NCBI GenBank assembly: GCA_963663165.1
Contig: OY760175.1
Location: 2,624,001 to 2,688,000, forward strand
DNA: 64,000 nt
Source: an uncultured Desulfospira sp.
GTDB lineage: Bacteria; Desulfobacterota; Desulfobacteria; Desulfobacterales; Desulfobacteraceae
Direction: 5' to 3'
Position 1 is the stretch's first letter; every line of letters starts with the position of its first letter. A program made the translations under genes and the position numbers. Below are positions 1 to 64,000 of the stretch, piece after piece. Below the pieces are notes generated by a model. It made no database searches. It worked only from the letters and a program-made list of their open reading frames with translations, and was not told the origin of the DNA.

Positions 1-137
1 AAACTTCATTTGCCCAATCCCAAGAGTGGCCGTACCTCCGAAGTCGTTTTTATTCCCCAAAAGGTGGCAGACCGGCTGCGTGATTATATTGCCGCTGAAA
101 ATTTTCTGGATGATGAGCGTATTTTCCCTCTGGGGTA
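1..137 (+). pseudogene. Tyrosine recombinase/integrase, upstream part (window-truncated), interrupted by IS
   Basis: Frame 1 reads KLHLPNPKSGRTSEVVFIPQKVADRLRDYIAAENFLDDERIFPLG; removing the IS and one target-site copy joins it in frame to YTRAREIVK...HDLRR at 2620. Confidence 0.8.
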
Positions 138-265
138 GGGTGCAATCCCATTTAGTGGCATGAACTGACATGTATCCAATTTTTCCGTTTTTCATGCTGC
201 ATTGAATACTCTGCCCTCCCAAAAAAAGCTGGACTCCTGGCTCATGAAAGGTTATATAGATTTGC

Positions 266-1138
266 ATGAGCAGGACTTTAACCATTCAAGGACGTGAATT
301 TTCAGAAGTTGATATACAAACGATACGCCATTTGATTAACGACAATCCCGCCTGGCACCGCACTCGTTTATCCAAAGAATTGTGTGCTCGCTGGGATTGG
401 CGCACGGAAAAAGGTCTGCTCAAGGACATGGCCTGTCGAAGCATGCTGAGAAAACTTGAGCAAAAAGGGATGGTCACACTTCCCGTTGCCCGTCATAGCG
501 GTAACCGTCAGCGGCGTATTCCCGATGTCCCCCATGATTGTAAGCCGATAGAAACCACTTTGCGTAAGATCCGCCCGATACAATTGATACCGGTATCGGG
601 CCGTGGAGATATTGATGATTTATTCCATTGCCTTATGGATCGATATCATTACCTTGGGTGTAAAGGGTATGTCGGAGAACATATGAAGTATATGGCTTTT
701 GATCGCAATTCTCGTCCGGTTGCCTGCCTGCTTTTTGGCTCAGCAGCATGGAAAACGGCCCCTCGTGACCGATTCATCGGTTGGGATAGGTCGGCTCGTC
801 GCAGGAACCTGCATATGACGACCAACAATACCCGATTTTTGATTTTGCCATGGATTCGAATTCCCCATCTTGCCAGTCATATTCTGGGTTCATGTCTTAG
901 GCGGCTGAGCCGGGACTGGACAGCTAAATATGGTCACGATATCTGTCTGGTAGAAACTTTCGTGGATCGATCACGCTTTGCCGGAACTTGCTACCAGGCG
1001 GCAAATTGGCAAAAAATTGGTCAAAGCAAAGGGCGAAGCCGTCAAGACAGGCACCACAGACTTCAGGTGCCGATAAAAGACATCTATGTATACCCGTTGA
1101 CTTCCAATTATAAAAAGCAGCTATGCACACAAACTTGA
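266..1138 (+). CDS. DUF4338 (DruA-like) domain protein, IS passenger
   Basis: 290 aa; RTRLSKELC..WDWR, YHYLG, NNTRFLILPW, LASHIL, ETFVD, GTCYQAANW motifs. Confidence 0.8.
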   Translation: MSRTLTIQGREFSEVDIQTIRHLINDNPAWHRTRLSKELCARWDWRTEKGLLKDMACRSMLRKLEQKGMVTLPVARHSGNRQRRIPDVPHDCKPIETTLRKIRPIQLIPVSGRGDIDDLFHCLMDRYHYLGCKGYVGEHMKYMAFDRNSRPVACLLFGSAAWKTAPRDRFIGWDRSARRRNLHMTTNNTRFLILPWIRIPHLASHILGSCLRRLSRDWTAKYGHDICLVETFVDRSRFAGTCYQAANWQKIGQSKGRSRQDRHHRLQVPIKDIYVYPLTSNYKKQLCTQT

Positions 1139-1195
1139 GGGTTTCAGTCATCGAAATGACAGGTAATTTTTCAACCTGCAATTCGAGGACTGATC

Positions 1196-2596
1196 ATGAA
1201 ACTTGCTTCCACTATAAGGGATATTCGAACCCTTCTAACAAAAGCCGTAGCTGATTTCCAAAACCATCAAAATGCTAATATCCTGTGTGAGCAGGTACGG
1301 AACGGCCTCTTCATTATTGTGGAAGCATTTCTGGTTCCCGTCATTGAAAAGGCACTGTCTGACCCGGATCTTTTATCTGAACTGAAAATTGGTGCCGGTA
1401 AAAAGGGACTGCGTTTCAACGGATACCGCCCCAGCAGCATTCGATTATTGACAGGAACTACCCTGAGCATCCGATCCCCTTACTTTTCAAAAGTTGTTTC
1501 CAAACAACGGCCAGGCCCTAAAACAAAAAAACGACAAAAGGGGACAGGCCGCCATTTTGGGCTTGATTACCTTGGTTTTATCGGCAGGTGTTCAACGCTG
1601 TTCGCTTCGTCGGTGGTCCATGCAGCATTGCTCTGCCCCTCTTTTGAAATTGCCCGAAGATCCCTGGAAAACCATGCAATCAACTTAAATGTCAAAACCA
1701 TACGCCGCATAACAATGAATCTTGCACAGGAAGCTATGCCCCTGCGTGGCCGGGTATCTTTTGGAGATACTGATCGCGTTGGTGGCAAAACGGTTCTGGT
1801 TTGTATCGACGGCGGTCGCCTTCGAGAACGGAGGCCAAAACGGGGACGTAAATCAAAAGGCCAAAAGCGGCAGGGATATCATACTGAATGGAAAGAACCC
1901 ATTCAGTTTGTCATACATATTGTCGATCCGGACGGCACAATATCCAAAAAACACTTGCCGGTTTATGATGCCACAATGGGCGGTATTGATGCCGCTTTTG
2001 ATATTCTTGAGATCTACTTGCGTGAATTAGATATTCCCAAAGCCAAGCGTGTTGTTTTCTGCTGTGACGGTGCACGTAGCTATTGGAAGCGAACAGGCCC
2101 GCTGGCCAAACGGCTTGAAATCGAATCCTATTATGAGGTAATCGACTACACCCATGCAAAACAGAATTTACATGAAATCGTGGACAAATTGCCAAAGAGA
2201 ATCCCTATAAAAGAAAGAAACCGGATAGCAGAATCTTGGAAGAACCTCCTTTGGGATGGCAGATTCAAAGACCTTAGAAAAGAAATTGTAAAACACATTA
2301 CGTACCCTAAAAGGCGCATAGAAGCACTATCCAAATTTAAAAGTTACTTCGTGAAAAATCGAAACAGAATGCAGTATCGCCAGTTCCGCAGCCTGAAAAT
2401 ACCTACTGGCAGCGGCTGTGTTGAAAGTGCAATACGTCGGGTTATAAATCTCAGAATGAAATCACCGGGTATATTCTGGAAACCGGAAACATCCGAATCA
2501 ATGTTGTTCTTAAGGAGTCAGCTCCTTTCCGGGAGGTGGAACATCTTGACTGACAATATCTTCATACAAATTCGGTCACTTTGCTTAGGCCACTAA
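1196..2596 (+). CDS. DDE transposase, ISKra4/ISLre2 (IS256-related) type
   Basis: 466 aa; CIDGG, CCDGA, IDYTHA and PTGSGCVESA motifs; lies inside the IRs. Confidence 0.82.
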   Translation: MKLASTIRDIRTLLTKAVADFQNHQNANILCEQVRNGLFIIVEAFLVPVIEKALSDPDLLSELKIGAGKKGLRFNGYRPSSIRLLTGTTLSIRSPYFSKVVSKQRPGPKTKKRQKGTGRHFGLDYLGFIGRCSTLFASSVVHAALLCPSFEIARRSLENHAINLNVKTIRRITMNLAQEAMPLRGRVSFGDTDRVGGKTVLVCIDGGRLRERRPKRGRKSKGQKRQGYHTEWKEPIQFVIHIVDPDGTISKKHLPVYDATMGGIDAAFDILEIYLRELDIPKAKRVVFCCDGARSYWKRTGPLAKRLEIESYYEVIDYTHAKQNLHEIVDKLPKRIPIKERNRIAESWKNLLWDGRFKDLRKEIVKHITYPKRRIEALSKFKSYFVKNRNRMQYRQFRSLKIPTGSGCVESAIRRVINLRMKSPGIFWKPETSESMLFLRSQLLSGRWNILTDNIFIQIRSLCLGH

Positions 2597-2610
2597 ATGG
2601 GAATGCACCC

Positions 2611-2848
2611 TCTGGGGTATACCCGGGCCAGGGAGATCGTTAAAAGCGCCGGCAAAAAAATCGGAATTGATGTAAAGCCACATGATCTCAGACGGCATGC
2701 AGCCACTTATGCCAGCCGATCAGGCGTTCCTATTGAAATCGTTTCAAAAATCATCCTTCGTCACTCAAACCTGTCCACCACCCAGAGGTATCTTGGAAAA
2801 ATCAGCGACACCGAGGCCATGTATTGGATTGAGAATATTTACCGGTAA
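2611..2848 (+). pseudogene. Tyrosine recombinase C-terminal part
   Basis: PHDLRRHAAT, LRHSNLSTTQRY (H-x-x-R, H and catalytic Y); continuation of 1..137. Confidence 0.85.
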
Positions 2849-2856
2849 AAATCGAA

Positions 2857-2881
2857 GGGGATTGGGATGATCCTAATCCCC
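2857..2881 (+). terminator. Stem-loop downstream of the integrase
   Basis: GGGGATTGGGA-TGA-TCCTAATCCCC; no U-tract. Confidence 0.35.
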
Positions 2882-3097
2882 AACAATAGAAACGCCAGTG
2901 CTCATGGGGTTTTTCGGAGCAATAGAGTTTTTTTATAGACATATTGTGAGGGAATCAATCCCTGAAATACCCCCTAAATTGTTAGCAATTCAAATGATTT
3001 CTTTGATAACTCTCAACCCTAAAGACTCATTGGATTGATACTTATTTCTGAGATTACAATATCGCAACAATTCCTTTTAGTCACAAATTAGACTAAA

Positions 3098-5458
3098 CTA
3101 CGACTTTATTTTCTTTGCCATCCTTTTAAGATATTTCTGCTTTCTTTTACCGAACAGCTCTATCTGTTTTTCCATCTCCTTTAATCGATCTTCTTTTTCT
3201 TGGTTTTCGGCATACATATCTTGATAATTATCAATTAAGGCCTTAACTGATGGAATGAACTTATATCCTTTATTTTCAAGTTCTTTACTCGTTTCGATAA
3301 AAGATTCCATCAGCTCATTCTTGCTCCTTAAATCATCCTCGGCATTTTCTTCGTATTTACCGTTTGACTCAAATAATTTGCTTGTGAAGACATCGGCTAA
3401 TTCATATTTTAACCTTGTGAGATTATAGCCTCTTAGATCTACCCCAATTCCAACTAATTTTTCAATAGATTCCCAATTCTGAGTAACTACAAAACTTAAG
3501 AAAGGATTCTCAAATAGATTTTTAATTTCATCGTAAGATAAATCAAAAGGAGCAACTCTCTCAATTAGCGAGATAATATTTAAAGGCCTGATATAAAATG
3601 GTTCAAAAATCCCCAGCTCTTTAGCACATTTTAGTACTCTTGATGAAGTAGTTAAAACGTAATATTTATACTTAAGTGTGTCAATTGCCTTTCTATTTTC
3701 TTTACGATTTTCGTGCAAATAATTCATATACATTCTGGAATCAATTTTTGCTATCTCACGATTCTCTTCTTCATCTCTGTATGATCCCTTGAATGTGTTT
3801 TTTGTTAATTCAAAAACTCTTTCTTGTAGCTGTTCAAAGTAATAATATTCGTTTTCTTCAAGTTCAAGATCAGCTAATTCTATAAAGATAATTTTTGAAC
3901 ATATTTCATTTTTTATTAAATCAATAAAATATTCAATTGGTTGTTTCGGGTGATAATAATTTTGAATATAATTATCGAAATTCGGACTAATTTTATTATT
4001 TAAAATACCGTTAAAATAGCCTTTTGCAAATATGTTCCCAACTTGCTCTTCAAGAATAATAGGGTCTATCACATCGGATTTCGTTCTGAAATAATTATAA
4101 TTTCGGTAAGAATATTTGGCGTGTTGTGAGACTTCATGTAAAACTTGGATTGGAATAATGATTTTCGCATTGTATTTGATTAACTCTGATATGATCCGTC
4201 TATAAACGCTACATTCAGTGTTCTCCGAAACTATGAGATTTAAAACGAAATCAGTATCAATTATGAATTCTTTTTCCGCAAACTGTTTACCTTGGAAATT
4301 ATTCTGCTTAGGGTCTAATTTCAGAACTTGAGCTCCAACATACGTCTTGCACCATGAAATCAAAGTAGCCTCTTGGTCTATCGTCGGACTCTTTAAAATT
4401 TCACCTACACAATATATCAGCACTTCAGATTCCTCTTCAGGAAGCCCTTGTTTTAACTTGGATATCAAACTCATAGAAGTGTCATAGTCATTGTGTATAT
4501 TTTCAATATCAAAACTTTTTTCTAAAGCATACAGTTTAAAATAATCCGTTATTCCTTCTTCTGAGTTCTTAACAATTTGTCTTTTAGACGAGTTAGAAAG
4601 ATCTCTTTCGAGAATTAATTGAATTTTAAAAATAATATCATCAAACAATGCTGATTTTTCAGACAATGTTTTTGCACTCGCTTCTTCAATGGCCATGCTC
4701 TTTTTGTCTGAAATATAAAAACCTCCATTTTTTTCTATAAGATTTCCTAACTTGGCCTGTCTTGTTAAAGAGCATTCAATTTTTCTTCGGTTAATCGCTG
4801 CTTGAATTTGATTTTTAATTTCATCTTGTAGAATCGGAGCATCACAACCAGGATTCGAATAAACAAAATATAAAATTAGCGTATCAAAGATCTTTTTATT
4901 CGAATCAAAAAAGGCGTCACTCTGAGTTAGTGCAATAGAAATTTTCGCCAATGATTTTTCATAGTTTTGATTTTTGTCATCAGTTGATTCTTGCTTGCTG
5001 AACAAATCTGAGTTTAATTGTTTCCGTATATCTGGAAAGTATCTATTAAGAAAAGATGGATTAGCCCCTAATCGAGATTTAAAAACCTGTCTTTCATAAA
5101 TTTCCAATTTGGGTCTTATGCCATGTTTTTTTCTGAAATTTGTTTTTACCTCTTCCTTGTTATTCACTCTTTCAAGGGTAACAATTATCAATTCATCGCA
5201 TTTTTTTCCCGTTTCCTTAATCCTGTTATATGTTGACGAGATTTTAGATTTTACATTTTGTTGCAATGAATACTGGAAAATTATATTATATTCAGATTGC
5301 TCGTAGTATTTTACTAATCCAGCATCTACACCACCATCTTTGATTCCTCCTGCTGGTATTAAATTATTATACCCTTCTTGGATCATTATTTCGTTTGCCA
5401 AGTCCTCAAATTTATTAAAATCGGTGTAATTGGTTAGAATAATTTCGATAATATCCAT
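3098..5458 (-). CDS. Large AT-rich protein: N-terminal restriction-endonuclease-like domain and PIN-like C-terminal region; candidate defence protein
   Basis: 786 aa; FEDLA...DGGVDA...FQYS at the N-terminus; FIIDTDFV...IIIPIQVLHEV...IDS...VLTTS PIN-like pattern; far more AT-rich than its neighbours. Confidence 0.6.
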   Translation of the reverse strand: MDIIEIILTNYTDFNKFEDLANEIMIQEGYNNLIPAGGIKDGGVDAGLVKYYEQSEYNIIFQYSLQQNVKSKISSTYNRIKETGKKCDELIIVTLERVNNKEEVKTNFRKKHGIRPKLEIYERQVFKSRLGANPSFLNRYFPDIRKQLNSDLFSKQESTDDKNQNYEKSLAKISIALTQSDAFFDSNKKIFDTLILYFVYSNPGCDAPILQDEIKNQIQAAINRRKIECSLTRQAKLGNLIEKNGGFYISDKKSMAIEEASAKTLSEKSALFDDIIFKIQLILERDLSNSSKRQIVKNSEEGITDYFKLYALEKSFDIENIHNDYDTSMSLISKLKQGLPEEESEVLIYCVGEILKSPTIDQEATLISWCKTYVGAQVLKLDPKQNNFQGKQFAEKEFIIDTDFVLNLIVSENTECSVYRRIISELIKYNAKIIIPIQVLHEVSQHAKYSYRNYNYFRTKSDVIDPIILEEQVGNIFAKGYFNGILNNKISPNFDNYIQNYYHPKQPIEYFIDLIKNEICSKIIFIELADLELEENEYYYFEQLQERVFELTKNTFKGSYRDEEENREIAKIDSRMYMNYLHENRKENRKAIDTLKYKYYVLTTSSRVLKCAKELGIFEPFYIRPLNIISLIERVAPFDLSYDEIKNLFENPFLSFVVTQNWESIEKLVGIGVDLRGYNLTRLKYELADVFTSKLFESNGKYEENAEDDLRSKNELMESFIETSKELENKGYKFIPSVKALIDNYQDMYAENQEKEDRLKEMEKQIELFGKRKQKYLKRMAKKIKS

Positions 5459-6176
5459 TTGAGATGGTTCCCTTATGAATTAGGTTATAGAAAAATCCCT
5501 TTGAATTTATGATCCACAGTACTTTAGCTTCGTCCATTTTTCAAATACTAATTCTGATGACTTTCCAAATGATCGTATTTTGAGATGATAGATACGATGG
5601 GGATGGGTAATGCCAATACCAGCAATCATGGTATAAGTCCCCTGATCCCCAATTTGAATTCAGATACCATATCTGGTAGTCCGATTCAAATCTCCAGATT
5701 ACATTTTATATATTAAACGCCTGCCTCTGCAGGAAGCACTCAAAAATCAGACAAAATACCGGTAAAGCCTATCCCTGAATCGCATGTGAGTATGTCGGGG
5801 TCACATGTTTACATACTCAAGCCCCCCTGTCATGATAAAGCAGTGTTCCATGACGGAAGGACTCAAAGCGGATGGCTGACAAAAGAGCATGGGAGATACT
5901 TGACAGTGCGCCTGCCCTGACGTTATACAATTCCATCAGATGAATAAATTATCAATATATGATAAGTATGGCAGCCAAAGACAGGCTAATTGTTGAAATT
6001 GACATTTCAAAGCCCTTTTCAAATGTAATTTCTCAGTTATCAGACATAATCAAAGACAACGGATAACATGCGCTTTCACAGTCCGGCCCATGTACCCGGC
6101 GGCAGTTTAAAAAACCAAAGGCTTTCCGGCATTGTGAGTGATAAACCCTCAATGAAAAGCGGTAAGCCCTTAAGAG

Positions 6177-7340
6177 ATGCTTATGAAAGACAAATATGCC
6201 ATTGTGGGAATTGGAATGACGGAACAGGGGGTTGTTCCGGACAGGACAACCCTGAGTTTTCATCTTGAGGCCTGTGCCAATGCCATAAAGGATGCCGGCG
6301 TCACCAAAGAGGATATCGACGGTCTTATCTGTTATCGCCAGTTTCAGCCGGCATCGAATGAAGGACCGCTGATGCCTTATTTGCTGGCCCAGCATCTGGG
6401 AATAACCCCGAACTATATGGCCATGGATGCCAACTGCTCCAGGAGTCATCTTTGGAATGCCATCGGCGCGCTTGAAGCCGGCCTTTGCAAATACGTGCTG
6501 ATCTCCTACGGCCACAACGCCTACTCCAGCGACAGCATGCGCCGGTCACTCATAGACCGGGGCGCTGATGATGCGGTCTTTGGCCATTTTGGGGCCGCAG
6601 CAGGTTATGCCATGGCGGCACAAAGGGGGATGCACACCTTTCACACCGGGCCTGAAACCTGGAAACAGATTGCCGTGGGACAGAGGAAATGGGCCAATCT
6701 TAATCCATCGGCCATGATGCATAAAAAAACCATGAGCTTTGATGATTATTACAATGCCAGGTTTGTGGTTGAACCCTTCCGTCTTTTTGACAATTGCCTC
6801 ATGTCAGATGGCGGGCGGGCCATCCTTGTCACTTCGGCGAGGCGGGCCAGGGATTTGAAACACCCCCCGGTACTCATCATGGGAATGGGCCAGCACAACC
6901 TTTCCTGGGACGTTCATCAGGCCACCCACCTGGCCGGCCCCACCGGGGCCAAAAAGGCCGGGGAACAGGCGTTTAAGACAGCCGGTATCACATTAGACGA
7001 CATTGATGCCTGTGAGATTTACGACTGTTTTACCTACACGGTTGAGATCACGTTGCAGGATTATGGTTTTTTCAGGCCGGGCGAGGGGCAAGACTGGTTT
7101 AAAGACGGGACCATTGAGCCTGGCGGCCGCATGCCGGTGAACACCTCGGGTGGACAGCTTTCCGAAGCCTATTACATGGGACTTACGCCAATCTGCGAGG
7201 CCGTAATGCAACTGATGGGGCGCTGCGGGGAACGACAACTGGGCCCAGGGACCCGCACAAAGTCACCGGAAATTATCCTGTGCAGTGACAATGGCGGGAT
7301 TCTCCAGACCCATGCATGCATTATTCTGAGGAAAGAATAG
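6177..7340 (+). CDS. Thiolase-fold protein, SCP2/Ltp2-like (possibly an aldolase)
   Basis: AIVGIG, DGGRA, EIYDCFT and NTSGGQLSEAY motifs; followed by a DUF35 partner gene. Confidence 0.85.
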   Translation: MLMKDKYAIVGIGMTEQGVVPDRTTLSFHLEACANAIKDAGVTKEDIDGLICYRQFQPASNEGPLMPYLLAQHLGITPNYMAMDANCSRSHLWNAIGALEAGLCKYVLISYGHNAYSSDSMRRSLIDRGADDAVFGHFGAAAGYAMAAQRGMHTFHTGPETWKQIAVGQRKWANLNPSAMMHKKTMSFDDYYNARFVVEPFRLFDNCLMSDGGRAILVTSARRARDLKHPPVLIMGMGQHNLSWDVHQATHLAGPTGAKKAGEQAFKTAGITLDDIDACEIYDCFTYTVEITLQDYGFFRPGEGQDWFKDGTIEPGGRMPVNTSGGQLSEAYYMGLTPICEAVMQLMGRCGERQLGPGTRTKSPEIILCSDNGGILQTHACIILRKE

Positions 7341-7754
7341 ATGAACGATTATAAAAAGCCCCTTCCAAAGGTAAACGGCGACACCAGAGAATTCTGGAAT
7401 GCCTGCTGGCAGCACCAGCTGAAATTTCAGAAGTGTTCAAATTGCGGCCATATCCGTTGGCCCGCATCTATCTTATGTCCCCAATGCCACAGTGCTGAAA
7501 CCCAGTGGATCGTGTCCAAAGGATGCGGGCAGGTTTATACATTTGTGGTCTACCATGTGGCCTATCTGCCGGAATTCAAGGCTGACCTTCCATATGTGGT
7601 GGCCAGTGTCGAACTCGATGAAGGGCCCCGCATGCTCACCAATATTGTGGACTGCTCTCCGGATCAGGTTTTCTGCGGAATGCCGGTAAAGGTGAAATGG
7701 GACGACATTACCGAAGAATTCAGCCTGCCCAAATTCAAACCGCAGAAAATTTAA
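7341..7754 (+). CDS. Zn-ribbon/OB-fold (DUF35) protein
   Basis: CxxC..CPxC, PYVVASVELDEGPRM; abuts the thiolase stop codon. Confidence 0.9.
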   Translation: MNDYKKPLPKVNGDTREFWNACWQHQLKFQKCSNCGHIRWPASILCPQCHSAETQWIVSKGCGQVYTFVVYHVAYLPEFKADLPYVVASVELDEGPRMLTNIVDCSPDQVFCGMPVKVKWDDITEEFSLPKFKPQKI

Positions 7755-7856
7755 GAAAAGACATATCTGAAGATATCTGAATTCAAATTTCGACCCCGGT
7801 CAGGAAAATCAAGGATCAGTTTATACCATTTTTAACGCAACGGCAGGGCGTGTACA

Positions 7857-8777
7857 CTATTTTTCTTTTTCCACAAGCCCTTTGACAAACCAGCGCTGCA
7901 TAAAGAGGACCACAAGGACCGGGGGCAGCATGACCAGCAGGGCCGCGCCAAGGGCGATGTTCCACTCGGGCAGGTCATCGGCCTGGGGGATGAGGTTCTG
8001 CAGCCCGATGACCGCCGTGGTCATCTTGGGATTGGTGGTGATCAGCAACGGCCACAGGTACTGGTTATAGCCGTAGACAAACTCAATGACCACCAGGGCC
8101 GCGATGTTGGTCTTTGACAGAGGAAAGAGAATTTTCCTGAAAAAGGTCATGGGAGAGGCACCGTCGATTTTGGCGGCCTCGCACAACTCCTCGGGAATGG
8201 TTAAAAAAAACTGACGGAAGAGAAAGGTGCAGGTGGCTGAGGCGATCAGGGGCAGGATCAGGCCGGTATAGCTGTCCAGAAGGCTCCAGTTCAAGGTCAC
8301 TGACACATCGTTTTGCGCAAAAAAGGTGACCAGCCCGTCCAGGTGCAGCAGGTCCCACAGGGACTGCAGCGGGCTTAAGACATTGGCCGCCATCTCATAG
8401 GTCGGCAGAATCCGGACCTCCACGGGCAGCATCAGGGTGCAGAACACCGATGCAAAGGCCACCACCCTGAGCCGGTAGTCAAAATAGACAATGGAAAAGG
8501 CCCCGATCATGGAGACACAGATTTTGCCAACGGTAATGCCCGTGGCCATGACAAAGGAGTTTAAAATCTGGGTCCCTAAATCCCCCCGGCCCCAGGCCTC
8601 GGCCATGTTGACCCAGAACTGATCCCCGGGAATAAGGGGCATGGGCACCTTGGAGACCTCCTCTAAGGGGAGGGTCGCCGCAATCAGGCTGTAGATAATG
8701 GGAAAGCCCACAATAAAAATTCCCACGATCAAGAAGGCGTAGGTAAAAAAGTCAAGAAACGGTGTTTTTTCAACCAT
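7857..8777 (-). CDS. ugpE: Glycerol-3-phosphate-type ABC permease
   Basis: TLMLPVEVRILPT, EAAKIDGA, YNQYLWPLL. Confidence 0.85.
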   Translation of the reverse strand: MVEKTPFLDFFTYAFLIVGIFIVGFPIIYSLIAATLPLEEVSKVPMPLIPGDQFWVNMAEAWGRGDLGTQILNSFVMATGITVGKICVSMIGAFSIVYFDYRLRVVAFASVFCTLMLPVEVRILPTYEMAANVLSPLQSLWDLLHLDGLVTFFAQNDVSVTLNWSLLDSYTGLILPLIASATCTFLFRQFFLTIPEELCEAAKIDGASPMTFFRKILFPLSKTNIAALVVIEFVYGYNQYLWPLLITTNPKMTTAVIGLQNLIPQADDLPEWNIALGAALLVMLPPVLVVLFMQRWFVKGLVEKEK

Positions 8778-8782
8778 GATAT

Positions 8783-9673
8783 TTATCCACTGTATTGTAC
8801 TTTCTTTTCAACGAACCGGAACTGCAGGAAGGTGATAATGATGATCAAAGACATCAGCACCACGGACTGGGCAGATGAAGAGCCTAAGTTCAATCCCACG
8901 AACCCGTCCTGGTAGACCTTATAGACCAGAATATTGGTGGAACCGCCCGGCCCGCCCTGGGTGACGGTATGGATAATGCCGAAGGTCTCGAAAAAGGAAT
9001 ATATGATATTCATGACCATGAGAAAGAAAAAAGTCGGTGACAGCAGCGGCAGGGTAATGGTCCAGAACCTTCTGAACGGGTTTGCCCCGTCAATGGCGGC
9101 CGCCTCGATCAGGGATTTGGGGATGGCCTGCATGCCGGCCACAAAGAATACAAAATTATAGCTGATCTCTTTCCAGGCGCTGGCCATGACGATCATGACC
9201 ATGGCATCTGTCCCGTAAAGGACCGGGTTCCAGTCAAATCCGAATACCTCTTTGATGGCAATGGCCACAACCCCGTAGGACGGATGGAGTAAAAAAAGCC
9301 ACATAATGCCGGAAATGGCCGGAGCAACGGCATAGGGCCAGATGAGCATGGTCCTCACCAGAGCCTTGGCCTTGAGGGCCCGGTTGGCCATGGCCGCGAT
9401 AAACAGCCCCAAAGAGATGGAGACCGTTGCCGTGGCCAGGCTGAAGACAAAGGTAATCAGGATGGACTTCAGATACAGCGGGTCTGATAACAGCTCAACA
9501 TAATTGTGGAACCAGACAAACTTGGACCGCCGGCCAAAGGGATCACTCAATAAAAAAGACTGGCAGATACCCTGAATCGCCGGCCAGTAAAAAAAAGTCA
9601 GGGTGACGATGATCTGGGGCAGAATCAGCAGGTAAGGCAGATATCTGGATTTGAAATGGGCTCGTTTGATCAT
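8783..9673 (-). CDS. ugpA: Glycerol-3-phosphate-type ABC permease
   Basis: IWPYAVAPA, EAAAIDGA, LVYKVYQDGF, SSAQSVVLM. Confidence 0.85.
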   Translation of the reverse strand: MIKRAHFKSRYLPYLLILPQIIVTLTFFYWPAIQGICQSFLLSDPFGRRSKFVWFHNYVELLSDPLYLKSILITFVFSLATATVSISLGLFIAAMANRALKAKALVRTMLIWPYAVAPAISGIMWLFLLHPSYGVVAIAIKEVFGFDWNPVLYGTDAMVMIVMASAWKEISYNFVFFVAGMQAIPKSLIEAAAIDGANPFRRFWTITLPLLSPTFFFLMVMNIIYSFFETFGIIHTVTQGGPGGSTNILVYKVYQDGFVGLNLGSSSAQSVVLMSLIIIITFLQFRFVEKKVQYSG

Positions 9674-9687
9674 GATTGATAAACAAA

Positions 9688-9710
9688 GAGCCGGGCGGGC
9701 CGCCCGGCTC
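9688..9710 (-). terminator. Intercistronic GC-rich stem-loop between ugpB and ugpA
   Basis: GAGCCGGGCG-GGC-CGCCCGGCTC perfect 10-bp stem. Confidence 0.5.
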
Positions 9711-9733
9711 CATGCCGTTTCATATTTAAAGGG

Positions 9734-11062
9734 TTATTTATAGGTTTTCTCGAAGGTCCTCAACTGGACATTGCTGCGTTTAACAGCGCTGTCAAGGGCC
9801 TCCTGGGGAGACTTCTTACCGTTCCAGACCATTTCAAGTTCTTCGTTAATGATGTTGCGGATCTGGACAAAGTAGCCCAGGCGCAGGCCCCTGGAAATCT
9901 TGGTGGGCTCAGCCCGGTTGAGCTGGAGGATCCCGACTTCCTGAAGCGGATCGGATTCATAGTACCCCTTGGCCTTAAGGGCCTCATAGGCATCCACGGT
10001 AATGGGGAAATAGCCGGTCTCTTTGTGCCAGTATTCCTGCATGTCGTTGCCGGCCAGGAACTTGAGGAATTCGGCAACCCCTTTGTACTCTTTCTTTGAA
10101 TGGCCGTTAAGCACCCATAAAGAGGCCCCGCCGATAATGCTGTTCTGGGGAGATGTCACGCCGGCTTCCACCGGAAGGGGCGCCGCATCCCACTTAAAGT
10201 CCTTGATGGCTGTTTTCAGCTTGGCAATGCCGCTGATGGAGTCAATGTAAATGGCCGCGTTCTGGGCAATAAACTCGGATTTGGGGCCCTGGTATTTCTG
10301 GCCGCCGTACATGAACTGGCCGGTGTCGGCCCAGGATTTGAGGCGGGTGATGTGCTTGACAACTTGGGGATTGTTGATCAGAAGCTCACAGTCCAGTCCT
10401 TCATACCCGTTGGCTTTTGACGCAAAGGCCAGGTTGTGAATGGCACTGTAGTTCTCGATCTGGGTCCAGGACTGCCAGGCCGTAACCATGCCTGCCGGGG
10501 CAATTTTGGCATCCACAATCTTTTTGGTGATGTCACCCAGTTCATCCCAGGTCACCGGTTTGGTCTTTGATAACGGCGCAATGCCTGCTTTTTCAAGCAT
10601 GTCCACGTTATAGTACATAATGGGGGTGGAAGAGTTAAAGGGCATGGACATGAGCTTGCCGTCAGCGTTCATGTAATAGGCCAGCACGGCCTGGAGATAC
10701 CGGCTCCAGTCCACGTCAATGCCGGCGTCGGCCATGAGCTGGTATACCGGATAAACCGCTCCGGACAGCATCATGGTCTGGGTGCCCACCTCAAATACCT
10801 GGAGGATATGGGGCTGTTTTTTGGCCCGGAAAGCGGCCACACCGGCGTTCATGGTTTCATCGTAGTTGCCCTTGAAGGTGCCGACCACCTTGTACTCGGA
10901 CTGGGATGCGTTGAATTCCTGGATCATTTTTTCAACGACTTCCCCCCTGGCGCTTCTCATGGCATGCCACCAGTTAATGGTGACGGGTTCGGCAAAGGCA
11001 GACGCCGGAAGGATCAGACAGGCCGCCAAAACCGAAAAAACGAACAATTTCGAAAATTTCAT
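9734..11062 (-). CDS. ugpB: Glycerol-3-phosphate ABC substrate-binding protein
   Basis: Signal peptide; WWHAM, QVFEVGT, MPFNSSTP, IIGGASLW. Confidence 0.88.
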   Translation of the reverse strand: MKFSKLFVFSVLAACLILPASAFAEPVTINWWHAMRSARGEVVEKMIQEFNASQSEYKVVGTFKGNYDETMNAGVAAFRAKKQPHILQVFEVGTQTMMLSGAVYPVYQLMADAGIDVDWSRYLQAVLAYYMNADGKLMSMPFNSSTPIMYYNVDMLEKAGIAPLSKTKPVTWDELGDITKKIVDAKIAPAGMVTAWQSWTQIENYSAIHNLAFASKANGYEGLDCELLINNPQVVKHITRLKSWADTGQFMYGGQKYQGPKSEFIAQNAAIYIDSISGIAKLKTAIKDFKWDAAPLPVEAGVTSPQNSIIGGASLWVLNGHSKKEYKGVAEFLKFLAGNDMQEYWHKETGYFPITVDAYEALKAKGYYESDPLQEVGILQLNRAEPTKISRGLRLGYFVQIRNIINEELEMVWNGKKSPQEALDSAVKRSNVQLRTFEKTYK

Positions 11063-11275
11063 CTCTTTCTCCTCCGCAACAAAAATGTTATCAATGTTTA
11101 TTTCATTGGGTTAGACATCATATTTCGCCTTGTATAACCTATCAAGGTTTAATAGGATCTACAAATTGTGTCAAGAATTTAAATTGAAAACTTATTGCAT
11201 TCTGATTGCTTTTATAGTTTTATGATCGAAATGACGATTCTTCCAGGAATCACAACATCAACACATAGGGAACAC

Positions 11276-12376
11276 ATGGCTGAATTAAACTTAGAGAATG
11301 TGGTCAAAAAATATGGCAAAACTCAGGTGATTCACAACCTGAACCTCCATATCAGAGATAAGGAATTCCTGGTGCTGGTCGGCCCGTCAGGCTGCGGTAA
11401 GTCCACCCTTCTTCGGATGGTGGCCGGACTTGAAGAAATTACAGACGGAACCATTTCCATCAACGGAGAAATCGTCAATGACGTCGCGCCAAAAGACCGG
11501 GGCCTGTCCATGGTTTTCCAGAACTATGCCCTGTACCCCCACATGAATGTGTTTAACAACATGGCCTTTGGACTGAAGCTGAAAAAAGTACCCAAACATG
11601 AGATCAAACAGCGGGTGGAGGAGGTGGCCACCATCCTCGGGCTTGAAAACCTGCTGCTGCGCAAACCCCATGAACTTTCCGGCGGCCAGCGCCAGCGGGT
11701 GGCCATGGGCCGGGCCATGGTGAGAAAGCCCTCTATTTTCCTCTTTGACGAGCCCTTGTCCAACCTGGACGCCAAGCTGCGGATTCAGATGCGGGCCGAA
11801 ATCAAGCTGCTTCACCAGCGGGTTGATTCCACCATCATCTATGTCACCCATGACCAGGTCGAGGCCATGACCCTGGCGGACCGCATCGTTGTTCTCAGGG
11901 ACGGGTACATTGAACAGGTGGGCACCCCCCTGGAATTGTTTTCAAAGCCGGCCAATACCTTTGTGGCCGGGTTTATCGGTACGCCACCCATGAACCTGGC
12001 CGACTGCCGCATCAAAAAAACAGACAACGACACGATTCTTGAATTTGACGGCGGGCTTGAGATCCCGGTGCCGGAAAAAGAGAACGCCCGACTTGAACAT
12101 GGCCAATCCGTTGTCATGGGGCTGCGCTGCGAGGAGATTGTGCCGGCGGACCAGGGCCCGGGAAGGCCAGATTCCGGCCAGCGGTTTTCAGGTGTGGTGC
12201 GCGTGGCAGAACCCCTGGGCAACGAAACCCACCTGCATATTGATATCCAGGGGGTGACCTTCATGTCCAGGGCTGAGGGAAAACAGGTTTTCAATTCCGG
12301 CCAGAAAGTGGATCTGGTGATGAACCTGAATCAAATGCATATCTTTGATGCCAAGACCACCCGCGTCATTTACTAA
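11276..12376 (+). CDS. ugpC: Carbohydrate ABC ATPase (UgpC/MalK type)
   Basis: GPSGCGKST, LSGGQRQR, FDEPLSNLD, TOBE-like C-terminus; start taken at MAELNL. Confidence 0.85.
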   Translation: MAELNLENVVKKYGKTQVIHNLNLHIRDKEFLVLVGPSGCGKSTLLRMVAGLEEITDGTISINGEIVNDVAPKDRGLSMVFQNYALYPHMNVFNNMAFGLKLKKVPKHEIKQRVEEVATILGLENLLLRKPHELSGGQRQRVAMGRAMVRKPSIFLFDEPLSNLDAKLRIQMRAEIKLLHQRVDSTIIYVTHDQVEAMTLADRIVVLRDGYIEQVGTPLELFSKPANTFVAGFIGTPPMNLADCRIKKTDNDTILEFDGGLEIPVPEKENARLEHGQSVVMGLRCEEIVPADQGPGRPDSGQRFSGVVRVAEPLGNETHLHIDIQGVTFMSRAEGKQVFNSGQKVDLVMNLNQMHIFDAKTTRVIY

Positions 12377-12682
12377 CCCCGCCCCCCCAGGCGGCCTGAT
12401 CCGGTGTTTCCAGCCAGTCAATGGAATGAATAAACCCATCTGTAATCGAGAACGGGCTACCCAAGATATTGTGGTGAGATTAGAGCCCTCCATCTAAGCA
12501 CCAATAGTCTTATCTGTCGCTCTGCTATTCCTTAAAAGTTCTGATTTTTTTGCGATCTAAACGACAAAATCTTGCGGATTATCCGCAGCATTTTTTTGTT
12601 GGACCAATAATATCCAGACTTTTATAACAAATCAAACCCAGATCCGTTAGAAGGCACATTTGGGTGTCAAAATGAGGGTGCT

Positions 12683-13110
12683 AAGAGCTGTTTTTGAGGA
12701 TCTTGATAAAAAATTTATTTTAATAACAATGGGTTGATCGTTTCCGATTGGTCCGACTCCATGCCAGACATGTTAATGATCCAACAGACAAATAAGTTTT
12801 TGGTCTGGGCATTGGGGGGCAGGGTCGATTCTGTCCTGTCCAGAGGCCCACAATTGAGGAATCTTCCGCACTGACAGGGAATACAGATACTTGATGCCGC
12901 TACGTTTTTAAAGAAAATTGGTGATTAATTTGATGTTTTCGGCGCCAAAAAGGGTCGATTAAGGCTGTTTTAATGATATGTTTTTAGGCCTTTTTTCTGA
13001 TATTACAATGGGTTGCTGCGGCCCGATCCCAAACCCACCACAAGCCCGACCACAAAACCACAAACCAAACCAACCAAAAAATCCAAACCAAATTTTCAAA
13101 AACAGTTCTT
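12683..13110. mobile_element. Non-coding MITE-like element
   Basis: Terminal IRs AAGAGCTGTTTTTGA / AAGAACTGTTTTTGA (14/15); internal repeats ACAATGGGTTG x2 and AGGGTCGATT x2; no ORF; no clear target duplication. Confidence 0.5.
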
Positions 13111-13136
13111 GTTGTCTTTATTTGCCAGAACAGATT

Positions 13137-13742
13137 TCATGCCTGTGACTCCTTGGTTTTAAGCAAGCTTTGGCCCAGCAAGGATAAAATGTCTTTTTTG
13201 AGGTGATCCATATCCGGGGCCGGTCCGGTGCGGTATGGCAGCGATTCCATGGTGCCCACAACGGTGCCGCAAACCATGGCCGCCAGGACATAGGGGTCAA
13301 GGTCAATAAAAAGCCCTTTGGCGATACCGTCCCTGCACACCCTGACCAGGGGGGTGACGGCCAGGGAGATCTTTTCTTCAAGGGCCACGGTGGCTGACCG
13401 CTGTCCCTGGATAATTTTAAAATAGAGGGGATACTCCCTGTGAAAATCAAATAAGCTGTCCACAAAACTTGAGATCATCTCCATGGGGGAGATGTCCGGG
13501 TTGTAAATTTTACGGGACCCTTCTTCCAAGGGGGAAATCAGCGTTTTGTGTACAAAGACAAGCAACTCCTGTTTGTTTTTAAAATAGTTGTACAGGGTGC
13601 CCTTGGCCATCTTGCTTCTTACTGCAATTTCATCCATGGTCAGCGTGATGTTGTCATGGATCATCCATAGTACAGTCTGGACCACCTGGTCTTTGATCAT
13701 GCTATCCATAATTTTGCGCCGGTTGATGATGGTCGGGCACAT
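13137..13742 (-). CDS. TetR/AcrR family regulator
   Basis: TMDEIA..SKMAKGTLYNYFKNK HTH; start at MCPTII after GGAGG. Confidence 0.85.
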   Translation of the reverse strand: MCPTIINRRKIMDSMIKDQVVQTVLWMIHDNITLTMDEIAVRSKMAKGTLYNYFKNKQELLVFVHKTLISPLEEGSRKIYNPDISPMEMISSFVDSLFDFHREYPLYFKIIQGQRSATVALEEKISLAVTPLVRVCRDGIAKGLFIDLDPYVLAAMVCGTVVGTMESLPYRTGPAPDMDHLKKDILSLLGQSLLKTKESQA

Positions 13743-13775
13743 GGTACCTCCTTCAGGTTGTATTTGAACTATTCT

Positions 13776-13791
13776 TTCAAAATACATGCCA
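13776..13791 (-). promoter_or_regulatory. Degenerate sigma-54 -24/-12 promoter facing the TetR gene
   Basis: TGGCATGTATTTTGAA (GG-N10-GA instead of GC); same position as the perfect site at 31281. Confidence 0.4.
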
Positions 13792-13924
13792 TTTATTCAA
13801 CAAGCTGAATTTAATCGCCAATGCGCCTATTGCACACCCAAAGTACAATATATCGTGTTTATATCTGCGAAATATCGTGTTTTGGACTGTAAAATACGGC
13901 ATATAGAATTTTTGGAGATTCACC

Positions 13925-14090
13925 ATGGACGAAATGACCTTTTTCCTCCGGGCCGCCATGAAAATTTGCGGTAGCCTGGATGAGAACCGGATGATCCGTG
14001 AATGCCATTTGTTCCTGAAACAGTGCCCTTAAGCAGTATGATGCTGTTCACCTATGAAGGGGATAAAGGCGCAATCCGCATGTTATGTCT
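13925..14090 (+). pseudogene. N-terminal remnant of a sigma-54 activator paralogous to 31421..32953
   Basis: MDEMTFFLRAAMKICGSLDENRMIRECH...* then frameshifted MMLFTYEGDKGAIRM; matches ICGSLDENRMIRDC...IMLSTYEQGSRSIRI. Confidence 0.75.
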
Positions 14091-14211
14091 GTGGCCGGGC
14101 GGGGGCCCATCGCTGGAAAACGGGATAAAGAAGGATTAAGGTAAAAGGACAGTCTGTATCCGAACTCACCAAAAACCCCACAAATTTGACGAGGCCACCT
14201 GGCATCTTTTT

Positions 14212-15435
14212 TTAAGCAGTGGGCAAAATAACGGCAAAACATGAGCCTTTGCCGGGCTGGGAAACGGCCTCAATCTGTCCGCCAAATCTCCGGGTGATAA
14301 TAGACGATGAGATGGACAGGCCAAGCCCTGAGCCGGCATTGCCCTTTGTGGAATAAAAAGGGGTAAAAATCCGGGACAGGGTGTCGGGGTCCATGCCGTC
14401 GGCATTGTCCTCCACCTCCATGCACAGATGCGTTTCTGAGGCTTTCAGGCGGACTGTAAGCCGGGGGGCGTCATTGCAGAACTGCCTTGCGTTCAACGCG
14501 TCCACGCCATTTTTCAACAGGTTGAACAGCACCTGCCGGATCAGGGACGGGGTGCCTGTGATTTCCGGCAGATCCGAATCATATTCCCGCAGAATTTTCA
14601 AGTTTTTCAAGGGATTTTCCTTGAGGCAGTCAATGTAATCCACCAGATTGATGGTGCTTTCAACCACGGCCTTCATGTCAATGGGATGGGATTTTTGTTC
14701 ACCCTCCCTGGAAAAATCCATGATATTGCAGATCACATGGTTGATGTGCCTGCCTGAGGTAAAAATGATATCCAGATGTTTTTGTATATCCCGGTTTCCG
14801 GCATGGCGACCGGGGGCTTTCAGGACTGCTCCGTTCTTTTTTGCCGTGATGCTGTTGCATGGGTTTTCCGGATTCAGTTTCATGTCCATGAGCTGGGCGG
14901 CCTGCAAAAGGCCGGACAAGGCACTCTGGATGTCATGGGCGATGCCGCCGGCAAGTCCGCCCACACACATCATCTTTTCCGACTGGATCAGCAGTGTTCT
15001 GATCTTTTCGCCTTCGGTGATGTCCTTGACCAGAAAGGCGAACCCTTCCATATTTCCCTTTGTATCTGCCATGGCATATCCGTGCCAGCGGCAGACGATC
15101 TCCCTGCCGCTGCCCGTGATGCAGTCGCATGAGAAATCAACGGTGTGTCTGCCTTTTTCAAGGGCCTCCACCTGGTCCATGAAAATGTTGCGGCATTCCG
15201 GGGCAAAGAGATGGTCGGCCGGGGCAAGGGTGACGGCGGTCTGTTTTGTATATTCAAAAATGCGTTCCGCCGCAGGGTTCCACTGGGTGACAGCAAGATT
15301 TTTATCCAGGAAAATGGTTCCTGAACTGTTCTGGTCAATAAGATCGGACAGGATTTTGCAACATTCACCCGGTGCGCCCTGCCTTTTGGGGCAGGGGGGG
15401 AGATGTTGCCCTGTGGGAAATTGCAGGATCGTCAT
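14212..15435 (-). CDS. PAS-domain sensor histidine kinase (no adjacent response regulator)
   Basis: WNPAAERIFEY PAS; AGGIAHD H-box; NLLKN; IFTPFYSTK; GSGLGL. Confidence 0.85.
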   Translation of the reverse strand: MTILQFPTGQHLPPCPKRQGAPGECCKILSDLIDQNSSGTIFLDKNLAVTQWNPAAERIFEYTKQTAVTLAPADHLFAPECRNIFMDQVEALEKGRHTVDFSCDCITGSGREIVCRWHGYAMADTKGNMEGFAFLVKDITEGEKIRTLLIQSEKMMCVGGLAGGIAHDIQSALSGLLQAAQLMDMKLNPENPCNSITAKKNGAVLKAPGRHAGNRDIQKHLDIIFTSGRHINHVICNIMDFSREGEQKSHPIDMKAVVESTINLVDYIDCLKENPLKNLKILREYDSDLPEITGTPSLIRQVLFNLLKNGVDALNARQFCNDAPRLTVRLKASETHLCMEVEDNADGMDPDTLSRIFTPFYSTKGNAGSGLGLSISSSIITRRFGGQIEAVSQPGKGSCFAVILPTA

Positions 15436-15452
15436 CGGTTTTTTTTCTCCTT

Positions 15453-15482
15453 ATTGCGCGTCATTGCGCGTCATTGCGCGTC
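15453..15482. repeat. 10-bp tandem repeat x3 spanning the OMF stop codon
   Basis: ATTGCGCGTC repeated three times. Confidence 0.8.
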
Positions 15483-16907
15483 GTCCCAGGCCCAGCCGCC
15501 GCCAAAGGCCTTGTAAAGGGCGATGAAATTGCGGGTCACTGTGCCTTTGGCATCGGCCAGGCTGTTTTCAAATAAACAAAGGGATCTTTGGGCATCCAGG
15601 ACATTGTCGAAATCCACAAGGCCGTTGCGGTATTTGTCCTGGGAGATGGCTACGGCATCCTTTGCCGCGGCCACCGCTGATCCAAGGGCCTTTTGCCGCT
15701 GCTGCTCCCGGGCATATGCCGTGAGCGCGTTGCGGATCTCTTCTATGGCCGACAGCACCGTGCCTTCATACCGGGCAAGCAGCTGTTCCTGTCTGACCTC
15801 CTGTATCCGGATGCTGGCACGGATGGAACCGGCATTGAATATGGGAAGGGTCAGGCCCGGCACAAGGCTCCAGGTCCGGTTGTCGGAGTCAAAAAAGGTG
15901 GCCGATGACAGCGAGGAGAGGCCAAAGGCCCCGGTGAGGGAGAAGCTTGGATAAAGATCAGCCGTGGCCTGTCCGATCCGGGCGGTCTGGGCGGCCAGAT
16001 CGTATTCGGCCTTTTGCACGTCCGGGCGCTGGCGCAGGGTGTTGCCGGGGATCTGTGTCACGATGTCAAAGGGCGGCATCGGCACCGGTTGCTTTGGGGA
16101 AAGACGCTGGTGCAGGCTTCCGGGGATCTGTCCTGTAAGAACCGCAATGCTGTTTATGCTGCTTTCAAGATCGGTGTAGATCTGGGGCAGCGCTGATTTT
16201 GTATCCTCAAGGTTATATCTGGCCTGGGACACGGACAGTTCATCACTTAAACCGGCGGCAAGCTTGGATTCCAGCATCTCCAGAGTGTCGGCCTGGGCAC
16301 GGATGTTCTTTTTTGTCACCCGGATCTGCTCCTGGCAGGTCCGCACTTTGACATAGGCCTTTGCAAGTTCGGCGGCAAGGGAAACCTTCACCGATGCAAG
16401 AGAGGCCTCCTGGCTTTTGACATCGGCTTCTGCCGCCTCCACGGCGCGTCTTGTCCCGCCCCAGATGTCAATTTCCCAGCTTGCGTCAAATCCTGCGCTG
16501 TAGGTGCCGGTCACAAGATCGCCCCCGGTTTGCCCGGCTGCTGTATTGGCAGAGGTGCGCTGCCTTGTGTAGTCGCCCCGGGCAGACAGTTCGGGCCACC
16601 CGTCGGCCCGGTCAATGACCAGCTGGCTGCGCGCCTCAAGCACCTTGGCCCGGGCTTCGCGCAGATCCAGATTCTGGGCAAAGGCCTCATCCATGAGTTG
16701 GGAGAGAACCGGATCATTCAGGCAGGTCCACCAGCCGGAAAGAGCGGCCCCGTCAATGGCGCCGGAACGGCCGCTGCCGTCTGTGCCGCTGTTCAGAAGA
16801 TCGGAACAGTCCGGATCAGGCAGGGCTTGTGCTTTAAAATCCGGGCCCACACTCATGCAGCCGCCCAGCACCAGCACACAACCCAGTAAAAAATAGATGG
16901 TCTTCAT
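15471..16907 (-). CDS. RND outer-membrane lipoprotein (OprM/NodT family)
   Basis: Lipobox LGGC; SWEIDIWG, RPDVQKAE, LYKAFGGGW. Confidence 0.92.
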   Translation of the reverse strand: MKTIYFLLGCVLVLGGCMSVGPDFKAQALPDPDCSDLLNSGTDGSGRSGAIDGAALSGWWTCLNDPVLSQLMDEAFAQNLDLREARAKVLEARSQLVIDRADGWPELSARGDYTRQRTSANTAAGQTGGDLVTGTYSAGFDASWEIDIWGGTRRAVEAAEADVKSQEASLASVKVSLAAELAKAYVKVRTCQEQIRVTKKNIRAQADTLEMLESKLAAGLSDELSVSQARYNLEDTKSALPQIYTDLESSINSIAVLTGQIPGSLHQRLSPKQPVPMPPFDIVTQIPGNTLRQRPDVQKAEYDLAAQTARIGQATADLYPSFSLTGAFGLSSLSSATFFDSDNRTWSLVPGLTLPIFNAGSIRASIRIQEVRQEQLLARYEGTVLSAIEEIRNALTAYAREQQRQKALGSAVAAAKDAVAISQDKYRNGLVDFDNVLDAQRSLCLFENSLADAKGTVTRNFIALYKAFGGGWAWDDAQ

Positions 16908-16947
16908 TTTGTATCTTCCTTCAATCATGGTTTTTCATGGATTGACG

Positions 16948-19900
16948 CTAATCGTCCTGTTTCTGATGGATCTGTTTTTGAGGGCTTTGTTTTGATCCGG
17001 CGGCCCATCCCTTGACACTCTCCCGCATGGCCTGGAACAGCACATACAGGGAAGGGATCAGGGCAATGCCCACCCCTGTGGCCGCCACCATGCCGGCGCA
17101 CACGGTAACGCCCAGCACCTGCCGGCTGGCAGCACCCGATCCCGAGGCAAACACCATGGGAAGGGTTCCCAGGATAAAGGTGAATGCCGTCATGAGAACG
17201 GCTCTGAACCGCTCCTTGAGCCCCTGCAAGGCCGCATCAATGATGCTGTGACCGTCTTCCCGCAGGACCTTGGAGAACTCAACAATGAGGATGGCGTTCT
17301 TGGCGGCAAGCCCCACTAAAAGGATCAGCCCGAGCTGGGCATAGATACTTAAGCTTACGCCCGTAAGTTTAAGCCCGATCAACGCCCCTGTCACCGCCAC
17401 CACAATGGAGAGCATCACCGGTACCGGAATGGTCCAGCTTTCATATTGTGCCACCAGAAACAGAAAGGCAAACACCAGGGCAAGGCCGATGAGTACCGCC
17501 CCCTGGTTCTGGGTCTGTTTTTCCTGGTAGCTCATGCCGGACCAGTCCACGGCCCATCCCTGGGGCAGTTTTTCCTTCACCAGTTTTTCCACGGCGGCAA
17601 TGGCGGTGCCCGAACTTGTCCCCGGCGCCATAATGCCTGTGATGGACGCACTTGAGAACATATTGAACCGTCTGAGCATCCTTGGATTACTCTCCGGCCG
17701 CAGGGTGGCAAGGGCAGAAATCGGTATAAGGTCGCCGGAGGCGCTTTTCACCCGAAGCTGCCCCACATCCGACGCCACCTTGCGAAAGGTCCAGTCCGCC
17801 TGGATGATGGCTTTGTTGGTCTGGGTGCCGATGTTGATGTCATTGATATATCTGGGGCTCAGGTAATTTTGAAGGGCACTGAACACTTCGCCTGCCTCCA
17901 CCCCCATGGACTGGGCCTTGGCACGATCCAGGTCCAGGTAGAGATGGGGGGAATTGGCGGAGAAAGTGCTGAAGGCCACCAGAAACTGGGGCAGCTGGTT
18001 CAGTTCTTTAAGAAAGATCTGTAACGCTGCCTGCAGCTCTTTTGGCGTATGGCCTTTTGTGTCCTGCAGATAAAAGGAGAGACCTGAAGTGATGCCAAGG
18101 CCCATAATGGCCGGGGGTGCAAACACGCTGATGTCAGCCTGGCTGTACCCTGCGGCAATTGCCTGGAATTGTTTCATGATGGCGTCAAGGGAAAGATCCG
18201 GTGTCTTCCGGCTGGACCAGTCATCCAGCATGATAATGACCATGCCTGAGTTTTCGCTGTTGCCACCGATCATGCTGAAGCCTGCGGCCGCCACCGCATT
18301 GTTGACACCGGGCACCTTGCGGAACTGTTGGGCAAGATCTTGGGAAAGTGCCCGGGTACGGCTGATGGCGGCCCCTTCGGGCATCTGAATATTGACAAAT
18401 ACAGCACCCTTGTCCTCATCCGGAATCAGGGATGACTGGCTGGTCAGGTAGACGATATAGGAAAGACCTGCCATCATTGCCACCAGAAGCACGGGTACGG
18501 CAAGCCTTTTTGCCAGCCACAGTGCCATACTCCCGTAAGCGTTGCGACTTTTGTCCAGGGCCGTGTTAAACCATGCAAGCGGCCCGCGATGGTGGGGGTG
18601 GTGTTCCCGCAAAAGGATGGCGCAAAGGGCCGGGCTCAAGGTCAGGGCCACCACCGTGGAAAAAAGCACAGAGGTGCTGATGGTCACGGCAAACTGCCGG
18701 TAAATCTGCCCGGAGAGTCCGGAAACAAACCCGATGGGCACAAAGATGGCCAGAAGTACAAGGGTTGTGGCCACCACCGCCATGCTGACGTCCTGCATGG
18801 CCTGGATGGCGGCTGCTTTCGGCCCCATTTTTCTTGATTCCATGAGGTAATAGACACGTTCCACCACCACAATGGCATCATCCACCACAACGCCGATGGC
18901 AAGGATCAGGGCGAAAAGGCTCAGGGTATTCAGGCTGTATCCCAGTATCAGAAGAACCGAGAACGTGGACATCAGGGACACCGGAATGGCAAGGCTGGGA
19001 ACCAGCGTGGCCCGCCAGTCCTGCAGAAAGATGTAACAGACCAGAACCACCAGGGCAAAGGTGAGAAGCAACGTGGAGACGATTTCATTCACTGATGCGT
19101 TGACGGATGCAGTGGCATCGTAGGAGTTAAGATAGTCCAGGTCTTGGGGAAAGCTTTCTTTCAGGTGTTCGAGCTGGGCTTCAACCCCTTTCATGGTTTC
19201 AAGGGAGTTGGACCCCGGCGTCTGGGTCACGATGATCACTGCAGCCGGATGGCCGTTCAAAACAGCGGCCTGGCTGTAACTCTCTCTTCCAAGTTCAATT
19301 CTGGCCACATCTTCCAGGCGGACGATCTGACCGTTTTCCCCCTTGGCCACCACGATTTTTGAAAAATCATCCGCACTGTTCAACCGGCCCATGGTCTGCA
19401 GCGTGTATACCATCTGGATGGTGTCATTGGTGGGAGAGCTGCCCACAGAACCTATGGAGGCTTGAATGTTCTGGCTTTCAATGGCACCGACAATATCCTG
19501 GGAGTCCAGGCCCAGGGAGAGCATTTTCGGGGCGTCCAGCCAGACCCGCATGCTGTATTCGCTTCCGATCACTGAGACGCCGCCAACGCCCGGGACCCGT
19601 TTGAGCGCATCCTTGATGTGGCTGTGTACATAGTTGCTGATATAGGGAAGATCATAGGTCTGGTTCGGGGAGATGAACCCGAACATGCCAAGGGTTCCGG
19701 ACATCCGGGACTCAATGGTTACGCCCTGATTCACCACGTCCGAGGGCAACTGGGACTCCGCCTGCTGAACCCGGTTCTGCACCTTGACAAGGGCTATGTC
19801 CTCATCTGTTCCCACGGCAAAGGTAACCGTAAGTTCGTAACTGCCCTGGTTGCTGGAGGTGGACTCCATGTAAATCATGTCCTCCACCCCGTTGATCTTT

Positions 19901-20103
19901 TGTTCCAGGGGGATGCCCACGGTGTTGGCAAGCACTTCGGCACTGGCCCCGGGATAGGTGGCACTCACCGTAACCGACGGCGGCGACACTGAAGGGTACT
20001 CCTCAATGGGAAGGGAAAATAAAGAGATCGTGCCTGCCATGGTCAGTACAATGGAGATCACCATGGCAAATCTGGGCCGTTCAATAAAAATACGGGAAAT
20101 CAT
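16948..20103 (-). CDS. HAE1-family RND efflux pump
   Basis: [38 protein letters not shown]; start at MISRIF. Confidence 0.95.
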
Positions 20104-20116
20104 AATTTCATGATCC

Positions 20117-21388
20117 TTAAGACTTGGGCGTAAAAGATCCGGATGGGGACGCATCCGAGGTTACCGGTACGGGCGCCGCTGTGTCAGACCGGGCTGCAAC
20201 AGCGGCCTTCTGTCCGGGTTTAACCTTTAGAAGCCCCTGGACAATCACCTGTTCGGATGCGGCAAGCCCCGAAAGAACAATGCGCCTGTCTTGGGCAAGA
20301 TCGCCTAAGGTCACGGGTCGTTTTTCCACTATGCTCTCTTTGTTGAGTACATAGACGTACTCGCCTTTTTCATCGGTCATCACCGCTTTCTGGGACACTG
20401 TCAGTGCTGAATCAGCGCCCTGGCAGCCCATCTGTACGGTGACATAGGTTTCCGGAATCAGCATCCCGCCTGTGTTGTCAAAGCGGAAGAATGCGTCAAT
20501 GGTGCCGGTGGCGGCATCCATTTTATTGCCGAAGAAATCAAGGGTGCCGGTTTCGCTGTACGCTTTGCCGTTGGGCAGTTTGAGCTGAATTTTGCTGTCT
20601 GCAAGGGGGCTGTTTGCCTTTATTTCCATGAAATCCCGATCGCTCAGGGCAAACCTGACCCGCACAGGGGCCGTCTGGACAATGCTTGCCAGAACGCCTG
20701 CCCCGGGGCTGACATAGTCGCCGCAGGTCAGTTCGGCCTGGCCGATTTTGCCGTCAATGGGGGAAAGGATTTTTGTGTAGCCAAGATCAATGCGCGCCAC
20801 CTCCAGATCTGCTTTGGCCTGGCCCAGCTGGGCATTGGCCTTTTCCAGGGCCGCTTGGGCCACAAGAAGGTCGCTTTGGGCCTTATCCAGATCGGTTTTG
20901 GCCACACTGCGGACTTCAGCGGTTTTAAGTCGCTCCATATAGGTCCGGGCATAAGCCAGATCCGCCTCTGCACTTTCAAGCTGGGCCTTGGCCTGCATCA
21001 CCGAGGCCTCTTCCACCCGGACCTGGGCCTCATACTTTTGGGGGTCAATGGTGAAAAGAAGATCCCCTTTTTTAACAAGGCTGCCCTCCCTGAAGTGAAC
21101 GGTCCGGATGGTACCCGAAATCTGGGCATAAATATCAACATCCTGGATCGCTTTCACATGGCCCACATACTCCGTGACCGGGGTCTGTGACACCTCACCG
21201 ACACGGTCCACGGTCACCTGGGGGGCACCGGCTCCGGGCGCACCGGCTCCGCCCATGCCAGGAGGGCCGCCCATGCCGGGGGGGCCTCCCATGGAAGGAT
21301 TGGAGGGTATCATCCCCCGCATGTACCATCCGGCGGCCACAAAGGCCGAAAGAAACACAAAATATCCGATGTTTTTTAAAATTCGCAT
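20117..21388 (-). CDS. RND membrane-fusion protein
   Basis: [28 protein letters not shown] repeat linker. Confidence 0.92.
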
Positions 21389-21487
21389 GGTTGTCCTGTT
21401 TTTTTTATGGTTTTAAGAGACTGGATCAGGGTGATCCGTATTTAAACGTTCTGGTTTCCTGTCTGGGCATGATTGTGGGGCCGGGAC

Positions 21488-22174
21488 TCATATCCTGATA
21501 TTCAACAAGCTTTCCTGGCCGTCGCCGGAAGCGGCTTTAAGAACGGCCAATTTTGCCTGCTCAAGGCCGCCCAGGGAAAAACGGATCACATGTTCTGCAA
21601 TCCTGTCCAGCCCGGCAGTAAGAGGCTCAGGCAGCGGAAAAAGCTGGTCATCTCTAAGGCCGAAGATTGCAGGATTCATGCACTGGGCGTGAATACTCAT
21701 GGTACACAGCTGGACATCATTTTCATCGGCATCCGGCCCAAGATATTCCCGGACAATATTTTCCAGAGGCTTGAATATTTTGTCGAGATTTTCCCTGATG
21801 ACATCCGCAAGCAATCCTGTGGGGTGTGTCATTTCTGCATGGGTCATTTCAAAATCAAAACAGTCAGGATCTGTGATCCGCCGGAGCATTGAAACGGCCC
21901 AGCCCCGCAGACGGGTAGGAATATCTGCCTCCCCGGCCACTCCGCCGTCAGGCGGATAGGCTTCAATGGCGTGCTGGAATGCACTCTTCCAGGTCTCAAT
22001 ATACAGATGTTCTTTATCGCCGAAATGGTAGTTGACCGCAGCGATATTTGCGCCGGCCGTTTCGCAGATCTCGGCCACGGTTGTGGCGTGATACCCCTTT
22101 TTACTGATAATTCTGGCTGCGGCATCCAGGATTTTTTTCTGGGTTTCAATGCTCTTATTTCTCTGGGCCATCAT
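21488..22174 (-). CDS. TetR-family regulator (CecR/CerR-like)
   Basis: TTVAEIC..AGANIAAVNYHFGDKEHLY. Confidence 0.85.
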   Translation of the reverse strand: MMAQRNKSIETQKKILDAAARIISKKGYHATTVAEICETAGANIAAVNYHFGDKEHLYIETWKSAFQHAIEAYPPDGGVAGEADIPTRLRGWAVSMLRRITDPDCFDFEMTHAEMTHPTGLLADVIRENLDKIFKPLENIVREYLGPDADENDVQLCTMSIHAQCMNPAIFGLRDDQLFPLPEPLTAGLDRIAEHVIRFSLGGLEQAKLAVLKAASGDGQESLLNIRI

Positions 22175-22195
22175 TCTCCCCTTACTTTTAGTTTT

Positions 22196-22250
22196 AATTG
22201 ACTTTTTAAAATAGTTATTTGAAAAAGTCAATTGAAAAAGTCAATTGAAA
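22196..22250. promoter_or_regulatory. Palindromic operator candidate with a 13-bp tandem duplication
   Basis: AATTGACTTTTTAAAATA-GT-TATTTGAAAAAGTCAATT (17/18 IR), followed by a second GAAAAAGTCAATT. Confidence 0.6.
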
Positions 22251-22263
22251 AGAAGTTGGCTTT

Positions 22264-22902
22264 TCAAGGCACCGTCGGAACATTTTTCAAATAATCCAGA
22301 ATAAAACCAATCGTTTTGTCTACACCAACTTTCCCTGTGTTTATTGAAAGGTCGTAATTTCTTGCATCTGCCCACTCTTTTCCGGTAAATGTTTTGTTGT
22401 ATGATGCTCTTTCCCTGTCGCTTTTTTCAATCATTTTCAGGGCAGTTTCTTCCGGCATGTTATACAGTTCGCTCACTCTTTGAATGCGGAATTCACGGTC
22501 GCTAATCAGAAATATTTTCATACAATTAGGGTGGTTGCGAAGGATATGGAATCCACACCGCCCAATAATAACGGCAGGGCCTTTATCGGCAATCTGCTTA
22601 ATAATTGATTTTTCGGCTTCAAATATATTGCCGGTGGTTGGAGATACTGTCATACTGGGCGGAATATAAACCCCGGGGGCCAAAAAGCTGCTTTTTGACA
22701 CGCAGTCCCAGAATGAAGGTAATTTTTCGTCTTGTAAAGCCATCTCCTCTGCTGAAATAGAAAATTGCAAAGCCGTTTTTTTTAAAATTTCACGGTCGGC
22801 ATAATAAAAGTTCAACCTTTGGGCAAGTTGCTGTCCGGTATATGCCCCTCCACTGCCCAACTGACGGCTGATCGTGATAACTAAAGGTGCCATTTGTTTC
22901 AT
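22264..22902 (-). CDS. Cytidylate-kinase-like family protein
   Basis: VITISRQLGSGG, VIIGRCG, DRERASY, YDLSINT. Confidence 0.85.
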   Translation of the reverse strand: MKQMAPLVITISRQLGSGGAYTGQQLAQRLNFYYADREILKKTALQFSISAEEMALQDEKLPSFWDCVSKSSFLAPGVYIPPSMTVSPTTGNIFEAEKSIIKQIADKGPAVIIGRCGFHILRNHPNCMKIFLISDREFRIQRVSELYNMPEETALKMIEKSDRERASYNKTFTGKEWADARNYDLSINTGKVGVDKTIGFILDYLKNVPTVP

Positions 22903-22933
22903 TTTTGCCCCTTTCTTGTTCTTAGTTGTTTTT

Positions 22934-24400
22934 TTAAACAAATCTGTTTCGCCGTTTAATAAAAAATGACAAAATCAAGCCTATGGCAGCCATAACAAGG
23001 GCTGCTGTAAATGCCGCATTTGCACCCTGGATAGTCAGCAGGCGTTGCTGCAAAATATTGGGGACGGCGCTTTTCTCAAAATGACCGGTATGCGCCCCCA
23101 TTAATCCGATAAAAAGAGAAGACCCAAACGCTGCGGCCACCTGTTGTACCGTATTTAATATGGCCACCCCGTGAACCATTTCGTTTCCGGGAAGCTGGTT
23201 GAGAGAATTGGTTTGTGCCGGGGTAATAATCAACGATACGCCCAGTGTCATTAAAACCTGCAAAGAGATAAGTGTTGCCAATACGGTTTCTTTGGAAATG
23301 CACGATAAAAAGAACATTGCAGCGGTTAAAATTGCAAAGCCGACCAGTACAAGCGATTTTGCCCCTATCCTGTCATAAGCCCGTCCGGATGCCGGTATGG
23401 CGATGAGGTTTAACGCCCCCCCCGGCAAAAGTGCCAGCCCGGCAGTAAACGGAGTTACTCCCAGCACATTTTGCATATAAGTTGGCAAAATAATGTTTAC
23501 GGCAAAAGGCATCATAAACGATATAAACAAAGCGGCTGTACCTAATGCAAACATAGGGTGTCGAAATACCCGCAGTTCCAGCATAGGATTTTCCAATGCC
23601 AACTGCCGCTTTGAAAAAACAAACAGTCCGGCAACCCCGCACAGTAATGAAACAATCACCGAAGTATTTCTCAGTCCCAATGTCTCAACAGATGCAAGCC
23701 CGAATATCAGTCCGCCAAAACCGATGGTGGAGAACAGGATGGAGAGCTCGTCAATTCTGGGTTTTGTCAATGTCGAAAAATTTTTCAGAAAAACAGATCC
23801 TGTTACAATTGCAAGAACGGCAAAAGGCAGCATTGAGAAAAACAACCATCGCCATTCCATGTGTTGCAGGATAAGTCCCGACAAGGTAGGCCCTATGCCC
23901 GGCGCGGCAATTACCACCATCATGCAAATCCCCATAGCTGCGCCTCGTTTGGCCGGAGGAAAAATGACCATCATGGTATCCATCATAATGGGTAGCAGCA
24001 TTCCGGTTCCTGCACCCTGCAAAACTCTTGAAACCAGTACAAACGCAAAATTGGGGGCAATGCCGCATAATATTGTTCCAGTAAAAAACAAGAGCATTGC
24101 AAACAAGTAAAGCTTTTTGGTAGGAAAGGTTTTTATCAAAAATGCAGTAACGGGCACCAAAATGCCGATGATCAGCAGGTAGGCAGTACCAAGCCATTGA
24201 ACAGTGCCAAGCGATACGTTTAAGCTTTCCATCAGTTGGGGAAAAGCCACGTTTAGAATTGTTTCGTTCAGCAATGCAATAAAGCCGCCAATAAGCAATG
24301 GAGTCATTATTAGAACCTGCTGTTTCAGACTTAACTCCTCTTGTTTTTTATGTGGATGAGGTGTGCGTTCCGGTACCATTTCATCAAAAGTGTCATTCAT
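22934..24400 (-). CDS. DHA2-family MFS efflux permease (LmrB/EmrB-like)
   Basis: LNETILNVAFP, RVLQGAG, GPTLSG; multiple hydrophobic helices. Confidence 0.9.
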   Translation of the reverse strand: MNDTFDEMVPERTPHPHKKQEELSLKQQVLIMTPLLIGGFIALLNETILNVAFPQLMESLNVSLGTVQWLGTAYLLIIGILVPVTAFLIKTFPTKKLYLFAMLLFFTGTILCGIAPNFAFVLVSRVLQGAGTGMLLPIMMDTMMVIFPPAKRGAAMGICMMVVIAAPGIGPTLSGLILQHMEWRWLFFSMLPFAVLAIVTGSVFLKNFSTLTKPRIDELSILFSTIGFGGLIFGLASVETLGLRNTSVIVSLLCGVAGLFVFSKRQLALENPMLELRVFRHPMFALGTAALFISFMMPFAVNIILPTYMQNVLGVTPFTAGLALLPGGALNLIAIPASGRAYDRIGAKSLVLVGFAILTAAMFFLSCISKETVLATLISLQVLMTLGVSLIITPAQTNSLNQLPGNEMVHGVAILNTVQQVAAAFGSSLFIGLMGAHTGHFEKSAVPNILQQRLLTIQGANAAFTAALVMAAIGLILSFFIKRRNRFV

Positions 24401-24402
24401 TT

Positions 24403-25197
24403 TTATTCTTCACCGAAGCCTTTCTTTTGGCCAAGTTTCACAATCAGTTCTGTTTCGTATTGCAGATAATCTTTCAAATCGCGTTGGTTGTAATTGGCTA
24501 GTTTTTTGATTCCCATCAAGGTGTCAGGGGCAAGGCTGTTGTAATAGCTGGCCACTTCCATTGCCCGGTTCTCTAAATCTTGCGAATCCACAGCTTCATT
24601 GGCAATATTGGCAGCCAGGGCTTCCGACGAAGAGATATACCGTTGAAGCAGATATTGTTTTGCTTTTGCCTCTCCAATGGTTTTGCTCAGAAAATAAGCT
24701 GGCCCGCCTTTGGGAAGCATGCCTATTTCCTGATAAATATTATGAAAAACTGTGTCATTGGTGATTATGCGATAATCACAACTTAACGAGATATTCATAA
24801 ACAGGGAGATAACGTCGCCGGTACAGATGTGAATAAACATTTTATCCATGGACCGGATGGCCAGAACGGTCTGATCCACGATGTTGCAGAAACGGTGCAG
24901 CTCATAGCGGTTCATGGTGTTGGAAAAGCCGAAATGCCCCAGTTCCTGTTCCGGGCAGTCAAATAGAAAAAAGCGCAGGTATTCATCATGGCCCGATTCG
25001 CTGAATGCGGAATGCATAACCACCGTGCGGATTTCCCGGTCTGCCGCAAGTTCGGTAAAATACTCCTGCAGGAAGTCGTTTCGGTCGAAACATTGCAGGT
25101 TGTGAAAAAAATTTCCGGAGAATTTCAGCCACAGGGTTTCATCATGGAACTCGGAAACAAAGAAACCTGGATAAGAAATTATAAAATCACTCTTCAT
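24403..25197 (-). CDS. Divergent enoyl-CoA hydratase/isomerase-fold protein
   Basis: LSCDYRI, IGMLPKGG, SSEALAANIANEAV; lacks the GGG oxyanion motif and canonical Glu residues. Confidence 0.65.
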   Translation of the reverse strand: MKSDFIISYPGFFVSEFHDETLWLKFSGNFFHNLQCFDRNDFLQEYFTELAADREIRTVVMHSAFSESGHDEYLRFFLFDCPEQELGHFGFSNTMNRYELHRFCNIVDQTVLAIRSMDKMFIHICTGDVISLFMNISLSCDYRIITNDTVFHNIYQEIGMLPKGGPAYFLSKTIGEAKAKQYLLQRYISSSEALAANIANEAVDSQDLENRAMEVASYYNSLAPDTLMGIKKLANYNQRDLKDYLQYETELIVKLGQKKGFGEE

Positions 25198-25208
25198 GGT
25201 GTCACTCC

Positions 25209-26573
25209 TTATTGCATTGTAAGCGCTTCAGTTGACATTTCAGTTTCAAGGGTATGTCCAACGGCGTGTTCCAGTGCCGCAAGTGCATCCAGATATCCGT
25301 ACAGCGCCTGATAATAGTTGGTCCGGGCACCTGTCAGGTCGGTCTGGGCATCCAGCACTTCAGTGGAAATTGCCGCTTCCTGACGATACGCCAATTGGGT
25401 AATCCGCATATTTTCCTGAGCCTGAGCCAGGGTTACCTTTGAGGTCTTCACATTGTGCTGCGCCACGCCCAGGTCAAGCCAGGCTCTTTTTATCTCAACA
25501 CAAATCTGATCCTGCACCTGTCTTATCGTCTGATCATAGGAACGTTTTGCTGATACGGCCTTGCCCACATTGGATCGGGTTTTAAAGCCATCGAAAAGTT
25601 GCCAGGAGGCTTGCAAACTAAGGGACGCATTATGATCATTCTCATAATCATTATTATCTGCTATGGGGCTGTCACCATTTTGCCAATAGCTGCCAACCAG
25701 AGAAACCGTTGGGTAATAACTGCTCTTCTCAAGCTTTACCGCCTTTTCCAGGCTCTCGCTCACCAGGGTCATGGCCTGCAGTTGTGGCCTTTGGGCAAGC
25801 CCCGATGCCATCAGGTCCGAAAGAGTCGAATGGATTAATCCGATACTGTCCACCTGTTCCACCTGGGTATCTGCGTTGATATCCCGTGCCAGCCAGCGGT
25901 TGAGTTCTGCCCTGGCGGTGTCCACATCCGCACGGTTGCGCTCTCTTTGCTGAAGTGCATCGGAAAGCGCAACCTTTGCCCGGAGCAAATCGTTTTGTCT
26001 GATAATCCCATACTTGTAAAACCGCTGGGCATCATCTTCATGGGATTGTAAGGTGGTTACTGCCTCATCAGCGGTTAAAAGAATCTTGTCGGCAAGCAGC
26101 AGATGGTAATAGGCGGCTTTTACGCCGCGGGTAAGGTCAAGAAAGACCTGTTCCTTCTCCTTTTTGCTGACCTCCACACCTATTTGGGCAATTTCATGCT
26201 GGCAGGAGACAGCAAAACCCGTGAACAGCGGTTGCACCACTGCCACACCCCAGCCATATTGGGTGTCATGAGCGACCTGCACATTCTTGCCATTTTGCAC
26301 TTGATAAATATGGTCCGCCATTTGCGTTATGGCATAATTTACCGACAGATTGGGCATATATCCTGACTTCGCACTTTTTTCAGTGAATTGTGCGCCTGTA
26401 ATATCTTCCAGAGCTTTTCTGCCCATGGGATTGTGCTCCCGGGCAATCTGGATGGCCTCATCCAAAGAGAGCTGCCCGTTTTGAGCGGCATCAGCAGGGG
26501 GCAGCGTTAGCACCCCCCACCCAGCCAGGACCAGAACACCATACAAATATATATAAAAATTGAATCGTTTCAT
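25209..26573 (-). CDS. TolC-family outer-membrane protein
   Basis: LSLDEAIQIA, QPLFTGF, WQLFDGF, EVLDAQ. Confidence 0.9.
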   Translation of the reverse strand: MKRFNFYIYLYGVLVLAGWGVLTLPPADAAQNGQLSLDEAIQIAREHNPMGRKALEDITGAQFTEKSAKSGYMPNLSVNYAITQMADHIYQVQNGKNVQVAHDTQYGWGVAVVQPLFTGFAVSCQHEIAQIGVEVSKKEKEQVFLDLTRGVKAAYYHLLLADKILLTADEAVTTLQSHEDDAQRFYKYGIIRQNDLLRAKVALSDALQQRERNRADVDTARAELNRWLARDINADTQVEQVDSIGLIHSTLSDLMASGLAQRPQLQAMTLVSESLEKAVKLEKSSYYPTVSLVGSYWQNGDSPIADNNDYENDHNASLSLQASWQLFDGFKTRSNVGKAVSAKRSYDQTIRQVQDQICVEIKRAWLDLGVAQHNVKTSKVTLAQAQENMRITQLAYRQEAAISTEVLDAQTDLTGARTNYYQALYGYLDALAALEHAVGHTLETEMSTEALTMQ

Positions 26574-26592
26574 TGCTGATTTCCTTTGTTAA

Positions 26593-29500
26593 TCATTCTG
26601 TGCATTCCAGTTGTTCCTGCCTGATTTTCAGGTTTTTCCGCCGTTTTTTCCCACGGGGCTGCAAAACAACCCAGTAAAGTACCGGCATAACCAGCAGGGT
26701 CAGTGCCATGCCGAAAACAAGACCGGCTGACAGGACTGAACCCAGCGGTGCCCACAGCAAAGAGCCGCTGATGATCATGGGAACAACCCCCATTGCCGCA
26801 GCCATTGCCGTTAAAAATACCGGGCGCATACGCCGTTTTCCCGCCTGTATTGCAATGTTTTTCAACGGCTCGTCAGGGTCGGCTGCGGCAAGTTTGTCTG
26901 CATATTCCACCAGGATAATGCCGTTTCTCACCACCAGGCCGGAGAGGCTTATCAGCCCGATAAAACCGGTGAAGCTCACTGGATTGCCGGTGATAAAAAG
27001 CCCCAGAAAGGCTCCGAACCAGCTCATGGGAATTGCAGCCATGATGATCAATGTCTTGCGGATGCCCTTGAACTGGAAGAGCAGCACCATGAAGATGAGA
27101 ACCAGGCTGGTGAGCAACGACGCCCCCTGCTGCCCCATAACCGTTTTCTGATCCTCGATCTCACCGCCGTAGCTGATGGTCATGCCCTTGGGCAGATTGA
27201 TGGCGGCGACCTGGGGCATGATCTCGCCCAGGATGTCATTGGGCATGCGTCCCAACTGGGCCTCACTGCGCACGGTCATGCAGCGCATGCCGTTACGGCG
27301 GCGGATACGACCATTCTGCCATTCCGGCTCCAGGGTGGCCAGCTGCCTGAGCGGGACCCTGACTCCGGTCGCAGGAGACACCAGATAGGTGTTGTCCAGA
27401 TCCTCAAAGGTGCTGCGCTTTTCTTTGTCCAGGCGCAGCAGGAGGGTAACCGGATTATCGCCTTCCCAGAGAACCGATACAGGCAAGCCCTTGAAACCGC
27501 CGCCCAGTGCCCGGGCAACATCCTGGGTGGTAAAACCCAATCGGTTGGCGACCTCTTCGTCGACCTGGATGCGGATGCCGTAATAGTCCTGTTCAAAGGT
27601 GGTGCGGATGAAGTTGGTGCCTTTGGTCTTTTTCAGGATGTCGCTGACCTTGGCACCGATATGACGGATCTGTTCAAGATCACGCCCATATACCCGCACC
27701 TCGATGGGTGCGTCCACCGGCGGCCCCTGGCCAAGTTGTTTAATGAGGATTTCGCCGTTGGGCAGATAGTTGTGCAGCTGATGCAGATATAGCCTGACCA
27801 GTTCGTTGGTGTCCTCTACCGTGCGGGTCTGAATAAGGATCTGGGCATAGTTTTTCTCATCCTGCTGCGGTGCATAGGTCATATAGAAGCGTGGCGATGC
27901 GGTGCCGATGAAGCTGGTCACCTCGACAATACGTTCGTCTTTTTTAAGTATTGCCTCAAGTTTTCGTACTGCCGCATCGGTTGCTTCCAGCCGGGTGCCC
28001 CTGTCCATATAGATTTCAAAGCAGAACTGGTTGCGCTCGGCATAGGGGAACAGGCGCACCGGTACATGCTTGGCGACAAAGACCGTGCCCACTACCGCCA
28101 GGATGCCAAAGAGCACGGTGAGTACCGGCATCTTGAAGGCCAGCCCGAGGAGCCCGTCGTAGCCTTTTTGCACCAGATCAAGAAAACTCAAGCGCTTTTT
28201 CTTGCTGCCTGCCGAATGCAGCCCGGTTTTGATGAGCACATGGCAGAGCAGCGGGATAAGCAGAACCGCCACAACCATTGAAATGATCAGGGCCACGGTG
28301 ACCGCGATGGGCAAAGCGCGCAGAAATTCTCCGGCGTTGCCCGAAACGATCAGGTTCAGCGGGATAAAGGCGCAGATAATGGCAAGGGTGGCGGCAAAGA
28401 CCGGCACAAACAGATCAGTGGCACTTTTCAAGGCCGCCTGCCAGGTACTCTCGCCCTGATCGAGCCGCTCCACATAGTCATCGACAATAACAATGGCGTT
28501 GTCCACCACCATGCCCAGCACCACAATCAGGCCGGCCAGGGTCATCTGCTGCAGGTTGATATGGAAAAATTCGAGAAAGCCAAAGGTGATCATGATGGTA
28601 ATGGGGATCGCCATGGCTGCGACCAGTGCCACCCGGATGGGCAGCAGCAGCACGGTGACCAGGATAACCGCCACAATGGCGATGGCGAACTCCTTCATGA
28701 AATGGTTGATGTTCTCTTCAACCACCAGGGGCTGGTCAATGGTCTTGCGCACCGTCACATCCGGCGGGATTTGATCCCTTGCCAGAGCCAGCTGCCTGTC
28801 CACCTTTTCCCCGAATTCAACAATGTTAAAGCCGTTCTGCATCTCCACAGACAGGATCAGGGTTTTAGTGCCGTTGAGGCGGATCATTGAATCCGGCTCC
28901 TCATAGCGGCGCTGCACCTTGGCAACATCTTTCAGCCGCACGATACCGTCTTTTTTCGAGGTGTAGATGATCTGGTTTTCAACCTGCTGGATGGAGGTAT
29001 ACAGGCTGCTGGTATGCAGCGGAATCTCTGAATTGCCGTTTTTGATCTCACCGGCATAGGTGATCGTATTCATGGATTGCAGCGCACCTGCCACCTGTTC
29101 CTGGGTCACGCCGAAGCGCGCCATCTTGGCGGAATCGGTGGTGACATAGATCTGTTCATCCTGCTCACCGTATCGTTTGAGCTTGGATACCTCGGGCAGC
29201 GGACGCAGCTCGTCCTCAACGATTTCCAGATAATCGCGCAGCTCCTTGTAGCCGTGGCGGTCAGAGGAAATGGCGATCAGAAGAGCTACGGTATCACCAA
29301 AATCGCTGTTGATGATCGGGCCTATAACCCCGGCCGGCAGGGAGGATTTCAGCTCAATGAGGTCATGGCGCGCCTTGGACCAGAACTTTTCCTTGTTCGT
29401 GACCCATTCCTGCAATTCGACCTGAATAACCATCTCGCCATCCCTGGTGGTGGATTCGGTCTCGTCTTTTTTGACCTCTTCATAACGAAAGAGCTGATTT

Positions 29501-29703
29501 TCCACCTTCTTGGTGACCTGTTCCTCCATTTCAAGGGCGGTTGCACCGGGATATTGCATGATAACCAGCCCCTGGCGGATGGTCATCTTGGGATCTTCTC
29601 TTCTGGGCATGTGCTGCAGGGAATGAATACCCGCCACAACCAGGATCATGGTCAAAAGCAGGGTGATCTGCTTATGTTTGAGGGCACCTTCAAATAATCT
29701 CAT
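26593..29703 (-). CDS. RND efflux pump
   Basis: MPRREDP, LGMVVDNAIV, RNGIILVE, RMRPVFLT. Confidence 0.93.
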   Translation of the reverse strand: MRLFEGALKHKQITLLLTMILVVAGIHSLQHMPRREDPKMTIRQGLVIMQYPGATALEMEEQVTKKVENQLFRYEEVKKDETESTTRDGEMVIQVELQEWVTNKEKFWSKARHDLIELKSSLPAGVIGPIINSDFGDTVALLIAISSDRHGYKELRDYLEIVEDELRPLPEVSKLKRYGEQDEQIYVTTDSAKMARFGVTQEQVAGALQSMNTITYAGEIKNGNSEIPLHTSSLYTSIQQVENQIIYTSKKDGIVRLKDVAKVQRRYEEPDSMIRLNGTKTLILSVEMQNGFNIVEFGEKVDRQLALARDQIPPDVTVRKTIDQPLVVEENINHFMKEFAIAIVAVILVTVLLLPIRVALVAAMAIPITIMITFGFLEFFHINLQQMTLAGLIVVLGMVVDNAIVIVDDYVERLDQGESTWQAALKSATDLFVPVFAATLAIICAFIPLNLIVSGNAGEFLRALPIAVTVALIISMVVAVLLIPLLCHVLIKTGLHSAGSKKKRLSFLDLVQKGYDGLLGLAFKMPVLTVLFGILAVVGTVFVAKHVPVRLFPYAERNQFCFEIYMDRGTRLEATDAAVRKLEAILKKDERIVEVTSFIGTASPRFYMTYAPQQDEKNYAQILIQTRTVEDTNELVRLYLHQLHNYLPNGEILIKQLGQGPPVDAPIEVRVYGRDLEQIRHIGAKVSDILKKTKGTNFIRTTFEQDYYGIRIQVDEEVANRLGFTTQDVARALGGGFKGLPVSVLWEGDNPVTLLLRLDKEKRSTFEDLDNTYLVSPATGVRVPLRQLATLEPEWQNGRIRRRNGMRCMTVRSEAQLGRMPNDILGEIMPQVAAINLPKGMTISYGGEIEDQKTVMGQQGASLLTSLVLIFMVLLFQFKGIRKTLIIMAAIPMSWFGAFLGLFITGNPVSFTGFIGLISLSGLVVRNGIILVEYADKLAAADPDEPLKNIAIQAGKRRMRPVFLTAMAAAMGVVPMIISGSLLWAPLGSVLSAGLVFGMALTLLVMPVLYWVVLQPRGKKRRKNLKIRQEQLECTE

Positions 29704-30833
29704 TGCCGGACCTCCCTTGTGGTCAGATCAGAAGGCGAGGTTTCCTGTTCAGCCGAAAGCAGGGTTACCGCAGTGCCGTCAGCAAGTTTATTCTGACCTG
29801 CGACAACAATTAATTCACCGGCTTTTAAGCCATCACGGATCACAATGCCGTCTTTGTATGCGTTGCCCGGGGTAACGCGCCGCAGATGGGCTGTTTTGCT
29901 GTGTTGATCCACAACAAAAACATAGGTGATGGTATCGGCGTCACGGACAATGGCAACGCCTGGGACAGTGAGCACGGTAAGGGGGCGGTCGCACTGGATA
30001 TTGGTCTGTGCGATCATGCCGGGACGCAGCAGCAGATCCTGATTCTGAAGCTCTACCTTGACCGGATAGGTGCGGGCCTGCACATCGGCAACCGCCCCGA
30101 TCATAGTGACTTTTCCGGTAAAGGTCCTGCCTTGAAGAGCAGAGATGGAAACCTGGGCCGCTTTGCCCATGGTGACCTGATCAATCTCGGTTTCCGGAAC
30201 CGGCACCCTGGCATAGATCAGATCGGTTTTGACGATGGTAAAGGCAGGCGACTGGGCGGAAACCATCTGCCCAAGCTCAATGCTCTTACTGCCGACAATG
30301 CCGGTAATGGGGGAATAAAGGCGGGTATCCTTGAGTGCCTTGGCAGCAATGTTTCGGGCTGCCCTGGCCTCGGCCAGGTTGGCTTTAAGCTCGATGATGT
30401 TTTTTTCAGCGAACGCGCCTTCCTTGTAGAGCGGTTCATAGCGTTTATAGGCGTCACTGGCTCGAAGCACCGCAGCCTCTGCCATATCCAGGCTGTTTTT
30501 ATAATCCTGGGACTCAATGGTCGCCAGCAGATCACCCTTGTTTACCTTATCTCCCTCATCCACCTTGACCATATCCACCCGGCCTGGAACCAGGAAACCC
30601 AGCGGTGCGGTTTTGTCTGCCACCAGTGTGCCACTCACGGAAATGACATTGTTCGTCATCACTTCTTTGACTGGCTGAACAGTGACCGGGATTTCCTTAG
30701 GCAGGCTTTCCACCACTGATTCGGTTTTTTCCGATTTACAGCCACTAAGGCTTAAGCAGAGCAGCGCACTGCTCAATACCCAGAGAACTACAAAAAATTG
30801 TCTGAAACGCAAAACTCTCTCCTTTTTATTCAC
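29700..30833 (-). CDS. RND membrane-fusion protein
   Basis: Lipobox-like LSGC; EGDKVNKGDLLA, LRPGM. Confidence 0.9.
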   Translation of the reverse strand: MNKKERVLRFRQFFVVLWVLSSALLCLSLSGCKSEKTESVVESLPKEIPVTVQPVKEVMTNNVISVSGTLVADKTAPLGFLVPGRVDMVKVDEGDKVNKGDLLATIESQDYKNSLDMAEAAVLRASDAYKRYEPLYKEGAFAEKNIIELKANLAEARAARNIAAKALKDTRLYSPITGIVGSKSIELGQMVSAQSPAFTIVKTDLIYARVPVPETEIDQVTMGKAAQVSISALQGRTFTGKVTMIGAVADVQARTYPVKVELQNQDLLLRPGMIAQTNIQCDRPLTVLTVPGVAIVRDADTITYVFVVDQHSKTAHLRRVTPGNAYKDGIVIRDGLKAGELIVVAGQNKLADGTAVTLLSAEQETSPSDLTTREVRQ

Positions 30834-30901
30834 TGTTTTTTTTCTCCTGCTTCTTGAATAGTATGAGACGCCGTGCTCAAATTTCCTGCAAAAGCCTGCG
30901 C

Positions 30902-31189
30902 CTATCTTCCTGCCTCAACCCATACGTTGTGATCAACAAGGGCAAAGGGGCGCAACAGCTCTGCCAGTTTCACGCCAAGTTCGCTTTTCCCTTTGGGTTT
31001 TTGAGTGCCAGTCCAGTTCAGATGAATGGACCAGTCATTTTCAATCAGGTTATTGCGATAGATCATCAACTTCACTTGTGGTTTCATTTTCGAATTCACC
31101 TGGGAGTGAATGTCGCCAAACAGTTCATTTATCGCCCTGTGTGCAGATGGATCCGCCATACGGGCGTTGATTATTTCCATCCATTGCAT
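30902..31189 (-). CDS. Hypothetical protein (95 aa), first gene of the sigma-54 operon
   Basis: MQWMEIINAR... with GGAG RBS; the longer ORF start overlaps the sigma-54 promoter and is rejected. Confidence 0.7.
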   Translation of the reverse strand: MQWMEIINARMADPSAHRAINELFGDIHSQVNSKMKPQVKLMIYRNNLIENDWSIHLNWTGTQKPKGKSELGVKLAELLRPFALVDHNVWVEAGR

Positions 31190-31280
31190 ATTGCATCTCC
31201 TGTTGTGTTGGACTCTTAAGTAGCCCACTTTGTACCTTTGCCTGCAAGGTGATCGCCTAACAACTTGATAATATCTACTG

Positions 31281-31296
31281 AGCAAGTAACGTGCCA
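31281..31296 (-). promoter_or_regulatory. Sigma-54 -24/-12 promoter
   Basis: TGGCACGTTACTTGCT matches the consensus; divergent enhancer-binding protein gene is adjacent. Confidence 0.85.
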
Positions 31297-31420
31297 TTTC
31301 ATAACAGGCTGTATTTAATAAAAGATTGTAATGTTCAATAAATTTACAGACGAAATATCATGACTACGGCAACGGAATATGGTAGAAGTTGGATAAGATA
31401 CGAAATATAGTGGAGAAAAT

Positions 31421-32953
31421 ATGATTGATGACAAAAGCTTTTTCCATCAAGGCACCATGATGATATGCGGCAGCCTGGATGAAAACCGGATGATCCGTGA
31501 TTGTGAAAAGTATTTACAGCTGTTCATGCCGGTCGAGGGGATCATGCTTTCCACTTATGAACAGGGAAGTCGATCCATTCGTATTTTTGCCCATTCCCCA
31601 GCACTTCCGGTTCCAGACGGACTCCGTTCCATTTTTCTGTCACCTGAATCACAGGCCTTTATTCATCAGGAAACAGAAAATGGGGTTATTATTCATTCCA
31701 GAAAACATTCCAATCCTGTCTCGGAAGACATTGATCGAGCGCTTGGGGTCAGAGCTTTTTCCGAAATGGTGCTGCACCTGAAGCTTGATCAGGAAAAACT
31801 TGGCGTAGTCCAACTCTTTTCCAATTCCCACAGCGAATTCACCGAAGAGCACGCCCGCCTGCTCCATCTGTTGCATGATCCATTTGCGGTAGCCCTGGCA
31901 AATGTATTACGGCATCGGGAGGTGCTTCGGCTCAAAGATCTCCTGGCTGATGATAACCGTTACCTTCTTCAGGAACTTCGCCAGATCTCAGGCAATGAAA
32001 TTGTGGGTGCCCGTTACGGTCTGCTGGAGGTGATGGAGCAGGTGCGGCAGGCCGCTCCATTGAACTGCCTTGTAATGCTTGGTGGAGAAACAGGCGTGGG
32101 CAAGGAGGTGATTGCCAATGCCATTCATTATTCCTCACCCCGAAGCGAAGGCCCTTTTATCAAGGTGAACTGTGGCGCGTTCTCGGAAAACCTGCTGGAC
32201 AGCGAACTGTTTGGTCATGAAAAAGGCGCTTTTACCGGCGCGGTAAAAAGCAAGCGGGGACGGTTTGCCCGCGCGCATCAGGGAACGCTGTTCCTTGACG
32301 AGGTCGGCGAGCTGACCCCTGCCGCGCAAGTGCGGCTGTTGCGGGTGCTCCAGGATGGCTATATTGATCCTGTGGGCAGCACAGAAAGCATCAAGGTCGA
32401 TGTTCGAATCATCGCAGCCACCCACCGCAATTTACAGCAGATGGTAAAAGAAGGATCATTCCGTGAAGATCTCTGGTTTCGGCTCAATGTTTTTCCCATA
32501 GAGATTCCACCGCTCAGAGAGAGAAAAACAGATATTCCGGCTTTTGTGCATCACTTTATCGAACGTAAATTAAAGGCTTTCAATTTGATTGAGCATCCGT
32601 CCATATCCCATAATACCATGGAAAGGCTCATCAACTATGCCTGGCCGGGAAATGTCAGGGAATTGGAGAACATCGTTGAGCGGGCCTTGATTCAGCATCA
32701 GGGAAAACAGGGGGAAAAACTTGCGTTTCCCGGACTCACAACAAATGGCAGTGTTGAATCAACCGCATCACATCCCCATAACGATACGGGAGAGTTCATC
32801 AGCCTGGATGAGGCCATGCGCCGCCATATCCAGAGCGTATTGAAAGCGACTCACGGAAAAATTCAGGGAAAGGAAGGAGCTGCTGATATTCTGGAGATTC
32901 ACCCCAATACGCTACGAAGCCGTATGAAAAAACTTGGCATGGTCACGTGTTGA
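31421..32953 (+). CDS. GAF-domain sigma-54-dependent activator (NifA/FhlA-like)
   Basis: GETGVGKE, GAFTGA, FLDEVGEL, WPGNVREL, C-terminal HTH. Confidence 0.95.
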   Translation: MIDDKSFFHQGTMMICGSLDENRMIRDCEKYLQLFMPVEGIMLSTYEQGSRSIRIFAHSPALPVPDGLRSIFLSPESQAFIHQETENGVIIHSRKHSNPVSEDIDRALGVRAFSEMVLHLKLDQEKLGVVQLFSNSHSEFTEEHARLLHLLHDPFAVALANVLRHREVLRLKDLLADDNRYLLQELRQISGNEIVGARYGLLEVMEQVRQAAPLNCLVMLGGETGVGKEVIANAIHYSSPRSEGPFIKVNCGAFSENLLDSELFGHEKGAFTGAVKSKRGRFARAHQGTLFLDEVGELTPAAQVRLLRVLQDGYIDPVGSTESIKVDVRIIAATHRNLQQMVKEGSFREDLWFRLNVFPIEIPPLRERKTDIPAFVHHFIERKLKAFNLIEHPSISHNTMERLINYAWPGNVRELENIVERALIQHQGKQGEKLAFPGLTTNGSVESTASHPHNDTGEFISLDEAMRRHIQSVLKATHGKIQGKEGAADILEIHPNTLRSRMKKLGMVTC

Positions 32954-33004
32954 GTTATCTATAAAATATAGGTACTGAAAACATGCTGATCATATTAAGC
33001 GATT

Positions 33005-33090
33005 AGGAGGTGTCACATTGGAAGAGAGAGTCAAATAAGGATATACAAAAGAAGTTTAAACAGGAAGCGGAAATATACTGCCTAAACTCC
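33005..33090 (+). pseudogene. Possible IS3-family OrfA start remnant
   Basis: AGGAGG RBS then a degenerate YTK..FKQEA; stop codon and frameshift. Confidence 0.35.
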
Positions 33091-33127
33091 CGTTCGACAG
33101 TTGTAGGTTCATTTTTTCCGAGTTTTG

Positions 33128-33376
33128 TCAGGATTTGAGCAGTGATGCCGCTTGTAATAAGGCGGTTATTTCTTCATCCGAATATATATGGGGTGACAAC
33201 CGTCGCTTGGAAGAGCCAAGCAAGCCTTTTGGTGGGATCTCCGTGTGGAGATCAAAAAGGAACCGATATTTTGCAAAGCGTCGTACCACTTCATAGCGTC
33301 TTTCCCAATAAACAGGCTCGGAGCTTTTTGTTCGTTTTGCCCACCGCATGTTGTGGCCTTGGCCGGCTGGGGCCAT
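33128..33376 (-). pseudogene. RIT-type tyrosine recombinase internal fragment
   Basis: RRYEVVRRFAKY...TEIPP..LL...PHIYSDEEITALLQAA. Confidence 0.65.
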
Positions 33377-33379
33377 ATT

Positions 33380-33669
33380 TCAGGCTCTTGATAATCTTTT
33401 TATTCTTTGTTCTATCTGGCTTGAAAAAAAGCAAGCTCCTATCCTTAATAGGTGAACCGGTTTGGCCGCAACCCATTTCTACGGCAGTACTCCCTTTGAG
33501 ATATTTTGCTCAATTTCCACTTCTTAAAATGTTCTTCCCAGAACTTACTCAGATAGGCCAGCTTGGTTTTATGCGATGGTGTTTTCATGACGCCTCCTAT
33601 TCTTTTTGAGTTGGCGTCATCATACCCCATGGGGTAATTAAAAAAAGATGGGGTTTATTCACCGCTTAC
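33380..33669 (-). mobile_element. IS66 left-end remnant with truncated tnpA
   Basis: End GTAAGCGGTGAATAAACCCCATC at 33669 (minus strand); FWEEHFKKWKLSKISQREYCRRNGL; inner boundary approximate. Confidence 0.7.
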
Positions 33670-33722
33670 GGAAATTTAGAAGATCTGATCAAGGGTCTGA
33701 GGTGAAGCCTACCCCGGATGGG

Positions 33723-34349
33723 CTACTTTTCTCCGTAACAAATCTGGGTTAACCCCACAATGCTTGTTTTTACGCGGATATGTTTAAAGCCGGCCTGTTT
33801 CATCATGGCGGACATGACCGTATCCGGATATATGTTCAGCCCGTACAGCCAGCCCATGGAGATCCGGGTTAAAAGGCTTTTGCCCGCTGTGACCATTGAA
33901 AACCGCCCCCCCGGTGCAAGTACCCGGAAAATCTCCGACAGGGCTTCATTGGGGTATTCAACAAAGAAAAACATATTGGCACTGGCACAGGCGGTGAACT
34001 GTCCGGTCTTCCAGGGCAGTGATTCAGCACTTCCCTGGAGGATCTCAAGCCGGTTTTGATCCACGGCATCCTGGTTGTTCTTTATGGACAAACAAACCAT
34101 ATCCGGGCTGTGATCCAGGGCCGCACCCTGCCCGGCCTTTTCCATGGCCATGTTTAAAAGCACCCCGCCGCCGCAGCCGATCTCACAATATCTGTCATCT
34201 GGACCCAGGCCCAAAGCGTCCATTATAACCCGGAAAGACCGGTAATGGGCTTTAGGATCATTATATTGCTTCACGGCCCAGTCACCACTGGGTTGTTTGG
34301 CGGTTTTTTCAACAAACCGCTGTCTGATCTGTTTGAGTTGTGGAATCAT
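33723..34349 (-). CDS. Class I SAM-dependent methyltransferase
   Basis: EIGCGGG, LDHSPDM, AESLPW, RVLAPGG; start at MIPQLK after GGGG RBS. Confidence 0.85.
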   Translation of the reverse strand: MIPQLKQIRQRFVEKTAKQPSGDWAVKQYNDPKAHYRSFRVIMDALGLGPDDRYCEIGCGGGVLLNMAMEKAGQGAALDHSPDMVCLSIKNNQDAVDQNRLEILQGSAESLPWKTGQFTACASANMFFFVEYPNEALSEIFRVLAPGGRFSMVTAGKSLLTRISMGWLYGLNIYPDTVMSAMMKQAGFKHIRVKTSIVGLTQICYGEK

Positions 34350-34581
34350 TTTATCCCCTTTTAAATATGGTGTGAATTTCATCCGGGCAAACATAATTTT
34401 GGCCCGAAACCCTTTTGGTTCAAACACTACCTGAAATTTAACGCATAGGCATTGTATATAAAGGACTCTTATTGGTACCTGGGGATCACGTCCCAAAGTG
34501 CGGATATTTTAACACCTGGTTTTAATGTTTGACAAAACTAATACAATGAGCTATTGCACCCAGGATTAAGGATAAACAGAT

Positions 34582-35568
34582 ATGGCTTCAGTTACACTCA
34601 ATACCTCATGGGATTTTTTAAGAATTTTTGGTCAGCTGTCCCCCAAAGGACTTAAGCACCTGTCCCTGTCGTCGGGTATTGAGTTGCTATTTGTGGACCT
34701 CTGGTCTGATGCTGTTTCGGAAAATACGTTCCATATCGATGCCGCCCCTTTGGGATTTGGCTTTCACCTTTCAGGTTACGGTACCGGTACCATGACCCGG
34801 TCAGCTGCCGGCAGGCAACAAATTGATGTAAGCCCCGGCAAAGCAGTCCTCTCATTTAACCCGGACAGCCGGTGCATGACCCGGATGAAAGAGCAGCAGT
34901 CTTTCCGGGTGCTCAACCTGTATATTGCCCCTGAAACCCTGTATACACTTCTCAAAGGGGATGTCAGCCATGTACCGCCATGTCTTGCCCGGGTCCTTGA
35001 GAACCGGGAACAGGCGCCGTTCAACCTGCCATGTGACATCACGCCGGCCACCCGTATGATCCTGGACCAGATTTACAACTGCGCCTACCAGGGTGCTTTT
35101 TACAACATCTATCTTGAGTCCAAGAGCATGGAGCTGATACTGCGCCTGCTGTGGGAAATATCCAGGTCCGGGCAAAGCTGCCGGGCTGGTCACACCCTTT
35201 CTGACCAGGACAGGACCCGGATCTGTCATGCCCGGGATATCCTGATCCGGGAAATGGACGCCCCACCCTCTCTGAAAAGCCTTGCCAGAAAAGCCGGCCT
35301 CAACGACACCAAGCTTAAGCGGGGGTTCCGCCAGATATTCGGCACCACTGTATTTGGCTATCTGCGCCAGTATCGCATGGAGCAGGCCTGCACCCTTTTA
35401 TCCGCAGGCCGGATGAATGTGGATGAAACAGCATATGCTTTAGGCTTTCACGACACGGCCCATTTTATCCGCCAGTTTAAACAGCATTACGGCACAACAC
35501 CCGGCACTTTTCTTAAACAGGCCCGGTCTTCTTCCCAGTCCGTTCAAACCAGCCATCACACAGTTTGA
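34582..35568 (+). CDS. AraC-family regulator (PchR/YbtA-like)
   Basis: LESKSMEL, PPSLKSLARKAGLN..KLKRGF..FGTTVF. Confidence 0.9.
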   Translation: MASVTLNTSWDFLRIFGQLSPKGLKHLSLSSGIELLFVDLWSDAVSENTFHIDAAPLGFGFHLSGYGTGTMTRSAAGRQQIDVSPGKAVLSFNPDSRCMTRMKEQQSFRVLNLYIAPETLYTLLKGDVSHVPPCLARVLENREQAPFNLPCDITPATRMILDQIYNCAYQGAFYNIYLESKSMELILRLLWEISRSGQSCRAGHTLSDQDRTRICHARDILIREMDAPPSLKSLARKAGLNDTKLKRGFRQIFGTTVFGYLRQYRMEQACTLLSAGRMNVDETAYALGFHDTAHFIRQFKQHYGTTPGTFLKQARSSSQSVQTSHHTV

Positions 35569-35648
35569 TAAACCAGCCCCCCTTTACTTTTTGGAAACGA
35601 GATAGCCCGTATGATATTACTGGTGGATATTCGGCTGATTCAAAATTT

Positions 35649-37127
35649 TCATGAAATATCCGGGTTATCATGACCGTTAAAAAAAGGCTGTATGCGGCTG
35701 ATCCCTTTGTCATCTAAAGCAAAATCCTGGATCAGGCGCCCCTGGTGAAGCCGGATGATGCGTGAGCATACGGACCCGATAAATTCATAGTCATGGGAGA
35801 CCACAAAAATCAGCTTATTCAGACCTGCCAGGTCGTAAAAAAGATCCCGCACCCGGATCATGCTGCCATAATCAAGCCCGGATGTGGGCTCGTCAAACAA
35901 AAGGATCTCTTTGCCGCAGGCCATGCCCGCAGCAATGGCCAGCCGCTGTTTCTGCCCCCCGGAAAGGGTATGGGGGTGGCGTTGGCCCAACCGGTCCAGT
36001 TCCAGGCGTTCCAGGGTTTTCTCAATCAGATCCGTATCCGGGTGTTTCAGCCCGAACATGCATTCATTGGTAACGCTTTCTGCAAACAACTGAAAGCCCG
36101 GGTCCTGCATGACCAGATAGGATGCGCCCAGCCGTTTTCGTTTTGAAGCAGGCAACCCTTTCCAGAAGATCTGTGCGGACTGTTTTTTATGAAGGCCTGC
36201 AAGGGTCCGGATAAAGGTGGACTTGCCGGCCCCGTTGCTGCCGATAAGCCCGATGATTTCCCCGGTCCGGGCAGTCATGCGGATATCTTTAAACAGATCT
36301 GTTTTTTTATACCGGGCGGTCATGGAATCAACAACAAGCTTTTCAGGGGCGGGCCTGCTGATTTTTGGCAAACGCCTGGGGCAGGCTTTGCCCGGGGTTC
36401 TGCTGCGAAGCCCCATGGATGAAAGCGTTGCCGCAGGGATGGCTTTAAATTGTTTAAGACTGTATTGGGCGGCAATTTTACCGTTTTCCATATAAATGAC
36501 GCGGTCGGCCAGCCCCATCAGGTAATATAGCCGGTGCTCTGCAATGATAATGGTTTTGCCCTGTTTTTTAAGAAGACCCAAATAATTTTCAAGGGTGCGG
36601 ATGCTGGCCGGATCAAGGTTGGCACAGGGTTCGTCAAGGACAAAGACCGGTGGATTAAAGGCATAGGCCGAAGCAAAGGCGATCTTTTGTTTTTCCCCCC
36701 CGGACAGTTCAAACAAACTGCGTTGCCTTAATGACCCGATGTTCAGGTCCCGGGTGGTCTGCCCAAGCCGTTGTCTGATCAATTCAGGACTGACACCTGC
36801 ATTTTCCAGGGAGAAAGCGATCTCCCCATCTGTATCCACATTAAAAAACTGGGTCCTGGGATTCTGAAAAACCGATCCCACATGGCAGGCGATCTGATAT
36901 AAAGGGGTGTTCGGAACGCACAGGCCTGCCACGGTCACACGGCCTGAAAAATCCCCTTGAAAAAAATGGGGAACAAGGCCGTTTATCAGCCGGGTAAGTG
37001 TGGTTTTACCGGAGCCGCTGGGCCCGCAGACAAGCACACATTCACCAGGCTTGATGTCAAGGCTGACATCAAAGATCCCATTGTCAATGCCATGGTATTG
37101 AAAACAGGCCTTTTGGATTTTGATCAT
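35649..37127 (-). CDS. ECF transporter duplicated ATPase
   Basis: Two Walker A motifs (GPSGSGKT, GSNGAGKS); LSGGEKQK and LSGGQKQR. Confidence 0.9.
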   Translation of the reverse strand: MIKIQKACFQYHGIDNGIFDVSLDIKPGECVLVCGPSGSGKTTLTRLINGLVPHFFQGDFSGRVTVAGLCVPNTPLYQIACHVGSVFQNPRTQFFNVDTDGEIAFSLENAGVSPELIRQRLGQTTRDLNIGSLRQRSLFELSGGEKQKIAFASAYAFNPPVFVLDEPCANLDPASIRTLENYLGLLKKQGKTIIIAEHRLYYLMGLADRVIYMENGKIAAQYSLKQFKAIPAATLSSMGLRSRTPGKACPRRLPKISRPAPEKLVVDSMTARYKKTDLFKDIRMTARTGEIIGLIGSNGAGKSTFIRTLAGLHKKQSAQIFWKGLPASKRKRLGASYLVMQDPGFQLFAESVTNECMFGLKHPDTDLIEKTLERLELDRLGQRHPHTLSGGQKQRLAIAAGMACGKEILLFDEPTSGLDYGSMIRVRDLFYDLAGLNKLIFVVSHDYEFIGSVCSRIIRLHQGRLIQDFALDDKGISRIQPFFNGHDNPDIS

Positions 37128-37861
37128 GACTCACCACCACCAATTACAAAAACCAGCACCGTCAAACCGCAGAACAGCAGGATACAAAGGGCATCAAACA
37201 GGCCAAACCCGTTTATTGAAAAACAGGTGCGCTTTGCCGGATTCTCAATTCCTCTGGCAACACTGGCTGCGGACAATTCGTCTGCAAGCCTTGAAGCGGA
37301 CAGCATCACCGGCACATACAGGCACTCTAAAGTCATGAGAGGAGATCTTAAAAAACCTGCCAGGGACAGAAAAAGCCCTCTCATGCGCATGGCATCTTTA
37401 ATGGCTGAAAAATCCTGTTTAACCCCTGGGAAATATCGCAGCATAACGGCAAAGGCAATGGCAAGTTTGCCAGGAAGTCTAAACCATGCCATGGCAAACA
37501 TAAACTCGCTCACCCGTGTGGTGAGAATCAAAACCCCGCCAAGTACCATGGTGGGCACAAGTTTTTGGACCAGCATGAAAAAAGAGGAGGAAACAATGGT
37601 GATGACCCCGTTTGTATACTCCGCCATAAGCGGCTGAACCAGAAGAATCGCCCCGTAAAAAACGGCTGTTTTAATTGAATGGGAAAAAAGTCCTGACAAA
37701 GCCGCCAGGACCAGGACCGATGCACAAAGGATTATTTCGTAATCGCGTCCCGGCGAAAAGGCGGATAAAACAACGCCCCATACCAGAATCAGAAATTTGG
37801 TTCTGCTGTCAAGTTTAAGCCCGGACCGGATATGCCCGGTGTTTAATAACGCCGTGGTCAT
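37124..37861 (-). CDS. ECF transporter T component
   Basis: LDSRTK, AMRMRG and ASVARG arginine motifs. Confidence 0.88.
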   Translation of the reverse strand: MTTALLNTGHIRSGLKLDSRTKFLILVWGVVLSAFSPGRDYEIILCASVLVLAALSGLFSHSIKTAVFYGAILLVQPLMAEYTNGVITIVSSSFFMLVQKLVPTMVLGGVLILTTRVSEFMFAMAWFRLPGKLAIAFAVMLRYFPGVKQDFSAIKDAMRMRGLFLSLAGFLRSPLMTLECLYVPVMLSASRLADELSAASVARGIENPAKRTCFSINGFGLFDALCILLFCGLTVLVFVIGGGES

Positions 37862-38463
37862 CGGGTGATGCCTGCCCGTTCAAACTGTTTTTTAAGCAGG
37901 TAACACCCGAAAAGCGAACTGACGGCCGCACAGATAAGGGTGCCCACCGCCATTCCCGGAATCATCCATGTCTGAAAACGGGCCAGCATGGCCTGCATAT
38001 AAGCCGGATCCGTTCCCTTACCCATAAGATACCGGCTGTAGGCATCCGGGTTTATCACCAGCATGATATAAGACCCCATGGGATTCAGGGAAAATAACAA
38101 AAAGGACAAAACATTTAAGGTCTTTTTCCGGTAATTGCCAAGCTTTGCCACAACATCTGCCCCAAAGGCCAGAACCGGGCAGACCAGTGCCCACAGCCAG
38201 AACATGCCCGAGATAAAAATCACCGCACCGGTCAAAGCACCCAGAAGGGTCACAGCCCCGTACCGGCCGGTCATGGAGACAAACAGCAGGTACACAGGCC
38301 CGGTAAAAAGAGCCATGCCCAGAGGCGTTAAAAAAGTCAGCACCGGATTGGGGGCGAAAAATACACCCCCAATAAACATAAAAACAATGTAAAGGGATGA
38401 AAATATGCCGGTTACCACAAGGTCTTTAAAAGAAAGTTCAAAAGTTTGCATATTCGTATTCAT
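37858..38463 (-). CDS. ECF S component, MptD-like
   Basis: KDLVVTGIF, C-terminal LLKKQFERAGI; hydrophobic. Confidence 0.8.
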   Translation of the reverse strand: MNTNMQTFELSFKDLVVTGIFSSLYIVFMFIGGVFFAPNPVLTFLTPLGMALFTGPVYLLFVSMTGRYGAVTLLGALTGAVIFISGMFWLWALVCPVLAFGADVVAKLGNYRKKTLNVLSFLLFSLNPMGSYIMLVINPDAYSRYLMGKGTDPAYMQAMLARFQTWMIPGMAVGTLICAAVSSLFGCYLLKKQFERAGITR

Positions 38464-38475
38464 CTAAACTTGCAC

Positions 38476-40512
38476 CTAAAACCGATACCTGAAGGTTAAT
38501 CCAAAGGTCCTTGGATCACCGTTTCTGCCCCACCACTGACCATTCATTTCAAAAGCCCGGGTGGCATATGCCTGATCAAACAGGTTGCTGGCCCACACAT
38601 AAACATCAAAACTGTCTGCCTCGTATCCGGCCTTTAAATCAACAATCTGATAGCTGTCCTGGGATTTTTCATTATCTGCCTCATAATAGATGGTGCCTGT
38701 GCCGTTGAGTTCGGCATTGACCATCCAATGCGCAAGGAAACGGTATGTTGCCCCCAGACCATAGGTATGGGACGGGGAGTTGGGGATATCCTTTCCTGAA
38801 TAGTTTACACCGCCCTTGGTATATTCATCAAAGGTGGCATCCACATACCCCAGGCTGCCGTACACCTCAAGCCCTGTAAGGGGGCGAAGGATCAGTTCTA
38901 TTTCCAGGCCTTTGCTGGTGGCGCTAGCAGCATTGTCTATGACGTAGTCAGGGTAAGACGGCTGTTCCACCTGGAGATCCTCCCAGTTAATGTAAAACAG
39001 CGCAGCATTGAGCTGGACCCGGTTATGGGCCAGTTCACTTTTAAAGCCCAGTTCATAATTCCAGGTATATTCGGAATCATAGGCCTTTCCCGGATCTGAT
39101 CCCAGGTTGAATCCCCCGCTTTTAAACCCTTTGCTCACACTGGCATAGGGCCTGAAATGATCTGTTACATGATAGGTCAGGGCAAATTTTGGCAACAGGG
39201 CATCAAAATCTTTGTCAGAGGAGCCCGCACAAGGGGTGTAGCCCACCATTGCACCGCCCTTCCACTGGTAATCAAAATCTTTTTGTTCGTATTCATACCG
39301 TAAACCGGCCGTGACCACCCATTTTTTAATGGTGTAATCAACCTGTCCGAATACAGCCGCACCAGTGCTGTCTGTATCACCGTATTGTTCGGCAGACACA
39401 TTATAGGGAATGGCATCATATACAATGCTTTGATCATCCTGTGATGAAAACAGGTACACACCGGTTGTCCATTTCCATGCCCCGGCGGACCGGGAATTTA
39501 ACCGCAGTTCCTGGGTATAAAGTTTTCTGTCCATACCGGCCTTAAGCAAAAACAAATCAGAGTCTGTGAAATCCACATCATTTCCATTGGTGGTATCACT
39601 GTTCAAGGCTGTGGTAATGGATGTCAGCCTGACATTTTCCATGTCAAAGGCAACTTTCAACGACACATTGGAAAAATCCTTATCCACATGGCCGGGATCA
39701 TTCACACTGACATCAAAATCACTGTCCTGGGTCTTGTCAAAGGTGGTGAACTCCGAATAGTTGGAATCATATTTTTGCAAATTGATTTTCAGGTCTGCGG
39801 TCAGTTTTTCACTGGGGGTGTAGCGCAAAGAGATTCTGCCGTCATAGTTTTTCTTTTCATCCACTTCATCGTCATTGTCCACGGTATTGGTAAAATAACC
39901 GTCAGACCCCATATATCTTCCGGCCAGGCGAAGAAAAAGCTTGTCTTTGACCAGGGCGCCACCGCCAAAAAGCTCGGTTTCAAGGGTGTTATAATTGTCG
40001 TAGGACAAAGAAAGCCCACCGCTCCAAAGATTTTCAGGGGTTCTGGTGATAATATTGATGACACCGGCTTCGGTATTTTTCCCATACAAGGTGCCCTGGG
40101 GACCCCGCAGAACTTCAATGCGCTCTACATCCATGAGGTTGATGTCTGCGGAAGGATAAAATACGTCATCCACAAAAAATCCAAACACATCACCACCGGT
40201 CATGAACGAAGAAATACCCCGGACCGATGCAATATTCTGGGACAGTCCCACAGGCCCCATTTTGGTCATGTGCATGTTGGGCATGCGCTGGAATAATTTT
40301 TCAGTTGTATCAATGGACCGGTCCAGGATCGCAACGTCATCAATTACAGAGATGCTCATGGGGATCTCCTGGGCGTTCTCTTCTGTTTTATTGGCTGTAA
40401 CCGTGATGCTGTCTATGTCTACCGGATCTTTTGAGTCCCCTGCTGTTGCACCAACCCCAGAACTTAAAACCAGGCCGGCTGCAAGCATTACACAAAAAGC
40501 TTTACAATTCAT
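38476..40512 (-). CDS. TonB-dependent receptor (FyuA-like)
   Basis: ITVTANK TonB box, IEVLRGPQGTLYG, terminal YRF. Confidence 0.93.
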   Translation of the reverse strand: MNCKAFCVMLAAGLVLSSGVGATAGDSKDPVDIDSITVTANKTEENAQEIPMSISVIDDVAILDRSIDTTEKLFQRMPNMHMTKMGPVGLSQNIASVRGISSFMTGGDVFGFFVDDVFYPSADINLMDVERIEVLRGPQGTLYGKNTEAGVINIITRTPENLWSGGLSLSYDNYNTLETELFGGGALVKDKLFLRLAGRYMGSDGYFTNTVDNDDEVDEKKNYDGRISLRYTPSEKLTADLKINLQKYDSNYSEFTTFDKTQDSDFDVSVNDPGHVDKDFSNVSLKVAFDMENVRLTSITTALNSDTTNGNDVDFTDSDLFLLKAGMDRKLYTQELRLNSRSAGAWKWTTGVYLFSSQDDQSIVYDAIPYNVSAEQYGDTDSTGAAVFGQVDYTIKKWVVTAGLRYEYEQKDFDYQWKGGAMVGYTPCAGSSDKDFDALLPKFALTYHVTDHFRPYASVSKGFKSGGFNLGSDPGKAYDSEYTWNYELGFKSELAHNRVQLNAALFYINWEDLQVEQPSYPDYVIDNAASATSKGLEIELILRPLTGLEVYGSLGYVDATFDEYTKGGVNYSGKDIPNSPSHTYGLGATYRFLAHWMVNAELNGTGTIYYEADNEKSQDSYQIVDLKAGYEADSFDVYVWASNLFDQAYATRAFEMNGQWWGRNGDPRTFGLTFRYRF

Positions 40513-40746
40513 CTCCCATCTCCTTTTTACTTATCAGCCTATCTATATAAAATAAGCAAAAGCTAACTCAAAAACAAAAAAAGGGCGGACATCCCGTGCA
40601 AACCCGCCGGTCATCTGCTGATCTTTTATAAACCTACCCATACCATGGCAGGTAAAACACAGCCTTGTATCTAAGGGTTTGGTTATGGTACCAACGGGGC
40701 AGTCATGGAAATTTCATCTGACCCAACTTGGGCCTTGGACCCATAT

Positions 40747-41136
40747 TTAAACTCTGGAATTTTGACCTGTGGAAAGGCCACGGGTTTTGATATGAAAACG
40801 AAGCATCATGAGCAATGCTGAGGCGGTCAGACTGATAAGCAGGCCGTACCAGATGCCATTGAAATACCCATGGCACCCATAAAGGAAGCGGCCTGCCAGG
40901 TTGCTGCAGCCCTATAGGCTTACATCTGTCCCCAGAGCTTCAGCAGGAAGGTCTCCCTGTCCCACTGTCTGGGTCGCTACCAGGATGAAACGAAATCCTG
41001 TGATAAGCAGAATGTAACCGGAGGGCAGCGGGGTGGCAACAATCTGAATCCCGCTGAGAATGCCGATGCATTTGGTGTCGAAGCCAATACCGGAACCGTC
41101 CGGGAATTTTTTTTGTCGGCTGTTTTATTTAACCAT
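40747..41136 (-). pseudogene. MATE efflux transporter remnant
   Basis: Frameshifted pieces AATWQAASFMGAMG and GIWYGLLISLTASALLMMLRF resemble NorM-type segments; upstream limit uncertain. Confidence 0.5.
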
Positions 41137-41197
41137 GCCTTCAATCTCTTGATGTTTTTTATTCTTTAGGAGGCAAAAAGCAAGCTCGGATCTGTCG

Positions 41198-42085
41198 TCA
41201 TCTGTTTTCACGGTGTTCTGTCAGGGTGTATTCATAGGCGCCGTTTTCATCCTCGCCTTGTTCCCTGACGATGAAGGGACCCAGACTATCCAGGGAAATC
41301 CAATAGGTTGACCGGCTCTCTTTTGTTTTGACATCAAAAAGCCGGCAGAAAAACGGTGTGTTTGCCAGGGAAATCTGTTCGCTTTCTTTGGCGGTTACGG
41401 CTGCAGTGATGATTTTCAGTTCAGAGGTATCCAGAATCCTAAGGGTAACCGTTTTTTGGGGCAGCATTTTAAACAGACGGCCGGGTAATGTGGTAAACGT
41501 GGTATCAAACCGGTCCATGGGAACGGATATATCCCCTTGCTCATTATCGCTGCCTGAAAGCAGATCAATGACCAGGAATGCTTTATCTGCATAGGGAACT
41601 GTTTGAGCCGCAACAAATGCGGCAAGATCCACAACTTCTTTTTCATCCAGCTCTTTTTTTGTCATGACCCTGCGGGCGCTGCACCACAGGGCCTGGTCGA
41701 ACTGCTTGCCGAACAAATGCCATTTTTCTTTGTTTTCTATGATTTTATGGTCAAAGCTGACCATCCCTGCATGATTTCTCTCAACCACGCTTTTTTCTTC
41801 AATGGTCCAGGTTCCCCAGAATCCTTTCACTTTTACACTTGTGACGGTTTCAATCTGTAACAGATCCACCTCAGACTTTTTTGACGGTGACCGGGTCATG
41901 ACAACTTCGCCGATCTTTTCATCTTTAAGTTTCAGGTTGTATTTGCAGGTGATACTTTGCAGTTGCCCGGCAGCGGCCAAAGATGAGCCCAAAGTGCAGA
42001 ACGCAGCTGCTGAAAAAAGTACAAGGGCATAAAAAAACATCTCTTTTTTCCGGTTAAATGATCCGGCATATATTGGCGTATTCAT
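41198..42085 (-). CDS. Hypothetical exported protein
   Basis: 295 aa; signal-peptide-like N-terminus; 13 bp from the RND gene. Confidence 0.65.
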   Translation of the reverse strand: MNTPIYAGSFNRKKEMFFYALVLFSAAAFCTLGSSLAAAGQLQSITCKYNLKLKDEKIGEVVMTRSPSKKSEVDLLQIETVTSVKVKGFWGTWTIEEKSVVERNHAGMVSFDHKIIENKEKWHLFGKQFDQALWCSARRVMTKKELDEKEVVDLAAFVAAQTVPYADKAFLVIDLLSGSDNEQGDISVPMDRFDTTFTTLPGRLFKMLPQKTVTLRILDTSELKIITAAVTAKESEQISLANTPFFCRLFDVKTKESRSTYWISLDSLGPFIVREQGEDENGAYEYTLTEHRENR

Positions 42086-42098
42086 GGTCTTTCTTGTC

Positions 42099-45000
42099 CT
42101 ATTGGTTATTTATTTTTGCAGCCTGGGCCAAAGAAATAAAACCGTTTACTTTTCCAACCGTTTTTTTTGCGTCATGCCCGATATGGATCAGCACCGGGAC
42201 AATGAACAGGGTAACAGGGGTGGCAAACAACTCCCCAAAGGCCAGGGATATGGCAGCCGGAATCAGGTACTGGGCCTGCTCCGATGTTTCGGACAGCAGG
42301 GGCATAAGTCCGCACACCGTGGTCAGCGTGGTTAAGACAATGGCCCGAAACCGGCTGTTTCCTGCGTTTATCAATGCCTGAAAACAGTTTGGGAAATCGT
42401 CGGTTACATCGTTGAACCGGGATAAAAGCACCAGGCTGTCATTGACCACGACGCCCGTGACAGCCAGCATGCCGAAAAAAGAGAGCACACTTAAATCAAA
42501 CCCCATGGCCCAGTGCCCGGCCACAGCGCCCACAAACCCGAATGGAATGACAGACATGATCACAAGGGGCTGCCAATAGGATTTCAAGGGTACGGCCAAA
42601 AGGGCGTAGATCAGGATCAGGATCATGGCAAGGGCTCGGATCATGCCCCCTTTCATCTCACCCATATCCTCAAGTTCGCCGGCCGCTTTGATGGTCAGCT
42701 GGGGGTAAAGCTGCTGTAACCGGGGGATGATATCCTTTTTAATGAGCTTGATTGCCTCTTCGGCGCTGATAACTTCTTTATCCAGGTTCGCCTCGACCTG
42801 GGCCACCCGCTTTTTATCCTGGCGCACAATGGCTGCCGGCACATACCCGGATTCAATGTCGGCCACCAGGGACAAGGGAACCCATTGCCCGTTCCGGGTG
42901 CGGATCCGGGTGGAAAGAAGATCCCGGATATACCGGCACCGGTCTTCCCCGTATCTGACCTTTACCTTAACCTCTTCGGTGCCCCGCTGGATGCGCTGGA
43001 TTTCAAGGCCCCCAAAGGCGTTTCCGATCTGGCCGGCAAGGTCTGCGGTGGTAAGGCCCATATGCCTGGCTTCGGGCTTGAGATGCAGCCGAAGCCTTGG
43101 GTTACCCTGGTCCAGGTCGTCCCGGATATCATGGACACCCTTGATCTTGGCAAAGTCAGCCTCAAACCGGGCCACCGCATCCGTGAGCACGGCAGAATCC
43201 CGCGCACCAAGCTCAAGCACGAATCCGCCGCCTGTTTCAAATGATCCGCTGAAGGTCAGTGTTTCCACCCCTTCCAGGGTGCCCACCCGTTTGCGCCAGC
43301 GCTTCAAGGTCTCCAGGGTGTCAAGCTGCCTTTGGCTTTCCGGCTGCAGTTCCGCGTAAATTTCTGCATTGTTGGAACCTGTGACCGCCGTCATGATCCG
43401 GGCAATGGGCGGTTGTTCCGTGTTCAACTCAGCCATGGCCTCTTTATTGAGCGCTTCTGCCTGTTTTTCAATAAAGGAGATATGGTCCGCCGTCAGATCA
43501 GACGGGGAACCGGAACGGGTTTTCAGGGTCACGGTGATGATCTGGCCAGGCACCTGGGGGAAAAAAACCGTTCTGATCCAGCCGTTTGATATCAGGCCGA
43601 TGCCGCACACGGCAACCGTGACAAGGAATACCAGGGTGGCATAACGGTGGTTAAGGGTGGTTTTAAGCATTGGTTGGTAAATGCGGGTGTTGACAAAATC
43701 CATCAGGCCCGAGGCTTTTTTCTGCACAAAGGCCCACACCCTGTGTACAACCCCTTTGGATTTTTGTGTGCCTGGTGCGTCCTGGTTCATGGAGATGGCA
43801 GCCAGGTGAGCCGGCAGCACAAGCTTGCTTTCCAGCATGGAGGCAATGACCGAAATGATCACCACCACAGAGAAACTGGCAAACAATTTGCCGATTTCAT
43901 TTTCAATGAGCAGCAGGGGATAAAAGGCCGCCACCGTGGTAAAACAGCCAAACACCGTGGCTGTGGAGACCCGGTGCACCCCTTCAATGGTGCCTGTGAC
44001 AGGATCAGGGTTTTGCTTTCTGACCTCAAACACGCTTTCGCCCACCACAATGGCGTCATCCACCAGGATGCCCAGCACAATGATCATGCCGAATGTGGTG
44101 ATATCGTTTAAAGAGTAGTTCAAAAACCGCTCGCCCATAAGGGACAAAGCCCCTGCCAGGGAGATGGGAATACCCATGGCCACCCACACCGCAAGTTTAA
44201 CATTGAGAAACAAGGCCAGCAGCACAAACACAATTAACAGCCCCTGCCAGGCATTGGAGGCCAGAAGTTTGAGCCGGTCCTTCATGTAGGTGGCCTGCTC
44301 CGCCCAGATGTCGATCTTAATGCCCCTGGGCAGACCCGGACGGATTTTTTCAATCACATCCCGGGCCACCTTGTTCACGGCCATAAGATCGCCTTTCTGT
44401 CCGGTGTAGATCAGCATGCCCACGGACGGTTTGCCCTGGAACCGTGCAAAAAAAGGTTCTGTTTCAAATCCGTCCACAACCGTTGCAATGTCTTTTACCA
44501 GAAGCTGTGTGCCGTTGCTTAAGGTACGCACACCGATATTGGAAAATTCTTCAAAGGAGAACGCTTTTTTATCCGCCCGGATCACCACCTTGCCGCTTTT
44601 GCTTTCAATGGTGCCGGTGGCGTAATCCAGGGAGGCCTGGTTAATGGCGGATGCCACCTCTTCCAGGGTCATGCCGTAGGAGCGAAGCTTGTCCATATCC
44701 ACTTCAATGCGGATTTCATAGGGTTTTTGACCAAACACCTCTATGCGGGTCAGCATGGGATGGGAAAGCAGCTCCTCTTTGACCTGCCTTGCCGTCTGTT
44801 GCAGCGTGATTTCGTCACTATCCCCATACACCTGGACGATCAGGCCCATGACATTAAACTCATCCCTGGAGACCACCGGGCGCTCGGCCCGGTCCGGCAG
44901 ATTGTAAATGCTGTCCACCCGGGACTGGATCTCATTTTGGAACCGGTCCATATCAAATTTGGGTGTTTTGCGGATGCTGACCGTGGACAGGCCTTCATAG

Positions 45001-45254
45001 GATGTGGATGAAATTTTTTTTACGCCGGGCATGCCTTCCAGGGCATTTTCAATTTTCCGGGAAACGCCCCGGTCCACCTGTTCGGCACTGGCGCCGGGAT
45101 AGGCTGTCTGTACGGTGATACTGTTCACCGGCAGGGCGGGAAACCCTTCAATGCGAATGGAAAACAAGGTGAAAAACCCTGCAATCAGCACAAGAATCAT
45201 CAACAGGTTGGCAGCCACGGGATTCCTGGTGAACCAGGCAGATAATGCATGCAT
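42099..45254 (-). CDS. RND efflux pump
   Basis: NPVAANLLM, LGILVDDAIVVGE, VVNDSLVL, RFRAIVLT. Confidence 0.93.
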   Translation of the reverse strand: MHALSAWFTRNPVAANLLMILVLIAGFFTLFSIRIEGFPALPVNSITVQTAYPGASAEQVDRGVSRKIENALEGMPGVKKISSTSYEGLSTVSIRKTPKFDMDRFQNEIQSRVDSIYNLPDRAERPVVSRDEFNVMGLIVQVYGDSDEITLQQTARQVKEELLSHPMLTRIEVFGQKPYEIRIEVDMDKLRSYGMTLEEVASAINQASLDYATGTIESKSGKVVIRADKKAFSFEEFSNIGVRTLSNGTQLLVKDIATVVDGFETEPFFARFQGKPSVGMLIYTGQKGDLMAVNKVARDVIEKIRPGLPRGIKIDIWAEQATYMKDRLKLLASNAWQGLLIVFVLLALFLNVKLAVWVAMGIPISLAGALSLMGERFLNYSLNDITTFGMIIVLGILVDDAIVVGESVFEVRKQNPDPVTGTIEGVHRVSTATVFGCFTTVAAFYPLLLIENEIGKLFASFSVVVIISVIASMLESKLVLPAHLAAISMNQDAPGTQKSKGVVHRVWAFVQKKASGLMDFVNTRIYQPMLKTTLNHRYATLVFLVTVAVCGIGLISNGWIRTVFFPQVPGQIITVTLKTRSGSPSDLTADHISFIEKQAEALNKEAMAELNTEQPPIARIMTAVTGSNNAEIYAELQPESQRQLDTLETLKRWRKRVGTLEGVETLTFSGSFETGGGFVLELGARDSAVLTDAVARFEADFAKIKGVHDIRDDLDQGNPRLRLHLKPEARHMGLTTADLAGQIGNAFGGLEIQRIQRGTEEVKVKVRYGEDRCRYIRDLLSTRIRTRNGQWVPLSLVADIESGYVPAAIVRQDKKRVAQVEANLDKEVISAEEAIKLIKKDIIPRLQQLYPQLTIKAAGELEDMGEMKGGMIRALAMILILIYALLAVPLKSYWQPLVIMSVIPFGFVGAVAGHWAMGFDLSVLSFFGMLAVTGVVVNDSLVLLSRFNDVTDDFPNCFQALINAGNSRFRAIVLTTLTTVCGLMPLLSETSEQAQYLIPAAISLAFGELFATPVTLFIVPVLIHIGHDAKKTVGKVNGFISLAQAAKINNQ

Positions 45255-45258
45255 GATG

Positions 45259-46443
45259 TTATCCTTTCTCCTTTTGTCCGGGCTGGACTAAAAGCCCTGC
45301 GGCAAAGCTTGCATTGGGTGACACGGCAACCTGTAAAGAATCCTGGCCGCTGTTTTCAGGCATATTAATGTAGACCACGCCATTGCCGTAAAATACAGGC
45401 TGTGCATGAACCGGTTTCAGCCGGTTTTGGTCATCCACAAACCAGACCACCCCCTGTTTGGTGAGTGCGGTTTCCGGCAGGCACAAAAGCCCTGTAACCT
45501 TTTGGCCAATGATTTCGGCGCGCACAAAGGCACCGGGCAAAAGGGGCGGGTTCTGGGCCATGGGGTGAGCCACCTGGAGAAACAAGGTCTGCAGCCTGGA
45601 TTCAGAATCAAGCCGTTGTCCGTTTCGCACCACCCGGGCCTGCCAGGAGACATTTTGCTGGGTGGATACCAGGCGGGCGGCAACGCTTTTGTCCGGACTG
45701 CCGGAAGACAGGTTCATGCCTAAAAGGGCCAGTTGTTCCGCAGAAACATGGATGCCCACCTCGGCTGTGTCAATGCCGTACAGGGTGAAGATCTCATCCC
45801 CGGTTAACAGGGTCTCCCCGGGATTGACATGGCGCTCAAGGATGACGCCGTCAAAGGGGGCGCAGATTTTGGTGTATGACAACCGGGTTTCGGAAAGCGC
45901 AAGTGTTTTGCCCGCGGCGTTCAGCCCTGCCCGGGCGCAGTTGAGCTGGGGCTTGCGCAGCACAAGGTCAGACGCAGGCGATCCTTTTATGCCGGAGCGC
46001 TCCCAGTTTCGCAACGCTTCTTTGGCTTCGCGTTCCTCCTTGAGCAGCTCAACCTTTGCCTGGGCCACCCGGTTTTTATCCTCGCTGACCTGGGCCTGGT
46101 AGGCGGTCTCTTCTATTTTTACAAGGAGTTCGCCTTTTTTAACCCTGACCCCTGGCTGAAGCTTTGGATTCAGGTAGACAATGGGGCCGTCCACCCGGGC
46201 TTTGATGGTGGATTGCCACAGGGGCTTTACCTCGCCAAGGGCACTGATCCGCGCAGGATAGGCAGCACCTGCCACCTTTTGAACCGTTACGGGCATGCCC
46301 GTAAGCTGCACGGCCGTGTCCTCCTGCAACTGCCCCTTGGCAGGCTTTGATTCCAGGAACACAAAAGCCCCTGCCGTGCACACCAGGGCGGTCACAATAA
46401 AAACCGCCCATTTCCCCGTAAGTATTTGAATTATTTTTTTCAT
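45259..46443 (-). CDS. RND membrane-fusion protein
   Basis: GVRVKKGELL, ICAPFDG, LLPGAFV; start at MKKIIQ. Confidence 0.88.
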   Translation of the reverse strand: MKKIIQILTGKWAVFIVTALVCTAGAFVFLESKPAKGQLQEDTAVQLTGMPVTVQKVAGAAYPARISALGEVKPLWQSTIKARVDGPIVYLNPKLQPGVRVKKGELLVKIEETAYQAQVSEDKNRVAQAKVELLKEEREAKEALRNWERSGIKGSPASDLVLRKPQLNCARAGLNAAGKTLALSETRLSYTKICAPFDGVILERHVNPGETLLTGDEIFTLYGIDTAEVGIHVSAEQLALLGMNLSSGSPDKSVAARLVSTQQNVSWQARVVRNGQRLDSESRLQTLFLQVAHPMAQNPPLLPGAFVRAEIIGQKVTGLLCLPETALTKQGVVWFVDDQNRLKPVHAQPVFYGNGVVYINMPENSGQDSLQVAVSPNASFAAGLLVQPGQKEKG

Positions 46444-46515
46444 ATATAAACTCCTTGTAAACAATCAGCTTTTGTCAAATTTTCACAGCAACGCCGCAGC
46501 CGGGTGAGTCCGGGT

Positions 46516-47922
46516 TCAAATGCTTTTGCCTATGGCGATTGCCAGATCCACCCGGTTGCTCAGCCGGTCGGCCCGGGCCTGGTTCAGTTGCAGTTTCACC
46601 GAGATCTCCTGCTCTTTGGCAATGAGCAGCGTCTGGATATTGTCCAGGCCCTGGCGATACCGGTCCACAAAGTAACGGCTGCTGTTTTCAGACTCAATGG
46701 AAGCGATTTCAAGGGCCTTTGTCTGATTTGCCAGCTCCTTTTCCAGGGTGAGTGCATTTTCTATTTCGGCAAATGCCTGCAGCACAATGGCATGAAGGTC
46801 CTGGATGGCGGCATCCGCCTCAAGGTGACCGGCCCGGGCTTCATCCCGCAGGCGTCCCCCCTCAAACAGCGGCTGGAACACAGATCCTAAAAGTCCCCAA
46901 CAGGTTGTGGCACTGCCGATATCCGACAGCCGGGTCCCGGACCGGAACAGTTCGCCGGACAGGGTGACCCCGGGAAGCCTGGCCTTGTCCGCAGCCCGGG
47001 CCTGATTTCGGGCAGCGTCAACCCGGGCAAGGCCTGCCCGGATATCCGGCCGGTTTAAAAGAACCGCTGCCGGCGTATCCAGCGCCGGCAGGGCAAGGGC
47101 GGGCCAGTCCCGGCCCCGGGACAATTGTCCCTGTGGATATCGGCCAAGAAGGACTTCAAGACAGCGAATAGAATTGGAAAGATCTGCCTCTCTGGCGCTT
47201 AGATCTGCTTTGGCCACCTGGGTCCGGGTTCTGGCTGCGGCATATTCGTCCAGGCTGCCAATGCCGTCCTGGTACCGGTGGATCAAAATATCTTCAATCT
47301 GCTGTAAAACCGAAATACGCTGTGTTTCAATGGCTTTTGCCCGGCGGGCCGACACCTGCCGTATCCATGCCTGGATCACCCGGGCAGCCAGAAGGTCCCG
47401 GGCCTTTTGAAAATCCTGCTCTTTGGCCTGGACCTCCTGGCTTGCGGCCTGGTATTGGTCAGCCAGCCGGCCCCACAGATCGATTTCCCAGCTCACATTG
47501 GCTGTGATTTTATGGCTGGTCTGGGTGTCGCGTTCAAATGTAGTGTAATTGTACTCCTGGTTGCTTTTTCCACTGGAAAATCCTGCAAAAAGCTTTGGAA
47601 GTCGCCCGGATGCAGGGCCTGAAAGAAGATACTGTGCGGACCCAAGCCGGAATGCCGCAGCTTTTATATCCGGGTTGTTTTCCAGGGCTTCGTCCACCAG
47701 GCTGCGAAGCTTGTTGGAATCAATGATGTCCAGAAGCCCTGCGGTAATGGGCAGGGCTTCCGGGCCAGAAGATGTGCCGAATGTGCCGGGAATATCCCGG
47801 GGAAGCACAGCCGGAGCCTTGGAGAAAGTTGAAGCGCAGCCCTGCAGCCACAATGCCGGGATAATAATTGCCAGCCCAAGGAGTAATCGTATTTTATGTA
47901 TCGTGCTTTTCATCCTGATCAT
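46516..47922 (-). CDS. RND outer-membrane lipoprotein
   Basis: Lipobox LQGC; NNPDIKAA, SWEIDLWG, RPDIRA. Confidence 0.9.
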   Translation of the reverse strand: MIRMKSTIHKIRLLLGLAIIIPALWLQGCASTFSKAPAVLPRDIPGTFGTSSGPEALPITAGLLDIIDSNKLRSLVDEALENNPDIKAAAFRLGSAQYLLSGPASGRLPKLFAGFSSGKSNQEYNYTTFERDTQTSHKITANVSWEIDLWGRLADQYQAASQEVQAKEQDFQKARDLLAARVIQAWIRQVSARRAKAIETQRISVLQQIEDILIHRYQDGIGSLDEYAAARTRTQVAKADLSAREADLSNSIRCLEVLLGRYPQGQLSRGRDWPALALPALDTPAAVLLNRPDIRAGLARVDAARNQARAADKARLPGVTLSGELFRSGTRLSDIGSATTCWGLLGSVFQPLFEGGRLRDEARAGHLEADAAIQDLHAIVLQAFAEIENALTLEKELANQTKALEIASIESENSSRYFVDRYRQGLDNIQTLLIAKEQEISVKLQLNQARADRLSNRVDLAIAIGKSI

Positions 47923-48321
47923 TGCTCACCCCAAAACGCTTAGTCCATGAAACAGCATCAAACCCGCAAAAAAAAACTGCCCTTTAAACGATCCCATCAT
48001 TTATCTTCCTTGGTGCCTCCTTTGTTGCTTTTTTAAAATCAATGATCGGATAGTAAAGGATTTTAAAACACAGGTCTGTCTGCTTTGTGTACCCAATTGT
48101 ACCCAATTGTACACAGCCCTTTGCGCTGCAAAACCAGGGGTACAAAACCGGCCGCTTTTTACAGCAGCCCAATACACAAATCACAGCCGGATGTTATATA
48201 ATTATGAAAATGCAATGTGCGTTAAGAAGAAAACCTATCTTGCGATTTTTGGGGGGGTGCTAAGATTCAAAAAATGTAACGCGGATACGCCAAATCAGCT
48301 ACAAAATAATATAACGGGAAG

Positions 48322-48393
48322 ATATCCCGCCGCTTTACCCCGCCAATAAAATATATAAACCTTACCTCGCTTACCCCGCAGTTATCCCGCCGC
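48322..48393. repeat. Five 9-bp direct repeats near the left end of the element
   Basis: ATATCCCGC, TTACCCCGC, TTACCTCGC, TTACCCCGC, TTATCCCGC. Confidence 0.65.
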
Positions 48394-48455
48394 GAATTTT
48401 TTCGAAAAAAGCTTTGCCAATCTATTTGGAAGAAGTCAATACTTCCTTGATAAAA

Positions 48456-48550
48456 AAGGCTCGAAGCTGCAACTTCGAGCCTTCAATGTAGACATCCGAG
48501 TAGGTTACGGAAGCCACACCACCGTTTTTATCTAACCACGGCTTCCGTAA
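48456..48550 (+). promoter_or_regulatory. Structured leader: two perfect 11-bp hairpins
   Basis: AAGGCTCGAAG/CTTCGAGCCTT (48456-48483) and TTACGGAAGCC/GGCTTCCGTAA (48505-48550). Confidence 0.55.
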
Positions 48551-48568
48551 TTTAGCAAGAGCGGAAGC

Positions 48569-48958
48569 ATGGAAATCGTTTTATTAAAACGTATCGAGTG
48601 TAAGCGATGTTTCCAAATTTTCTATGTGTGCCGCAGTTGCTGGCGGGGGCAGGCATATTGCTGTCAAGAATGCCGCCAGGAGGCCCGCAAAGAAGCGCAC
48701 TGCAAAGCTCAAAAAAAATATCGACAAACGCCAAAAGGTAAAGAGGCCCACCGTCGTCAAGAAAAAAACAAAAGATTACGTCAAGCTGAAAAAACCATGG
48801 ATGATACATCTACTATACCCGGTGTAACCCATGATAGTGTCTCTCCCAAGCCATTATGTTCCGGCCCCTGTTGCCATTTTTGTGGGAAAATTGGTTGGGT
48901 TGTAGAGCATTTTCCCTGGCGCGGATATGCAAAACGACCTGTAAGGGCCAATCAATGA
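48569..48958 (+). CDS. Cys-rich basic (zinc-finger-like) protein, transposon accessory
   Basis: CKRC..CRSC..YCCQEC, basic helix, CHFC. Confidence 0.7.
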   Translation: MEIVLLKRIECKRCFQIFYVCRSCWRGQAYCCQECRQEARKEAHCKAQKKYRQTPKGKEAHRRQEKNKRLRQAEKTMDDTSTIPGVTHDSVSPKPLCSGPCCHFCGKIGWVVEHFPWRGYAKRPVRANQ

Positions 48959-48967
48959 AACATCTTA

Positions 48968-49372
48968 ATGGAGGATAAGACAATGAAAAAAGAAATATTG
49001 ACAGGCCATTGCAACAAAATGAAAAACAGATTTTCATCCCGGGAGCTATTTAAACTGAGAAACGATATCCCTGTGGATATGCTGATCCGTGACCATTTAC
49101 AGATTCCATCCAAAATCAGGGATGGTGTTTTCCGGTTTTTATGTCCTTTGTGCAATGAGTTTCAAACCGCTGTAAATCCAGCCACCAATCTGGCCAGGTG
49201 TTTTCGGTGTGAGAAGAATTTCAACACCATTGATCTGGTCATGGAAGTCAAGGGATATGGATTCAGGGACAGTGTATTTTTTTTGAAAGAACTGGATGCG
49301 GTCTCCTATGTCCCGGCAAATGTGTTGACGTCTCTTGCCACCGGTATCGGTCAACCCTGGCCTGGGAAGTAA
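48968..49372 (+). CDS. Stand-alone CHC2-type (primase zinc-binding-like) protein
   Basis: FLCPLC...VNPATNLARCFRCEKNFNTIDLVM..KGYGFRDSV; no TOPRIM domain. Confidence 0.75.
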   Translation: MEDKTMKKEILTGHCNKMKNRFSSRELFKLRNDIPVDMLIRDHLQIPSKIRDGVFRFLCPLCNEFQTAVNPATNLARCFRCEKNFNTIDLVMEVKGYGFRDSVFFLKELDAVSYVPANVLTSLATGIGQPWPGK

Positions 49373-49374
49373 AG

Positions 49375-49929
49375 ATGAAACGGCTGCTTCAACTGGAGAC
49401 CCTTATTGCCCGTAATCAGGAGAGTTTCTATAAGATCGGTCAGGCGTTAAAAGAAATCCGTGACAGCCGCCTGTACAAACTGGCCCTGTTTGAGACATTT
49501 GAAGCATATACCAGGGAACGGTGGGATATGGGCAAGTCCCATGCATACCGCCTGATCAAATCTTATGAAGTGATCTATAATTTGTCCCCAATTGGGGACA
49601 AAACACCTGCCAATGAATCCCAGGTCCGGCCTCTTGCTCAATTGGACCCCCTGGACCAGCGCAACACCTGGAAGGCAATCATAGACAACGGTATTGAGTT
49701 AACCGCACGGAACATCAAAAAATTTGTAGAGGCCCAAAAAATACCCCCGGAGAACAAACCGGATTTGGCGGAACGGATTTCGGCTGAATACATGGCAGCC
49801 GTACATGCAATGATTGAACAGGTGCGGGTGGCCCAGCATGATCATTGGCAGCAAACGTCCCGGCAGGCTGCATTGTTGTGGCACAGGGTGATCCGCGAAA
49901 AAATTTTATCAAAAGGGGCAAGACAATGA
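49375..49929 (+). CDS. Helical DNA-binding-like accessory protein
   Basis: IGQALKEIRDSRLY..TFEAY..ERW..KSHAYRLI, NESQVRPL; ATGA overlap with the transposase gene. Confidence 0.65.
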   Translation: MKRLLQLETLIARNQESFYKIGQALKEIRDSRLYKLALFETFEAYTRERWDMGKSHAYRLIKSYEVIYNLSPIGDKTPANESQVRPLAQLDPLDQRNTWKAIIDNGIELTARNIKKFVEAQKIPPENKPDLAERISAEYMAAVHAMIEQVRVAQHDHWQQTSRQAALLWHRVIREKILSKGARQ

Positions 49930-51593
49930 AGAACCTGAGCCTTGATGACCGTTTTTATTTGCTGCTCCATAAAAAAATCATGAATAAAACCGGATCAGCC
50001 AAAAGAAGGTCCAAAAAATATTACAAAGACCAGTACAGGAAAACCGGCATTATCCCGACGCCCCTTCTACTGGTTGAAAAAGGGATTATGGACGGCCGCA
50101 AATGCAGCGGCCGGCCCCGGTCCATAGATGAACAAACCAAAAGGCGGTTTATCGAAATGGTCAAGGCCTCCTGTGACCCGTCATCCCAGGGGTTTATTTT
50201 TATTACCCGAAAAGCCAGAACCATTAAAAATTACCACTATTGGCTTGAAAGAGAATTGGGAAAAACCATCAGCCTTCCGGCACTCAGGCGATGTGCCCAA
50301 AGGGAAGGCCTTAAATTTTACCTGGAAAAAGAAGATTTTGAAGAAAATGCCCCGGTGAAAAACGCATTCAAGCCTGTTCCGGTGTTTGGCCTGATACAGG
50401 TAGACGGTTGCAACTTTCGATATTTAAAAATCAAAAATGAGGCTGGCCACTGGCAAAAACCCCAAGTCATTGAAACGTTTGATACCGGTTCCCGGTACAT
50501 GTTTGAACTTGATGCCTATTTCGATGAAAGCAGCTTAAGCTCAGTGGATTTGTTTAACCGGTTTTTGCTTTCCACCCCATTTCCCCAGAAGAAAGTCCGG
50601 TTCAGGCCGGATAACGCCACAGGATTTGTAAATCTCAAAAGAGTCATCAACGCCTTGAATATAAAACATTCCGTTCCCGGAGGATTTTATCTGGCGCCGG
50701 ATTTTTCAAGGGTAAGTGCCCCCAGGGACAAGGCCCATCTTGAGTCCTCCCATCGCAGTCTTCATAATTTTGAAATCCGAATCATCAAGGCGTTTGAAGA
50801 CAGGATTGTAAAGACCGTTCCAGGGGTTATCTTCAATAATAAGAAAAAAGAAAAAATCACTGTGACACTCCTTGATATTACACTCCGGGATTTAAGACAC
50901 AGCCCCCTGATAAAAGAATACCGCCACGAACATAACCACACCAAACATTATTTTAGCGAAAATGGAAAGATCAGTGCATGGGTTCCGGCACAAAAGCTGG
51001 AAGAATTTTTATCAAGGCAAGCCGATATCCTTACCTTTTCACCGGATGAGGTGCAGGAATATATGAAGTATGGCTACAGGAAAATAAAAGCCACTGTATC
51101 TAACAAAAGAACCATTCGCCATGACAACCGGATCTATTGTGTAACCAGTGGTACAGACCGGTTCAGCAGGCATAAAAGTACACCGGTGCAAATATCAGTA
51201 TATAAGGGCAAGCTGTTTATTTTTGAACGGGGGGAAGACGGCATACTATTGGGCGAAGCCCTTGCCACAAAGCCGTTTGACAAACCACCTGACCCAAAAT
51301 CTGTACCAGTGGCCCCGGATGAACTCGACATGATGATCATTTTTCTGGAAAAGCACAACATGGCCGTCGACCGGCGAGTCTTAATTGAAGCTTATCATAG
51401 CGGCCTCACTCTGGCCCGGGCTCAACAAGTGCTTCATCATAATCAATCCAGGTACAAGAATTATATGAAAAAGATGCGGCAACCTGAAACACAGAAAAAG
51501 CAGGCGGTATTCAATGCCTTTATGCTTGACTGCCGGAAATTGATCAATACAAACCATGTGGCCACGTATGCATCCTGCGGAGATTTAACATGA
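49926..51593 (+). CDS. DDE (rve/Mu-like) transposase
   Basis: LIQVDG, RFRPDNA and PRDKAHLESSH give a D-D-E triad; N-terminal GRPR; start at MKNLSL. Confidence 0.8.
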   Translation: MKNLSLDDRFYLLLHKKIMNKTGSAKRRSKKYYKDQYRKTGIIPTPLLLVEKGIMDGRKCSGRPRSIDEQTKRRFIEMVKASCDPSSQGFIFITRKARTIKNYHYWLERELGKTISLPALRRCAQREGLKFYLEKEDFEENAPVKNAFKPVPVFGLIQVDGCNFRYLKIKNEAGHWQKPQVIETFDTGSRYMFELDAYFDESSLSSVDLFNRFLLSTPFPQKKVRFRPDNATGFVNLKRVINALNIKHSVPGGFYLAPDFSRVSAPRDKAHLESSHRSLHNFEIRIIKAFEDRIVKTVPGVIFNNKKKEKITVTLLDITLRDLRHSPLIKEYRHEHNHTKHYFSENGKISAWVPAQKLEEFLSRQADILTFSPDEVQEYMKYGYRKIKATVSNKRTIRHDNRIYCVTSGTDRFSRHKSTPVQISVYKGKLFIFERGEDGILLGEALATKPFDKPPDPKSVPVAPDELDMMIIFLEKHNMAVDRRVLIEAYHSGLTLARAQQVLHHNQSRYKNYMKKMRQPETQKKQAVFNAFMLDCRKLINTNHVATYASCGDLT

Positions 51594-52252
51594 AGGCAGA
51601 TTTTATCAGTGACAAACGAAGGGTATCATACCTGAGCGCCACTTATAGCCGGATCTACCGGGGCCGGAGCGTACTCATTGAGGGAGATTTTGGAGCGGGA
51701 AAAACCAGGTTTTTAAAACTGCTTCGTCCCAAAAAACTTCATGCCGTATGGGTAGAGTCCCTGTTCAACATACACGAAACCCTGGCATCCATACTCAAAG
51801 AATTGAACTATGACACCACAGCCACATATCGCAGAACTCCCCAGTACCTGAAAATGATCTGCAACCTGTCCAACTGCTTTATTATTATTGATGAGGCCAA
51901 TGATCTGGATACCAGGGTCTGGCCATATCTTAAGCGGATCATTGATGCCGGTGTTCCTATTGTTTTTGCAGGGCTTCCAAAGGTCAGGACCTATTTGATT
52001 CGCAATCACCCTGATATCCTCAGCCGGTTGAAAACCCTGATTTTATATCCCATAGAGGTTGAGGGCTTTATCGAACAATATAAAGATATCCAGCAGGAAG
52101 CCGTTGAGCAAATTTATATGGCGGTCAAAGGCGACATGCGTAAATTTAAAGAAATCTGTACTGACTGCCGGGACAAGGCAAAGGAATTGAACCACCAATT
52201 TGTTGACATTAATCTTGCCCTGGAGTTTATATCTGACCTTCCTCCCCAGTAA
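51590..52252 (+). CDS. AAA ATPase transposition helper (MuB/TniB/IstB-like role)
   Basis: Walker A GDFGAGKT, Walker B IIIDEA; ATGA-coupled to the transposase gene. Confidence 0.82.
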   Translation: MKADFISDKRRVSYLSATYSRIYRGRSVLIEGDFGAGKTRFLKLLRPKKLHAVWVESLFNIHETLASILKELNYDTTATYRRTPQYLKMICNLSNCFIIIDEANDLDTRVWPYLKRIIDAGVPIVFAGLPKVRTYLIRNHPDILSRLKTLILYPIEVEGFIEQYKDIQQEAVEQIYMAVKGDMRKFKEICTDCRDKAKELNHQFVDINLALEFISDLPPQ

Positions 52253-52273
52253 TCCCTGAAAAGTAGATCCGTA

Positions 52274-52313
52274 AAAACAGGCCACTTCTGATTTAACCGG
52301 AAGATGGCCTGTT
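52274..52313 (+). terminator. Hairpin after the ATPase gene
   Basis: AAACAGGCCA...TGGCCTGTTT. Confidence 0.5.
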
Positions 52314-52774
52314 TATATTTTGACCTTAATTGATTAACGCAATTTTTCGCCTGGATATACCTGTGAAAATCAGGGAACCACAGATTGTTTTTGAATCTTT
52401 TTTGAACCGTTACATTAATTTGCAACTTTCAATATTTTTGACTGCCAACCTAACCTACTAAATTTATATGAAAAACCATTTCTTTTTTGAAATAATGAAC
52501 GAAAAAAAATCCGTTACATTATTTGAATGTGAGCAGGCGGATCTTACGCAAAGTGGTTTCTATCGGCTTACAATCATGGGGGACATCGGGAATACGCCGC
52601 TGACGGTTACCGCTATGACGGGCAACGGGAAGTGTGACCATCCCTTTTTGCTCAAGTTTTCTCAGCATGCTTCGACAGGCCATGTCCTTGAGCAGACCTT
52701 TTTCCGTGCGCCAATCCCAGCGAGCACACAATTCTTTGGATAAACGAGTGCGGTGCCAGGCGGGATTGTCGTTA

Positions 52775-54155
52775 GGGATGTGGTAAAATTAAAACCCACA
52801 ATTCATTCCTCATAGCATGGAATATCAACAGCCCATTTTTCAATCCCTGGAATCCGAATAATTTTGTTTTCTATATTATTCACGGCGGACTTGACCAAAC
52901 GTACCCCTGTCGGGTAAACACCTTTGATTAATTTGACGACAGGATTTTCTCCTTTCCATGTCATTGTTCGACATAGACCGAGAACCTTTTCAATTTTGTT
53001 CAGCAATTCGCCTTTCCAATGATTTTCCAAAACACCCCAAACTCGCTCTATTGGGTTGTATTTACTGTGGTACGGGGGATAGTACACCAAACTAATATTT
53101 ACAAATGCTGATTTGGCAAAGTCCACGAGGCGACTAATGAATTGGCTCCTTCGGCTACTATTTTCCGGCCCATTATCAAGATTGATCACCAGTGTATGTG
53201 GGGCGAATCTTGCGTTCAAAGAAGGCCAGAGTGATTCCAGCGCATCAATCATGAAATCAGAGGTGATGTTGCTTTCAGTGAAGTACATATAATTTTCATC
53301 CAGAGCAGGTATGTTGATACCGAAAAGTTTCAAAAGGGAATCGGGTTTAAAATCATGGTCCGCCGCTTTAAGATTGCAACGACTATATCCGCCTCGGGAA
53401 TAAGGCCCTATTTTAATAGTGGCTTTTGCGTCCATTGAGATACGTAAAACGCCATCTGTTTCATCGGCTAGTTGGTTTGTCCTATGCACATATTCAAAAA
53501 TGATGTCTGTTTCAGGAATTTTTTTTTTACCTTGGCTTTGGCGACCTTCTTCAGTTTAAAACCCAATTTATTCATTATGGTGGATAGAGTCCGTACTGTT
53601 GGCATATTCTCAGGGTCATATCCCATGTCGTCAACTAATCGACGGAATACTTCATTCGCAGATATTGGGGAATATAAATTCTGGGTACGGAATGTAGGAT
53701 CAGTCTGACATATAGGGTTTACAATACGAGTTATGTCCTCTTTTAAATTCGGAAAATGTTCTAAACACGATTTCCGGCCTCGTCCGGAAAAATTATCAAC
53801 ACAGGTAACTCCGCTTTCTATTTCCCGTCGCCCTTTGATTATTGTTTTCCGATCCCAACCCAGTTCTCTTTCAGCCTTTAGTTGTCCGCCGTGCCCCATA
53901 AGGGAGACAACGCGTGCCATGAATTGGCGCCGTTCATGGCCTTTTAATTTGCTTCGAGTGGTATTCAGAAAATCCTTTAGTGGTGGCGTTAATTCCGATA
54001 TAGTTTTGGGTAAATTGTGCTTAGAATGATCAAACATGGTCCTCCTGTATTTTTTATGTAATCTTCCATGTTGACCATAAACTATCGATTCCATGTTGTC
54101 TATAGAAATCAGAATTCAGACTATGGAATTGTGGATATTAATTTTTCTGAGGCCC
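52775..54155 (-). mobile_element. ISAzo13-family insertion sequence
   Basis: GGG-starting imperfect 30-bp IRs (22/30); TTA target duplication at 52772-52774 and 54156-54158. Confidence 0.88.
52803..54037 (-). CDS. ISAzo13 transposase, two ORFs joined by a -1 shift at an A10 run (53519-53528)
   Basis: QTDPTFRT; the shift restores KKIPETDIIF; ISMDAKA, DNGPENS, YPPYHSKYNPIERVW. Confidence 0.85.
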
Positions 54156-54357
54156 TTAATCAAATGGCGTATCGTTTGTATATCAACTTCTGAAAATTCA
54201 CGTCCTTGAATGGTTAAAGTCCTGCTCATGCAAATCTATATAACCTTTCATGAGCCAGGAGTCCAGCTTTTTTTGGGAGGGCAGAGTATTCAATGCAGCA
54301 TGAAAAACGGAAAAATTGGATACATGTCAGTTCATGCCACTAAATGGGATTGCACCC

Positions 54358-54570
54358 CAGCGCAGGTGCAAAAACTGCCACGATCTATACATGCCGGATT
54401 CCCGCCATTTGAAACGACAAAAGTTCTGCAAAAAACCGGAATGCAAAGGCGCCAGCAAAAAACACAGTCAGCAAAAATGGCTGAATAAACCAAAAAACCG
54501 GGATTATTTCTCAGGATCAGAACATGTGACCCGTGTCCGGCAATGGCGCCAGGATAATCCCGGTTATAAG
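54358..54570 (+). pseudogene. Fragment of a Cys-rich mobile-element accessory gene hit by the IS
   Basis: RRCKNCH..PDSRH..RQKFC..PEC..ASKKHSQQKW...NRDYF..VRQWRQDNPGY; begins exactly at the IS end. Confidence 0.55.
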
Positions 54571-54711
54571 GGTCATGGGGGTCAAACCTGGTCATGGGGG
54601 TCAAACCTTGATTATTTCCTTTTAACATTAGCCGCATCTATCATATCCAAGCCTGCGCATAATGCTATAATCAAGGTTTGACCCCTTTCCCTCTGCTCCC
54701 TTTCCCTCTGC
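54571..54711. repeat. REP/REPIN-like inverted repeat with flanking tandem duplications
   Basis: Perfect 19-bp IR GGGGTCAAACCTTGATTAT (54597-54615 and 54667-54685); GGTCATGGGGGTCAAACCT x2 and CCCTTTCCCTCTGC x2. Confidence 0.75.
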
Positions 54712-54905
54712 CAGACGCAGGCCCATTGAATAGTTTGTAAGCAGGAAAACCCGGTAGCGCAGTTTACGCGTTGCGCCGATCAGATGTTCCACCTCGCCGG
54801 GAGTCAAAATATCCGGGATGGTTTTAACTTTGGGCGGCTTGACAATATTCAACCAATTCCATTCCTTTTTTAAAACGAATTTCCAGAAATGCTGAAGTCC
54901 CAGAC
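54703..54905 (-). pseudogene. Tyrosine recombinase internal fragment
   Basis: GLQHFWKFVL..W..IVKPP...IPDILTPGEV..LI...YSMGLRLAE. Confidence 0.7.
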
Positions 54906-54998
54906 GATGAATTAATATGGGGTTCCAACAATTCTCTTGCTACCCATAGGACCTGTTGCAACTATCAGCACCGTGATAAACCCGCCAGCCGCCAATCT

Positions 54999-55060
54999 GA
55001 CTTTTTCGGACTGAATTCCGGAAAAGTCTTGACTATTTCGGAATCGGTGTCAAAATAGTC
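54999..55060 (+). promoter_or_regulatory. Two tandem 30-bp imperfect palindromes over a likely leaderless promoter
   Basis: GACTTTTTCGGA-N6-TCCGGAAAAGTC and GACTATTTCGGA-N6-GTCAAAATAGTC; TTGACT at 55029; no RBS before ATG 55064. Confidence 0.55.
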
Positions 55061-55063
55061 GTC

Positions 55064-56197
55064 ATGGAACGATATCTCACAAAATATATTAAGGAAGATT
55101 TAGATAAAAAAATCATCCTGCTGACTGGGCCACGCCAAACCGGAAAAACAACGCTTTCAAAAATGTTGGGGAATGATTTTGATTATTTCAATTATGACAA
55201 TGTTGATGACAGAATAGGCCTTAAAGAAAGATCCTGGGACAGGTCAAAGCCCCTGGTTATCTTTGATGAACTGCACAAGCAGAAAAATTGGAAATCATGG
55301 CTTAAGGGAATTTATGACAAGGAGGGCATCCCGCCGTCACTGCTCGTTACAGGCAGCGCCAGGCTAGATACGTATAAAAAAGTTGGGGATTCCCTGGCAG
55401 GGCGATTTTTTCAATTTAGGTTGCACCCTTTGGATCTTAAAGAAATCAACACTTATTTGAAACCAGAAGACCCTGAAGCTGAACTAGACAAACTATTATC
55501 GATTGGCGGCTTTCCTGAACCTTTTTTAAATGGAACAAACCGTTTTTATAACCGTTGGAAAAGATCTCATCTTGATATCATTTTAAAACAGGATCTCATT
55601 GACCTTGAGAATGTTCAGCAAATCACTCAGATTGAAACCTTGATTCAATTGTTAAAACACCGGGTGGGAAGCCCCGTTTCATACAGCTCCCTGGCCCAGG
55701 ATCTGCAATGTTCAGACAAAACTGTAAAAAGGTGGTTGACGATACTTGAAAACATGTATGTACTTTTTAAGGTACCGCCCTTTCACAAAAATATCGCCAG
55801 GGCTATTCAGAAAGCGCCTAAATTTTACTTTTATGATACGGGGCAGGTCTTAGGTGAACATGGGATTAAGCTGGAAAATGCAGTAGCCTGCGCCATTCAA
55901 AAAGAGTTGCATTTCCGGGAGGATTGCCTGGGAGAAGAAGGAAAACTGTATTATGTGAAAAATAAGGACGGCAAAGAGATTGATTTCTGTATTTCAAAAA
56001 ACAACACCCCTTCACTGTTAGTGGAGGTTAAGTGGAACGACAATAACTTGAGTCCAAATTTTGATTTATTTAAAAAATTCTTCCCTGAAATTAAAATGAT
56101 CCAAGTTTCTAAGAAACTTAACAGGGAAAAGACTTTTCCAAACGGGGCAGCAATCAGGCTTGCATCAAAATGGTTGTCAAAATTAACCTTTTTCTGA
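55064..56197 (+). CDS. AAA_14/DUF4143 ATPase
   Basis: GPRQTGKT, IFDE, VTGS, GGFPE, KFYFYDTG, EIDF..EVK. Confidence 0.9.
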   Translation: MERYLTKYIKEDLDKKIILLTGPRQTGKTTLSKMLGNDFDYFNYDNVDDRIGLKERSWDRSKPLVIFDELHKQKNWKSWLKGIYDKEGIPPSLLVTGSARLDTYKKVGDSLAGRFFQFRLHPLDLKEINTYLKPEDPEAELDKLLSIGGFPEPFLNGTNRFYNRWKRSHLDIILKQDLIDLENVQQITQIETLIQLLKHRVGSPVSYSSLAQDLQCSDKTVKRWLTILENMYVLFKVPPFHKNIARAIQKAPKFYFYDTGQVLGEHGIKLENAVACAIQKELHFREDCLGEEGKLYYVKNKDGKEIDFCISKNNTPSLLVEVKWNDNNLSPNFDLFKKFFPEIKMIQVSKKLNREKTFPNGAAIRLASKWLSKLTFF

Positions 56198-56205
56198 AAA
56201 GTGCT

Positions 56206-56255
56206 TTTCAACAAACCAAATACACACGGGCAAGCCGGTGATGTTGGAATTAGCT
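56206..56255 (+). other. Degenerate attC-like site
   Basis: TTTCAAC-AAACCA-AATACACACGG...GCCGGTGATG-TTGGA-ATTAGCT; R' lacks the G of GTT. Confidence 0.35.
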
Positions 56256-56306
56256 TTTAAATCAAATCTCTTGACGAACGCATCAAAAAAATGCATATAG
56301 ATACAT

Positions 56307-56507
56307 ATGAGAACTACACTTAACATAGACGACAAAATCTTGGAGAAAGCCGCGATTTTAACAGGGATCAAAGAAAAAACATCCTTGGTTCATCTTGGCC
56401 TTGAAGCGTTAATTGCACTTGAGAGCAGTAAACGCCTTGCAATGCTTGGTGGTACAGAAGAGGCTCTAAAGAACATTCCCCGTAGAAAATCCACAGGGGA
56501 AGCATGA
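56307..56507 (+). CDS. vapB: VapB antitoxin
   Basis: MRTTLNIDD; ATGA overlap with the PIN toxin gene. Confidence 0.88.
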   Translation: MRTTLNIDDKILEKAAILTGIKEKTSLVHLGLEALIALESSKRLAMLGGTEEALKNIPRRKSTGEA

Positions 56508-56866
56508 TCCTTGTAGACACGTCGGTATGGATTGATCATTTCCGAAAAAGTAACGCAAACCTGCAATCTCTCCTTATGAAAGGACGTGTTGTATGCCATG
56601 AGCTTATTATTGGCGAATTGGTTTGTGGAAATTTTCAAAATCGAAAAGAAATTATAAGCTTATTACAAGCTTTGCCCCAAGTCCCTCAAATAAGTTTTGA
56701 CGAGTATTTATATTTTGTCGAGAAAAGGAGTCTTTTCGGCAAAGGTATAGGATTCATTGATATTCATTTGTTGGCTTCGGCAAGATTGTCACAATCGAAG
56801 CTTTGGACTCTTGATAAAAGGCTTAATAAACAGGGTGTTGACCTTGAAGTAGATTATAAAATTTAA
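56504..56866 (+). CDS. vapC: VapC PIN-domain toxin
   Basis: MILVDTSVWID, IIGEL, IDIHLLAS, LWTLD. Confidence 0.92.
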   Translation: MILVDTSVWIDHFRKSNANLQSLLMKGRVVCHELIIGELVCGNFQNRKEIISLLQALPQVPQISFDEYLYFVEKRSLFGKGIGFIDIHLLASARLSQSKLWTLDKRLNKQGVDLEVDYKI

Positions 56867-56926
56867 GCAAACAAATGAATCGAGAGGGACGTCTCTGACG
56901 AACGCCCCTCATTCATCGCGTTCTCT
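56866..56926 (+). other. Integron attC-like recombination site
   Basis: R'' AGCAAAC, 5-bp spacer, L'' AATCGAGA (unpaired C at position 4), GGGAC...GCC, L' CCTCATT, 6-bp spacer, R' GTTCTCT. Confidence 0.65.
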
Positions 56927-56944
56927 CAATAGCAATTTTTATTA

Positions 56945-57243
56945 TTAATCAACCAGAAGGGAAGCCACTGGATTGCCTCTGCTCAAAAAGGCCCTGAACT
57001 CACTTGAGATGTGTTCATCGTGTTGGACATTTTCCCAAAAGTCATATGTCAATCGCCGTAAGCGGGTGATGTCGTTTCGATTGAGCTCCGGATCAGGGAT
57101 TTCCAAGGTATCAAAAAAGAATGGCTCGACCTCGCCGACACTTTTTGGGGCAAAGCCCATGGAACATATATCAAGCAGGGTAATAGTTTAAACATCTCCT
57201 CGTCTATGGATAAGCTGAGGTTGCCCAAATGCATGTCAGATTC
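56945..57243 (-). pseudogene. HipA/YjjJ-like toxin C-terminal remnant (frameshifted)
   Basis: DMHLGNLS...LLP/DICSMGFAP; truncated by the repeat cluster. Confidence 0.65.
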
Positions 57244-57478
57244 GGGGGACACGATATAAAAATATTGGCAAGCCGATTTTAATTTTGTTTCGTGTCCCTG
57301 GAATTTCTCGTGTCCCTGGAATTTCTGTCCCTGGAATTTCTGTAGACTGCGTAGACTGGGGTCAAACCTTGATTATTGACTTTAAACCTCGAGATTCTCG
57401 GGGGACACGATACTAAAATATTTGCAAGCCAATTTTAATTTTGTTTCGTGTCCCCGAATTTCGTGTCCCCGAATTTCC
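57240..57478. repeat. REP-like cluster
   Basis: Two ~58-bp units GGGGGACACGATA...TTTCGTGTCCC; tandem TGTCCCTGGAATTTC x3 and TCGTGTCCCCGAATT x2; third GGGGTCAAACCTTGATTAT copy near 57358. Confidence 0.75.
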
Positions 57479-57597
57479 AAAGAACTTACCCCTGTAATAT
57501 ATGGTATAAGTTCTCAAATTTTAAGATTTGGGACGAATTTCACATATGGTGGTCCGATATGAATCATTCGACCGGTCAATTTTATATTAATACCAGC

Positions 57598-57669
57598 CGA
57601 ATCGTCTTAATACGTGATCCATATGCCGGGTGGCGGGGCCTCTCAATGATGGGGGCGCCTTATCCCGAT
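57598..57669 (+). ncRNA. Degenerate group II (class C-like) intron 3' end, domains V-VI
   Basis: AATCGTCTTAATACGTGATCCATATGCCGGGTGG...TATCCCGAT resembles the IIC pattern AACCGCC..TACGTGACCCGTATGCCCGGTGG...TATCCCGAT; no RT ORF. Confidence 0.6.
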
Positions 57670-57673
57670 CCGA

Positions 57674-58315
57674 TTATTTTTTTTCTGTCACATACAGTTG
57701 AAAAGGAACTGCTTTCCCTTCCATTTGAAAGTTCTCTGCTACAAACTCTATTTTTTTTAACGAAGAAAACCCATTGTCTTTAATCAGGTCAAAAAGGTAC
57801 TTGCTGCTGTGCTGATAATTTACCAATCCGTTTTTGCCTGGCGGCTTTTGGATAAATTTTGATTCCTGTTGACCGGTATTCTCTTCGATAATAAATGCAA
57901 ATATTCCCCTTTTTTTTAATATCCTCGAAATCTCAGAAAATAAAGCATCCAATTGGGGAATAAAATATAGAACAGCGTTGGCACTTACGTGGTTAAAATA
58001 ATTCGTCTGATATGGCAGTGGCGTATCGTTCAGGTCAAATTGCTGTAAATCAGCCGCTATATTTTTTTGTTTACAGACTTCAAGCATTTGTGCTGAATAA
58101 TCAAGGCCGTAAATTTTTAAACCGGCGTTGTGAAATGCGGTTGCGCTCAGTCCTGTGCCGATACCGATGTCTAAAATTTTATCATTTGCTGCCAGGAATT
58201 CATAAACCATTCCAAATAAAATTTCAGCGCCGTACCATTTCTGCTTTTTTACTGCGTCCTCATATTTTTCTGCAAATTTTTTTTTGAAAAACAAATTCTT
58301 TTCCGGGTTCATCAT
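57674..58315 (-). CDS. Class I SAM-dependent methyltransferase (AT-rich)
   Basis: ILDIGIGTG, GLDYSAQML, SRILKKRG. Confidence 0.88.
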   Translation of the reverse strand: MMNPEKNLFFKKKFAEKYEDAVKKQKWYGAEILFGMVYEFLAANDKILDIGIGTGLSATAFHNAGLKIYGLDYSAQMLEVCKQKNIAADLQQFDLNDTPLPYQTNYFNHVSANAVLYFIPQLDALFSEISRILKKRGIFAFIIEENTGQQESKFIQKPPGKNGLVNYQHSSKYLFDLIKDNGFSSLKKIEFVAENFQMEGKAVPFQLYVTEKK

Positions 58316-58321
58316 AAAATA

Positions 58322-59095
58322 TCACCGGGCCACGATGACTTTAAGGCCGATGGCCTCGAGTTCCTCTTTGAATTCTTTTTTAATTCCGGCATCGGTGATG
58401 AGCATATCGACTTTCTTAATGGGGGCGGTCACAAAGTTGGAAACCACGCCCATCTTGCTGGAGTCTGCCACGACCATCACCGGCCCGGATGTCTGGTCGA
58501 TCATAAGCCGGGCCACGGCGGCCTCCTCCTGCACCGGGGTGGTCAACCCGTATTTGATGCTCACCCCGTCCACACCGATAATGGCCTTGCTGCCGCATAC
58601 ATTTTTCAGGGTGCTGTGGGTCAGGTCCCCGATCAGGGAGTTGGACTGCCGGCGGTACTGGCCGCCGGTGAGGATGACTTCGATTTCAGGGTTTTGAATC
58701 TCGGACAGGGCATTGGCATTGCTGGTGATGATGCGGATGCCCCGGCCGCTTAAATGACGCAGGACCTGGGAATTGGTGGACCCGGTATTGATCAGGACGG
58801 TGTCACCGGCCTCAATGAACTGATTGGCGGCCATGCCGATCTTTTCTTTTTGCAGACGCTGGGTCTGGTCCTTTTCCGAATATAAATACTCCCCTTTGAC
58901 CCGCCGCCTGAGAATGGCGCCGCCGTGGGTCCGTTCTAAGATCCCCTTTTTTTCAAGTTTGTCAAAATCCCGCCGGATGGTCAGCTCCGTCACTTCAAAC
59001 AGGTGGCTCAGTTCGGTCACCTTGACGATTCCCTTTTCCTCGATAAGGCTCTGGATTCTTGACTGACGGTCCAATGGGATAAGGGATTGGGGCAT
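58322..59095 (-). CDS. DeoR/GlpR family regulator
   Basis: VTELTIRRD..L...RTHGGA, VADSSK. Confidence 0.92.
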   Translation of the reverse strand: MPQSLIPLDRQSRIQSLIEEKGIVKVTELSHLFEVTELTIRRDFDKLEKKGILERTHGGAILRRRVKGEYLYSEKDQTQRLQKEKIGMAANQFIEAGDTVLINTGSTNSQVLRHLSGRGIRIITSNANALSEIQNPEIEVILTGGQYRRQSNSLIGDLTHSTLKNVCGSKAIIGVDGVSIKYGLTTPVQEEAAVARLMIDQTSGPVMVVADSSKMGVVSNFVTAPIKKVDMLITDAGIKKEFKEELEAIGLKVIVAR

Positions 59096-59310
59096 GCCGG
59101 GTTCCTTTAAGACAAATAAAAAACATATACCAGAATTTTGCTTGAAGAATCAATCCCACCATTTCTTTATTACCGTTTGATCATTTTAACAAAATCATGT
59201 CCCTAAATATTGATCCGGACACACTTTTACGGTAGAATTCATTAAATATTTCGCATTACTTTTTGTGTGGTGCATATTTAATAATCACCATTATTTAATA
59301 AGGAGGTCTC

Positions 59311-59886
59311 ATGGCAAAGGATGATGAACTGTTTTCAGGTCCGTCCGTGTTTGACCTTCGGGGAAAGCAGTCGGTCAGGGCAACCTTCAGGTTGTCCCAG
59401 AAGGCCATTGACGCCTTAGGCCTTGTGGCCGTCCACATGGGGATCAAACAAAAATCTTTGTTTGACCATATTATTGAGGACATGGAGGCCCTGGATGATC
59501 TGGCCAGAAGTATCCGGATCCGGCAGTTTGAAAAAATCCCCCGGCGGCAGAAGACCTTTGTTTTAAGCCGCCGGACCGTTGATGCCCTGGCCAGCATTTC
59601 CCAGTCCCACGGCATGCCCCGGGATGCTCTGGTGGAGTATTCCATTAAAAAGCTGGAAGCCATTATCCAGGCCGAGCGGAGGCGGCACCAGGAGCGAAAA
59701 AAACTGCGCCAGGCCCTTTTGAAGCATGTAAATGAGGGCGAGGCCCTCTATGCATCCGCCGCAAAGGCTTTGGGACCGGATGATCCGTTTTGCAGAAAAA
59801 TGGAACGGTCTGTTCTCGCTGCCCGCAAGACCTTGGAAGATATTGATTTGTTTTTGGAAAAGAGCATGGTTCTGGAAGATTTTTAA
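59311..59886 (+). CDS. Hypothetical protein with two RHH-like repeats
   Basis: ATFRLSQKAIDAL / KTFVLSRRTVDAL; AGGAGG RBS. Confidence 0.7.
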   Translation: MAKDDELFSGPSVFDLRGKQSVRATFRLSQKAIDALGLVAVHMGIKQKSLFDHIIEDMEALDDLARSIRIRQFEKIPRRQKTFVLSRRTVDALASISQSHGMPRDALVEYSIKKLEAIIQAERRRHQERKKLRQALLKHVNEGEALYASAAKALGPDDPFCRKMERSVLAARKTLEDIDLFLEKSMVLEDF

Positions 59887-59907
59887 ACTAGGTTTAGGAG
59901 GATCCAA

Positions 59908-60852
59908 TTGATTGAAATTCAAAACCTGACAAAGTACTACAACGACTTTTGTGCTGTTGACAACATCAGCCTGTCCATCCCCCCGGGTGAAATCCTCGGG
60001 CTTCTTGGACCCAACGGGGCGGGCAAGACTACCAGCTTGAGGATGCTCACCGGGTATTTCAAGCCAAGTTCCGGCACCATTAAGGTCAAAGACTATGAAA
60101 TGCCCAGGGACACCCTCAAGATCAAGTCCCTGATGGGGTACCTTCCCGAATCCGCCCCCCTTTACCACAACATGCTGGTCTACGATTACCTGGATTATGT
60201 GGCCAGGATCAAGGGGATCACGGCGCTTTCAGAACGGCAGGAGCGGTTTAAACAGCTGGCCAAAACCTGCGGGCTGTCCTCAATCATGGCCAAGCCCATT
60301 GCCAACCTGTCCAAGGGGCTGAAACAGCGGGTCGGCTTAGCCCACGCCATGATGACGGATCCCGAAATCCTGATCCTGGACGAGCCCACCTCAGGGCTTG
60401 ACCCCAACCAGATCGCTGAGATCCGGGATATCATCCGGGCCATCGGCAAGGAGAAGACCATTATTTTTTCCACCCATATCTTGAGTGAGGCCGAGGCCAC
60501 CTGTGACCGGATCGTGATCATCAACAAGGGAAAGGTGGTGGCCGACGATTCCACGGAACACCTTAAACAGGGCATGGACAATGCGGCCTATATCAAGCTG
60601 TCCCTGATGGGGGCCGACAAAGAAAAGGCCATAAACCTGTTAACCTCAATGGGGGAAGACCTGTCCGTTGAAGCCATTCCGGCATCAGAGCCCGGCGCTC
60701 TGTCTTTTGAAATCAGGACGCCCGGGGATCAGGACCTGCGGTCATCCATTTATCTTAAAATCAAGGAAACCGACTGGATCATTGTTGAACTTGCCAGAGA
60801 ATCCCAGGCCCTTGAAAAAGTCTTCCAGGACCTGACAAGGGAGGAGGCGTAA
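59908..60852 (+). CDS. ABC ATPase, GldA-like
   Basis: GPNGAGKT, LSKGLKQR, DEPTSGLDPNQI. Confidence 0.9.
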   Translation: MIEIQNLTKYYNDFCAVDNISLSIPPGEILGLLGPNGAGKTTSLRMLTGYFKPSSGTIKVKDYEMPRDTLKIKSLMGYLPESAPLYHNMLVYDYLDYVARIKGITALSERQERFKQLAKTCGLSSIMAKPIANLSKGLKQRVGLAHAMMTDPEILILDEPTSGLDPNQIAEIRDIIRAIGKEKTIIFSTHILSEAEATCDRIVIINKGKVVADDSTEHLKQGMDNAAYIKLSLMGADKEKAINLLTSMGEDLSVEAIPASEPGALSFEIRTPGDQDLRSSIYLKIKETDWIIVELARESQALEKVFQDLTREEA

Positions 60853-60856
60853 CCCC

Positions 60857-61561
60857 ATGAAACAGATCAAGACCATTGCCATAAAAGAATTTAAAGATTA
60901 TTTCATCTCCCCCATCGCCTATATTGTCATCGCCCTGTTCCTGGTGGTTACGGGGTGGTTTTTCTTTTCAACCTTTTTTATCTTCGGCCGGGCCGATCTT
61001 CGGGATTTTTATTCCCTGCTTCCCATCAGCTTTTCCTTTTTTATTCCGGCCATCACCATGCGGCTGTTTGCCGAAGAAAAAAATGTGGGCTCCTATGAAA
61101 CCCTTCTGACCATGCCGGTCTCCTTTACGGATATCGCCCTTGGCAAATTCTTAGCCGCCTGCCTGTTTGCCGGGGCCATGCTGGTCCCGACCCTGTCCTA
61201 TCCGTTGTTTATTTCATTTATCGGTGAGGTGGACCCGGGCCCTGTGATTGGCGGCTATATCGGTGCCATGGGCCTTGCTGCAGTTTACTGCGCCGTGGGG
61301 CTGTTTTCCTCGGCCCTGACCCGCAACCAGATCATTGCCTTTATTATCGGATGTGCCCTGTGTTTTACCCTGACCATCATTGACCGGATGCTGTTTTTCA
61401 TGCCCCCGGCGGTGGTTGACTTTGCCCAGTATATCGGGGCAAGCTCCCATTTTCTCAACATTTCCAAGGGCGTCATCGACTCAAGGGACATTATCTACTT
61501 CATCAGTGTGGCATTTATTTTTCTGTTCTCAACCCACATGATCATGCATGAAAAAAATTAA
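60857..61561 (+). CDS. ABC permease, GldF-like
   Basis: YFISPIAY, PAITMRLFAEEK, GVIDSRD. Confidence 0.88.
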   Translation: MKQIKTIAIKEFKDYFISPIAYIVIALFLVVTGWFFFSTFFIFGRADLRDFYSLLPISFSFFIPAITMRLFAEEKNVGSYETLLTMPVSFTDIALGKFLAACLFAGAMLVPTLSYPLFISFIGEVDPGPVIGGYIGAMGLAAVYCAVGLFSSALTRNQIIAFIIGCALCFTLTIIDRMLFFMPPAVVDFAQYIGASSHFLNISKGVIDSRDIIYFISVAFIFLFSTHMIMHEKN

Positions 61562-61570
61562 GGAGACACC

Positions 61571-63760
61571 ATGGGACAGATTAAAGAACATTACATCAAA
61601 TTTATTCTTTATATAGCCGTAATTGTGCTGGTCAACCTGGCAGGCTTAACCCTGTTTTTCAGGGCCGATTTGACCAAAGCCAAAGTTTATTCGTTATCTA
61701 AGGCAAGCCAGCAGGCGGTGGCCACCCTTTCGGAACCCTTAAGCATCAAGGTGTTTTTCTCCAAAGACCTGCCGGCCCCCCACAACAACACCGAGCGGTA
61801 CCTACGCGATCTGCTTGAAGAGTATGCGGCACAGGCCGGCCGGCATTTTAACTATTCCTTTTACAATGTCTCCCCTGAAGAGGGCGGCTTGACCGACCAG
61901 ACCGATGCCAACCGGCAGATGGCCAAAGATTACGGAATTTCACCGGTCCAGATCCGGATCATGGAAAATGACGAGGTTAAATTTAAAAACGCTTACATGG
62001 GTCTGGTCATTATCCATGGGGACCTCATCGAAAAAATTGGGGCCATCACCTCCACCGACGGGCTCGAATACCAGCTCACAACGGCCATCCAAAAGCTGAA
62101 CAACAAGGTTTCGGCCATGATGAACCTGGATGAAAAGGTCAAGATCAAAATGTATCTGTCGTCTTCTTTATACCCCATTGCCCCCCTCATGAGGCTGAAT
62201 GAACTGTCGGGCCTTGGCAAAGAAGTCGAAAAGGCCATTGCCGATCTCAACACCCGGAACATGGGGGTCATTGAGTTTGAACACCTTGATTTAAATGACA
62301 AGGCCAAGCTTGAAGAAATTTCCGATAAGTACAACCTCATGGCCCTTTCCTGGCCGGCTATTCCCGAAAAGGGCATCCAGGCGGGCCAGGGCGCCGCAGG
62401 CCTGGTCCTCACCTACAAAGACAAATTTGAAAGCCTGCCCCTGATTTCTGCGGTGGAGCTTCCCATTATCGGGACCACCTACCAGATGGCGGACCCATCA
62501 GCCCTGTCCGAGGAACTGACCGGCATGATTGAGAAAATGGTGGGCATCAACAAAGACATTGGATTTTTAGCCGACCATGGCACCCAGACCTTGGGACAGG
62601 ACCGCATGGCCATGATGCAGGGTCGGCCCGGGGGAATGCAGGCCTTTAACACCCTGTTATCCTCCCGGTACGATATTAAATCCATTGCCTTAAAGGAGGA
62701 TACCATTCCCGAAGGCCTGAACTGCCTGATCATTGCCAAACCCACGGAAAAATTCACCGATTACGAGCTGTTCCAGATTGACCAGGCATTGATGCGGGGC
62801 ACCAACATTGCCTTTTTCGGGGACGCCTTTAATGAGATCATGTCCCGGGGCGGCATGGGCATGCCCCAGTACCTGCCCATTGACACCGGCCTTGAAAAAC
62901 TGCTCAACCATTACGGCATCAACATCAAACAGGCCTATGTCATGGATAAAAGCGCCTATAAACACCAGGTGGCCCCCAGCCAGGGCGGCGGGGAGCAGGT
63001 CATCTACTTTGCCCCCATGCTCAAGGAAAAAAGCATCAACACAGAACCTGAGTTCATGAACAACATCAAGGGTCTTGTGGCCATGCAGATCTCCCCGGTA
63101 GAGCTGCTCGAAGACAAGATCGACAAGTCCAAGGTGACGGCCACCCGGCTTTTGTCCACTTCGGATGAGGCCTGGCTTATGGAAGGGATGATCAACTTCA
63201 ACCCCATGTACATCTCCCCTCCCGCATCCAAGGACGATTTTGCCACCTATGATCTGGCCTACATCCTGGAAGGCACCTTTACCAGCTACTTTAAGGACAA
63301 GCCCATCCCGGAAAAAACCACGGGACAGGCCGATATAACGAATGAGGATACGGCAGAAGGCGACTCCGCAGAGCAGCCTGCCGGACCGGAAAATCAGCCC
63401 CCCCAGACCAAGGACCTTAAGGCCGAGAACCGGATGCTCACCACATCAAGACCGGCCAAGATATTTGTCCTGGGCTGTTCACAAATGCTCCAGGACAACA
63501 TGCTCGATACCGAAGGCCGGACCACCAACGCGACCTTTATTCTCAATGCCATAGACCATCTCAACGGCCAGGATGACATTGCTGTAATGAGAAGCAAGCA
63601 GCAGACCCTAAATCCCATTGCCCAGACCACCCCCTTTGACCGGGGGCTGATCAAGGGATTTAACATTGCGGTCCTGCCCATTCTGGTGATCCTGTTCGGT
63701 TTAGGCGTTCTGGTGGCAAGGAACACTAAGAAAAAGAGAATCGCAGCCATGTTTAATTAA
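61571..63760 (+). CDS. GldG-like ABC accessory protein
   Basis: RADLT..KVYSLS, EYQLTTAI, IDQALMRG, NAIDHL. Confidence 0.88.
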   Translation: MGQIKEHYIKFILYIAVIVLVNLAGLTLFFRADLTKAKVYSLSKASQQAVATLSEPLSIKVFFSKDLPAPHNNTERYLRDLLEEYAAQAGRHFNYSFYNVSPEEGGLTDQTDANRQMAKDYGISPVQIRIMENDEVKFKNAYMGLVIIHGDLIEKIGAITSTDGLEYQLTTAIQKLNNKVSAMMNLDEKVKIKMYLSSSLYPIAPLMRLNELSGLGKEVEKAIADLNTRNMGVIEFEHLDLNDKAKLEEISDKYNLMALSWPAIPEKGIQAGQGAAGLVLTYKDKFESLPLISAVELPIIGTTYQMADPSALSEELTGMIEKMVGINKDIGFLADHGTQTLGQDRMAMMQGRPGGMQAFNTLLSSRYDIKSIALKEDTIPEGLNCLIIAKPTEKFTDYELFQIDQALMRGTNIAFFGDAFNEIMSRGGMGMPQYLPIDTGLEKLLNHYGINIKQAYVMDKSAYKHQVAPSQGGGEQVIYFAPMLKEKSINTEPEFMNNIKGLVAMQISPVELLEDKIDKSKVTATRLLSTSDEAWLMEGMINFNPMYISPPASKDDFATYDLAYILEGTFTSYFKDKPIPEKTTGQADITNEDTAEGDSAEQPAGPENQPPQTKDLKAENRMLTTSRPAKIFVLGCSQMLQDNMLDTEGRTTNATFILNAIDHLNGQDDIAVMRSKQQTLNPIAQTTPFDRGLIKGFNIAVLPILVILFGLGVLVARNTKKKRIAAMFN

Positions 63761-63828
63761 CGGCCAAAGGCGGACCGATTTGGTTATCCGGCCAAAAAGA
63801 ACCGCCCACAACGAATATTGAACGATCA

Positions 63829-63908
63829 GGACATGGGATATGGGACCTGGGACTTGCGGGAAAAAACCGCAGGCTCACCCCAAGTCCCAGATCCCATATC
63901 CCATGTCC
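63829..63908. repeat. Intergenic 28-bp inverted repeat built from heptamers
   Basis: GGACATGGGATATGGGACCTGGGACTTG vs reverse complement of 63881-63908, 27/28. Confidence 0.8.
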
Positions 63909-63924
63909 CCAAAAAAAGGAACTG

Positions 63925-64000
63925 ATGATGAAAAAAGAATATATCATACTCGGGGCACTCATCCTCGGGTTGAGCCTCTACCTTGGCCTGAAAAAAAATG
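63925..64000 (+). CDS. Start of a membrane-anchored protein (probably DUF4340-like; window-truncated)
   Basis: MMKKEYIILGALILGLSLYLGLKKN after AAGGA; usual position after gldG-like genes. Confidence 0.55.
   Translation, partial: MMKKEYIILGALILGLSLYLGLKKN

Follow-up and report, generated by a model that had tools for sequence, protein, structure and literature searches.

Phage Mu duplicates 5 bp of its target upon insertion; a 6-bp duplication for phage B3, for which no confirmation was found, was kept out of the argument below. Tn552 is a non-viral element with a Mu-related transposase and an ATPase, TG..CA ends, a target duplication of about 6 bp and a resolvase gene. For IS21, the excerpt of PMC10122671 consulted here describes ends laid out as L1/L2 and R1/R2, combined with a DDE transposase and AAA ATPase pair.

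The element analyzed here shared TG..CA ends, two sites per end and a DDE + AAA operon with IS21, whereas its ATPase was of the AAA_22/MuB type, not DnaC-like, and it had five genes instead of two. With Mu-like phages it shared a MuA-type fold with aligned D, D and E, followed by an ATPase of the MuB family (phrog_296); however, it measured only 4.3 kb and lacked genes for a repressor, for head and tail, and for lysis. Tn552 was similar, by description only, in the transposase + ATPase pair, the TG..CA ends and the duplication of about 6 bp, and different in that the five ORFs of the element gave no resolvase match, there was no cargo, and three accessory genes were present. The likeness to Tn7-like, Tn5053 and type V-K CAST elements consisted of a TnsC-like ATPase and of TnsB structures as top fold matches. 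No published description of the element was found in the literature, ISfinder and TnCentral being outside the search.

Boundaries, ends and insertion sites

The element lies in a window of 64,000 nt (contig OY760175.1, uncultured Desulfospira sp.), to which all coordinates refer, and occupies positions 48258..52535 (4,278 bp) with TG..CA ends. The host genome contained six copies, 100% identical to each other, which proved these boundaries. The 24-nt terminal inverted repeats (21/24) reported in the initial annotation were confirmed by an inverted-repeat search, the six copies and their conserved position: the left one (site L1, 48258..48281, plus strand) begins with TG and the right one (site R1, 52512..52535, minus strand) ends with CA. 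This was the sole TG-anchored pair of such quality 1–10 kb apart in the window, with 0 in each of 20 shuffles. The inner end sites noted earlier at 48307 and 52407 were present and correspond to the predicted second transposase sites L2 (48303..48317, plus strand, 35 bp in from the left end) and R2 (52407..52421, minus strand, 104 bp in from the right end). Their positions were conserved across 18 elements, L2 lying 32–35 bp inside the left end in 17 of them (one mismatch allowed) and R2 101–104 bp inside the right end in all 18. Midway between R1 and R2, a candidate IHF-like site (52451..52463, minus strand) matched a consensus drawn from general knowledge at 7/9 positions in the window and at 6.6/9 on average at that place across the 18 elements, which was equalled by 0 of 2000 shuffles. 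At one end the first two sites are far apart, as at the left end of Mu described in the excerpt of PMC10122671. The five ORFs lay on the same strand, ATGA overlaps joining ORF3 to ORF4 and ORF4 to ORF5, in agreement with the coupled operon proposed initially, and dN/dS revealed purifying selection on all five genes. Rfam gave no match, and a promoter scan yielded chance-level results.

Among 54 insertion sites, 28 had a 6-bp duplication, 2 had 5 bp, 20 had none and 4 were without flanks; the element therefore differs from Mu in duplicating 6 bp (28 of the 30 sites with a duplication; 5 bp in 2). In the host genome, exact 6-bp duplications bordered four of the six copies. The flanks of other copies thus disclosed the duplication, as had been anticipated, whereas the window copy itself (flanks GGGGGG and GGCGGA) had none. 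An empty site for the window copy, sought through its flank in three relatives, was not found. One end-to-end junction was seen, with a 2-bp spacer, similar to IS21 tandems. No right–left joint indicative of circles occurred in the contigs of 8 runs, and the junction pattern had 0 exact matches in metagenome_contigs, it being noted that contigs drop rare forms. The missing duplications and the end-to-end junction are compatible with replicative or copy-out routes. The element is recently active.

The target 6-mers were biased and asymmetric, with G at position 4 in 23/28 (p = 4 × 10−10) and C at position 3 in 14/28 (asymmetry discordant 12 vs. 3, p = 0.035). This bias, the operon-coupled small zinc and HTH proteins beside a TnsC-like ATPase, and the constant association of ORF3 with the transposase–ATPase (A-B) pair would suit accessory proteins that pick the target like TniQ, TnsD or TnsE in Tn7, for example by directing the ATPase to forks or mobile DNA. 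Such a role is nevertheless improbable: the 28 targets were unrelated and shared no attachment site, no TnsE-like (lagging-strand) replichore orientation bias was seen (6 leading vs. 5 lagging), and repeated DNA flanked 9 of 22 ends compared with 26–80% for the other elements of the genome. In addition to lacking a specific site and replichore bias, the element differed from Tn7-like, Tn5053 and CAST elements in that none of its five proteins matched a TniQ model; a genome-wide TniQ search was empty, but its positive control also gave nothing. Homologues of ORF1 and ORF2 were found on tyrosine-recombinase elements without an ATPase as well, and the fact that the genes of slots 1 and 2 swap and ride unrelated elements argues against dedicated target selectors. 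Target selection by ORF1 and ORF2, one of the accessory roles first suggested, was thus not supported, while replisome recruitment and regulation remain, now with cis-site evidence. Target choice by ORF3 alone is possible. The flanks had hinted that the element targets other mobile elements, a reading that was rejected because nesting was equally frequent for other families in this IS-rich genome.

Transposase, ATPase and their phage relatives

ORF4 (49926..51593, plus strand) encodes a 555-aa DDE transposase whose triad (D160, D229, E273) was invariant. None of the transposase models of Pfam, NCBIfam and PHROGs fitted ORF4, no solved structure was found for it by sequence, and PLSDB plasmids and INPHARED phages contained no match; the DDE call, which no profile library gives, was borne out by conservation and by the MuA/TnsB/IstA fold. 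The top Foldseek rows for the ORF4 model were TnsB and MuA (E from 1 × 10−13 to 1 × 10−11), and VIA gave Z = 15.3 for TnsB and 13.8 for MuA and IstA. ORF4 represents a transposase clade missed by current profile libraries. ORF5 (51590..52252, plus strand; 220 aa) is a MuB/TnsC-type AAA+ ATPase, and its original reading as a short AAA ATPase is upheld by matches to AAA_22 and phrog_296 (E = 1.4 × 10−11) and by intact AAA+ motifs, the invariant residues being Walker A K38, Walker B D101 and E102, R146 and R184. A weak TniB match was found in 6 of 23 ATPases. The IS21 models NF033546 (E ≤ 0.1) and NF038214 did not match the proteins of the element, whereas a real IS21 of the same genome scored 216.8 bits (cut-off 160) and 225.4 bits, respectively, both above the model cut-offs. 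Membership tests failed for both IS21 and Tn7, in accordance with the view that the DDE + AAA element is complete, distinct and belongs to neither group.

All distant ORF4 relatives with known context were A proteins of Mu-like prophages or phages (10/10 loci), and in each of the eight viral contigs found the transposase was located among terminase, portal or head genes. Identity to the nearest Mu-like phage loci (L095, L096, L097–L102 and the Mu-type early regions L019 and L094) was 33–38% for A and 29–45% for B; the B protein of L095 was 45% identical to ORF5, and its A protein matched phrog_310. Homologues of ORF3 were present upstream of A in L095 and L096, and in one protein (P0141) an ORF3-like domain was fused to the transposase. 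ORF3-A-B is related to Mu-like phages. In the trees, the elements formed a single clade (100/100) among the phage rows, and phage monophyly was recovered in 0 of 200 bootstraps, although the AU test did not firmly reject it (p = 0.049 for the ATPase and 0.083 for A+B), the outgroups being long branches. Descent from phage to transposon is considered likely. The end sequence of the element, sought in the related phages, was not shared, and ORF4 lacked the extra N-terminal HTH and linker that most phage relatives have. It should be noted that this kinship went unnoticed in the first sequence-only reading.

Exchangeable front genes and the TAYCCCGC repeats

ORF3-A-B was constant among relatives, whereas slots 1 and 2 were exchanged. 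All three front slots were filled in 36 non-redundant elements, no intact relative being without this layout, so that the relatives do keep the inverted repeats and three front genes; however, the exact gene combination of the window occurred in just 7 of the 36, and homologues of ORF1 and ORF2 were detected within IS21 and RIT elements of the host genome, as well as in DUF6431-DDE-ExeA elements, which contradicts the earlier notion of a fixed accessory set. Some IS21 elements here bear the slot-1/2 genes plus a full ParB. The RIT and DUF6431-DDE-ExeA elements of the same hosts resembled the element in their slot-1/slot-2 genes and TAYCCCGC repeats, and differed in having unrelated recombinases, respectively three tyrosine recombinases and an IS481-like DDE protein with an ExeA-type ATPase (the outgroup in the tree). 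The free exchange of slots 1–2, together with L1/L2 and R1/R2 ends and a DDE + AAA pair as in the IS21 described in the excerpt of PMC10122671, would fit an ordinary IS21-like transporter element that carries its front genes as passengers playing no part in mobility. This is very improbable in view of the failure of both IS21 models, the three-slot layout of every intact relative, purifying selection on the front genes as strong as on the transposase, and a cis repeat that tracks the zinc-binding domain (ZBD).

ORF1 (48569..48958, plus strand; slot 1, type A, swappable) encodes a Cys-rich protein of 129 aa with a basic helix, which had no family match in the profile libraries, was 60% identical to the product of a gene inside an IS21 element of the same genome and had a dN/dS of 0.33. 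An 11-bp hairpin or palindrome (48456..48483, plus strand) accompanied ORF1-type genes, being present in 22/25 type-A leaders vs. 5/70 other leaders, and was 97% paired across leaders with changes on both sides. For a second stem upstream of ORF1 (48507..48548, plus strand; window fold z = −4.6), comparison of 19 leaders showed 84% of cells to be paired. The idea that an alternative helix in this leader hides the RBS was rejected, as it was no better than shuffles.

ORF3 (49375..49929, plus strand; 184 aa) encodes a predicted ParB/KorB-type HTH protein, present in two related phages and never separated from the A-B pair, with a precomputed PF01672 match and a dN/dS of 0.09–0.11. Its model matched Raf1 best (Z = 8.7), followed by ParB, KorB, Spo0J and SopB (Z = 6–7 over ~100 residues); Foldseek matches were weak (E at least 0.035). 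In contrast to ParB/KorB, ORF3 had no N-terminal CTPase domain, the model being all-helical and the matches limited to the HTH part. The database name of its relatives, DNA methylase, was rejected, since the model is that of a helical HTH protein.

ORF2 (48968..49372, plus strand; slot 2, conserved start 49019) encodes a stand-alone primase-type zinc-binding domain, scoring above the PF01807 cut-off, with a dN/dS of 0.08–0.17. The zinc ligands were four Cys, invariant in 14 sequences, whereas the host DnaG has CPFH; thus, the "CHC2" finger of the initial annotation was correct as to domain type and incorrect as to ligands. ORF2 (117–134 aa) consisted of the ZBD alone, in contrast to DnaG-type primase, without Toprim polymerase or helicase-binding domains, and stood alone in all aligned relatives. 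A RIT element of the host genome carried a gene with 70% identity to ORF2, and the slot-2 substitute of ORF2 was a winged-helix protein with HTH_36 and weak phage replication-initiator matches.

Five TAYCCCGC-type repeats, candidate ORF2 sites, were located around an A/T-rich spacer at 48323..48390 (plus strand; starts 48323, 48336, 48363, 48372 and 48383). Primases read trinucleotides, a length exceeded by this 8-bp repeat. Such clusters occurred just inside an end in 36/39 ZBD elements and 0/23 winged-helix elements (background 7/4000 windows), the motif having been defined on ZBD members of the element's own family, which makes 32 rows partly circular. This survey reduced 180 rows to 62 at 90% identity and skipped loci without a slot-1 or downstream match, or without a leader; L026 (3 nt of leader) and L037 (insertion in the leader) were entered as misses. 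In four separate ZBD/winged-helix contrasts on the transposase tree, repeats tracked the ZBD in 3–4 of 4 and never the reverse, a number of independent contrasts that cannot give significance (p = 0.125). Out of sample, repeats were found in 7/7 RIT elements and at the right end in 6 of 11 distinct assessable IS21-type elements with a ZBD after istB. Among the four DUF6431-DDE-ExeA elements whose left end was visible, three had repeats, at a distance of 3 kb from the ZBD gene. A cluster of three repeats was absent from five IS21-type elements carrying a terminal ZBD. Repeat polarity relative to the terminus was kept, including in IS21 elements with repeats at the far end. The zinc domain and the repeats co-occur, and this association is new. 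The excerpt of PMC6163395 ascribes to the primase ZBD the recognition of sequence on the template. ORF2 is likely to recognise the TAYCCCGC repeats. The leader and slot-2 gene can be exchanged as a single piece, and the right-end arrangement in IS21-type elements may represent a single evolutionary event.

Regulation is the main rival of a role in starting replication. The front genes would then form a portable control unit without a replication role, with ORF2 binding the repeats as an operator or shielding the end against the transposase, ORF1 acting via the hairpin in its leader and ORF3 serving as a KorB-like repressor. This is possible, if less than probable: the repeats separate the end from the first gene in the element's family and in RIT and DUF6431-ExeA elements, the predicted fold of ORF3 may resemble ParB/KorB DNA-binding domains, the ORF1 leader is structured, and an expression-only module would suit unrelated recombinases. 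However, the repeats of IS21-type elements with a ZBD after istB are at the right end and inward-facing, not upstream of the operon, and both slot-2 alternatives are of replication-initiation origin (PF01807; HTH_36). The repeats of type-B elements occupy the sole space for a promoter.

Proposed mechanism and significance

The reading somewhat favoured here is that of an IS-sized, recently active transposon built on a Mu-like phage A protein and ATPase, in which the ZBD would bind the left-end repeats and help to start host replication. By analogy with MuA, IstA and TnsB, a transposase tetramer on L1/L2 and R1/R2 would very probably nick after each CA, with the ATPase capturing the target and licensing strand transfer, and it is rather likely that IHF or HU bends and loops the 80-bp R1–R2 spacer. 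Since there is no TnsA-like nuclease, the event would probably be completed by replication, as a cointegrate or copy-out. Tentatively, ORF2 may load host primase, or redirect it, onto the strand that reads inward from the terminus; for a fork arriving at that end, this strand would serve as the lagging template. ORF3 would fairly likely be a DNA-binding regulator inherited together with A and B, and there is about an even chance that ORF1 acts on expression via the leader hairpin.

A broader reading, which is doubtful, regards the stand-alone primase ZBD as a portable replication adaptor that would read C-rich single-strand end repeats and lend specificity in trans to host primase. Mu-like, IS21, IS481-like/ExeA and RIT elements would each rely on it to initiate the replication needed to complete their movement, and here a Mu-like phage shorn of virion genes would have contributed the A-B module that acquired the adaptor.

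The element is a natural, compact Mu-type system that is free of virion genes and connects, as a living link, transposable phages with elements of IS size. It provides a testable pair, a primase-type zinc domain with end repeats, which four recombination chemistries unrelated to one another have in common. The way in which replicative and copy-out elements pass intermediates on to the replication machinery of the host is a long-standing problem that can be approached here through one gene and one 70-bp site.

Ends, copies and surroundings of the element

The terminal inverted repeats placed by the initial annotation at 48258–48281 and 52512–52535 (21/24) were confirmed in the window sequence, and translation bore out the five ORFs between these ends. 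The repeats were the sole TG-anchored pair of such quality 1–10 kb apart in the window, with none in 20 shuffles. The source genome (GCA_963663165.1) contained six copies of the 4278-bp unit with 100% identity, four of them with exact 6-bp target duplications and two, including the window's own copy, with none, as well as five further copies from two subfamilies (~77% identity). The flank survey proposed at the outset revealed a 6-bp duplication at 28 of 54 sites across genomes and a 5-bp duplication at 2; it was absent at 20 sites, and flanks were lacking at 4. Many of the duplication-less sites were on contigs barely longer than the element, on which the two flanks may derive from separate copies; an excerpt of PMC11708052 gives recombination or adjacent deletion as a frequent cause of absent duplications. 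A target bias was found as well: of the 28 target 6-mers, 23 carried G as their fourth base (p = 4 × 10−10), and the centre dinucleotides included CG (11), TG (6) and GG (4).

In 18 elements, each end had one site at position 13 and another lying deeper inside, by 32–35 bp on the left and by 101–104 bp on the right. The long right spacer contained an IHF-like match in a fixed place (6.6/9 against the IHF consensus; 0/2000 shuffles). The right end resembles the left end of Mu in its long spacer between sites, which in Mu bears an HU site (excerpt of PMC10122671). At one junction in the source genome, a sister element's right end met a copy's left end with 2 bp between them; these bases, CA, are the final pair of the duplication expected for that copy. 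This single event, the only clear case among 318 loci, resembles the end-to-end joining carried out by IS21 or IS30. Judged by its sequence, the element is real and recently active. In sequencing runs X7 and X8, loose ends at 48258 had left flanks not among the six copies; consequently, the element occupies further sites in other samples.

To the right of the element (52536–54358) lies the rest of a multi-copy IS of ~2.5 kb, interrupted by an ISAzo13-family IS with a split transposase (52774–54156). The upstream part of this remnant is missing at the junction, which fits either adjacent deletion by the element's left end or recombination between copies. At 54358–54913, a remnant of a RIT-type Cys-rich gene (79% identity with its RIT counterpart at C1:7985 of the same genome) and then a tyrosine-recombinase fragment follow in this pile of nested mobile DNA, and region 55064–56866 contains an AAA_14/DUF4143 ATPase and a small gene pair resembling, by eye, a VapBC toxin–antitoxin module. 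On the left, short TGTACCCAAT units repeated in tandem, together with a palindrome related to them (48085–48150), are situated 110–170 bp outside the element, and the upstream region of an efflux-type operon (42099–47922; outer-membrane channel, membrane-fusion protein and RND-like transporter, translations assessed by eye) adjoins the left end.

Transposition proteins and their relation to Mu-like phages

ORF4, encoding the DDE transposase (A), fitted no transposase model in Pfam, NCBIfam or PHROGs, the sole profile match being a weak N-terminal IS630 match far under the cut-off, and it had 162 matches at E ≤ 0.001 among 1.84 billion representatives. Residues D160, D229 and E273 were invariant in 67 sequences and aligned with the triad of annotated MuA. 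The best Foldseek matches of the predicted structure (pLDDT 81) were TnsB and MuA, and comparison of the model by VIA gave Z = 15.3 for TnsB and 13.8 for MuA and IstA. Across 23 sequences, ORF5, encoding the AAA+ ATPase (B), retained Walker A, Walker B, the arginine finger and sensor II; it matched the phage DNA transposition protein family. IS21 models matched neither ORF4 nor ORF5, and the same models, as a control, matched true IS21 in the source genome above the cut-off. The earlier view of a distinct element type held: it works like the Mu, IS21 and Tn7 cores, yet fails membership of each. No description of the element or its front-gene cassette was found in the open literature searched (ISfinder, TnCentral and subscription journals being outside the scope); ORF5-type ATPases could be present, unnamed, in the supplementary TnsC collection of PMC10293859.

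Near relatives of the transposase (50–84%) came mostly from Desulfobacterota records, with matches in 12 of 61 relatives, one being prophage L019, but in only 4 of 301 genomes sampled from the whole phylum, of which one was marginal. Far relatives (about 30–40%) having context were phage: all 8 viral contigs carried terminase, portal or head genes, a repressor and B were present in most of them, and L094 and L019 were Mu-type early regions within bacterial contigs. Since ~20 distant proteins of the 162 matches are without context, further non-viral lineages of the distant transposase may exist. ORF3 homologues were located upstream of A in phages L095 and L096 (35% over 117 aa, E = 8 × 10−12; full-length match 137 bits), and in the protein P0141, which also appears rearranged at its C end, an ORF3-like domain was fused to the transposase. 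In this group of Mu-like phages (L019 and L094–L102), the A protein was either missed by the PHROG transposase family or just within it, and in many cases it had an N-terminal HTH and a long low-complexity linker, reaching about 650 aa. In the tree, with the MuA/MuB pair from phage VW-6B plus three ExeA-type elements as outgroup, the elements formed one clade (100/100); phage monophyly was recovered in 0/200 bootstraps, with AU test values of p = 0.049 (ATPase, quick tree) and 0.083 (A + B, careful tree). By these sequence comparisons, the element is a new family-level variant and likely descends from a phage, the AU values falling short of proof.

Front genes, end repeats and a putative role of ORF2

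Every front gene was under purifying selection (dN/dS of 0.33 for ORF1, 0.08–0.17 for ORF2 and 0.09–0.11 for ORF3, compared with 0.12–0.15 for the transposase). The five-gene order initially proposed stood in part: ORF3, modelled with a fold like the ParB/KorB HTH domain (modest Z), was ahead of the transposase wherever upstream DNA was intact, but slots 1 and 2 varied among 36 non-redundant elements. The window's combination of a type A Cys-rich protein (ORF1) and a stand-alone primase-type zinc-binding domain (ZBD, ORF2) occurred in 7; the ZBD accompanied type B in 20, a DUF6431-like protein in 4 and type D in 1, and type A preceded a winged-helix protein in 4. The IS21-family element L317 of the source genome (C1:12489–17027, 5 copies) carried Cys-rich, winged-helix and full ParB genes before istA and istB, its type A protein being 60% identical to ORF1; all 5 copies, a small number, were transcribed opposite the leading strand. 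In three RIT families of this genome (C1:7842–11917, 2833228–2837356 and near 2717921, with 4, 8 and 4 copies), slot-1 and slot-2 genes preceded the three tyrosine recombinases, with a ZBD 70% identical to ORF2 in 4 copies and type A plus winged helix in 8. The suggestion that front genes select targets fared poorly, no fixed target, strand bias or special nesting being found; a TniQ-style selector role of the slot-1 and slot-2 genes appears unlikely because these genes also serve recombinases lacking an ATPase.

ORF1 likewise has a cis partner: an 11-bp stem was present in 22/25 type-A leaders versus 5/70 others and was 97% paired with both sides changing, regardless of host element. The stem may act as a hairpin in RNA or as a palindrome in DNA. 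The ORF1 leader had no Rfam match, and an alternative helix hiding the RBS was unsupported.

In the window, the inner left site L2 is followed by five repeats of the TAYCCCGC type, which surround an A/T-rich spacer. Clusters of at least three repeats were found in 36/39 ZBD elements versus 0/23 winged-helix elements (random background 7/4000 windows). They went with the ZBD whichever of four slot-1 types was present, and did so in 3–4 of the 4 independent contrasts, a number too small for significance (p = 0.125). Because the motif was derived from the element's own family, in which leader and gene can travel jointly, the telling cases lie outside it. Repeats were present in 7/7 RIT elements. 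In DUF6431–DDE–ExeA elements L297, L298 and L300 they were at the left end, with the ZBD gene 3 kb away (none at that end in L302; out of view in L296, L299 and L301), and in IS21-type elements with a ZBD after istB just inside the right end in L303/L304, L305 and L309–L312 (none there in L306, L307, L313, L314 and L315; L308 incomplete). The C-rich strand read inward from the nearest terminus in every repeat-bearing case. Winged-helix leaders (L043, L071, and the IS21 and RIT elements of the source genome) had a T-rich tract in place of C-rich repeats, possibly a site for the winged-helix protein.

After Mu-type strand transfer, a fork entering the element would have the C-rich strand as its lagging template, and the lagging template is the strand read by primase, whose subunits reportedly act in trans. 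The winged-helix substitute resembles replication initiators (HTH_36, weak phage matches), and in DnaG the ZBD mediates sequence recognition (excerpt of PMC6163395). Owing to this strand polarity, the recognition by the DnaG domain and the initiator-like substitute, initiation of host replication is tentatively favoured, by analogy, as the putative role of ORF2; regulation, likewise tentative, was ranked a little below it. For tyrosine-recombinase SE elements, a copy-out route requiring replication has been proposed in PMC10214605, which lists RIT movement as untested. The zinc-domain and repeat module, previously undescribed in the literature searched, is common to several element classes.
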